A stretch of 64,000 nucleotides of DNA, taken from Eledone cirrhosa (taxonomy: Eukaryota). A program made the translations under genes and the position numbers. The notes under the pieces are model-generated. The model was not told where the DNA came from, did not search any database, and saw nothing but the letters and a program-made list of their open reading frames with translations. Numbering within the stretch: position 1 is the first letter of the stretch; every line of letters starts with the position of its first letter. Below are positions 1-64,000 of this stretch, in pieces. The stretch covers positions 359,104,001-359,168,000 of the forward strand of contig OZ024743.1 of NCBI GenBank assembly GCA_964016885.1, read 5' to 3'.

Positions 1-619
1 GTCAGCTATTTCGTTCACTGCCTCCAATTCCAATTTAGTGAGTTTATTGATTTCTTATATTACTTCATTTACAATGCTAAGATTCTGGGATAGACATGGA
101 TGTCGATCTTCAACATTCTTCCGGTCATTTCTGTAAAAAATATAAATTTGTATCTACCACTTACGTTCTTTCTTTCATTCCATCAGCCTTTGATAAATTA
201 AATAATTGTGATGTGAATTTAATAGAACCTAATTAGTTCCCAAAATGAAGCACAGCGAGGTAGAAACAACGAATTGTAATACAAATATTAGAATATCTAT
301 TACAGATGAAACGTTACGGAATTTGAATAAATATTATGTGAAAAATTAATATGGTGTGTTTTAATTATTGATGAGAAAATAAGTTCTCTACCTTACAAAA
401 AGAACGAAAACAACCAACAAGAATGAAGCTTACAAGAATTTCCTATCTCGAGAAAAGTATTGTTTTCTTTATTGTCCGCTACTCGTGTTTGTTTTCCGAT
501 GCCAATAAACCGGGCAACCAAGAACCGGTCCTATAAAGGTGGGACCTTGTATATTAACAATAAACGAATAATTTAATAATTAAAAACGAACCAAAGAGGG
601 AATACCAACGTTGTCACTC

Positions 620-1010
620 CACTCAACCTGCTAGAAATAGTAACCGAATTTTTTGAAATCACACCCTACAGTTTCTTTTCTAATGAAATACAATTTGCAC
701 AATACAATGTTTGGTATGCAAAAAGACGGAATGATACTGAGTGGAAAGCCTTTGGTCATAGATTTACTTAAACAGTACTGAATTAGGCTAACAACAATAG
801 CGAAAACTAAACCAGCAGACGAGGGATCTTCAATATGACCACTTTACCAACTAGAAATAGCAGCTAAATCTACGCCAAATTACACGCTGCTGTCTTAAAT
901 AAAGGATGCGTTGGATAATTCAGTTCTAGTAGCCTGGAAAATATATCGAATGGTCATAGCTATAATTACTTTGATAATAGGTTTGCTTAATAAGGGCTGA
1001 CCTACAACTA
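620..1010 (+). repeat. Two diverged copies of a short interspersed repeat (core ctagaaatag(c/t)a(g/a)c(c/t)(g/a)aat...acac); related copies near 18025-18190 and 27560-27775
   Basis: Shared motif at ~630 and ~851, with similar downstream segments; recurs elsewhere in the window. Confidence 0.5.
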
Positions 1011-1546
1011 ACCAATATAGCACCATCAACAGTAGTAACATCAGTATCAACAATAACAACAATGCTAACGACAACAATAACAGTTAAATTGCTTACTATA
1101 CAATTCTAGAATGAATAAACGAAGAATATTTATTATATTAATAATTAGACATCAAATCTATAAATAGGCCATTGAAATAACTGTAACCGCTCAACCGGTC
1201 TCACTGGTTTCTGTAACAATCTTAATAAAAATTCGATTTAATCATATCGAATGACAAGTACCTTAGAATAGGGAGTAAATAATCGGAGAGTAAAGTTTCA
1301 GTTCCTGTTTGAAGCTAATCATTTTTATTTAAACCCATCTAATTCTATTGAGTAAGAAATTCATTTAATTCCCTTTTGTCTCCGAATAAATGGCCTTTCG
1401 CTCAAATAAGAAATCAATTTTACTCATGTCCATGATCATTAAATGGTATCAAATATCCAATTCAGCACAACGAGATAATGAATTGAATTTTGAATTTTGA
1501 AATTTATTATAAAACCGAATACCAGGCATCTAACAACCCGTATTAT

Positions 1547-1677
<131 letters not shown>

Positions 1678-4402
1678 ATCATCTCCTCTATATGGATGAT
1701 TCAAATAAGGAATAATGACGGATCTAATTAGCTATAAAAATATTACAACAGATATAGACTCTGATATTAGAGCATTAGATCACAATCATCCATAAAAAAT
1801 AGCTAATACTAGATAAAACATCTAAAATACAACTGAAGGAAATGAAAGAGAAAATTAGAAAATAATACTACAGAAGAGTTGGATTAATATTAAAAACCAG
1901 AGTCTATACTAAAAATAAGGTAATAGGTATAAATACACTGACCATATCAATATATTACACTGGAAGGTAAACGAAGTGAAATATTTAGACAGAAAAACAA
2001 ACAAACAGGAAACCACTAACAGCGTACGAAAGCCACCACCCCAGACCAGGCGTCGACAGAATATATCTACCCCGCATACAATGAGAACGTGATTTGACAC
2101 AAATAGAATAACTGCTACACATTCGTCTGGAAAAACACTTAGAAGTAAATAGATGAAGGCTGATAAATGTAATAAGGAAACATGAAAAAACAAAAACAAA
2201 AAAAACTTGTCTCGCTCTCTATATAAAGAAACAACAAAATAAAAAAACAAAATGCGCTGAAACAATAAATTTAGACAACACACTAACGAATGGCTAATGA
2301 CCCCCCCCTCCCTTCCCCGACAAGGATATGGAATCTGAATAAAAATGATATACTAAAGGAGAGATGGAAAGGAGCATCACCCGCGGCCAATGCCATACAA
2401 GACTCGACCCAGAAATAAACCAAAATGTAAATCAGCAATGGATGAGAAGTTCTAGATTAAAAGCAGAAAAACCAATGCCTGACCATGCATTTTCTTGAAT
2501 CGGAAGTCCATTAATTGAATCTAGTTCAAGCAAAAACAATGAATCGTATAAGCTTAGTTAATTCATTTGCTGATCTCTCCTAGTGTAATACAAACAGTAT
2601 AATAGTCTCATTGTCACGTTAAATAGTCAAGTAAATGATGTCATCCAGTGATTTAATCCATTACTCTTTTTAACGCAACGACTTAGTCATTGAGTGCTTT
2701 TCTGAGAGAAACTCTCCTACTCTGATTAAGTCATCAAAAATGAAAAACCTTTACTGAGGGGGGGGGGGGGGGTGCTTTTGAGTCTTGAGTTGAAGGTGGG
2801 AGTGAACGGTTTACATTCGTTAGGAGACAGTTTATGATGCAAACCACTATCCAGTGAGAATTAGACATCTTGGCTATGGGTAAAACACAGTGCCTTGGCG
2901 GAACACGAACTGTCGATATTTTAGTCGATTGTTCAAAACTCTATGAACTTCTCTAGTAATTGATTATATTAAGTTAAGTATTGGACTCATAAGATTGATT
3001 GGGAACCGTTGGACACTATTAATGAAACTATGTACTTAAGCATTGGGTATAATTAACGTACGAAAGGAAACTACTGAGTTGAAAATTTTGATCTCGTGAA
3101 GACAGATAATTGATATTAAGAACTGAATTAGTAGTTATGATGTGCTTAATTAGTCAGAGTAATATATTCACTGACTATTTCTACTTTCTACGTCAACCAG
3201 TCTACATTATTATATATTTACATAATGATTCTCAATCACTACTTCGACATATACAGTGAAATCTATATTTCGAAGATGAGGTTACAATATGGTTGGAATA
3301 TATTGCTGAAAGAAAAAATACAATATTAGATAATGAATAATGTTATTTTTACCTTACTACATAATTATTTTTAGTTGTGCTTTAGTTCTCCTAGCATTAA
3401 TTATGTCAATAGTAATTTAGTATATTAATTATATCTAATTTTGAGACGTTGAAGATAAAGCAAAATTATATTTCGATTTGATGTTATTTTAGATTGTAAA
3501 AGGTCGAAAATTTATCGTGTAAATCGTTAATCGTGTAAATCAATTGGAGATCTGATTACAAACACGACCTCGTGGATAAGAAGTATTCTTTGCAACTACA
3601 TGATTTCCTTGTAAGTGAAATTTGCTTGATAGAAACTATATGGAAGCCACAGAAAGTCGGTTTCTGCTATTGGTTGGTAGACTGAATCCGTCACTCATTT
3701 GAATACTACCATTTAGTTCTTGGATGCCGTTAGCTGAGTAGGTTCTGTCACAAGCATTCAGACCTAGATTCCGATCTGAAGATAACTTCTTTCCCCTTTC
3801 CTATTAATCTTGAAGGCATGCAAAAAAAAAGGTCATAGGTGCTCCCTTCCTTCTTCTCTGACTAAGTTATTAAAAATATATTTGCCAATTCAATTCCCTG
3901 AAGCTCCTAAAATAATATAAAAATAAGCAAAACACTTTGTTACGTTTGTTTTTAAATCAAAGAATATGAATAACATTTGAAGGAAAGCCAGTGCGGTGTT
4001 ACATGAAGAATAAATAACAATAATGGCTATTGATATTTAAAGAAGGCACCTTAGGTTTGACAATGCCTATTCTACATAAAATAAATCATGTTTCTAAATT
4101 TTATCGTTTGTACTTCAAATCATAAATATGATGTATAACTGGTGTAACTGTCTCGTGGAGAATATGACATTTCCCTACCTTTTATAGCGCTACACTATTA
4201 TGTACATAATGTTAAACAAAACTTCTCCAAAGCTTTTTAAGAATGTTCGCAGAACATCAGTTTCAAACATAAAAGATATGTCAGATTCAATATTTGAGAA
4301 ATAAGCTGGAAAATGAGAACTACATTGAATGGAAGCTCAACCATGAAGTGGTGTTCAGAAAGAATGATTGTTTGTGCAGTTTTAAATACTGAACTGAGAG
4401 AT

Positions 4403-4404
4403 TG

Positions 4405-4501
<97 letters not shown>

Positions 4502-4610
4502 GAAGGAAAGGAATAAGACACAGAGAGAGAAAGAGAGAGAGAGAAAGATAGAGAGAGAGAGAGAAAGAGAGAGGGAGAGAGAAAGAGCGAGAAGGAAAGG
4601 AATAAGACAG
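4403..4610. repeat. (GATA)n/(GA)n compound microsatellite
   Basis: Direct reading; includes a duplicated agaaggaaaggaataagaca. Confidence 0.95.
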
Positions 4611-5239
4611 TGAGGAAGAAACTACAACAGTGAGATTGTAAAGGCAATTTACAAAATATGTTTTTTAATGAAGATGCACTGTAGTGGTTCCGTTTGGATG
4701 ACAGAAACGATTAAAACAATAGTTTTAATCGTTGAAGAAGTCACACGATGGTGAACCAATTTTAGTAACAACAATTACAAAATCGACTTTCTTCTGAAAA
4801 TATTTATTTTATATATGAGAAAAAAATTGCCCTTGTGGAGTGTAGTTAAAGATGTTTAGTGTGTAAACAACTGTAGATGCTAAAGCTTTTAAAGAAAGCC
4901 AAGTCTTTTAGATTCAGTTTCGTCAAAATAAACAATATTAAGTTCATAGAGAAAACAACCAAAGGGAACCTTTTTTCATATAGTTGTAAATTAATGACAA
5001 CTTAGCAGCATCGAGCTTGTAGCGTTATAATAATTGTGTAGTAACAAAAAAGGAAACATTAGACAGTCTTATTTCACGTTTTGTACAAATTGCACAAAAA
5101 ACCCTCTCATGAGATATTAACACTTCACTACTAATATTGATGGCCAATCAACCAATATACAACTTATTGCCAACTTCAACACTGTCACTTCTCAATATTG
5201 GTTAGAATGGTTAGAATGTCAAACAAACTTCTTTAAGGT

Positions 5240-5410
5240 TTTTACGAAATTTTACGTTCTGATTCAAATCCTGTCTTGGTTAACGTTGCCTTTCATCCTT
5301 CTGGGGTCGATAAAATCAAAATACCAGGGAAGTACTAGGGTCGATATAGTGCATTTCCACTCCCACTAAAAATGCTAAAATGTGTTTCTAAATTTCAAAC
5401 CATTATTAAT
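5240..5410 (+). mobile_element. tRNA-derived SINE (family A, Meta/Sauria-like central domain)
   Basis: B-box-like ttcaaatcc followed by gcctttcatccttctggggtcgataaaat; same motif in several other copies. Confidence 0.7.
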
Positions 5411-7335
5411 CTCTTGATAATTAGAAACTTTGAGTGACGCTACCAACATTAAAGCTAGTAGCTACTAGTTGAACCAGGAATAACTGGTCAAACTAGGAGT
5501 ATGCTGTTGAAATAGTAGTAAATTACTAAAAGTAACTGATTGAACATCATAACCCGAACATTTCTCACTAGAGGCGTTTGAATTAGGTTTTATTATGTAT
5601 CTATAATATTTGCTGTAGATCACCTGAAAATTTGGAAAGTTTACAAATAACTCTAAATTGAAGGCAAAATGTCAGTAAAAGGTCAAAATCTGTTATAGTT
5701 AACCTCTTACAAGAAAGCTTCCCTGAACTATAAGCAAACATAACTCTTACTCAATGCCAACAAATAAGCGTGTTGCTAGTACACAAATATTGTTTTTTTT
5801 GTTATTTTGATTTCAAATTCTTTTTAAAATACCAAATAATAGCCAGACTAAATTGTCACGCATTGTGTTCATGTCGTGTTTTATCGATCTTCTACACATC
5901 TCATCACGATAGGAAGCAATAAACAGCATCGAGATACGATCGTGTTAAGTATTTCTTTGAACTAAAGAGAGTGATACTTTTGATTATTTATCTAACAAAA
6001 GAACAAAAACAAACAAAAAACAGCACCAAAACAAAAATAAAAACAAATCAAAACCACAATAAGGATTAAAAAAATAACAACAACCAAAATTAAAATAAAC
6101 AATTATTTATCAACTTTACCAGCTTCTGATACTTGCAGAGTAACAAACAACTAATGATGGTATCATACGTTCAGCTCTTAATTTAGTTGCAGGTATTAGA
6201 TTGCATCCTGTCAGACACTATCGTGATAGCTTCCTTCCTGGTCACGCGCTCTTATTAACTTCAGTCCTTAACCTAAATCAATCTTCACAGCAAGACAAAA
6301 TATTATCAAATAAATATGATAAATTTCGTTATTTACTGTGCGGTGAATTTCGGTTTTACGTTAGTTGTTTAGAAAGAAGAATTTCAACCACTAGAAACAA
6401 AATAGTGTTTTAGTTGACTCTACATATAATTGACTGTTAATCTATGAATATTGTCCCAATATAGCTTCATTTAATTTTAATTTCTTGTGAGACGTTTTAA
6501 TTTAATTAGGGGTGAGTATAATTGATTTCACTTAATATAATTTAACTTATTTTAATTTGATTTCATATAATAGACTGTAGTTTAGATCTTTAATGTAGCA
6601 TCACAATTAGATTCATATGGTACAAACTAAAGTAAGGGACATCACCCATTATATATCTTCGTGACCATGGCCACTTTCAAAATAAACAGTTTTCCTCCAA
6701 TGAAATATAATTTAGCAATATATTCGTTTAAACAACAAGAGTACAAACTCGTGACCTTTTTCAATTGATATAGTTCATTTTTTTTATTAAGTTATTTAAT
6801 TAGATTCGTTTGGTGTGGCTGCCATTTTTTCGCTCATTCACATTTATTGAATTAAAATCATTAAAAAGCGATTCGAAAGAGAGTATATATAAAACTGGCC
6901 CATGAAGATCTCTAATAAGTAAATGAAATAGGTATATTGACCGTATCTTTTATTCCCGATGTCCGGGGTGAGATAAGCGAGTGACAACTAGGAATTAACG
7001 ACTCCGAATTACACGCATAAACATCTCCTAGCCCGATATAGAGGTAGTTATGATACAATATTAGCCTACAATATTCATAGTGAGCCTAATGTTTTTTTTT
7101 TTTTTATACATAAACATATCGTATATGGGTCCATATAGACCGTTATTCTGAATCATGGTTAGATCGTATTATCGCACGCACACGTCAACAATGAAGAATA
7201 CGTGCTTTTGCCAATAACGTCTCTAAAAATGGCAACTATGTGAGTATATTACTAATACCATGCATTAAAATATATATATTTCCCCTATCTTTACAATACA
7301 AGACCACTTTTTCGTAATACAAAATCACACATAAG

Positions 7336-7340
<5 letters not shown>

Positions 7341-7385
<45 letters not shown>
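7341..7385. repeat. (TA)n tract
   Basis: Direct reading. Confidence 0.98.
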
Positions 7386-7386
<1 letters not shown>

Positions 7387-7587
7387 CGAAGGAAATGTGG
7401 TAAGGAACCAGGTGGACCATAACGCACCAAAGTACTCAATACTTAGGGTAGTAGAGTGGGTAATAGGAAAAAGTAGGACGCCGACGGTTGAGCTCAAGCC
7501 GTTTCGACGGTTAATTCTGGATGGCTAATTCCGTCCAGAATTAGCTGTCGAAACGGCTTGAGCTCAGCCGTCGGGGTCCTACTCTTT

Positions 7588-7592
<5 letters not shown>
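7386..7592. mobile_element. Short retroelement 3' end with inverted partial duplication, between two (TA)n tracts; carries the 3' half of a hammerhead
   Basis: 7386-7521 is the reverse complement of ~63110-63248; 7464-7591 forms a ~125-bp hairpin; GAA-ACGGCT-TGAGCTC-AGCCGT-C matches hammerhead stem III + GUC. Confidence 0.75.
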
Positions 7593-7621
<29 letters not shown>

Positions 7622-7663
7622 AAAGAACACAAGAGCGTCTACAACACCAAAAGATTTTTATTG

Positions 7664-7708
7664 GCTTACAATGTTTCTTCCTTACGTAACCGTAGGATTC
7701 GTCAGAGC
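7664..7708 (-). ncRNA. Type I hammerhead ribozyme (minimal, PLE-type)
   Basis: Minus strand gct-CTGACGA-a-tcctacg-gtta-cgtaagga-a-GAA-AC-ATT-GT-A-agc, then AATAAA and (TA)n ~45 nt later. Confidence 0.85.
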
Positions 7709-9699
7709 TATAAAAGGGGTTTGATTGGTGTTATGGACTCTACCAACCAAACATTCAAGAACAAAGAGTAAAGAGAGTAAAGAGCAAAAGTAGGGGACGA
7801 TAAGTATAATTTTGGTGCGGGAGGGTGGAGTGTGGGTCCTTGTTTACTAGCTGCGGTCATATTAATTCCCGGGAGTCGAGTGGTTAGCTGAACCATAGAT
7901 GGGGTGGCGTCGATAGTAGGGTGCAGAGGGTGTGCAGAGGCTACACACACACAAGGGCATACAATATATATATAACGGAGGAGAAAGTACATGAGGTAAT
8001 TAGAAATGGAAAAAGAGTAATAATAATAATCTATAATAAATGATGTATAATCAGACATGGGGAAGATTACACTATAATAAAAGTAAGAATAAGGTAAAAT
8101 ATAAAGGAGGATAAAAGTGAAAATAAGAATAAAGATAAAAAAAATATATATATTAAAAAAATATATAGAGAATATATAAAGAAATATAAGCAAGTATTTG
8201 AAGGGGAAAACACAATGTAAAAAAACCGATTTTTTCAAATAAAAATATTATAATTATGGGGGAGAAAACGGGATAGAGAAATATGATCAAATGTGATTAG
8301 TTGAGAGAATATAAGATGATAATAGTTTTGTCAAGTTTATAGATCTTAATAATAAATAATAAATAATCTGTATATCAGAGTTACAGAACCTTCAATTCAC
8401 TTACAGGTTCAAGCCACGTGGCATAGTCCATTGTTTATCTGTGCGGTCATGTGCGTTTGTTTTTGACACCACAGCAGATGCACAAGTTCGTAAATTCCAA
8501 TGCAGATAGAAATCTATTTTTGCTCACCCAGACATTGACGGAAGATCCAATATTCCTAGTTCAATATGTGTGTGGTGTTATTTTGGTCGCACAAATCAAT
8601 CACTTGGTTCAATATTATGGAGTATGGTTTTCTGGTCTTCGTAACAGTGTCAGTCGTTGTATATCTCGAAATCACAAGGATCACAGTACTCCGGTTTGGT
8701 GTGATTATCGGTCATCCAACTATGTTGTCGGTGGTTGGATTCAATTCTATTGCCCCGAACGTAGAACTTTGGTGTCGATTGAACATTAACGAGGCAGAGT
8801 GAGATCGCATCTGTGGTACAAAACGGTACGCAAGGAAATTCTTCGTCTTCGCTTCATCCGGGTCCAGCAGTCACGTGCAAGAACCGCTACGTAGTAATTG
8901 TGATGGTAATCGGTCAAGATAGTAACTGACCGAAAATTCTCTTAGGAATTCAGACAGGCATGACAGGTACATTTAGGTCAGCAGTTTCTCTATGTGTACG
9001 TGTGTCCGATACACACAGACACATATTTATATGTATTTCAACTCAAAAAATTCAATTGATTCGCTTATTGATATTATATCTCTGTTGCTCCGATGTGCAT
9101 GTTGTGGTGTTCTGGTCGTGTTTGGCATTCACTGTGTTTTGCCATTACCTTGGAATGTGATGTTATGGTCATCAATAGTCCGGCAAGCGCATTCCTCTCT
9201 TATATTGTGGAGAATGGTGTTCTGGTCCTCAGTAAACATTTGGGTCAGCAGGAGGGGTGGTGGTTCTCAGTTTCAACTTCGACAATACATATGTGTTACT
9301 CTACATATCGTGCTCCTCTCAAAGAAGAGTATTATAGGAGGAATTCATGCCAAACACCACATATAGAGAAGACTTCTACAGAAAAAATATACATACATAT
9401 ACACATATATACACACATCATACACACACACATACACATACACACACATACACATACATACATATATACACATACATATCACATATACACATACACATAC
9501 ACACAATATAATACACATGCATACAATATACATATATATATATATATACAATATACATGTATACAATGCACGCACATATGCATGCATGCGTGCAAACACG
9601 TACGCACACACATATACATATGTTTGTGTGTGTGTGTGTGTGAGAGAGAGAAAAGGAGAATACACACACACACACATACACAGACACACACACACACAA

Positions 9700-12436
9700 A
9701 AAACACCAACCTTGTAGGGGACTGTTCCACCCTTAGGCTACCTATCTATCTGGGTTACGGGTTGGGGGGAGGGGGGAAGATATAGTCAAGGAGGGGTATG
9801 TCTAGGTGGGGGTTGCGTAATATATGTTACGTCTATGTGCTAGGTTTAACATAGAAGAAGGAACTCAGGATTTTGTGTTGGCAAGAGGAGAAAATTTCCG
9901 ATTTCCTGTTAAGCAGGTTCAGTTTAGAGTGTATTATGGCATGGCATTCCAGTAAACACAGGTCACAACTCCCGCTCTGCGGTCGGTATGGTGTGGATCT
10001 AGTAAGCTTCCTCCAAAAAAGTTTGTATGGGGTACTATTATTTTTTAAAAAGGAGATGTATACCGCCAGTGAGGTGGCATTCTTATGTCTATCGTGTCTA
10101 AATGTGTACATATGCGCGTTAAATCTAGTTTTAAATGTATTGGACGTTGCTCCTATATATGTTTTGGTAGAGTTGTGTGTGGTTACGTCACATGCATATA
10201 CGATGTTTTTCATGAGGCAATCCCCCCTTTAGGGGACAATTACTACTCCGCCTACAATTGCAACTGCGGGTTCGATTAGTTAGCGTACCTCCCGAACTTT
10301 GGTTACTAACATTATCACTAGGTGCCCCTATATCATTAGATGGCTTATTGATGCTATTATATTGCCCATTTTCCAGTGTAGTCGGTTGCTGGTGGTTAAC
10401 TGCCATTTTAATTGCTTCGAAACCTTCCCTAGTTTTCCTAATGTTCGTGCGTGCTAGGTGCGATGCGAGGTTAGGTGTGGTCGAATAGGATAATTTAATC
10501 ACGTTTTTGTTAATTATGTTGCGATATCTATTGCCTGGTGGGAAGTTTTTTTCTAATAATGAGAAGAATACTCTGGGGAGGTTAGTGAGGACATCAGAGT
10601 TAAAAGGTGGGTTAAAATACATGTTTTTCCTTCTTCTATTTTTCTTATCTGTGGGGTGAGTCTCGCTAGTGTGCGTACTATTTTGTAGGGTTCCGTTATT
10701 AACGTTAGTGGCGTTGTCTGTTTTGCTTAAGCCCGGATGGTTTATATTCATGGCGTGATCATTTGCTGTTTTAGAGTTGTGGTGAGGGACTCTAGTATTG
10801 TCTTTACGTGGTTTATATTTAGCTGGGTTACCGCCATTAGGGTTCTTACTATTATTCTTGCCTCTAAGTTGGTTAGGCTTTGTGGCCATACTATGTGTGA
10901 TTGTGTTGGTAGGTTTCACACTCATGGTTTGGGAGTCCTTATGTATATATGATAATCTACTCCCGTAACCAGATTCTGCTAGGGCCTTGTCATAATACTC
11001 TGCATTGGAGTTGAAGATACTCTCATTACAGGACAGTCTGCTAATTCTATTAGAGACCATTTTGGGAATAGCGTTTAGGACTGATTTAGGGTGGTTGGAG
11101 CTGGCGTTTACATATGTTAGTCTATCATTAGGTTTATGGTAGGGTGCAAATGTTTTAGTTTCTAGGTCAAGGGTGGCGTCTAGGAAGTTTACTGTTTTGT
11201 CATTTGCATCTATGGTAATACTTAGATTAAAGTTTTTAAAGAACCTACGTAACTGTTTCCTAGTTCTTTCTATATTGCACTTTTTATACTCGAGAGTGAG
11301 GAGTGCGTCATCACGGTATAAGCCGCCCTTCAAGTGCGGTAATGTCTCATGTAACTCCTTTAAGAGGTACAATCCTACCAGGTCCGTTACTTGTGCAGAG
11401 TCACTAGATCCCATTGTGATGTCGAAGTTATTGTGCGTATTCTTGCGGGTCCACAATTCGTCCTTAAATGTGATTATCGTTTTCCGGGCCGCAAGTATGA
11501 CATCAATTTGAGACCTAGTGAGGTCACTTTTCTGCATGGCCATGATTAGGTCCTTATTAAGGAGTATGGGGGAGATTGAGGTGTAGTACGCATCGATGTC
11601 GAATTGTATAAATTTAAGGGATTTATGATTGCTAAGGCTTGAGAACCATTTCAAAACCTCTTCCGTATTCTCCCATTTTCCTCCTGATGGTGGGTATAAC
11701 GCCGTCTAAAATTTTCTTACTGATAATTCCTATATCTGACTTCGATGGGCTAATTAATCTAACAGAGGGTTTGCTAATGAAGTCAGCCTTATGGTCTTTA
11801 AGGGTGAACCTGGGTTGCCTAGGGGTATATGGTTGGGTATACTTTTCCAGGTCTAGTTTATCCACTATGGCGCATGCTTCCTTATTAATTTCATCTAAGT
11901 TTGCGCTTGTTGTCTTTTTATAGTTTCTATTTAATTCATTGTATATAAACCTGCGATACGTATCATAATTTAAGCTATAAATATTTCTGGTTTTATCCGA
12001 GGTGACCAGGATATCTCTTTTATCGTTAAAGCCCTTAACTAAGGTTTCCAGTTTCATCCGGAATTTGTTGCTATTCCCATGGGGGTTTTTCAACTTAATA
12101 TTCCTTAATAGTGATAGGAGGTCATTCTCAAATCCATCTAGCATGGAGTTATGGGGCGGGCTCCTATAGGTTTTAAAACCGAATTTATTATTGGGGGACA
12201 CTGTGGTTGATTTCTTATTTCTCTTATCGAAGTGGAAAGTGCGCCATCTAATACGCTTAACGAAGGAGTTGACACTAGCTATCAGTAATTTCTCATAAGT
12301 AGTCCTGGATGGGGTTGGGATGTTCTTGAGTGATATAGGTAGGTAGTCTTTAGTTAGCATGCTGCCAATCAATTATAATCATACACACCACAAGGTGGAC
12401 ATGTTATAAGGATTTAGCTCAACCGGGGGGAGCCGT
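9700..12436 (-). mobile_element. Penelope-like retroelement, Hydra-type (copy PLE-1)
   Basis: RT + C-terminal GIY-YIG ORF; 5' end abuts (TA)n; 3' extent beyond 9700 (possibly to the hammerhead at 7664) uncertain. Confidence 0.88.
9833..12372 (-). pseudogene. PLE polyprotein (RT + GIY-YIG endonuclease), ~850 aa, split by two frameshifts (~11650, ~10225)
   Basis: SLKNIP...KRIRWR N-terminus; FDIDAYY, FDITMGS, GLYRDD RT motifs; FNPPF; CNCRRSSNCPL linker; IVY...YIG, KTRFNAH, CDLCLLE, LLNRKSE...CQH. Confidence 0.9.
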
Positions 12437-12696
<260 letters not shown>

Positions 12697-13134
12697 ACCA
12701 CCTCCACTGGCAAATGCTATAAGTTGTAACTTCTGCCTGTGATGTCTAAAAAATATAAACATTAAAGTGGAACCTAAATAAAAGTTGAAAGCTATAGTTA
12801 TTTTGAACAGTTAATTGTTATTTTATCGATTATTTATTTTTAAGTATGGTAGAACTTTTAAAGTAGGTAGTCGTTCATTTACGTTTTCAAGTTTACATTC
12901 TATCGCAGTCATCTCTTCGTTTCATCTTTCCACATGTGATTCAGATTTGTTATGAATGAGGGTCGATTTAATTGAATACTCCCCACAAATATTTATCTCC
13001 GTGTTAATATAAGAAATCATTACAAATTATAGGATAAAGTTTACTGGTTTTGTTCCAAAATATTTAAGGTTTCTACGGTATAAATTTGATAGTAATAATG
13101 ACTTCTAATGAGTACAAGGTCAGGCATTTTGTAT

Positions 13135-13460
13135 TTCAATCAAGTATTTCACTGTTGCTTGGTTTATATTTTCAGGCGTGAACAACTTTTTGGCTCGATA
13201 AAGCGAACCAATTTTCTGAGCAACAGACTTGGCAATCGAAGTGATATAATCGTTCCAGGTGAAATCATTGGGAAATTTCAGACCAAGAAGGCATATAGAG
13301 TTACTCTCTTGGAGCATATGATCAGCTATACTAATGGAAGGAAAGATTGGCCCTCTATGGCGATTAAAAGAGAGAAGTTTAGTCTTAGGTGCATATAATT
13401 CAAAATAAAGAGTTGTACTCTCAACATAGATACCAATAAAGAAAGTTGCGTCATCATTGG
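13135..13460 (-). mobile_element. CR1/L2-group LINE RT C-terminal fragment
   Basis: KTKLLSFNR...LLGLKFPNDFTWNDYITSIAKSVAQKIGSLYR resembles the thumb region of CR1/L2-group RTs. Confidence 0.7.
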
Positions 13461-15474
13461 CGTGATTCAAAATCAGAATGTAAACTAGCGTAACTAAATA
13501 TCGCAAGGTATTTTACTCAACGATTATCCAATTCTGTCAACCTACAATAAACTTGATAATTGTTGTCTAGGATGACAATTGAACACAAATTGATATGAGC
13601 GCCATTAGAATCCAAACTGCTATATAGCACAAAAAAGCTAAATATTTTATCTTGTAACAGCAATGAAGCCTAAATTCTGCCGAAAAAATACTTTTTAATT
13701 TAAGATAGCTAGCAGCCTTAACATTTGTAGAAAATTATGTATGCAAAGAATTATTTTCATGATTCACTATGCTCAGATTCTTTAAGAAGGAAGTATACAT
13801 CGATTGCGATATATAACATTGTCTTTTGAGGATCTATATCACATTTCGATCTGTATATTTCTGTATGTCTAATACATATTCTTAGGCAACAATGGAACTA
13901 ATAAACATTTCATTATAACACAGAATTATGCTACCGTTGTCGATTATGCTTTTACGACTATCGATGTTTAAATCAATATGGTAAAGCATACATACATCAA
14001 TGTATTCTTAGAAGCTGTAATGGAAAGTATTCAATTTCTTGATTAATTTAACTACTTAACTCAATGAATGGCAGGTATTTAATTTATCAGCCTATAATAG
14101 TTGAGCTTTTACAACACCAGTAACAGAACTTAATGTCTCGTCAGTTAATAATTCAACAAGAATATTACAAATAGATTTTCTCTGTATTTAATCTAATTGA
14201 AAGACTACACCTTAAGCACTAGTCCGAATAACTTTCATTAGCAACAAGGATGTTATAATTCCAGCTCAATAATTTATTATCAAACAAGAAATATAATTCT
14301 TACTGAGACTGGCCAATAAACACAATGAAATCAAGTGAAATCTTGGAACATAAAAATATACAGTAACAAAACAATAGACATGAAATATCTATAAATCTAT
14401 TTTCCGATATAACATACAACGAAATGGTGACAACTGATTTCTTTCTTACGGTGTTCGTATTCAAAAGTAGAACAGTTATTTAAAAAAAACATCTGGTATT
14501 TCTGAATACACGCTCACACGTAGAGAAAGACTCAGACACACACATGCTCACACACGTAGCTACTTATCAAAATAACTCCCCAGAACATGAAAATTGAAGC
14601 CATCGACTATTGTTTTGGCCATCCTATTTTTTAAAATATTCTAGGAAGTTATATTGATTTTAAATTCTAAGCAACTAACAGTGGAAAATAATTTTGTGGT
14701 AAACTAACTCTTCCAGTTCAGAGTTATTTTATTTAGGCTGAAATCAACTATTATACTCCGTCCATTTATCTGAACTCAGAGTTACTCACAAGCTGGCGAA
14801 TACAGCTGATATTAAAAATATCAATCGATCAAACCTATCTATATTGTTTTATTATTTTACAGGTTACAGTCATAGACTGCCACACTGGAGCAGCTCCTTC
14901 ACAGGATTCAGTCAATTATATTGACTCCATTATTTATTTTTTCAAATTCAGTACTTTCTTCATTGATCTCTGTTTGTTGAACCGCTAGTTAACGAGGGAT
15001 AAACACAGACAAGCACAAATGTAAACACAGACACAGGTAAACACACATATGTACACAAACACATAGATACACACACATTCACACACAGGAAACGTGCAAG
15101 TTTAACAAAAATTCTCATTGGAAAACATGAGTAGAAGTTTTTAAGATTAAAACGGATGTTAAAGGTTGATGAGAATATTTAGAATGAACAAATATGTTTA
15201 AGGCTAGCAAACATACTCAAGTTTAATAAATACTATGTGAGAATATCCTAACATTTACAGATGTTAGTATCCCATATAGCTGTTTTTACATTAAACACAT
15301 TGAAGGAAAGGCGTACAGAATGCAATGAAGACCAGAAATACTTTGTCTTTAGAATATGACCTTACGGTCACACAGAATGTTTCTGTGAGACTGGCGCTTA
15401 CAGTCATGTTAATGACTGTAAGAAGTGACTGCCATCTTATGGTTATTTAATGAAGTTCACGTGATGTCATTGTG

Positions 15475-15570
15475 GAAGCAGCATGCTTAAATGGTTAAGT
15501 TCGCTTTGCAATCAAAATGTTCCAGGTTCGATCCCATTGTGTGACATTTTGAACAAGTATCATTTACTAG
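15475..15570 (+). mobile_element. tRNA-derived SINE head (family B)
   Basis: A-box-like gcatgcttaaatggttaag, B-box ggttcgatccc. Confidence 0.55.
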
Positions 15571-18500
15571 ATATTTTAATGTTTTCGAGGTTTCCTTATT
15601 TTCTATTGTTGTTATGTTTTTTGAATCAGGTTATTGTTTTTTCTCCATAACTGAGATTCTAAAGTTTCTAATGCTGTTACTGCATATTAACCTATAAAAG
15701 TTCCATAGGCTGTTTTCAAAACGGTGATTTTTGAGAGTACAATTTTTCTCAAATGTCATAACTATTTAATCTAGTATTGAAAATATATTTTTTTGAATGT
15801 CTGCAATCATGTGTGTGTTTATTGTTTATGTTCCTTTCACTTCCCTACATTAAAATTATGGGTTAAATATGTTGCTCGATTTTTTCTCCACAGAACTGAA
15901 CCACTCTTCTTGTGGTTTCTTACATTATGGATTATTTAAACATCAATCACATAGAATTCACCAATATAAGAAGGTACGTAATATATATGCCCCTTTTTCT
16001 TAGTCTATATGATAAGAATAGATGTTTAAATAGATGGAGGTATAATTTTCAGCAGAATGTCCTGAAAGAAAAACTTTTAGAATATAATCTCTTGAATTAC
16101 AGAATCAAAGCTTTCAACTTTACCCGCTAAACCAATCAGTGACGATATATTATCGATAGTTAGCGCCATTTACACTAAACGAAAGAAAAAAGAAAAGAAG
16201 ACAAAAGCCATAAATGTCTTTTATGGGGTTATCTTAGTAATATAGACAAGAAGGAAGAAGTAGAGAATCTCAACTGGTTTTGCAATTTCTATTACTGAGC
16301 TATTTTAAACTACGAAAGGTCGTACGCATTATAAATATTTCTACCATAAAATACAAAAATGTGCCAATAAAGAACGATGTCTTTTGATGACATTAAAAAC
16401 AAAAACAACAAACAACAAACAAAAATCCTACGAGAAGCACAGAAAATAAAACGTTTCTTTTCTATCTTTAACACTATGGCACTAAATTCAGTTTTAACCG
16501 AATCGATTTTAATTCTATAACCATTATTTTTATTGTCCAATCAGAATCTTAAACGTTTACAACCAAAGTCACGATTTTCCGATTGTTAAGGTTAGCATAT
16601 TTTCTCTAGGAATTATAGCCTTTCATAATTTTTACAGTTAGCTTATAAATATATTCTAATATACACTATGGCATGCTTCGTAAATTTTGTCGTTCACGAA
16701 TAGTCAAGTCTATAACAATATGATTTGAATGGAATTCTCGAGAAACAAATATTTGAAAATATTTTAAATTAATGCAAAAGATTAAATGAAATAAAATATT
16801 TCTATGCATTCCACAACAAGCCTGCTTCCACTGTAATAATACAAAAAAAACACAAAACAAAAAAACTTACTAATTCCGTCACTTACTAGTATATCCATTA
16901 TAGAACACAGATTTCATTAATAGACAAAAAACACGGATGAGAAATAGATGTGTCGTTCAATGTTTTCCTTGAATATATAAGAACCATAAATAAAATGAAA
17001 TGGCTTCAATGTCGATCGAAAGTAGCTTATACTGGCAGTTTATCATAAACACCACGTCGTTTTCTGCTCATACGTATGATATAGGAGGCAATGTTTTTTA
17101 TCTTATAGTCAACAAAGGAGCTTTTACACAGTTCTACCGGCGAAAATAAGTAATGAAATATCCCTAAAACATACTATACCGACACGAAATTAGGAGGACA
17201 CACGTGGTCCTGGATACAAAGTCTAAAACATTGACGGGAGAGTTATGAATAAACAGCAACATTTGCACCTATATAGTAAGATTCTGGTACAAACTAGCTT
17301 TACGTATGCCATTCCCAACTAAGTTACTATTCTAATAAGATGTCTGTTGATGGCAACGTGGACTGAGCAATAGTCCACTAAAGGAAATATTACGAAAACT
17401 GCAGAACGCCGATGGCAAGATACAGAACATAGTATCTCTAGATGGTAATTCAACACATGGAATTGCATGAGTCAGTCGTTGCTGACAACACAAGAGTAGC
17501 ATCATTCATCAATACATGTAGCTTAGTCAGTACATGTAGCTTAGTTTACCTTTACAAAGGAAGTAGCTGATGGTTAAGATTAGATGACGTTAATCCTAGC
17601 CTAGTTTACTTGGTTGGGGGATGGCGGATTTGTCGCACTTACTAGGGGACTTCTCGCAAGGCAAGTACGTCTAAAAGAGACAACCTGGTACAGGGGCTGC
17701 TAAGAGAATCAGCAATGCTAACCCCAAATGCCTTAATATGGCTTTGGCCCATTTGTATGTTTTGGTGGATGGCAGTCGACAACTTGTTGAATTCATCCAC
17801 TTCTAGACAGGTATTGTTTTTTTTATGTCAGGGTGTCCTTACACTATCCACACATACCACAGTGAAACTCTAGAGTGTCGTTTCCGGTTTAGTCACCGAT
17901 GGTTTACATGATTACGAGTAGTAGATCATTTGATCTCATCTAACACGCATGAATCAACATCTAATTAAACTGTTAAGCTGCGATACGTACAGAAATATAA
18001 ATATGTAGTAAGCAAATGAAAGAACCTCTACTTGGTTGTTCGACCTGCTTGAAAAAACCAAAAAAAACCCAACTAAATTTATCTTTAATCACATTCTACC
18101 ATACTGGAAGAGAAAACAGTATTGTCATAGCTAGATTGCTCGTGATAATAGCTCTTCTTAAGCAGATCTGATCTGCGACTAAATAACACTACAATATCAA
18201 TATGTATGTGTAAAAAAATATTCCATTATTTTGTGAAAGTCTAAAATTTCAATTATATTTAAGCGACACTTAAATGTGATAAAGAGAGGGAAGGGGTAAT
18301 AATATAAAGAAAGTGAGATAAAAAAATGAAATGAATGAAGAAATTAAAAAAGTCAAAGTATAGAAGAACAAGAGAACAGATGAATGATAAAATGAAAATT
18401 AAAGTAAATAAAAAATGAAATGAAAGATAGGAAAGTAGGCGGCAAAAAATTGTTGTAAATTTAAATTGGTCGACTGATTTATTTCAAATAGACTCACTAT

Positions 18501-19407
18501 TCATTAAATGAATCATTTTATGTTAGTGGTACCAGCTTGTTTCTCACTATTTAATGGTCTTTCGAGCAGGCACTTTCTGATGTTGATTAAATTTCACTTC
18601 GAAACTAAAGTAGCCACTGAAATCTACATTATATTACTCGACTTGACATCCTCATATAATCTTGAATTTATTTATTTTTAACTCGCATTTCAACTTTCAT
18701 CTACTGAGCATTCCAATAGTATTATATCGATCTAGAAGAACTGTTCTCAGTTCACTTCTATATATATTTTCGGATATTTTTTTAATGTAATGATTTCATC
18801 AATTTCGTTTGTTCTAGAACGAATTATATTTTTCTTTTTTACGTATCAACTGATGTCACATGGTTTCTTTTCATTTCTTATGATCTAGTATTCTTTCTTT
18901 ATGTAATCAGGAATTCTTGAAATTAATGTAGGATTCCAAATAAAACACTAATCTAAATATGATACAGCAACTTTCTTATAGTCTTGTTAGTCTCTCACCT
19001 TCTCTTTCTCTCTCCTTGTATCTTCCCCCCACCACCTCTCTTGTAAAACAATTTGTCCAAAATGCATAGCGAGGAAAACAGAAGAACCAAGAAAGTAGGC
19101 CATTCAGATAGATATAAATATATATACAAATACACAAAATAATAAAATAATTGTTTTTCTTATTTTCAGAAATCACACATTTGTAAAACTCGTCTATTTG
19201 ATAGAATCTGGCGATATGTTATTTACAGTGTAGAAATGTAAACCAAAGTACAACGTATGAAGTACTTTGCTATTTCTACATGAACAATCTGACGATGATA
19301 TAGAGTGATTGCCGAAATACCTCGAGTAGTAACAAATTCTGGAATTATTTGCGATAAATAAACTGACATCCATAATAAGTAGGTATGTCAAACATGTTAT
19401 AATGATT

Positions 19408-19750
19408 TCTGAGTTAGGCACAAGGCCAGCAATTTTGGGGAGGGTATAGTAGATTAAATCGACACGGTGCATTACTGGTGCTTTATTTTATCGACTCCGT
19501 AAGGATGAAAGGCAAAGCTAACTCGACGGGATTTGAACTCAGAACGTAAAGTACCGTAACTCTATGCTACGAAAGATATTGTCTGACGCTCTGCCGATAC
19601 TATCAATCCACCACCATGTCATAATTGTTTCTACTTTTGACACAAGACCAGCAATTATCCCAGTGTATTACTGGTACTTTATTTTATCGACCCTATAAGG
19701 ATGAAAGGCAAAGTTAACCTCGGCGGGATTTGAACTCAGACCATAAAGGG
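19408..19750 (-). mobile_element. Two tandem SINE family A copies (~19408-19610, ~19622-19750)
   Basis: tttattttatcgac...aaggatgaaaggcaaag...gggatttgaactcaga occurs twice. Confidence 0.8.
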
Positions 19751-19857
19751 CCTCGTTGCACCAATTCAGATAAATTAATGAATTTGAGAAAACATATCTT
19801 TTCCCATCGGACAAGGAATATTTCACTTTTCTATGATGATAACGGATTTAATTAATA

Positions 19858-20422
19858 CTAGACCACCCGTGACCCGTTGGGCCACGTTCGCTTCAAAATA
19901 TGAAAAAAAAATCATGTTCACTTAAAAATGATTTTTAAATAATTAAAATGTACACAGACACGTATATAATGTGAAATGAAACTGGAAGGCCCATATACGT
20001 GTGTGTATGTATATAAATAAATGTGTGTGTTTGTATACATATATATATGTGTATGTGTATGTGTATATATATATATATGTGGGTGTCTGTGATCTATATA
20101 TACAGGTCATAGCCACACACACATATATACACACATTTACATATATACATATACACAACAACACCACCATTCATTTTATCTGTCTCCTCTCCCTCTTGCT
20201 ATGTCTCTCTTTATATCTCTCTCTCTGTTTATGAAGGTACCGGGAAAAAACCCATATTTCGGGAACCCGTGGTCCGATTTGCGCGAAACTTGTTTTATTC
20301 CATTTGTATCACCATTTCAGTGTCAACTTCCTTTCAAACTATTTTCCCATTATGCACCCTTTTGGCTGTATTACATTACAGACACGCAAGCAAGCAATCA
20401 CAGACTTTTACTATTATATAGA
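19858..20422 (-). mobile_element. Non-autonomous Helitron (~565 bp, complete)
   Basis: Minus strand A|TCTATATAATAGTAAAAG 5' end; 3' hairpin cgtggccc-aac-gggtcacg then CTAG|T; no TSD; internal microsatellite. Confidence 0.82.
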
Positions 20423-20493
20423 TTATATATTTGTTTCGATCATCTATAGAATGATAGTGTATATAAATGAGTATATAGAGCATATGATAAGCA

Positions 20494-21747
<1,254 letters not shown>

Positions 21748-21949
21748 GGGATAACAGGTTATCGTTATGGCAGTCCACTTGGAGTAGTTCTTGTAGTCGA
21801 TAGTATTAACGTGTGGCTTAGTTTGACTCAACAAGATGTTTCTATAGTGATGCTGCGAGTTCGCGGTGATTTCTATGCAGTTTATACTTGGAGTAATAAT
21901 AATTCAAGAAAGAAGATTGACATGGTTCGCTATACAATAAGGGCTTTAT

Positions 21950-22070
21950 TCACATTGCTGACAATTGTTTCTTTGATCTGGAAGGTCTAGAGTTCGCTCT
22001 ACGCCTGATTATACGCCAATCGATCTCCAATACTTTGTTTATAACCAGTCGTTTTCATCAGAGCGGGTGA
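21950..22070 (-). ncRNA. Type I hammerhead ribozyme with 83-nt stem II domain
   Basis: tcac-cc-gct-CTGATGA-[83 nt, ctgg...ccag]-GAA-AC-AATT-GT-C-agc-aat-gtga then AATAAA; base of stem II imperfect. Confidence 0.7.
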
Positions 22071-22769
22071 AATGAAGAACATACATAAGGCCTGGTTTTT
22101 ATATAAGTGTGGTATTAAAGCAGAACAATAATATCAATGATAAAATAAAACAACTAGATAGCAGACAATTAAAATAATAACATCAATATAAGTAAGAGAT
22201 AGAGTATAATGAAGAATCTAGCATGTTAAACAGACTGATATGATACAGATGTATGGAATTGACGTGTGAAAACTGCTATAGGGTACATTAGATATAGTGA
22301 TGGGGTAGCGACTAGATAACAGTAACCACTAAGATGTACTTGGAGACAGAATTTATGAGGTATCCACTGTGCTCTAGGTATTCTAGCAATAAACCGGAGA
22401 TTTACTTTTTATTTTTTTATTTGACAGATAAACATTTTCGTTTGATTAATTTAGTGATGATAGTTTTTATGTGGTGTTAAATAGAGTTGTAGATTCGTTA
22501 TTTAAGTGGCCTATGGATTGTTAGTTCGAATCGTGGGGGTTTAGTTTTCACAGCATCAATAACAACTCGTGTATAAGTAAGACAGTGATAACAACAATAA
22601 TAGAAGCAATAAAGGTAGTAACATAGTAAAATGTGCATGGTAGATATATAGAACATGATGAATAATATTAGGGCTATATTGAGATGTTCATAATAATAAT
22701 AATAAGAAGAAGAATAATAAGAATAATAAGAGGAAAGTGAGATTTCAAGGGGTGTAGGAGTAATAAAAT

Positions 22770-22950
22770 AATTGTTTCTACTTTAGGCACAAGGCCAGCA
22801 ATTACCCAGTGCCTTACTGGTACTTTATTTTATCGACCCCGTAAGGATGAAAGGCAAAGTAAACCTCGGCGGGATTTGAACTCAGATCGTAAAGGGACGT
22901 AACTATGCTGGAAAGCATGGCATCCGACCCTCTACCGATACTGCCAAAAT
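22770..22950 (-). mobile_element. SINE family A nested in the PLE-2 3' region
   Basis: Same motif as the 19408-19750 copies. Confidence 0.8.
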
Positions 22951-23199
22951 AATGTACTTAGAATTAGGTTCATCTGTTAGAGATCATGAGTGCTAATGAG
23001 AGATATAAATCCTTGGTCCGAAGGAGTGGGTAACAGCGAAGGTAGGATTGATTTATGGGCTGATAAGATAGTTGTAGACATATTCCAGTGGAATAGAATT
23101 AGGGAAGCTATAAGGTATTTATAGAAGATTATAGTTCCGTATTGGGCTGTGTGAGAAGGCGGATTTCATACGTTAAAAGCTAAGTGGTATTGGTTCGAA

Positions 23200-25590
23200 T
23201 CACAGTGGTTTAAATCTCGCGAATTTTGTAGCAATCCTATGTCTGCAGAAAATTGACCTTTCTATTTTGCTGTTGAGTAGCATTTTATCGTTCCTTAAGA
23301 TATGCAGCAATTCAAGGTTGCAGAGCCCGCAGTAGGACATACCGCTGCTATATGTCTTTGCGGTCGCCAATTTCGACCAGCTAATATTATAATCAAGGTT
23401 TTTGTCCTTAAGTTGCCAGATTTTATTGGCGAGGGTTGTAGAATTTATCAGTGCACGGTTATTCATTGAATGTCTGTGCACATACCATCTTTTTTTAAAA
23501 GCACCCACGGTGGATCCAATGTAGTGCCAAGTGGAGTTGCCTGAGTTTATAGTACACATGTACACTAGGCCCGAATCAAGGCACCTATTCGTTAGTGGGC
23601 TCTTATCCGGTAGGTGACAGTTGCAGTTCGGGGTATTACTCTGTGCAGCTTTCACATTGCAGTTTTGTAAGCTATTGTATGTGGGTTGTGATTTATGCCT
23701 ATTGAAGTTTTGCTGCGGTGTGTTCATGTGCGTTTGCGGTTGTGATACTGTAATGCGTTTGTGTTTTGTGTTTGGTGCTATGTTGCGTATGGGTGGGATA
23801 TCTTTCCTAGAGGTATTCTTGTGGTTGATCTTGCGTATGTGCGATTCAATGTTTGCAGCAGTAGAGTATGAAAGTTTTATAGTTTTTCTATTGAAGATTT
23901 TATGATATCTATGCGATATAGGTAAGTGCTTATCTACTAGTTTAAAGAACGTAGAAGGCAGTTTAGTTCTTATAGAGGAGTTGAAGATTGGATTAAATCA
24001 AAGGTATTTTCTTTCTCTAGTTCTTCTATAGTTTCTGGGGTTTACATTATTCGTGTTCGGTCCTCCTACTCTAGGTGCTATTTGCCTAGTTTTATGTATA
24101 GTCCGGTTACCTCTACTTTTGTATGAGCGGTTGGTATCGGTATTAATGGGTTTATTTGTGTTGTCCTTATCCGTTATAAACTGCAGCTTTTCTTTGTGTC
24201 CAGCCCTACGTAATGCTGCGTTATAATAGTTAGCATGTTCTTTAAAAATGTCTTGGTCTGAGGATAAGCGGGATATTCTAAGGGATATACTTCGTGCTAT
24301 GGATTTAATTATGTATCGGGGGTGGTTTGAGTTATAACTAATATAGGCTAGATTCTCATTATTTTTGTGGAAGGGTTCTATTAATCCCGTGCTTTGGATT
24401 AGAGTTACGTCTAGAAAGTTTGCCTTTTTAGAATTGAGTTCGTAGGTAATATCTAGGCCTAGTGTTTTGAAGAATGTTCTAATGTCTTTTCTTAATCTTT
24501 CCATGCTCTGGTTATTTAAGTTCCTAGCTATAAGGAGCGTGTCATCTCTATAAATTCTTCCTTGGAGGTTATTAAATTCCTTATGTAGGTTGTATGCTAT
24601 AAATATCCCCACAACATCTGTTATTTGCGCTGAATCGTTCGATACCATTGTGATGTCGAAACTGTTCATCCGGTTTTTTCTTTCCCAGTAGCTATTTTCA
24701 AATGTTATGATAGTCCTTCTAGCTGCTAGTATTATTTTAATTTCTTCTGGGGTAAGGTCCGAGTTATTTTGGGCAAATATTAGTGCTTTATCTAGGGTGA
24801 CTGGGGATATGGATGCGTAGTAATCATTTATGTCAAATTGTATGAAGTTGCATTCTTCCCTATTTCCTATTCTATTGAACCATTCAATTGCTTCATTAGT
24901 GTTACCCCATAAATTGATTTCTAGTTTTCCCTTAATTTGTGCGATTACTGTATCTAGAATATTCTTGCTAATTTTACCTATATCCGACTTGGATGGGCAT
25001 ATTAATCTAGTAGTAGGGTTTGTTTCGAAATTATTTTTGTGATCCTTAAGGTTAAATGTGGGGTTGCATAGGGTCAGAGGTTCGGTTCTGTCGGATATTT
25101 CGAGTTTTTTTACTATGCCAAGACCTTCCTTATTAATGCTAGTGAGTGTAGATTCATTTGATTTTTTTTGTATTTTTTGTGTAGTTCACGTCGAATGAAA
25201 TTATTGTATGTATTGAGGTCCATAGTATATACGTTTGATGTTTTGTTTGCTTTTACTATGATACTGTTGGTGCTTCTTAGTTTTTTTAGTAGTGTATTGA
25301 TGTTATTTTGTAATTTGTTATGATGTGTTCGTTTTTTGAATTTAGTTCCACTTATCATATTCATAAGGTCCAGCTCGAAGGCATCGAGTGTGGGGTTATT
25401 TGGAGGGTTTTTGCAGGATTTAAATCCGTAATTCTCTTTGGTAAATTCCCTCGTGTTATTAGCGGGTCCTTTGTCGTAGTGGTAAGCCTTCCATCGGATT
25501 CTGCGGATGAAATCATTAGTCCGTTGTATCATACCTAGTGTATAGTCCTTATTTGTACGTTTTAGATATGTTTTTCAGTGACATGCCAAT
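23200..25590 (-). pseudogene. PLE polyprotein (RT + GIY-YIG), several frameshifts/stops
   Basis: MSLKNI..., FIRRIRWKAYHY, FDITM, GRIYRDD, CNCH, LVY...YIG, KKRWYVH, CGLCNLE, LLNSKIE...CRH. Confidence 0.88.
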
Positions 25591-25596
25591 GTGGTG

Positions 25597-26124
<528 letters not shown>

Positions 26125-28700
26125 GATGACAACGACGATGACAAGACAGTAGTGGGGATGATGACGAATTTAGCTACTTCTGTTTCTGATGATTACCATT
26201 ACGTGGATGTCAATGCCAATGATGCTGATAATTTGAATCGTTGCTGCAAAGAAGCTAAAAACAAACATTTAGATAAAGATATTAACGACAACACTTCATT
26301 ATCAAAAATAATCATAGTAGAAAAAAATAAATAAAACAACTGCAACATATAAACAAGAAATCAAAAAACGACAATTGAAACAAAGACATAAAGCAGGTAC
26401 AAGAAAAATGTAATTGTTAGATTCATAGTTAAAGATGAAGACGTAAACACTTAAAATAGTTATCAGGTTTTGAAGCTATGAAGTTTCCTAAGTTCATCAC
26501 GGTAAAGAGATAAGAAATGTTCTTAGCAAAAATCTGAGGAAAGGAAAAAAAAATTATAAAAAAAAAACAAAGCAAAATTACTTTGAACTTTTGCTTCATA
26601 GATATTTTCAGAATGATTTCAAAGAACATTATTAGAAATGAATTGATGCCCTTTTCTACTATTTACTAATGTAAGACGTGATAGCGATGAACTCTATAGA
26701 TTTAGCTATCGTAAACAGATAATACAGTTGCGAAGGAAAGTTTTTTTTTTACTGTCATATTGTTAGTACTTTTCATCCGACTAATAATCTAAAAAGATTA
26801 AAGAATAAAGAAAGAAAGTATTCGTACTTTTCTTTTTATTCAAAATCAATGAAATACTATCCATTGTGAAAATGAAGGAAAAGCGTGATGGCTACAGTCA
26901 TTTATTGTTATGGTCATAGTGGAAGTTGGAGACGTAAGTAACATCTCAGGAAATTACATGGCCCACAAAACAATATTTCTCTTTCAAATTCTGCTGCTGA
27001 CTAAACCATCCAGAAGGGTATGGAATTTAATGTATATATTTCATATTGCATCATCTGTATACCTTATGTTTCCACTTTCTGCAGCTATAAATACGTAATG
27101 TGCAATTAATTGAGCTCACCAGTATAAAACTGTAAACAGAGAACATACTGCATAATTAGCATACGCTTCGTTAGCTTTTAAGCCGTGATATTCTTATGTG
27201 AGACTGATCAACTCCAGTGCGTTTATTTTATAAAAATACCGTTACCAACTACTTGATATAGAGTGGTGATGGTGGCATAACAGTATTAAGCAACATTAGA
27301 CACTTTATAGCATAAATGTGCGGTGTTTTATGGTATAAATGTTATAACTGAAACGTACTTGGAGGTTTATTACGTTTACTTTTTTTCTATATTTCTTCAG
27401 AATCGGAGACCGAATCCCCACAAATCTCATCACTACAAAGTTTTGTGTGATACATTAAACTTGTAAGATTCTTCATTCAAATAGTTTGTTCCACTAATTT
27501 TTAGCTATCTAATGATGTTAAAAATATTTTAACATCCACCTCTTCAGATACTATTTTAATAACAACATTTGGTGAACCTGGAAATAATAGCCACATTTCA
27601 CAAAATCTGTCTAAAAAAAACGAAGATATTGAATAATGTAGTCATAGAGACACAATGTTTGAAAAAAAAAAAAAGAAAACAGAAAAAAAGAAACACAGAC
27701 TAGTTGATCACCCTTGAAATGTCTTTGATCATATGTCTGCTTAGTCAAGTTTGACGGGAATAAACAGCAGCAGCAGCAGCAGCAGTAGTAGCAGCAACAA
27801 CAACAACAACAACAACAATAAAATAACTACAAATTATAGAATTATTATTATAACTACAATTTATAGAATCGCTAGAACTACATTTTTACTCATACAAGCT
27901 ATTCTTCTTGTAAATATTTTAGTATATCTAGTGCTATATAGTTCATGTTATCTTTATTTAAGATATTACGGTGTTATTTGAGAGCGATTTGGCTACTATT
28001 TCTAGCGGGCATGCCGACTACAGAGACGGTTTCTCGTTGACTCATAAATACTATATATGGTATAAACGATTTTACACATCAACTCGAATTTGTGGCTTCA
28101 GTCATTAGGATACAGCCATATTGGAGCACCGCTTTCAAGGAGTTTAGTATATTATATCGATACAATAGGTCCTGAAGTTATTTAATATTCTTATAAGCTA
28201 TCCTACATGTGAATGAAATTATAATAGAAAAACGACAAGGTTAATTTTATTAAATACTTACTGAGTTTGTATCTGAAAATGTACTCTCTAAGACGCAAAC
28301 CTGGCCAAAGCATTTCGTGAAAAACCAGCATTCACCCATGTATATAATTATTCCACCTTCATGCCACCGATATCATTCAAGAGAAGGCAGATTATGCAGT
28401 AAATATAGCAAGAAACTTATACCGATTTATGTTAGTAAACGTAAACAATAACAAGGACACATAAATTATTACATGCCTGAAGCTACACCAGTGCGTCGAT
28501 GGATAGGAGCTTCTTGCTTATGTACTCTTCTCGAACTCAAGCACGAAACCTTTGGTCCTTTTTGTCACTGGGATAGTTTCACAGTTATAATAATATAATC
28601 TCTATATATATATAATATAATATATATATATATATATATATACATCGTTGTACAGCCAAACACCCCCCCCCCATATATATATATAGTAATAATTGTATAT

Positions 28701-28740
<40 letters not shown>

Positions 28741-29208
28741 TTCGTTTCTGAATTTGTTTAGCAAGATTATTTATCTGAAATCGTGTGTTGAAACCGATAT
28801 TGTTATACTTTGGGAGGGTCATGTTGCCAATAAGAAACACACGCACCAGTTGCTTTCACTTCAATTTATTATATATTTATAAATTTATAAATTTACAAAT
28901 TTACAAATTTCTGGTTGGTTGGTTGGTTCCACAACCAGATAGTTGTTTATATATAGTCATAGTCCTTTCGTCACACACTCTGTGACCTCTTCAGTGACTG
29001 GGGATTCCTTTCTTTGTTTCTGTGCTTTTCCTTTCCTCTATCCTACGCCATTTTGTTTCTGTGTGTGTGTTGTGTGCTCAGTTTGCGCATGCGCCACATC
29101 CGGGTGTCTGTGTGTTATAAATTTATAAATATATAATAAATTGAAGTGAAAGCAACTGGTGCGTGTGTTTCTTATTGGCAACATGACCCTCCCAAAGTAT
29201 AACAATAT
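28741..29208 (-). mobile_element. Hammerhead-bearing PLE-type 3' end with 94-bp inverted partial repeat, between (TA)n tracts
   Basis: 28797-28890 is the exact reverse complement of 29115-29208; same family as 38964-39906. Confidence 0.8.
28955..28999 (-). ncRNA. Minimal type I hammerhead ribozyme
   Basis: agtca-CTGAAGA-g-gtcaca-gagtg-tgtgac-GAA-AG-GA-CT-A-tgact. Confidence 0.75.
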
Positions 29209-29906
29209 ATATATATATATATTAGAAAGATCGAGTATCGAAAAATCGGCGCACGAGTTAACGAAAAACGAAATCCGATATGAGCGGCAGAGGGCTCAAT
29301 AATTCAGATGAATCAGAGCTATAACTATCGTTAAAATACCGTCACATATAGAACAAGTCTACAATCAACCATACGATTTAAAATCGATAAAGGAAGATTC
29401 GGGCCAAACAGATAAAAAATATCAATAAAACAATACGTCAATAATTTAAATGAATGTAAAATCATACCCGGACCCACTAGAAAGGTGTTAAATCTAGCTT
29501 CATGGGTTTCTGTAAATCCTTAGACAGTACTCTATCAGCTCACATATAAATATAAAAGCCTACTAGAATAAGTGGAATGGAGTTTACGTTGTCAACGAGT
29601 TTTATCCTGGCGGCAAAGGAGTCAACTAGCGGTGAAAAACGCACATGGCATTAGACAAGGGAGATGACCCCTATATCCGCGTTCTCTGTTAATGTATTAA
29701 GTATATATATATATATATATACTTAATACATTAACAGAGAAAGCTTTTAGCGATACTCCGACCAACTCCCATCTCACTCAACAAACATTAGGATATACCT
29801 AAGTATAAGCCCAATTATGCGTTTGGGGTGCTAACTATATTGTACTTCGTGGATAGTTGGCTGTATTATTTTATATGAGACATAATTAAATAAATCTCTC
29901 TTTCTT

Positions 29907-30028
29907 TCCATACGATCGTTTCGTTATAAGATTTCTACAAGGTGGGAAAATAATGTCCAAGTTATGTAGCAGCTTGCATATAATCCATAGATATCCATGC
30001 AAGTGGGCCCTTATAACTCATCAGTGGA
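29907..30028 (-). ncRNA. Type I hammerhead ribozyme with 95-nt branched stem II domain
   Basis: tcca-CTGATGA-gttataag-[79 nt]-cttataac-GAA-AC-GATC-GT-A-tgga; lies in a unit ~29721-30255 bounded by (TA)n. Confidence 0.85.
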
Positions 30029-30299
30029 TGCCCAGGCAATATCAATATAAAAAACTACATTGATATTAATATTCAGCGATGGTCTCTGTCAGTGCTAGAA
30101 GGACTGCTAAGTTTGAAAGTCCAGCAGTTCTTCAAAAAGAAATTTCACACTGTCCCCAAATGGGAAGGGGAGGTCATCATAAAACATAAAATAATATACA
30201 CCGTAGGTCATTGAACGGTGTTAGGAATTCTAACCACGTGTGAAGAACTCAATTGGATATATATATATATATACATATATATATATTTTAATATCCAAT

Positions 30300-32320
30300 T
30301 GAGTTCTTCACACACCTTTCAACAAACATGCTAGAAGGCAGCACTTGCCTCTCCACCCTGATTTTCCTCTTCAAGTGAAACTTGAAAAAATTAATCAGGG
30401 ATTCGCCGAAGAGGAAAGTGTCTGTCTTTAACCCTTTCAACCTTGCCCACCACACAATCTCTTTCGCCATGGCCACCAGGCAGATGAGACCCGCCTGCCC
30501 TTCCTCCTCGAAGGAAGACGGCGAGACCATCTGCATAATGGACTCAGCCGATAACCGGATCGGTCCTACACGCGACAGCAACTGTTCGACATAGCTCCAC
30601 AAGTCAGCAATGCTCGGGCACTGAACGAGTGCGTACACGACGGTTTCGTCGCTCTGCGCGCATCTCGGACAGGCTCGGCTAACGGCACTTCTGTGTCTGT
30701 AGAGCTTATCTCGAACCGGCAAAGCTCCCCGGTAGCACTGCCAGGCCAGGGATTTCTGGAAGTTATCCACAGGCCCTGGACTGAAAGTTCTCCGGAAGAG
30801 AGCATACAGCTGATTTTCTTCGACTCCCAGGATCTCTCCGAGAACGTCGTCGCTCTTCCACTCCACTAGTCCTCTAAGGAACGCTGAGGTGCATGTTCCA
30901 CCGATACTGGTGCCCAGCTGGCAGAGGGCAGTGAGCGCCTGGAGACATTCCAGTTTCCAAGCGCTATCCCTTGGTCTTTTCCTGACCCAGGACTGCAGTT
31001 CCGTCAAGGAGACGAGCTGTGGGAAAACGTGCCTGGCGAACGGCGACCACACCTGTTCACCGTCAAGGAAGCAGCAGAGATGTCGCAGCCTCAGCGCATG
31101 TTTGCGCATCATCAGCCATGGCATGCCCAGTCCTCCACGAAACGGGTGTTGATAGCAGATGGATTGTCTGACCATGGGAGCGCGTCCCTTCCACAAAGAG
31201 CGGAAGAGGAGGCGCTCCATGTTGGTGAGAGTTGGGCCGGGGCAAGGGACGACGGTGAGGCGGGTGCAGATAACGGATGCGATGTATGCATTCACCACCT
31301 CCGCCCGGCCTTTCAGGTACAGCTTCCTCTCGGCCTATTTCTGGGTGAGGGAGGCCACCCTGCTCGTCACTTCGCTCCAGTTTTACTCCATCTGGAGGTC
31401 CGATTTGAACCAGACCCCGAGCAATTTAACCGGTCCGTCCGTCCAACGCCCCACGACGCTGTCGGACGGCATGGACTTGCCTCTCCTGGTGGCGAGCTGC
31501 AAGCCCACCGACCTTTCCTGGTTTATCTTTGCTCCCGTCACCGCTTCCTATTCCTTGAGAGCGGTGCCGAGCATCTGGACGTGTCTGGTGCTCGACACCA
31601 CCACGGTGACGTTGTCGGCGTAAGCCGACTCGGATTTCCCGCATCCTAGTTCGCGTGGGACGCCCCTCATCGCACCCAGTTTGTGCTCCAGAACCAATAC
31701 GTACAAGAAGGACGAGAGGGGACAACACTAGCGCACCGAGCGCATGATGCTAAACGGCTGCGACAGGTGATCGTTCACCCTCACAACTGAGCAGATGTCG
31801 CTGTACATCGCAGCCATCCAACCCCTGAAAACGGGCACGAAACCGGCTGCCTCGAGGACCGCCGCCAGGTCCCGATGGTCGACCCTATCGAATGCTTTGG
31901 ATTGATCCAAGTTGATCAGGGCTCCACCCGTGCGAGGTTCATTAACCACCCTCTCTACGATGTATCGCATGAGGTGGAGGTTGTCGTGTATGGATCTGTC
32001 CGGAATGGCCACCCACCAGACCTTCGACGACAAGTGCCAACCTCGTTGCTAACACCTTGGCAAAAATCTTGAACTCTGCGTTTAGCAGGGTTATGGGCCT
32101 GAAGTTATCGATAACATCCCCCTTGTTCGGGTCTTTTCTCAGCAGCGCTACCGCTCCCCGGCTCACAAAACTGGGAATGCTCCCGTTCTGCTGCCAGTTG
32201 CAGTAGACGTCTGCCAAGAGGTCACCGAACAAGTCTGGCATAAATGCATAAAGCTCGCAGGGCACACCATCCAAACCTGGCGATTTACCCCTCGTGCAGT
32301 TAGCCATCGCTTCCCCTATT
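30300..32320 (-). mobile_element. L1/Tx1-clade non-LTR retrotransposon ORF2 fragment (RT + zf-RVT), truncated, frameshifted
   Basis: KSPGLDG, NFRPITLLNAEFKIFAKVLA, INLDQSKAFDRVDH, GGLGMP, RGALPVRDKLY...CPRC...ETVVYALVQCP; GC-rich island. Confidence 0.9.
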
Positions 32321-33721
32321 ACTACCAAGATATTGGTCACTCGACAGTTATAATGGAAAACATTCATTTACAAGTGTTGCACAGTGGTATTGAACCAGGA
32401 ACCTCATGATTGTTAAGTGAATCTCTTAACCACAAGCCGTGTCTGCGCTTTTTAGAGGAAATATATTATTACTCCACAGTATTCGAGTTTTCTATTCTTT
32501 GTGTTTTTTTTATATAATTTTCTAAATTCTATAAAAATATAATTCATTGTCAACGTTGTCATTTAGATTCATGCCAACACTGACACAAAATGTTTTTTAG
32601 TTAAAGGTGTGATAGCCATGGCTATCGGGCATTGCATATCTAGGACAACTTTATCCAATGTAACACTTGTATTTCCCGACGGTAGGGTGTAATTTGAAAG
32701 AGATTTTGCTGCTATTTCTAGCAGGCCGTTGGCTGGTATAATAAGGATATTTTTAAAAATGACAGGTATGCGGATAATACACCATGGCCGAAGTGTTAAA
32801 AAATTCGCTTCGTAATCATGAGATTCCGAGTTCGGCCCTACAGCATGAAAGCTTTGGCATATATTTTTTGCCACTCACCTTGTGAGTGGAATTGGTAGAT
32901 TGAAACTATTTGGATGGACTGAAGCTGTAATTCAACGACTTAGCCAGTGATGGTCTGTGTGGGCATCGATCAGTCTTTAGAGGAGTACGATAAGTTTTAT
33001 TACTTATGTTGAAGTAAATGATTGCGTGTGTTTGCGTGAGTAGGAAATCTACCGCATACAAGAACAGTGCTTTTTTCAGTCGACATTCTGTTTGTTTATA
33101 ACGGCCTGTGACGTCTCGCTAGCTATTATGTTTGCCTCAGTTAAATACAATGAAATATTTCACTGTATCTCGAAATGTTTTCTTCCATCTGTAATTATGA
33201 TCTGCGGTCATGTTATTCAATCAAGTAAACATTAATATAATACTTATTTCTATTTAGATCGACATTGATTCATTCAGTTATTACAATTATTACACTGGAA
33301 AAAATAGTATTCATCAAGTTAGTAAATGTAGCGAACATTCTTATTTAATTGCAATACCCTGTAGCGTTGCTCCTGATCAGATTTAATACAATTCATATAA
33401 ACGTGCAACAAGGGAAGGTTGGGAAATTATTGCTCAATTCACATATATAACTGGATTATCAATTCTCATAACTTTCAAAGTATTGTTTGTGTTTAGATCC
33501 TGGTGATTCTCCACCAAACTGACCTATCATCAAATAGATTTCAGTCTCTACCAATCAGCTACTTGTATGACCAGAACTATATTATCTAATTGGGCTTTAC
33601 ATGATATGACATGATCTAAAGAACATTTAGCTGTTATTTGTAAAAATCCCAAAGAAGCTCGTCTTTTAAAGAATATTTTTAAATGGCTTGAATATTTAAA
33701 TATTTAAATTCATTTCAATGA

Positions 33722-34030
33722 ACGCAGCATGGCTGAGTGTTTAAGGTGTTCGTTTCAAAATCATTAGGTCTGGGGTTCAGTCCCACAGCGTGGCATCTTG
33801 GGCAAATGTCATTTACCATAGCCTGGGTTGTCCTAAGCCTTGTGAATGGATGGACTGTACCTGTAATTCAAAGGGTCAGTCTTGTCACACAGTGTCACGC
33901 TGAATCTTCTGGTGAATTATGTTAATCGTATACGCGTCTGTGGAATACGGAGCCACTTACACGTTGATTTCATGAGCAGGTTATTCAGTTGAACAACTGG
34001 AAAATTCATCGTCGAAACCGACGGAGATTC
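33722..34030 (+). mobile_element. tRNA-derived SINE family B (CORE-like); related remnants ~32370-32450 (-), ~32780-32980 (+), ~36060-36180 (-)
   Basis: gcatggctgagtgtttaag A-box, ggttcagtccc B-box, tcttgggcaaatg. Confidence 0.65.
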
Positions 34031-34184
34031 ATTCCATTGTCAGTTATTTATGGTAGAAATATACATCAATAGTAGATTGAATATCTCGTCCAATGGTTCC
34101 CAAAGGTGGTGAGGTGACACTCAGATATGCTGTTAGACTATGAACTCATTAAGATATGCAAAACAAGAAAGAACAAGTCTCATA

Positions 34185-34657
34185 CCAATGTGTCCGAACA
34201 CGGAAGAGCCGAACTCCCACTGTCATCGCCTCCATCTCTCTCGCCCTTCCCATCTCTCTGTATTATGTGCAAATAGGGACCCACGTGCTGGTCGCCCCAC
34301 AGCCCCGGCGGACAGAATGGAGAAGGCGTTTCCTCGGAGGATGGTAAGGGAGATGCACTGGAAGAGCCATTCCATCTCGCGAGGCTCACACCTGCGGCTG
34401 GCCAGCTCAGCGCCTATGGTGGTAAGTAGGGAGGTAGCCCTAGGGCCAAGCACTCGAGAAGTCTCCACTGCCAAGGGCACGACCGCAAACCTGTGGGAGA
34501 GCGACTGGTACTTGGAGATTTTGCCCTCAGCCCGAAGTGCAGCAGAACCTGGGTTAGTCGCAGACTACACCAAGGTTGCGGCTTGAGAAAGTGTCGCTTG
34601 TAAGTGGCATCCCAGACAAGGGGTTTGCCACCGCGGAACGGGAAGATGGTAATCCCA
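34185..34657 (-). mobile_element. CRE-like non-LTR retrotransposon 3' fragment (restriction-like endonuclease)
   Basis: GITIFPFRGGKPLVWDAT...PLAVETSRVLGP; homologous to ~62610-62985. Confidence 0.8.
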
Positions 34658-36989
34658 TACCAGATTTGTTGTGGGATATAGATAGGTGGCCACAAAATTA
34701 TAGAAGTATATTTAAAAATGTGAAAAATACACACTGATATTTTGAATATAAAGTCCCGATAACTATGGTTAATTTAATGAATAACAGCAACAACAAAAAT
34801 AATCTAATATAGAATTGCCAATTTGCTGGTTGGTAGGCGGGCTGGTAAGTTGGTTGGTAAGTTGTTTGGGTGGTATGTTGGTTGTGTGGCATATTAGTTG
34901 GATGGTATGTTGGTTGGTAAGTTGATTGGCTGGTTGGTCACGCTTGACAACATATAGAGAGAAGAGAGAGAGAGAGAGAGAGAGCGAGAGTAAAAGAGAG
35001 ATACAGAAGATGGAATTACACAGAAGAGGGAGTATACACACTGGTAGGTAAAGAGTGAGAGAGTTAGAAGGAGACGGATGAACCCCGAGTTGAGGATACA
35101 TACACGCATACTCACGCATATATGATTATACACACACATGCACACTCATTCACACACATGTAACTGTCCTCTTCTTACAGAGATTGCACGAAGTTATGTT
35201 TTCTTTCAACTCTTTATTCGTTGATGAATGGGATAAATATATGGAATACATGAAAATATATATTCCTTTGCTCAAATTCTTTTTTCTTTTCCCCTCAAAT
35301 TCCTGCAATTTAAACTATTATATTTTAAATACAGGCGTAGTGAATGTATAAATTAATTTTTACTTACGCATTTATGCATTTGTATTTATTTACCTACTGT
35401 TAGCCATATTAGAAAGCGTATAATTCCAAACTACCTGTATAAAACGGATAACACTCCCGTTTTGACTAATTCCACGAGATTTTAATAATATATATTTATA
35501 GACGAAAATATATAAAACATTATTTTTCATATATTTTTTCACAAAGTGTGCCAAAATATTTTTATTTGCTCTTAAGTGCGCCTCAAGTAAAACAGTTTTA
35601 GAAACACTAAGCTAGTTTAAATATACATACGAAAATATGAAACTAAAGATATTATTACCCATCGCTTCAGAGATAGTTAAATATAGTCAAAAGGTATAGC
35701 CGAATGATTTTCAACATATTTCAAGAAATTACAGCAACAATTTAACATATAATATTGAACCATGTTTGAGAATATACATATGCGCTAAGAGTGCATATAG
35801 AAACTGCCAAATACAACATGTTTAACATCCATAAATTAATCAAAGGACCTCTGTCAGTTTCGACGATGACTATTCCTCTGTTTCGATAAACAGAATAGTC
35901 TACTAATGAAATTAACAGGTAAGTGGCTGAGCATTTGACAGATAAGTGGAGCCTTAGTGTAATTCTCATGAAGACTCCTCATGACTCAATGTTTGACAAG
36001 GGTGGCCCTTTGAATTACAAGTACAGTTCATCCGAAGAGCTTCCAGTCTCCGTCTACCCAGTTCCTATCATAAGGCATGGGCCGATCCGATGCTATAAAA
36101 AATGATACTCGCCCACGATGCCTCGCAGAACCAAGACCTAATAATTGCAAAGCGAACTCCTTAACCATGCGGCTATGCTGTGTCAACATTATAAATGTAA
36201 CCAGGAAGATAGATTAGTTTAAACCATTTATAGGAACTTTCATTATATCCCTCTGTTGCAAAAATTGAGACCATGTCTTTATTTTTACTGATGTAGTCTG
36301 TCTCACTCTATCTCGCATTTGCATCATACCCAACAATATAACCGTCCCCACTACTACTACTACTACTACTACTACCCCACACCCACCATCACCACCGCCA
36401 TAACCAGCCACGTCATCACCCCCACCACTAACATCAACAACAACAGCCTTTTTAACATCGCCACCAGCACCATTGGCACCACTAAAACCATGAGCACCAC
36501 CACCAATATTACATGTACCATCGTCACAAAAACCAGTATTACTACTAGCAACAAAATGAATTCGAGTGTCGGCAGGTTTCTATTTAACAACAACAACAAC
36601 AGCAACAATATTAACAACAACACCAACAATATTAACAACAACAACATTACTCTAGCCAAAAATACATTCAGGACAATTTCATCTGTGTATCAGACACGTT
36701 CGACCATCCATAATACTAACAATATACAGAACTACCTCAAACCAGCTGTGCCACTCTGTAGAAAAGCCAAGACAAATTTTTTTTGGTGAAATGGTTTTTG
36801 TATATTCTCTATAAAACCGGAAGCAACAGTACATTACTTATTCGTTCGTATTCTCTAGTGACACTCTAAAGAGTATGAAACTAGTCATTTCAACGGCTAT
36901 TGTGTAAAGCTGTTTTGCTGCAAGTACCTGATAATATTTCAGATGACAGACGTATTTCTCATTTTCCCCCCTTTCCTTCTCTCTGTGTT

Positions 36990-37020
<31 letters not shown>

Positions 37021-37104
37021 GTATATATATATATATTTATATACATATATATATATATATAAGTTAAAACAATGAAATAAAAATTCAAGTCATTAGGAAT
37101 ATAC

Positions 37105-37249
37105 TTCACTGCTTTACGATCGTTTCTAGGTGATAATAATACATCGTACGCATATTTCGTTATCGATCTATGTAAGGTTAGTTACAAAATATCAAATAAG
37201 GAATATATTTACCTACGTGTATATAGTCAGCGTTGTCAAAAGCAATGAA
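37105..37249 (-). ncRNA. Degenerate hammerhead with ~105-nt stem II domain
   Basis: 10-bp stem I ttcattgctt/aagcagtgaa, GAAAC-GATC-GTA intact, core reads TTGACAA instead of CTGACGA; (TA)n 45 nt downstream. Confidence 0.55.
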
Positions 37250-37696
37250 AATTTTATTCAAAATCAATAGTAAATTGAGTTCTATGACCTTATTTGGAGG
37301 TAGCTGAAGAAGAAACCAATCAAATGGTGTTTAGCCATATGATGTTAAGACGAAATATAACTCACTTTAGTTAAGGTCATGACCTTTTGAAAGGAATAGT
37401 TGAATGGTGTTAAAAATAGAATTACTATGAAGAACCTATGAAGAAAAGGGATTGTTGTATTGATAGTAGAATGTAGATGGTGGAGTGAAGTTTAAAAAGG
37501 GATGTAAAAATTATATGTTGAGTTGTGTTGTATGGAGTTTTTAGGTGAATATAAATAAATATAGAATATACGGAAATAACTAGGATAAATATAGATAGGT
37601 AAAGTAATGGTCATAACTAGGAAGGATAGTATATTAAAAGATGAAAATTATAAGATAATAAAATACAATAATATAATAATATAATATAATGTAATA

Positions 37697-37790
37697 TAAT
37701 TGTTTCTACTTTAGGCACAAGGCCAGCAATTATCCAGTGCATTACTGGTACTTTATTTTATCGACCCCGTAAGGATGAAAGGCAAAAGTG
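37697..37790 (-). mobile_element. SINE family A, truncated
   Basis: Near-identical to ~22770-22860. Confidence 0.75.
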
Positions 37791-38027
37791 CAATATGGTA
37801 CATTGTGTATAGTATAGCATAGTGTATGATGCATCATAAAATATAAAATAGTAAATATTTTCAAGTGGGTCTATGTATAAGTAATCAATCCCAGATAAAT
37901 GCATGTTGATATATAGCCAAAACGCATAATTTTCTTAGATCACAAAAGTTCATATACTCACATATATAGATAGAGGTATAATTACATATATACTCCATTA
38001 AAAACATACATATATATATATCTCACA

Positions 38028-38963
38028 TCACTGTCTCCCTCGGTTGGCTGAGATGACTGTCAGTCTTGCGTTTCCATTGAAGGTCACTCTCAACATTCGC
38101 GGGGAGACAGGTATTATTTCCCTCACCAATAAACTGGTTTTTGTGCTGAAAACAAAACCCACTCCTCCCACTGCAGCATTGGTCATGTTCCTCACTGCCG
38201 ATGTGGTGATGAGCTGCCTCATCTTCCCAATCATCACACTCCTCACGGGCTCATCGTGTAGGATCCTGTGTTCTTGGATCGCAAGTATCTGTATACCACT
38301 CTCCTCGAACAGATTTCCCAACTTCTCTCTCTTCTCCAGCGTCTGAATAGTCATCACATCCTTTTTATTAACGTAGTGGACTATTGTATGCGCCTTGCAC
38401 TGGAGAAACACCAGGACTCTGGCTTTACTGTAGCACCGGCTCAGAGCAGGAGAGTTAAGGCGAAAAAGATATTGGATGCTGAATTTGTCGACAACATACT
38501 TTTGGTGACAAATACAGTGAAGGAGGCAGACGATTTTATGCAGAAGGTGGAGACTGTGTCGATGCGTGTGGGCTGAGAATGAATGAGACTAAAACAAAAT
38601 ATATGGTAGAGAATGTTGAGAAGCCAGAGTGGATCAGTAATGTAGGCGGGAAGCCGCTAGAATTGGTTGAGGACTTCCTGTATTTGGGAGCAAAGATTGG
38701 GAATACGGAAGATGATGTGGTTGAGAGGAAGAGCAAAGCCTGGTCGGCGTGCCACAGCTTGAGATCGGTGTGGAAGTCGGACCTTCGTAAAGACCTGAAA
38801 ATCCGCTTCTTCATTGCTGCAGTGGAATCTGTGCTGCTGTACGGGTCTGAGACTTGGACACTGACCAAGAAACTCACTCAGATGGTGGATGGGTGCTACA
38901 CGAGAATGCTGAGGATGGCTCTGAACATTAATCAGTATACACTGAGGATGAAAAACTCAGAGC
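38028..38963. mobile_element. RTE-clade LINE fragment with 5' inversion: AP endonuclease on - (38028-~38352), RT on + (~38355-38963)
   Basis: Minus: GIQILAIQEHR...AAVGGVGF...VSPRML; plus: LFINVVDYCMR...EFVDNILL...LELVEDFLYLG...ESVLLYGSETWTL. Confidence 0.85.
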
Positions 38964-39906
<943 letters not shown>

Positions 39907-40299
39907 TGTTTTCATTTGCCATCCTTTGACATTCAGAATAAATTCCACCATAAAACAAAATCTCTAACAATGAACCTATCATACCATTGTTCTATGAATG
40001 CTATTAACATATGGACTTTTATTGTCTCGTAATGATGTGTGTCAGGGACTTAGAGTCACGCATAAGTTTCATTTATTTCTATTTTCATTAGGATTCTAAA
40101 CCTTTTTTCATTTCTATCAATAGACCTAAAATTTAGAAGATCGATATTCCTCGGTAATTATTGCAGAATGCTAATTGGTGAGCTCATGCAAAATTCATAT
40201 ATACGATACTAGCTATTTTATTTGCGTGTACCTCAGCACAAATTGTTGAGACAACGTGTATTCTATTTAGAAAATAGCCACGAACTGTAAAGTTGTTAA

Positions 40300-40420
40300 A
40301 GAATGTATTGTAGTATTTGCCCTGGCTCTCTATGTTCAGAGTTCAAATTCAGGTGTTATCATCTTTGCCATAAATCTCCTTTCGAGGTCGATAAATAAAC
40401 TATTAGTCAAGTCTTTGGAT
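40300..40420 (+). mobile_element. SINE family A, diverged
   Basis: gagttcaaattc...ctttgcc...cctttcgaggtcgataaa. Confidence 0.55.
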
Positions 40421-40781
40421 TGATTCTCCGTTTGTCGGTTTTTCACTCTTGGTTTCCTTACGGAGAGGTATTTCTCCTAACCGTTTATATGTTTTTAATG
40501 TCTCTGAAAATACAGTATATGGATTTACCTCTCTATATATAATATAGCGTAATCCAGCTTTTCCATTACCATATTTCTACGCATTTCATTTGTTGAAACA
40601 TACGTAAGTCGAATAGAAAATCCTAAATTCCTTCGGAATTCGTGGATTTATCATTTAAATACTTTATGTATTAGCACTTGTACAATGATCTGGATTTGTT
40701 TACCCGATGGATTGCACCTTGGATGAATCTGTTCGACCTATAAGCTGACTGAAAATTCTTAGCATAACTTTACCAACTCTT

Positions 40782-40875
<94 letters not shown>

Positions 40876-40948
40876 ACTCTCTCTCTCTCTCTTTCTCTCT
40901 TTATATACACATACACACACACACACACACATACTCACATACACACAT

Positions 40949-40985
<37 letters not shown>

Positions 40986-41073
40986 CATAAATGAAGTATT
41001 TCTGTAGGAAAGGTAAAGGAAAAAAGAGTGCTCGATGTAGGCTAGAGAGCTTTTTAGTTATGTAATAAACAAC

Positions 41074-41160
41074 ATAAGATAATTAAACATTTTTTCTGAT
41101 GAATGGACATAAGTATTAAGCTCTTCAAGAAACCACTGGTAAATGAACTAATTATCTTAT
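41074..41160 (+). ncRNA. Type I hammerhead ribozyme
   Basis: ataagataatta/taattatcttat 12-bp distal stem I; CTGATGA (41096) a-tgga...ttca-a GAA-ACC-ACT-GGT-A aatg; (TA)n follows at ~41178. Confidence 0.75.
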
Positions 41161-41173
41161 ATTATCTATTACA

Positions 41174-41255
<82 letters not shown>

Positions 41256-41313
41256 AGCAAATATTGCACCAAGAAAAATAAAACGTCGGTGTAAAGAGAT
41301 TAGGACTGTATTT

Positions 41314-41425
41314 GCTTTGACGTATGTTTCTGTGTCTATTACAAATTGTCTACATATGCTGACTACAATACATATTGTTCAATCATATGCAATGCTTAAT
41401 TATTTATTACACTTCATCAGAAAGC
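41314..41425 (-). ncRNA. Type I hammerhead ribozyme with 83-nt stem II domain
   Basis: gcttt-CTGATGA-a-gtgt-[73 nt]-acac-a-GAA-AC-ATAC-GT-C-aaagc. Confidence 0.8.
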
Positions 41426-41986
41426 CTATAATTGTGGAATTCAACTATTCACTACGCTGTAAAGGTCAGCAATGGGATTTTCGTTTAAGAAAATGTAAAT
41501 AAGTTGAAAATAGAATGAAATACAGTCAGTTAGTGTGATAGTAGCGAGGAGAGGGATTGTGGGTAAGGAGTTTCACACTACCACTCTGTGTGCTGTGATG
41601 TGGAACAATTGTTCCTTGACCATTGGTATAGGTGAAGGTTTTGATGATTACCATAGATGGCCGAGAGGGTAGAGAATGTATAAAGAGAGGACAGAAAATG
41701 AGAGCGTATAATTTAAGAGTAGGGTAGAGTAGATAAGAAAGGAATTAAGAAAAGGAGATTGTTTTGAATATTACTTAATTCTTTGGGTAGGTGTGAAAAG
41801 TTCAAATGCCACAGGAAATGTACTAAATAGTAAACCCTAGGCATTAGGGATCTAATCTTGTTCTAGTCCGCTTTGTATTTAGATAGAGAGAGAGAGAGAG
41901 AGAGAATGAGAATAGTGATAGGTAAAAGAATCTAAGGTGTAGAGCAACTGTGGTCCGTAGGGCAAGTTTGAATATAAATATTTAGG

Positions 41987-42150
41987 TCAGAACTACAACA
42001 ATGCGATACCATGTACGTACGTTTCATTAATCGTTGATGACCAGCTTGTTCAACCTGTGTTGATGAAAAAGGACCTTTTTTTTTTCATCGGCACAGGTTG
42101 ATCAACGAAACGTACGTACCTGCTATGGCGTCGTTGCAGTACTACTGACT
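41987..42150. repeat. Long imperfect hairpin containing degenerate hammerhead motifs on both strands
   Basis: caacctgtgttgatgaaaaa / tttttcatcggcacaggttg and tacgtacgtttc / gaaacgtacgta. Confidence 0.65.
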
Positions 42151-42177
42151 CAAATGCACACACGCACACACACACAC

Positions 42178-42265
<88 letters not shown>

Positions 42266-42734
42266 TTTATGGTGATATTGAGGTATTCCAATATAGATCC
42301 TGGTAAAGATGAGAGACGCTCAATGCAATCCAGTTTCCTTGATACGGCAGTAATTCGAAATCGGCTAAGAATTATCTCAGCTGTTGGAGACCCTCTTCTA
42401 GACTGTTAGGATATAGGCTGCAGAGCTCATAAATTGTTATTAGAAATAAGAACCAAGTTATACTTAAAAATATCTTTATTCTACATATGTTTTAATATAG
42501 AGCGGTGAGCCATAACACGATATGGTGCGAAGCAAAGTTAGTAAGTGTTGTTAGAGGTGAAATAACGCGACAAAATATATGGTTCCGTTTAAATACAAAA
42601 TTTACTTCCCTTCAGTTAATAAAAGAACAAAGAATAAGTTACTACAAGTTATAAAGGTTGACGATGTTTTTGCTATGGTGAAATAGTCTGTGGCCAGAGA
42701 AGATGAGAGCCTGTACGACCCAGAGAGAGAGAGA

Positions 42735-42804
<70 letters not shown>

Positions 42805-43600
42805 GAGAAAGAGAGAGAGAGTAAAGGTCTGAAGAAGTCTGTCGACAGCAAGGGGTGTGTAAAAAGCAAATGTTTTACATCGTTATTCTGTCAACAACTG
42901 TTCCGAACTGCCTTTTGCCTGGTCTAAGACAGCCTATTTATATATGTCGCTTGCCCTGTCCCCTGCCTCGAGGGATCGCCTACGCATCAACTTGTTTACG
43001 CTAAAAAGGAGGTAACCCAGAATTTGACCGTTAAGTATTACCCAGGGGTCAAGGTGTGGACAGATTTCGCTACAGATACATACGAGGTATTTGCTCAGCG
43101 CTCTTCATATCCCCAGGAATCTAGAGATTGTTTGAAGTGTCAACTGTATAACATAGATGAGATAACTCCGTACAATGGATGAAGTTCATACCATACCAAT
43201 TAAGAAAACATAGCAAAGCAAAAGCAGTATATTAAAAACAGTTTATCAAATGTTGCACTTATGTAGATCCGTACATTAACAGACGTATGGGATTAAAAAC
43301 AATATTATATGAGAATATATATTTATATAAACATATTAATACATGTGAACTAATACATATAAAGCATGGTACTTATGTTTCCTGTAAAAACATTTTTTGT
43401 ATCGTTCGAAGTCAACTTATCAAAGAAAATCTTTTCAAATTAGGATTCACATGAAATTATAATCTTTCTTTACAATTTATTGTTATATTTATATGCCTAA
43501 CGTATAATTGACCAAGTAATGCCCTCCTTCTTATATCTGGTCAATATATACATATATTACATATGTATGTAATACAGTCGACACTTCAAACAATACGTAG

Positions 43601-43662
43601 ACTTCTGAGGATATGTATAGCGATGGACAAATACCTCGTCTATATTGAAACATATGTAGGGT
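43601..43662 (+). ncRNA. Type I hammerhead ribozyme
   Basis: actt-CTGAGGA-tatgtatagcgatgg...cctcgtctatatt-GAA-AC-ATAT-GT-A-gggt; (TA)n ~30 nt downstream. Confidence 0.7.
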
Positions 43663-43689
43663 AAAGATATGTTTTAAGAGTAACTTGGT

Positions 43690-43758
<69 letters not shown>

Positions 43759-43759
<1 letters not shown>

Positions 43760-45768
43760 TAGCAGAAGTACCCGGCGTTGCCCGGGTGTAAGTCGACCTT
43801 TGCTCTGTTGTTAAAATGTGTGAAAGTTACATCCCGCGCATCACAGGTGCAAAAACCTTCGAACCTCAAGGAAAAAAACAGAGGTTAGTAGACGCAGGTG
43901 TGTAATTGAGCATAAATAATGGATCAATTGTAGGTTCACAGTGTATCGTTGAAATTGTTCTTTGCACGACTGACGGAAGTCTAATTCACTTGAAATTGAA
44001 TTTTTAGTTGATTTTTAAAACAGGGTGAAAAAGTCGATTTTTTCACAGTTTTTTTATTTATTTATAATTTTCGCGCGCACATGCGCAGAAGAAGAAATAA
44101 AAGGGACTTTATCTGAACTGCGGCATAATGGCGAGTCTTTTGCGACAGTTTTCAAGAAAATCGGACGTTCCTGTAAAAAGTTTTCCCATGTGCAACTTTG
44201 CCTTGTCTTTTGCGCAAAGCCGAACCCCGCTTCAGTTTTATTGATTTTTTACATGAATGTGTGACCTTTGAAGTAGATTTGAGTAGCTAAAAACCTGTCC
44301 CGGTAAATTTGCTATACGTGAAAAAAAGTTGAGCAAAATTGTGTCTAGGGTTATTGCCCTTTGCAAAAGCCTCAATGTGTCTTCAAGTATGGTTTGTTAA
44401 TTTGTTGTGGAACTAAATCGACTTTCGTCAAATCGGATCGAGGAAACAACGTTTCCATTTGTCTTTCTAGCTGGTGTACCCGGTTACACTCGGGGTTATA
44501 AGGCGCTGGATTTAAACGGGTCTGCGCTAAATTCCATCAGGAGCTTTAACAGAAATAAATGAAGAACAAACGTTTCTTTTTGTGCTCCAATCTGTGATAT
44601 TGGTATTTTGAAAAAATAGTCCACAAACATCCATGGAGCATGTGTAACGCATGTATCAGGTTATGAGAAAAAGGGTTTTCGATTCTCCATTCATACCAAA
44701 AGAATGCACACAAATAAATCGGGATCTTAAGGCACTGCCCAATTCAGAGCTGAAAGGTAAGAATCAAGTGGAATAATGTTTTGCGATATTGTCAAATGGA
44801 CAACCGTACAAACGCCAAGGATATAGCCATTGAAATCTAGGTAGACCAAAGAATTTGGTGGGGTTGTATATCAGAGGATTGTTTTCCTTGTGATTCGCGT
44901 CTAGCCTACAGAGTGAAGTTAGATGATTGTAGTCGGTGTTGTATCAATAAAAAATAAAAGCATACGGAAGACTGTACACTTACGAATTGAGTGAAAATCA
45001 CGTTGATATTCCTATGTGCCGAAAAACCTGACGGACTGTTGTGTCAATATTGAAATCGTAGAAATTGCGAATCCCGACCTCTAAGATGTAATGGAGGTGA
45101 AGAGGAAGTATTGGTAGAATTGTTTACTGAACATGATGACCATTAATTTAAATAGACTTACGCAGCATCATCGTGCGGTTTTGTTGTTTATGGCCTAGAA
45201 TGAGGACCGATTAAACGCGGCAGAAAAATAAGCCATGCTGATGATGTTTAGGGGCGTCGCTGGGAATAGATGCGGCGTTGTGAGTCAATTGTGAGGACAG
45301 TGGAAGGCACGCTGATCGCTTGAGAAGACGCGATGCTACACAGGATGCTTCTCGGCCATAATTGACAGAAAGGCATGTCAGGAGAAATGAAAGAGTTGCT
45401 ATTCATTCTTTGCTTAGCATGATGAACATGTAATTAAAAAGACTTACCATGGACTATCGTGCACGTTGGTATTGTGTTTAGCCAGCGAAAATCGGTGGTC
45501 AAATGGGTCAACAATAAGCCATGCTGATGACGTTTAAGTGGGTGGCAAGGAATTGATGCGGCATAGATAGCCATGGGAGTCTGGAAGGAGCACGGCGGTC
45601 AGGAAAAAGAATGGGCCGAGGAGGGGATGGTGGCTGACAGTGCATGGATGCGGCATCCTGAGGCATGACGATGCAGTGGGACGACGGCCAACAGGCAAGG
45701 AAGAGGGCAGGGGTGGACGGTGGCATGGATGCGGCATGGTGAGGCATGCGTAAGACCTATACATGAGA
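43759..45768 (-). mobile_element. Helitron-type element with two successive 3' termini
   Basis: Minus acccgggcaacgccgggt-acttctg-CTAG|T at 43759-43787; second hairpin+CTAG at 44467-44496; candidate 5' TCTCATGTATAGG at 45768 (5' end uncertain). Confidence 0.65.
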
Positions 45769-48700
45769 ACTTTTTTTTCGACATCCTTCTTTCCTTCACT
45801 GCTGAAACATGATGCTCCACGGAGCAGTGCGCCCACGGAGAAAGATTCTACAATAGAAAATGTCTCATCTAATCCCACACTGAACACAGTTCGCAATTCT
45901 ATCCACTTCGATTCCATTATATTATTATTGTCTCCTTTAATACCAAAAATAAAAACAATCCCTGACCATATCAAGGAAACATTATTGCATATCTCTCCTC
46001 CTAACATGAATAGCTATCACAGAGAACTGTCTATACCATCACTGAGAATCTCTCTTGGCAAAGGCACATCCTCATTATAGCAAATAATGCATTTAAACGA
46101 CTACCCTTGCTTTTCATAACCCAAACCAAAACAACTACTACTACTTGACAAACTCCTGTGATGTCCACAATGGAGTACTGCTTCAACAGCAGAGGAGGTG
46201 GTGTTGATACAATCGCACACATAAAATTACACATATTAGACGACATCCAAAAAAGGCCCTCGATTGATTGACCGGAAGTCACTAACCAACATACTTCAAC
46301 CTCTGCCCTACAGATGTGCTGTCTCTTCTCTGTCTTCTCTACCTTAGCCACTGTAGCCTCTGCTTCGCGGAACTCGTCTCTCGAACCTTATTCTCTTCAG
46401 GCACTACTGACACTTTCATCACTCTTCCTAATCTTAACTCTAACCCGAAACTTAACCAGTAGTGAGTTTAAAAATGAATATTTTTTATCATTTCGTTAAG
46501 TATGGGAGACACATCTCGACATACTTTAGTCTTATTTCATCTCATAAGTAAAGAATAGACTTCAGAGTATTGATAGGTTTGCGATACTGTATGCAATAGT
46601 ATTCTATTTTGATATTTTATGTTCACTATATCACGTTGGTAATAGCTTACCTGGGTGATTATGTAATTACTGACTAATATTACTTTCAGATGTCACCAGC
46701 AAAGAAAACTAATAGTTACGTGAGCGCTAACATACGTAATGAAGTGAACAAAATGACTCTGATTAACCAAGGTATAGCCACCATGCAATGAGCAAAACAT
46801 CCACTGAATGCCTAAGGGTCAAATTCATGAATCTCATTCAGTTAAAATAAGCATCATACAAGCAATCTGGAGGATAAAACATTAGCACAAGATCTAACAT
46901 TAATAAAATCTAATCATGTGTATGTTAGCATGAACGTAACTATGTAATGATAGTCAGTCTTTAAAAAGAATATAAATTCTTACGAAGAGACCCACCCCCG
47001 CCTGCAGTCATTGTTTCATAATCAGAATTTCTTAATTTTATGTTTCAAATGAGAAGTGTCAGGTTTCAATTACCTTGAAATTCTAACAGAAAGCGCAATA
47101 AAGGGGCAACAAAGAAAGTAATGAATCTACATAACTACGTCTAGTAATCCTTATAAAATTTATAGGAGGTATGTTTTATTTAACTATGGTAACATTGATA
47201 TTGCGAGAATTTTACAATCTAGAGGATGAACATTTACTCCATCGTGAATAAGGTATAATTTAGTACGCTTTCTCGGTCTTCAAGAGATGCGTGGCTTCCC
47301 CTAATCGATCAATGAACAGCTTCTGGTATTGAGACATTCTTGTCAATTAAAGAAAATATAATCTATAAATTTGGGTCGATATACAGTATATGATCAGCTG
47401 ACACTAATATATATATATATATAAAAATAAATTATACAATTATAAAAGTTGTCTTCAAATCATTTAATAGCTGACAACCGTTTCTTCCAAATTCTCGTTT
47501 GGAGTCATCGGACCATTATCAATGTTTGCACATACAATTACCCTCCTATTCAACTGAACAATAATATAGATACATACAAATTGATATTGTGAGCAACAGT
47601 TTCGTATTTACAGGGTGAAATGGATGTGACATATATTTTACGAGAATTGTACAATAATTGTACAAACATTCAAGTTCAAATTCAAATCAAAATTATAATT
47701 AAAATCAAAAGTACGGAGTGGAATACATGCAACAGTTAAAACAAGGGAATAGTCTAAATATTAAAGAGGCATTGAGGAAGCAGTTTTGAGAAAGGAAGAG
47801 TGCGATAACAAATCATATGCAGGCGTGTGGATAGTGCGACTGCGTAAGTCCTATACATGAGAAGGAGACAAGCAAGGCTATTATGCATATATAGATGAAT
47901 AAATACTGCATTTGAAGCAAATATGTTAATGTATTAGAGTCTATGGTGGATGTTGAATGTTGATGGTGTTCGAATTAATGTGTGTTGAGAAACATAGAGT
48001 TTATGCAGACTTTTCCATGACATATGTTGAATTAAATTTTAGTTAATGTTTATATTGAGTATTTTAAGTTAGTTAGAGCAATGGATTGTAAATTAGTCTT
48101 AATGAATTCATATTCATAGACTATATTTGATCAACCGTTAAAGTTTCAATCGTTAATTTCCGGAAGTGAATAAGGGGAGCTAATACGTAAGGGGAGGTAA
48201 CTAGCTAATTAAGTTCAATTCAGTTATTAAAATTCTTTGTTCTAATACACAATATAATGTGATACCATTGCATCTCTGTTACATAACCCTGTATATTTAT
48301 GCCTGATTTTAAATACAGTGTATTCTACTATCATACATTAAAGGTTTCTTTAGATTGTTATCTATTCATTACTGGACAAGGTATATGTTATGAAGGATTA
48401 TACAGCTGTTAATATGTCATAATAGATATGCTATATGTGTAATAATATAATCCCTAATATAGAATGCTATTACATTTTATATTTAATTATAAGTGTATAT
48501 ATACTTTATCATTATTATGTTGTGCAATTTAAGCATTTAATTATACAATTACAAATGCACACATATTTTATCATCACACACTACATTAAATGAATTGAAC
48601 TTAATTAGCTAGTTACCTCCCCTTACGTATTAGCTCCCCTTATTCACTTCCGGAAATTAACGATTGAAACTTTAACGGTTGATCAAATATAGTCTATGAA

Positions 48701-49382
48701 TATGAATTCATTAAGACTAATTTACAATCCATTGCTCTAACTAACTTAAAATACTCAATATAAACATTAACTAAAATTTAATTCAACATATGTCATGGAA
48801 AAGTCTGCATAAACTCTATGTTTCTCAACACACATTAATTCGAACACCATCAACATTCAACATCCACCATAGACTCTAATACATTAACATATTTGCTTCA
48901 AATGCAGTATTTATTCATCTATATATGCATAATAGCCTTGCTTGTCTCCTTCTCATGTATAGGACTTACGCAGTCGCACTATCCACACGCCTGCATATGA
49001 TTTGTTATCGCTCTCTTCCTTTCTCAAAACTGCTTCCTCAATGCCTCTTTAATATTTAGACTATTCCCTTGTTTTAACTGTTGCATGTATTCCACTCCGT
49101 ACTTTTGATTTTAATTTTAATTTGGATTTGAATTTGAACTTGAATGTTTGTACAATTATTTTACAATTCTCGTAAAATATATGTCACATCCATTCCACCC
49201 TGTAAATTCGAAACTGTGGCTCACAATATCAATTTGTATGTATCTATATTATTGTTCAGTTGAATAGGAGGGTAATTGTATGTGCAAACATTGATAATGG
49301 TCCGATGACTCCAAACGAGAATTTGGAAGAAACGGTTGTCAGCTATTAAATGATTTGAAGACAACTTTTATAATTGTATAAT

Positions 49383-49451
<69 letters not shown>

Positions 49452-51088
49452 TGTCAGCTGATCATATACTGTATATCGACCCAAATTTATAGATTATATT
49501 TTCTTTAATTGACAAGAATGTCTCAATACCAGAAGCTGTTCATTGATCGATTAGGGGAAGCCACGCATCTCTTGAAGACCGAGAAAGCGTACTAAATTAT
49601 ACCTTATTCACGATGGAGTAAATGTTCATCCTCTAGATTGTAAAATTCTCGCAATATCAATGTTACCATAGTTAAATAAAACATACCTCCTATAAATTTT
49701 ATAAGGATTACTAGACGTAGTTATGTAGATTCATTACTTTCTTTGTTGCCCCTTTATTGCGCTTTCTGTTAGAATTTCAAGGTAATTGAAACCTGACACT
49801 TCTCATTTGAAACATAAAATTAAGAAATTCTGATTATGAAACAATGACTGCAGGCGGGGGTGGGTCTCTTCGTAAGAATTTATATTCTTTTTAAAGACTG
49901 ACTATCATTACATAGTTACGTTCATGCTAACATACACATGATTAGATTTTATTAATGTTAGATCTTGTGCTAATGTTTTATCCTCCAGATTGCTTGTATG
50001 ATGCTTATTTTAACTGAATGAGATTCATGAATTTGACCCTTAGGCATTCAGTGGATGTTTTGCTCATTGCATGGTGACTATACCTTGGTTAATCAGAGTC
50101 ATTTTGTTCACTTCATTACGTATGTTAGCGCTCACGTAACTATTAGTTTTCTTTGCTGGTGACATCTGAAAGTAATATTAGTCAGTAATTACATAATCAC
50201 CCAGGTAAGCTATTACCAACGTGATATAGTGAACATAAAATATCAAAATAGAATACTATTGCATACAGTATCGCAAACCTATCAATACTCTGAAGTCTAT
50301 TCTTTACTTATGAGATGAAATAAGACTAAAGTATGTCGAGATGTGTCTCCCATACTTAACGAAATGATAAAAAATATTCATTTTTAAACTCACTACTGGT
50401 TAAGTTTCGGGTTAGAGTTAAGATTAGGAAGAGTGATGAAAGTGTCAGTAGTGCCTGAAGAGAATAAGGTTCGAGAGACGAGTTCCGCGAAGCAGAGGCT
50501 ACAGTGGCTAAGGTAGAGAAGACAGAGAAGAGACAGCACATCTGTAGGGCAGAGGTTGAAGTATGTTGGTTAGTGACTTCCGGTCAATCAATCGAGGGCC
50601 TTTTTTGGATGTCGTCTAATATGTGTAATTTTATGTGTGCGATTGTATCAACACCACCTCCTCTGCTGTTGAAGCAGTACTCCATTGTGGACATCACAGG
50701 AGTTTGTCAAGTAGTAGTAGTTGTTTTGGTTTGGGTTATGAAAAGGAAGGGTAGTCGTTTAAATGCATTCTTTGCTATAATGAGGATGTGCCTTTGCCAG
50801 GAGAGATTCTCAGTGATGGTAAAGACAGTTCTCTGTGATAGCTATTCATGTTAGGAGGAGAGATATGCAATAATGTTTCCTTGATATGGTCAGGGATTGT
50901 TTTTATTTTTGGTATTAAAGGAGACAATAATAATATAATGGAATCGAAGTGGATAGAATTGCGAACTGTGTTCAGTGTGGGATTAGATGAGACATTTTCT
51001 ATTGTAGAATCTTTCTCCGTGGGCGCACTGCTCCGTGGAGCATCATGTTTCAGCAGTGAAGGAAAGAAGGATGTCGAAAAAAAAAGTT
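45768..51088. repeat. Giant inverted repeat: ~2.45-kb arms (45768-48222; 48591-51088), 368-bp spacer
   Basis: Arms match almost base for base; mirror ORFs (46031-46351/50504-50854, 46314-46499/50356-50541); scattered substitutions and different (TA)n lengths. Confidence 0.97.
49295..49348 (+). ncRNA. Hammerhead variant (CCGAUGA core); mirror copy at 47465-47518 (-)
   Basis: taatggt-CCGATGA-c-tccaaa-cgagaa-tttgga-a-GAA-AC-GGTT-GT-C-agctatta; (TA)n ~40 nt downstream. Confidence 0.6.
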
Positions 51089-52212
51089 GGTAGTTATCTT
51101 TTTGATATGGAAGAGGCTCGGCTGCAATTTATGAGGCGGGACAACGTGTGGGCTGTGCGCTTTACAGAACCATCGTTGGTGGTTCAGATGAGGCCCTTTC
51201 AGGAATTGCAGCGTTGGATAAGCGTCATCCTGTTTGTAGACGTATTAATATTTTTTCAAGCCTTTTATATTGTAATTTCATTTTACCTGAGCTGCTGGAA
51301 GGCATCTATGAGACAACCTTCACAAGAACTTGGGACATTTGAACTGACTTATTATACCTGGAGTCTTTATTGTATAAAATAATGCTCTAACGAGTCCAAA
51401 TCTATAGACTTTAAAACAAAACATTTTCCCGTCAAAATGTGGAGTTTGTCAATAGTACGAAAATGGTAAACGGTAAATGCGCTATTAAACTTTCCAATGT
51501 AGTTCTTCTTTGCTATTTATACCCATTTATAGAAATATCGAATATGTATACCTACATTTCTTTTACAAATATTCTAAAATTACACTTTTGTTTCTATGTT
51601 GTATAATAATTATTGATTTGAAGTTGTTCTGTTTTTCAGCAGCCCACAATTACAACAGTCTAGGAGATTTCAATTGATAATTAAATAACGTAGAAAATAG
51701 AAATATGGAATTTCACCTGGGAGAATTGTGAGTCTTCTAATGAAAAGTCTTAGTAAACGTATTCTACTGGAAGCTTTCGTTCCCAGAAGATTTATGTTCG
51801 TTTTAATCTAGCTTAAGGACGAATCTATTTGTACGGGTAATATTAATTTCCATATACGCGATTCTATCTGTGAGACAAAGCTGGCTCTCATTTGAATTAT
51901 CATTTTATTCTATCAATTTTAATGTATTTTCTTTTAAGTTTTGTATTTTTGCTCGCAGTCATTCAAGTAAACAAAATCACATTATATTTAGATATTATTT
52001 CTCTTATTCATACATATTAAGTATTTATAGAGCAGAATACAGATTTTTTTAATCAATAAATTAGATTGCGACTACAATCATGCAAACTAGAAATTGCACC
52101 CTAAACACAATGCTTAAATAATTGTCAGTGTTCTGATTTTAAAATGTAGTAAAATATAAACGCATCACATAACACACACATACATATATGTATGTATGTA
52201 TGCATGTATGTA

Positions 52213-52773
52213 CGTTCTTCCGGTTTTATAATTTCACAAATTTTTACCAATAGAGAGAGTCGGTTTCTAACATAGACACAAGACTCTCTCATTGGAATTT
52301 ACACAACATCAACTAGGTAGATATGTATGCATGTCGGCATGCATGCATGTGTAGATATGGTTGTTATTGTATCTGTGGATGTGAATGTTTTGGTTGTATA
52401 TGTGCCTGTATATATGCTTTGTATCTGTACATGTGTATATGCAGTTATTAGATGCAACATTTTGGAATGTTTTACATATTTTTACTGTCCCATTAATGGA
52501 TTGTACTTGTAATTTCCTAACTAGTTGTGTTCTTTCTGTTCCTGTGAAGCCTTGCTTCTCAAGATTTATATTGAGGCAGTTACTAACATACCCAAGTGCC
52601 CCAATAATCAGAGGCATAAATCTGAAGGTATAATCAGGGTGGAGTATCTGCAGATTTCTCATCAGTTCTGCATAAATATTCTCCTTTTCGCTAATCTTTG
52701 TTATTATATTGGCAGCTAACTTCCACTACTGTGCATGCTTTCTTTTCCCTGTCCCATATCATTATATCTGGAA
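52213..52773 (-). mobile_element. R4/Dong/Hero-like RLE non-LTR retrotransposon 3' end, flanked by (TATG)n
   Basis: PDIMIWDREKKACTVVEVSC and FMPLIIGALG...GTVKICKTF (PD-(D/E)xK-type RLE C-terminus); (TATG)n at 52186-52212 and 52774-52882. Confidence 0.78.
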
Positions 52774-52835
52774 TGTATGTATGTATGTATGTATGTATGT
52801 ATGTATGTATGTATGTATGTATGTATGTATGTATG

Positions 52836-52869
<34 letters not shown>

Positions 52870-53506
52870 TGTATGTATGTATGCGCATACATATTCAGAG
52901 TTTAAGTAGTGAAGAACTAGTGAAAGAGGCATAAATATTTTAAATATTTTATTTGAATTATTTTAAGTGTTTGCTATATATTTGATAAACCAGATTAGAA
53001 ACAGCCATTTATAACCCCAAGAGTTGCCTTCCTTGAGTCCCCAAATGTAAACATTCGACCATCTCAATTGGTAGCGATCTCATTCGAGGGGGTTAAAGTT
53101 TGTAGATAATTAGCACGCAACTCATACCGCACGCATACTACACTCAGATAAATTAAGCCTGACAGTTCAAACGCTCCGGAATTACCTCTTGTTTCCGATA
53201 TGAACCTCTCCTCTGTTTAAAAACCAAATATAGTCGGCTAAAGGAGTTTCCTTTTTCGTATTTTTGTCCGAGTGCTCGATGAGGGGTCAATTTGAAAGAG
53301 CTTCCTCCCCTATACATTGGTTGCCATAACTGGACTCCGAAACGAATGGTCGTACATACATGTTAAGTGTATGAAACCTTATTTATACTAAATAAATCCT
53401 CTTGCAATAGATTGAGCATTGTTTTCCTTGACCTGTTATCTACGGATATCCTACATATATATATTATATTATATATTGATGTTCATACACGGAACAAAAG
53501 CGCTAC

Positions 53507-53557
<51 letters not shown>

Positions 53558-56479
53558 CAGTAATAAACGAAGCTAAATTTTAAACATTTGACTTTTTATT
53601 TAACTTTATTTTACATTACTCCGGAGTAACCAAACCAACCTGCGCACTTCGTCGAGTGCTCCAGCCTGCATACTGAGGTGTTGGTATACAACCAACATAT
53701 ACTCAAAATCTCTCTCTCTATATATATATAGAAAGAGAGATAGAGAGAGAATCTGACAAATATACTAGTAGAAATAAATAGACAAAGATTATAATGTATA
53801 TGTATGTGTTCATATGTATGAATATGTGTTTACGATGTGGTGCTGATTGGTTATAATATTGAAGAGGGAAGTTTACATTTTGTATTTGCGTTATTTAAAT
53901 CTTTTTTAATGGTAATTTATTTATTTTATCTGTATATTTAGAGATAAAAAAATCTACTTTTAGCCTTCAAAAATGACTTCCTGATATAGAAGGAGGGTAC
54001 AGTTGAGTGATGATAAGGCTTCTGATGTTCGAAAAGAAATGTTGGAGATGTCTAGCTGATGGAAATGAATAAAAAAACGATCGGTGTTTCGGTACTTCTT
54101 TTGATGCATATATAATACATCAAATGCAGTTTATCAAATTGCATTTGATGTCGACATTATATTAAAGAGAAGAAATTCTGTAGAAACATCTAATTACGAG
54201 ACATTAAGCTATGCATCACATATTCCAAATTTTAAAATAGATTTAAGACAACCTTGGAGAAAAAAAAATCTTCAGAAATTTTATTCTCAGTAACAGTTAT
54301 TTAGACATATTTCTAGTCTAATGAAACCATTGCTAGTCTAAAATTACTCAGCGATCACGGAAGAATATTGTTTTTAATATATTAAATGGAAATAAATTAC
54401 AGTTATATGTCTTGAATATCTAGTGGGAAATATACTGTGTAGATGACCCTGAAAATTCAATTATAACAACTCTTGCTTGTTTATACCTATTTGAAGACAC
54501 TGAAGTGATTGAATTTGTGACTTATCTGCTTGACCAGAAAATGTTTAAAGATAATGAGAGTGTGTCAAATATAGATGGATAAGATATATATAGGAAATTG
54601 TTGATATTATTGGTTACAAATATAAAACTTAGATTTTTATCAGTTAAATATACGCAAATGGGTTACAGGATAAAGAGAAATAAAACTGGATGAGCTTAAT
54701 ACTGTTAAAACTTGTTTTAAATGTTTTAATCTTAGAGATAAATAGTAAATATGAGATGGAAGAAGTTTACTACGAAAAAGAAAAAAAACAAACAATTTTT
54801 TTAGTATGAACTCTAGAAATAAGCGACATCGAGTGTGCTAGGTCAACAACTGTCAAAGACTGAAGGATTAAAAAGCAAATCCCCCTTTAGTTATGCACCA
54901 GCAGTTTTGTGAAATATACATGTTGTTCATGAAATACTATAAAGTATTTGGAATGTTTGAAGGAGATGAAAGGCTGTTAGCAAGGTTGACGATGTTAAAG
55001 TTTGGGTATGGTTTCTTAAAAAGAGTGTGTGAGTATGAGATCTTTTGTAAGAGTGAAAACCTGAAAGCATAGTATTGAACAGCGTACCATTCAAAGGTAA
55101 CTGGTGAAAGCAACATACATATTTCGATTTTATTAGACCTCTTTAACGAAGCGTATTTTCATCAGTTGGCAAGATTAGGAGTGATTAATACTTATAGAAA
55201 TAAAGGGAAAGTAGTGATACTGATAATGAATATCAATAATATGGTTGAGAGAAATATCTCAAGAGAACATTCAGTATTCTAGATACAAATATAAAGAGTT
55301 TTATTAATGTAATATAATGAATTGAAAAGCCACGACCAATTGATATTAACCTAGCAATGATTAGAATAGAAAAAAACTTCACGGGGGACTTGTTTACTTA
55401 TCTAAAAATATCTACAAATCTAAAAAAGCTACTAACATAAAAAAAACCCCAAAGCAAGGAAGATAACTCAACTGAGATTAGTTGGTCAACATTTAAAAAC
55501 AATAAAGATGACGCAGACTGAGCAGAGGATCTAGTCTTTAAAGCTAACTGGAGGCCATATTTCTGACATTCTTAGTCAAACATATTGCACTCGGTCAGCA
55601 AGTAATCAATTTATACAGAAATAGAGGGAATGAAGTGAGGCTGATTATTCAACATATTGCTGAGACGCATCGTTTATTTTGTTGTTAGATGTGTTGCAGT
55701 AGTTTCTTTTGCTGATAGCCCTTCCTACATGGTATCAGAGAACATCTTTCTCTGCTGATGTCTAGTATTTTACACTTCTGGTGCTGTGACATTGCTTCAT
55801 GTGATTTACGTGACACCTGTTCGCTATAATGGTTAGCTAAAGGAAATAAATACATTGGTTGTCAAAGTTAATCAGTACAGAGTGCCTCCAAAATTAAACC
55901 ACTTGAATATTAAATATGGTGTGTGTAGGAGAGCTCATAGTACAGTATTTTGATATGTGATCAGGGATCAGCGATGAGATGAAACTGAGAATGTGGATAC
56001 TGAGATATATGAGTAAAGGTTGCGTATCGAAGCATGGAGAATGACAATGTTTCCTGAGTTCAACCGGAAAGAAATCAATATAATGAGAGAATAGAGAATA
56101 TTTGCCATAACTACAGTTAAGGCTCTCCTCCCCAGATTTGTAATCTCATAAATTTCTGAAGAATGCATATTTTTTTGCGTTCGTTTATTTTTTCATTTAC
56201 TGCATTTTTTCGATTTGCGTTTGTAGTTGTGTAAACTTAAACTCTAAAACTTTCATTATAACTTCCAATTTTATGTTGAAAATAAATAATAGAAATGAAG
56301 ATAACGTTATGAATTCTATACTAGAATGAAATGCCATTTCTACAACACCGAACTGTTAAAATAAAAATAAATAACTAAAATAAAAATGTCATTACCATAA
56401 ACGTAATCTATATTTCCGAAAATATATCTCTGCAAAATTCCATAAAAGATATGTATTATTAAACAAGTGATGGGTTGAG

Positions 56480-56600
56480 GATTAGAAGGTCGGACAAAAT
56501 GCTTTGAGGAATTTGTTGTGGGTCTTTATTTTCTGAGTTCAAATACCACCTTTGTCAACTTTGAGTTTCATCTTTCCAGTGTCGATAATTAAATATCAGT
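56480..56600 (+). mobile_element. SINE family A, diverged
   Basis: ttctgagttcaaatacc...tttcatctttccagtgtcgataa. Confidence 0.55.
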
Positions 56601-57284
56601 GAAATGTTGAATTTGAACCTAAAATAGAAACCTTTATTAAGGAAGTTAAGAGGAAATAAAGTGGGAGGGAAAGTTTCACTAAACAATAACTACGTAAATA
56701 AATGGGATGCATATTAGGGAATAAAAGGTTAGGTACAGGGAGTAACCAATATCTGTTGCAAAATGTCTTTCGGTGTATGGCTTGCTCAATATGTTAAATG
56801 AAGATACAAAAATACATAGAAAGACACGCAGAATATTTGATATTCCTTGACTTTTAAAAAATTCTATGCTATTGAACACATTGTTGATTATCTATAAACA
56901 AACAAACCAAACGAATAAACAAAAACATGAATTTGGGGAGTAATTTTTAAATGCGTGCGTTGGACCTCCGTCACTTCCGACGATGTGTGCTCCATTTCTT
57001 CGTACAACGAAAAAGCATGCTTATGAAATTAACTTGTAAGTGGTTAACATTCCACACACACGCGTACCCTTAACGTAGATCTCATGGAGGCTCAGTGTGT
57101 GATAAGGGTGGAACTTTGAATTACGTGCATTACATGTCTTACGCCGTGATCTGAGATTTGAGGCTCTCGGCCATAGATATATGTATTGTGGTCTTGCAAC
57201 ATTAAAAGAATATTTGGAATCCTGCCTTCCTTTTTCCTAGAAGCATACCCCCATCCAAACACCCACCACACGTATATCATATAT

Positions 57285-57420
57285 ATTTATGTTCATACAC
57301 GGAAGCGTATAATCGCCTGAAGATTAGGACATTTTTTATTCATCTTATATTCTGGAGATATCGTCAATATTGTGCATTGAAATCTGAGGTAGCGCTTTTG
57401 TTCTGTGTATGAACATAAAT
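57285..57420 (+). ncRNA. Type I hammerhead with 20-bp distal stem I extension
   Basis: atttatgttcatacacggaa/ttctgtgtatgaacataaat; cgc-CTGAAGA-[55 nt, weak stem II]-GAA-ATC-TGA-GGT-A-gcg; related 3' half at ~53470-53513 (-). Confidence 0.6.
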
Positions 57421-57512
57421 AAATAATATATTATTGCAGCTCTCTTCCCGAATTAGCAATGTTTTCCTTTTCCCTGTTTTTCACCTACGTATATTGCTAC
57501 ATATAGATGCAT

Positions 57513-57791
<279 letters not shown>

Positions 57792-57831
57792 TTCAAAATA
57801 TTAACAAAATAGATATTCTTGTGATCAAGTA

Positions 57832-57898
57832 TATTTTATTATACATATTTCAGAGGTACTGAGTTAACTTCAACAGTACGTCCTCATCAGATAAAATA
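57832..57898 (-). ncRNA. Type I hammerhead ribozyme
   Basis: tattttat-CTGATGA-gga-c-gtactg-[12 nt]-cagtac-c-tct-GAA-ATA-TG-TAT-A-ataaaata; (TA)n ~40 nt downstream. Confidence 0.78.
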
Positions 57899-58783
57899 AG
57901 ATGATGCATGACATACCCTGACATAGTAGATGGTTAAGATTCAGTCATGATAGTGAGTAATATATGACAAAACTCAATATTTATATACCTTAATATTGAG
58001 AACATGAGAAAAATATATAATACATATAATAGAGAGGGTGCATGTGAGACAGCTTAAAAAATACATGGCATCAATATAACTGCTAAAACAATTTGAATTA
58101 CTGAAGAAAGAGGAAAGGAATGAAAGCATAGAGGAAGAAACAGCTGATGGAATAATATAGTTAGTAGGTGCCTCCAAAGACAAAAGAGAGTTGATTACAG
58201 AGAGAGAGAGAGACAAAGGGGAATCATTTATGTTCATGTTTATAGACAATTATCCATATATACAATATATATCTAAACTTATTTGGTTGACCGTTAATAT
58301 TCAAAATATTTAATTTAAGTTAGTTCAGAGTAATGAATATATTTTAGGTTTTACAAGTTAATAGGTATCTGTATTAATATTAAAGTATACTATCAAGTTT
58401 AATTTCTAAAATTCAAAATTTTATAAAATCAAATTTAAAGGATTTACAAACACGAGAAAGAAAACATAATGTTTTTACAACCTCACGAAGGTAAACTTTA
58501 CCAAAATTATTTATAATATTGACAACAGTTTATATAATATAATTTATAAAATAATTACAGTTATAATTATTAAAGAATTTATGATTAACAATTTGAGTGC
58601 CTAAAGGATCAACAGGCCTTGTAATTAAACTTAAAGAAGTCTGAATTTTAAATTACATATATGTGTTAATCAAAAAAATATACAAGGATTATATTGTCTA
58701 AAGCCTTAAGGTGATACCTTTCAAATATACATAACATAATACAATAATACAATATAGTAAATAAGTTACTGAAAATATTGTTA

Positions 58784-58923
58784 AAAATTAATCTTTTATA
58801 TCAATTATTGTAAAAGGATCATTTAGTTGATATATACTATAAATATATCAACAATAGAAAATTAATCTTTTATATCAATTATTGTAAAAGGATCATTTAG
58901 TTGATATATACTATAAATATATA
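58784..58923. repeat. ~65-bp near-perfect direct duplication
   Basis: aaaattaatctttt(t)atatcaattattgtaaaaggatcatttagttgatatatactataaatatat twice, 9-nt spacer. Confidence 0.9.
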
Positions 58924-59568
58924 AGTCAAAACTACATGAGTCCTAAGGATAAGGGCTAGATACAAAATAAAAATAAAAAGTGAAAAATAATGAATTGTTT
59001 GCGAAACTTAAAAATGCCCAATATTAAAAATATAGTTTAAAATGTAATAGGGTTTTAATATATAGTAGACAAAAGATACTTCTAAAATGTCCATCGAATG
59101 TGATAGAAAGAGGAGCTAAAGACTTGAAAAATCCGAAGGTAGTCTAAATTTAATTAAAATAAATTAAATTATATTAAATTAAGTAATAATCATTATATAA
59201 TTTCGAACATCCAGGAAATATCTAACACTTATAACAATAGAGAGTCATTTGAGTATCTAAATTATTTATAAATGTAATTACGAGTATGTTATTACACTAG
59301 ATAAACATATTTGTACAACTATATATAGAGAGTATTATAGGTATTAATGAAGCGATATACATTTAATAAATAAATAATTATAATCATTATTAGTAATGCT
59401 ATAATTGTAGTTTTACCTCCAGTTCAGTGGAGAGAGAGACCAATATTTGTCGACTAGTATGGTTTGTTATATTTATACGTAGATATATATAAAAATATAT
59501 AAGTGCAAATCTAACTTTCTGAGTCCCCAAAACATACCCAAAATGAGTAAAATATATAAATGCATGAA

Positions 59569-61420
59569 TGATCAGTCTAAGGCATTCGATAGGGTTGACC
59601 ATCGTTACCTGGATGCGGTGCTCGAGGCGGCAGGCTTCGGACCCGTGTTCAGGGGCTCGATTGCTGCAATGCACAGCAGCAACATCTGCTCAAGGGTCAA
59701 GGTGGACGACTTGGAGCCGTTCTATATCACGCGATCCATCCGACATGATGCCCTCTCTGTACGTACTGACTCTCGAGCCACTACTGCGGAAGTTGGAGCT
59801 ATTGCTGGGCATCCCTTTGGAAGCGGGACTAAGAAAAGTGCCGCCGGCCTACGCCGACGACATGACAGTAATGGTGTCGAGCACCTCGCAAATCGGGAGG
59901 TCGGCACCTTACTGGAGGAATACGAAAGGTTCACAGGAGCGAAGCCGAACCAGGACAAATCCGTCGGTTTGCAACTCGGAACGTGGAGAGGAACACCGAT
60001 GCTTTCCGATGGCGTCGTCGGACGCTGGACGGAAGGATCGGTAAAGCTGCTCGGGGTCTGGTTTGGTCCGGACCTCCAGGTGGAGAAGAACTGGAACGAG
60101 GTGACGGCCAAGGTGTTTGCGCTCACCCAAAAGTGGGCCGAGTGCAAACTATCCTTGAAAGCTCGAGCGGAGGTGGCGAACACTTTTATAGCGTCCGTCA
60201 TCTACTACCACTTGACCGTTATGCCTTGTCCAGCCAAAACGCTCACCAAAATGGAGCGCATGCTCTTCCAATTCGTTTGGAAGAAACGGGCCCCTTTGGT
60301 GAGAAGATCCATCTGCTGGCAACACCCTTCAAACGGAGGGCTGGGGTTGCCGTGGATGACGATGCGCAAACATGCGCTCAGGCTACGGCACCTCCACGTA
60401 TTCCTCACCAGACAACCGGTGAGGCGAGCCTTCCCATGACTCGTCTCGCTGACCGAGCTGCAGTCCTGGATCAAGCGAAGACCGAGGAAAATAGGCGACT
60501 GGCACATCGAATGTGCCCAGGCGCTCACAGTCCTCTGGCAAACGGACCCGGCGATCAGTGGAGACTCCACTTTGACATTCTATAGCGGGTTGGTCCGCAG
60601 CAAGTGCGACGACACGCTCGGAGAAACTCTAGGCGTAGAGGAGGACGACCTGGCCAGTTTGATCGGTAGGAGCTTCCACCCGGGATCAATGGACAACTTC
60701 CAAAAGTCCCTGGCCTGGCAGTGCTACCGAGGAGCTCTACCAGTTCGAGACAAGCTCTACAGATACGGGCGCCCGGGTAGGGACCCTTCAAAAAAGATCT
60801 GTCCGCACGCATTTGTACACTGCCCGGGCGTTACCGACCTGTGGGGCTATGTAGAACGACTATTGTCGAGGGTGGGACCAATCCAGTTGACCACCGAGTC
60901 CATTGTCATGATCAAACCGCCACCCTCCTTCAAAAACAAGGGAGAGGCGGTTTTCCTATGTGTTATGGCTATGGTGAAAGAGGTTATATGGTGGACTAGG
61001 TTAAAAGGGCTCAGGTCAGACGCCTTTCTCTTCGGCGAGCAGCTGATTCGTTTTTTCAAATATCATTTTGGAAGAAGAATCAGGATGGAGAGAGAGGTGC
61101 TGTACCCCAGCAAATTTTATAAAAGGTGGGTGAATGTGGCAAAGATGGCCCGAGTGGTTGGGCCTTCTCTCTATATAAGCCTGTAGGTTGAGGAAAAAGA
61201 GGAAGAGAGGAAGGGAGTACTCACTCTTGGTGCTCCTAGAGATGAGGATTGTACATTTTTTCGGGGTGTGTACAACCCTTGTGTAACGCCTCCCCCCTAT
61301 TGGGGATTTCAATTGTTATTTGTTATTTTATTAATAGTTTTATTTTCATATACCTGTATGTAAACTCCCCATTTGTATTTGTCCCCTTCTTTTGTACCCC
61401 TGTGGCTAATAAAGAAATTT
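59569..61420 (+). mobile_element. L1/Tx1-clade non-LTR retrotransposon, 5'-truncated, with 3' UTR
   Basis: Starts at DQSKAFDRVDH; YADD in alternate frame; GGLGLP; RGALPVRDKLY; 3' UTR ending aataaagaaa; paralog of 30300-32320. Confidence 0.9.
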
Positions 61421-61619
61421 ATCTAGCCACCTAACCACCCGCCTCCCCTCTCTTTCTATTTGTACCTCCTTTCTGCTTTTAATGGAATTGCTACGTATCT
61501 ATAATAAGAAATCCGAAATTCAGTAAGAGTGACCACATGGTTTCTCGCTTATAGACATAGCCCCTGGGGGAGTGACTCTCCAAATGGCACATGTTTGGAA
61601 TCAAGGTAACCTCGGAAGC

Positions 61620-62985
61620 GTTTCTATGCTACTTTCGTTAACCGGCTTGTGGCGCAAACTCTGACCACCCTTCTCCGCCAGGTGCTCGTGACCCCGAAAG
61701 ACGTGCCCTCATCCTAGGATCGCCGATCCTCCCGTTCGTCACCCGCTCCACCATCAGATTCCGGCTCCAACAGCTCACAACCCTCACGAGCAGACTGGGC
61801 ATGATTGACGCCCATCCAGCCCTCTTCCTGTTGAGGAACTACTTCGCCATGCCGAATCTCCTCTACATATTTTGCAGTGTTCCTTGCTACAGCCATGCAT
61901 CTCTCTTCGCTGACCTCGACATTTGTTTCAGAGTGGCAGCTGAGGAAATTTGTAAACGTCAGGTTTGACGATTTTGGATGGTAACAGGCCACCTCCCCTG
62001 TTAGAAACGGCGGGCTTGGACTCTGGTCTCGCCGGCTTTGCCGGCGTTTCTTTAGTCATTTACCTCTAGCCGTGTCCTCATCAACAGGGTTCTCCACAAC
62101 ACAACGGAACCCATTGTGATCGAGGAGCGTGCGTCCGCCTGCGAGAATTGGAACCGGCTTGGACAACGCCCAATAGACGTCCCACATCCTCTTCTCCCTG
62201 TAGAAGTCAATTACCCCACAGAGCATATGGGATGCCACCCAGTGCGGCATGGCCTTGGACAGGATAGCGCGCCAGCTCGATCAGCACCTACTCGCATATT
62301 TTTGGTCGGCTTCGCAACCCAAATAACGGTTTCTGGCTCAATGCGTTACCCTCCGTTTTGACTGGCACATAGCTGTATAATGATAGCCTGCGAATCGGGG
62401 TTTCCCTGAGGCACGGCCTCCGGATTTGCGAGCCACACAAATGTCATTGCGGATCCACTGTAGACTATTTCGGTCTCGACACGCTGCCACTACAGTCCCG
62501 TCCGCCTTCCACGCCATGGTCATGAGGTCATCAAACATGGCTTTGATGCTGCAGGATTCCCCTCCCATCTGAAGGCGGCGGGGCTAGACCGAGGGGACGG
62601 CAAAAAGCCTGACGGCATGACTATCTTCCCATTCCACGGTGGTAACCTCTTCACCTGGGATGTCACATATAGAGACACATTCTCCTGCGGCAACCTGGTG
62701 CAGTCTGCAACAAACCCAGGCTCTGCTACACTACGGGCCGAGGCGGGTAAACTTTCAAATATCGGTCACTCTCAGACAGGTTTGCGGTCGAGCTCGTAGC
62801 AGTGGAGACTTATGTGTGGCTCCATCAACATTCTCCGGGGAAACGCCTTCTCTATTTTGCCCGCCTAGACCGCGGGGCGGCCAGTGGGTGGGTACCCCTT
62901 TTGCTCATAGTAGTGAGAGATGGGGAGAACGGGGGAGACGGAGTCAGTGACAGTGAGAGTTTGATTCTTTTGTGTTCGGACCTGG
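61620..62985 (+). mobile_element. CRE-like non-LTR retrotransposon fragment (RT C-terminus, Zn knuckle, RLE), decayed
   Basis: QATSPVRNGGLGL; [20 protein letters not shown]; GLDRGDGKKPDGMTIFPF...WDVT. Confidence 0.82.
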
Positions 62986-63096
62986 TGTGTATGTATATAT
63001 TTATTTACCACACCTCATGTTACATACACACCCATATAAACCATTTATAAATTATTACAGTTCAACGATTAGTTCTTATAACCGAAAATACTAAAC

Positions 63097-63255
63097 GGTC
63101 CAGAATTAGCAGTCCAGAATTAGCCGTCGAAACGGCTTGAGCTCAGCCGTCGGGGTCCTACTTGTTCCTATTACCCACTCTACTACCCTAAGTATTGAGT
63201 ACTTTGGTGCGTTATGGTCCATCTGGTTCCTTACCACATTTCCTTCGTTATATAT
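63097..63255 (+). mobile_element. 5'-truncated 3' end of the family at 7386-7592, ending in TA repeat
   Basis: gtccagaattagccgtcGAAACGGCTTGAGCTCAGCCGTC...ttccttcgt-tatata. Confidence 0.75.
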
Positions 63256-63257
63256 AC

Positions 63258-63830
63258 TCGGTAAAGGTAACCATAGTGAGTACAGTGAATTTTTTGAAAT
63301 TTATTTTGAAACTTTTTCTTATTTGCTAAACCTTGATTATATATGTTCTGGCTCGTTAATTTATTAACCTGCCATTGAACCACATTGGCATATGGTTGGA
63401 CAATACATGTGTCCCTGGACGCTTTTTGCGTGTAGGGATATATACTTTATTATTATTAATCTCCCCTTGGTCGAGATAAAATTTGGTCGTTTTGACTGCT
63501 GCTATTTATAGTGGTAGTAGACTGACATCCCTGCCTCTGCTTCTATCTTTACACATGGCACTGGACAGAATTGCTTCCACATCATTCATTCTCATCTCGG
63601 GAACAATTTTGAATAGCGCCAGTTCGTAATTTGAACTCGGGAATTTTATATTCTCCGAGTGAAAAGAACCTTCTGACGAGAGTTTATCTTTTCAATGGAA
63701 GGCCGCAAGGACTGTCCATTTATTTTTGAGACTCGAAACCGATTCGGTAAAGGCAACCATAGTGAGTACAGTGAATTTTTTGAAATTTATTTTGAAACTT
63801 TTTCTTATTTGCTAAACCTTGATTATATAT
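63258..63830 (+). mobile_element. Retrozyme-like element: 486-nt unit, 87-bp terminal direct repeats, intact hammerhead
   Basis: 63258-63344 = 63744-63830 (1 mismatch); TA repeats on both sides; no long ORF. Confidence 0.85.
63669..63753 (+). ncRNA. Type I hammerhead ribozyme (55-nt stem II domain)
   Basis: cctt-CTGACGA-gagttt-...aatgga...tccatt...-agactc-GAA-ACCG-ATT-CGGT-A-aagg. Confidence 0.88.
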
Positions 63831-64000
63831 ATATATGTATATTTCTCGTATGTCAAATTAATACCATTGAACAACAACTGTATCATAGACACCCTATATA
63901 TTTCCGAGGGTGTTTAGTGCATGTGGGGATATTAATCTCATTTTATATAAATTCTCCCATGTGTAGAGAAAAAATCCGTTGTTTACTCAGCTGCTATTTT

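Follow-up and report, generated by a model that had tools for sequence, protein, structure and literature searches.

What kind of element is a non-coding unit of 486 nt that is repeated for slightly more than one turn, carries a hammerhead ribozyme and lies between TA tracts, and what machinery copied it into place? The element occupies positions 63258 to 63830 of the window, by which we mean the whole stretch of 64,000 nt of Eledone cirrhosa DNA that was analyzed. A preliminary description, made from the letters of this stretch, took it to be retrozyme-like, mobilized in trans, and derived from a cDNA of slightly more than one turn. Our findings agree: the copy comprises 1.18 turns of the unit, and it is a real, young non-LTR retrozyme rather than a truncated ORF-bearing element. 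A Penelope-like reverse transcriptase likely produced it by copying a predicted circular RNA for 1.18 turns, an account that we regard as probable but far from certain. Positions m1 to m486 of the unit correspond to 63264-63749, and the copy is laid out as follows.

63258..63344, + strand: left 87-bp repeat, made of the last 6 nt of the previous turn and unit positions m1-m81
63258..63263, + strand: 5' truncation point; TCGGTA is all that remains of the upstream ribozyme, which lacks its catalytic core
63264..63749, + strand: the 486-nt unit, m1-m486, from cleavage site to cleavage site; 37.7% G+C, non-coding, predicted circular RNA
63337..63344, + strand: site S1 in the first turn, TTATATAT, m74-m81; putative reverse-transcription priming site
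63405..63445, + strand: hairpin predicted within the 109-nt "tail" that separates S1 from S2; sister families have a hairpin at the equivalent place
63444..63460, + strand: site S2, m181-m197, TA/TTA-rich; second fixed 3' end and putative second priming site
63668..63754, + strand: type I hammerhead, predicted to cut after 63749
63668-63672 (5' strand) and 63750-63754 (3' strand), + strand: stem I of the hammerhead
63673-63679 (CTGACGA) and 63735-63738 (GAAA), + strand: core of the hammerhead
63680-63734, + strand: stem II of the hammerhead, long (55 nt)
63738-63748, + strand: stem III of the hammerhead, with an ATT loop, leading to the GTA of the predicted cut
63744..63830, + strand: right 87-bp repeat, terminating at S1, which is the 3' end of the insertion
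63823..63836, + strand: (TA)n run at the 3' junction, the putative target
63837..64000, + strand: copy of a sister retrozyme family, a separate neighbor with a unit of 487-491 nt that continues to about 64315, its ribozyme lying past the end of the window

Most of what had been read from the letters holds. The two direct repeats of 87 nt are 486 nt apart and 99% identical, with a single T/C difference at 63754; the left one begins 6 nt before the site equivalent to the cleavage site; and TA runs flank the copy, on its left side as four units and a C, on its right side as the stretch 63823-63836. The unit is also non-coding as claimed, since every frame of the circle contains 4-15 stops per turn and the longest ATG frame has 52 codons. 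An endless ORF running round the circle, which a length divisible by three would permit, is ruled out by these stops. An ORF combining a reverse transcriptase with a GIY-YIG endonuclease, the mark of an autonomous Penelope-like element, is absent from the unit. Instead, we find the characters of a non-LTR retrozyme, namely a head-to-tail unit of a few hundred bases with G+C content below 50%, no protein-coding region, and a type I hammerhead with an intact core and three stems, for which cleavage is predicted. The unit folds more stably than shuffled sequences, with z scores of -4.7 in linear form (100 shuffles) and -3.9 in circular form (25 shuffles).

The copy is not isolated, being wedged between a TA-tailed repeat (63096-63256) and the sister-family retrozyme that begins at 63837, and it belongs to a family of 486-base repeats that is young, dispersed and non-coding. 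The genome search for copies and arrays that had been proposed yielded 2,651 first-look candidates (about 2,700 places) in 3.0 Gb, the best 40 of which scored 96-100%. A 31-nt pattern spanning the junction had 531 exact matches genome-wide and a clan-wide ribozyme pattern had 4,228, with 0 matches for the reversed control in each case. Tandem turns extend to 3.15 in the longest arm, and no long master array was found among the best 40 of 2,763 candidates scored with a three-turn query, although collapsed arrays could be missing from the assembly. Sister subfamilies have units of about 478-491 nt that are colinear with the window family; the one at 63837 (about 3,100 candidates, unit 487-491 nt) displays compensatory ribozyme changes and the same two ends. 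Older subfamilies L331 (G000:C1:59794800-59799000), L303 and L312 carry three to four tandem ribozymes in units of 483-484 nt, and S1-ended copies of L312 are repeatedly stacked within one TA tract. A metagenome scan with the junction pattern gave 0 matches. Contigs of a second organism cover 63264-63830 in part, in pieces of 92-160 nt with 0-14 differences, and by this resemblance the family may be common to a relative.

Other elements are present in the window. The repeat at 63096-63256 (+) is short, TA-tailed and of very high copy number, with two 3' ends 85 nt apart (63171 and 63256) and frequent head-to-head arms, and in some copies the sequence continues upstream as part of a unit of about 640 bp; it is probably another element using Penelope-type machinery. 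A type I hammerhead of a different family, with a stem II of about 100 nt and a relative in L034, is located at about 29910-30030 (-). A hammerhead-like motif at about 57830-57900 (-), tattttat CTGATGA ... GAAA tatgt ATA/ataaaata (slash, cut), represents a family common in the fetched flanks. Long frames of 505, 265, 395 and 153 aa occur at 10191-11705 (-) and 23203-25574 (-); a D5 N-terminal-like match in the first of these (E 2e-6) points to a relic of a DNA transposon or of something virus-like. Matches in a bacterial promoter scan were at chance level and are not relevant here.

The claim of an intact hammerhead applies to the right site, where a type I ribozyme is predicted to cut after 63749, but not to the left site, which has no core; in addition, the fifth stem I pair of the window ribozyme is an A.C mismatch found in 1 of 59 distinct ribozymes. 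Judged from aligned sequences, the ribozyme is selected as a fold, its stems covarying across subfamilies. In 59 distinct ribozymes from 58 loci, 269 of 295 stem I cells are paired, compared with 218.8 +/- 4.0 (maximum 232) in column shuffles and with 146 and 120 when the partner strand is slid. For stem II the corresponding values are 260 of 295, 165.8 +/- 6.5 (maximum 194), and 161 and 136; these shuffle results are not probabilities, because the ribozyme sequences are related and shuffling ignores relatedness. Single stem positions occur with four pair types, and the stem I types include ACCTT/AAGGT, ACCCT/AGGGT, GCTTT/AAAGC, GCTAT/ATAGC and GCTGT/ACAGC. Because the search pattern dictated the core and stem III, these provide no evidence for covariation, and for the same reason the variant frequency of core columns in young copies (2.2% versus a median of 2.8%) is biased and uninformative.

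Rfam returned 0 matches at gathering score across the whole window, the window hammerhead included, and the 55-nt stem II would explain the miss. In the window copy the predicted ribozyme fold exceeds the local minimum by 2.6 kcal/mol and, with the whole copy folded, the minimum by 5, and the hammerhead fold is absent from the predicted circle of this family. A search for a conserved whole-circle fold, made with 18 units of two families aligned by sequence only, gave a weak consensus (-27.5 kcal/mol). A switch in which pairing of m1-m5 just upstream of S1 would block the ribozyme lacks support across families, as predictions place it in three family-1 circles but not in two sister-family circles.

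Because its left site has no ribozyme core, the window copy is unable to release a monomer by means of two ribozymes. Release by one core acting on both sites would be possible but unlikely, the modeled energy cost being 10 kcal/mol, or 5 after the right cut. The copy thus holds one whole ribozyme, whereas a 2026 preprint (bioRxiv 10.64898/2026.07.22.740005) applies the term "active" to elements with two consecutive whole ribozymes. In the family, six arms have two or more intact ribozymes, and a whole upstream ribozyme is found in 14 of 106 arms of the positional sample described below. The preliminary description had recommended the window copy as the best experimental entry point; the locus at G000:C4:28721031-28722559, with three intact ribozymes, is a better one.

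To describe how copies begin and end, we parsed 152 insertions from four samples, with duplicate loci removed before counting. Sample 1 holds the best matches to the window copy and is biased to long copies; sample 2, the positional sample, holds every place listed on contig 1 for the junction pattern (78 insertions); sample 3 holds the 12 best matches to the three-turn query; and sample 4 holds places found with a pattern lying outside the junction. Another 23 arm fragments were set aside, comprising those of the window itself, pieces that were stray or rearranged, and neighboring insertions, and no dropped pair was head-to-head S1+S1 or S2+S2. The 3' ends are fixed about 81 nt (S1) and about 190 nt (S2) past the cleavage site: 81 of 99 single-arm insertions end at S1 (m74-83), 13 at S2 (m181-197) and 5 elsewhere. 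Head-to-head insertions (n=53) almost always use one site per arm, with 48 S1+S2, 4 S1+other, 1 other+other, and neither S1+S1 nor S2+S2 observed. The positional sample gives the same picture (single arms 42 S1, 4 S2 and 4 elsewhere; 27 of 28 head-to-head insertions S1+S2), and sister subfamilies retain both sites and their pairing in 6 head-to-head cases. Further TA units abut 188 of 194 S1/S2 ends. These tracts on the insertion flanks mask target-site duplications, which would exceed 4 bp when present.

The 5' ends, by contrast with these fixed 3' ends, are scattered round the unit. In the positional sample the median arm is 457 nt, with at least one turn in 47 of 106 arms and at least two turns in 5 of 106. 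Across the parsed insertions, 5' ends do not pile up at the cleavage site: stops within 6 nt of it are 6 of 106, compared with 77 of 1790 elsewhere (p=0.31), and there is no run-off. The 6-nt offset of the left repeat, to which the preliminary description had drawn attention, is therefore a chance 5' truncation. TA-like words at m455, m281 and m75 attract clusters of 5' ends, as expected from microhomology joining. At abutting joins the two arms overlap by at least 2 nt in 27 of 41 cases, versus 17% by chance, although the alignment may over-extend; 12 of the 53 head-to-head insertions are joined with a gap.

The copies combine a one-end tail, an inverted and 5'-truncated arm, a partial tandem and a microsatellite target, which are the characters of Penelope-type integration. 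Since tail, inverted arms and TA target are common to such elements, and since retrozymes of Xenopus resemble Penelope-like pseudo-LTRs (bioRxiv 10.64898/2026.07.22.740005), the unit might be the truncated 3' end of a longer ORF-bearing Penelope-like element, as the preliminary description had allowed for. Upstream of the unit, however, we find another turn, an inverted arm or unrelated flank. Abutting upstream sequence is common to only 4 pairs among the 99 single-arm flanks, and in none is it an ORF, which argues against a longer element of which the unit would be the end. The unit also has no similarity to the Penelope-like elements examined. We consider a pseudo-LTR origin very improbable.

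A candidate source of the required enzyme exists in the same genome. An autonomous Penelope-like family that is very young is represented in the window itself by a 3' end at about 28745-29230 (-); it has a minimal hammerhead, a head-to-head arm and 3' ends of two kinds. A full-length relative at G000:C3:360298897-360302709 (-) has a frame of 1,271 aa with reverse transcriptase motifs, a CX4CX2C motif and a GIY-YIG-type C-terminus. A Pfam search of this frame gave no family and a PDB search matched a GIY-YIG intron endonuclease weakly (E 0.2), so that its designation as a Penelope-like protein follows from motifs and architecture; its best named homologue is from Octopus vulgaris (69%). The element has 26,196 candidates, and all 150 of 150 scored places are 99-100% identical in the endonuclease. 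Its insertions end at two sites 60 nt apart, beside (TA)n, with one arm per site in 15 of 15 opposite-strand pairs, which were picked for orientation and not for their ends. Protein queries located at least three further types of Penelope-like ORF with long open frames (L388-L399).

By analogy with these ends, Penelope-type machinery likely inserts the retrozyme. The two do not resemble each other in sequence: blastn of the retrozyme unit against the whole length of the autonomous element gave a best E of 1.6, and comparison with 64 loci around other Penelope-like reverse transcriptases gave nothing at 1e-3. Resemblance to a Penelope-like pseudo-LTR was likewise absent from the one element compared over its whole length, and other families may exist. 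Because no Penelope-like element examined shares sequence with the retrozyme, the data support a class of helper without identifying the helper family. A recognition motif was also considered in the word TTGCTAAAC, which occurs near S1 and near the second site of the helper, and was rejected because it is not kept in sister families.

Some other enzyme, such as a LINE-type reverse transcriptase with twin priming, or rolling-circle replication at the DNA level, might instead mobilize the unit. Twin priming by L1 yields inverted 5' arms, and the genome does contain other non-LTR elements, with decayed ones at 59483-62900. But the two arms of the retrozyme copy overlapping sequence, unlike those of L1 twin priming, no poly(A) or simple-repeat tail is templated at the cut 3' end, and the two-site rule is common to the Penelope-like element; mobilization by such an enzyme accordingly has very little to recommend it. 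The decayed non-LTR pieces lie at 59483-61186 and 61500-62900 (+), a Pfam search of which gave no family; the word DGKKPDG in the second presumably recalls the restriction-like endonuclease of CRE-type elements.

Variation within insertions bears on the template. At common polymorphic sites the two arms of an insertion differ by 7.9% and the turns of one arm by 7.1%, compared with 25.9% between insertions. Rare variants are shared in 9 of 240 comparisons of arms (3.75%) and 28 of 465 of turns (6.0%), but in 499 of 197,934 between insertions (0.25%). In 33 of 37 cases the partner arm belongs to the closer half, and a few private indels are held in common, although later gene conversion could raise likeness within insertions. 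Copies from different turns differ at 337 of 7415 positions (4.5%), and copies of the same turn in two arms at 263 of 6180 (4.3%). In 88 informative triplets, which are not independent, the other-turn copy is the odd one in 21, where a single unit would give one third. The cleavage site is passed without an indel at 200 of 203 junction crossings (background 2-4%). Shared rare variants, together with the lack of stalling or slipping at the cleavage site, favor one circular template, an inference from sequence comparison. Compensatory change in the ribozyme combined with clean read-through is most simply explained by cleavage followed by ligation.

Cut linear monomers could serve as templates if the reverse transcriptase jumped from the 5' end to the 3' end at each turn, and template jumping does occur in other non-LTR elements. 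A few 5' ends at m482-m4 are compatible with jumping; on the other hand, stops at the site are not in excess, junctions have no more indels than background, and private variants are common to turns. We judge linear monomers to be improbable templates.

A stronger alternative is that the uncut, linear tandem transcript of a multi-turn locus is the template for the same Penelope-like machinery, with the ribozyme acting late or at another stage and circles, if made, arising as by-products. Such a template would explain read-through of the cleavage site equally well, multi-turn loci exist, and transcripts from fresh sources would be compatible with the same variant data. Moreover, unprocessed RNA of an anole element (PAc) is the dominant substrate in vitro, and its ribozyme mutants were inserted normally, with no reads ending at the cut site (PMC11167929), which makes uncut tandem RNA a real alternative. 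Several observations oppose it: turns lack inherited differences, there is no fixed 5' limit, and a ribozyme kept by compensatory change should cut such RNA. In addition, the parent transcript would set an upper limit to the length of its daughters, but multi-turn copies continue to be made in many subfamilies, and the search revealed no long array. We consider copying of the uncut tandem unlikely overall, but well ahead of the linear monomer.

If the template is indeed a circle, a series of steps can be proposed. A locus with two whole ribozymes would be transcribed and cut after GUA, and the monomer ligated to a circle. A Penelope-like reverse transcriptase/GIY-YIG protein, probably a dimer, would cut both strands of a (TA)n tract. 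Given the observed ends, copying would start at the TA-rich sites S1 (+81) and S2 (+190), and where both DNA ends are in use, one would take S1 and the other S2. Copying would then pass the cleavage site without stalling or slipping and stop at scattered points after up to about three turns, as the insertions record. Finally, both arms, having copied the same RNA, would be joined via short microhomology, whereas single-arm copies, such as that in the window, would join their 5' end to the target. The full version of this scheme, in which the dimer would bind a single circular RNA at a pair of fixed sites bracketing the hairpin, prime from both (TA)n ends, extend both cDNAs round that one circle and unite them by microhomology, is put forward tentatively, its chances being in our view somewhat short of even.

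Metazoan non-LTR retrozymes were defined, and their circles detected by Northern blot in coral, mussel and axolotl, in PMC7229834, which also proposed Penelope-like helpers from co-occurrence. The Eledone family resembles them in its type I hammerhead, short, non-coding, low-G+C head-to-tail unit and thousands of copies (PMC7229834, PMC7761336), as well as in its stable predicted fold, the autonomous Penelope-like elements in its genome and the model of a more-than-unit cDNA (PMC7229834). It differs in unit length (486 nt, with a stem II of 55 nt, compared with the 150-450 bp given in PMC7229834) and in forming dispersed insertions of 0.2-3 turns where long arrays are described. Two fixed 3' ends and paired inverted arms go unmentioned in the main text of PMC7229834, and expression and circles have been shown there, whereas the Eledone family is known from genome sequence. 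PMC7761336 describes retrozyme repeats as having no motif that points to a helper. According to bioRxiv 10.64898/2026.07.22.740005, Penelope-like elements mobilize animal retrozymes, on the basis of co-occurrence and of pseudo-LTR homology in Xenopus, where 24 of 57 families are similar to pseudo-LTRs and 1 of 9 predicted elements cleaved (8 of 9 did not). Our unit is within the 51-972 bp of Xenopus retrozymes, but our evidence consists of insertion ends without pseudo-LTR homology, whereas the main text of that preprint does not include tails, inverted arms or priming.

Penelope-like elements have a tail at one end, inverted arms and a (TA)n bias, and a circular template has been proposed for them (PMC8557442, PMC7761336, PMC4209133). 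PAc of Anolis has two internal start sites, extends both strands, is predicted to act as a dimer and does not need ribozyme cleavage in vitro (PMC11167929). The retrozyme shares 5' truncation, partial tandems, an inverted arm, a one-end tail and a (TA)n target with Neptune-type insertions and PAc (PMC8557442, PMC11167929), and two internal start sites downstream of the hammerhead with PAc (PMC11167929). However, it has no ORF, and its tail is about 109 nt, compared with the 30-40 bp reported for Penelope-like elements (PMC8557442, PMC11167929) and 60 nt in the local autonomous element. It has a full stem III and long stem II in place of a minimal hammerhead, and TA microhomology is possible at both of its sites, whereas PAc starts without homology (PMC11167929). 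Plant LTR retrozymes are similarly non-autonomous, with a hammerhead and a circular intermediate, which is predicted here (PMC7229834, 10.64898/2026.07.22.740005), but they have a type III ribozyme, true LTRs, PBS/PPT, a 4-bp TSD and a Gypsy helper. Membership in that group is rejected, as our fold is type I and the terminal redundancy varies from copy to copy instead of forming fixed LTRs.

A literature search, with most subscription journals outside its scope, found no retrozyme with two fixed ends or paired arms and no cephalopod retrozyme. The enzyme that spreads animal retrozymes and the role of the circle as template are stated to be open questions (PMC7229834, PMC7761336, 10.64898/2026.07.22.740005), as is the question of how Penelope-like elements acquire their tail and inverted arms (PMC8557442). 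From its insertion ends, the Eledone family offers evidence for Penelope-type integration; it also supplies a small RNA whose start sites can be named and a candidate helper that is very young, with which the helper and template questions can be put directly to the test in vitro. The design of tools for RNA-templated insertion could also draw on a short RNA that is copied in trans into (TA)n tracts. If two-site docking on a circle is true, these insertions would be a genomic record of Penelope machinery copying circular RNA. One reaction would account for three features of Penelope-like elements, namely their tail, inverted arm and partial tandem, and the same genome would offer a young, intact candidate helper for reconstitution.
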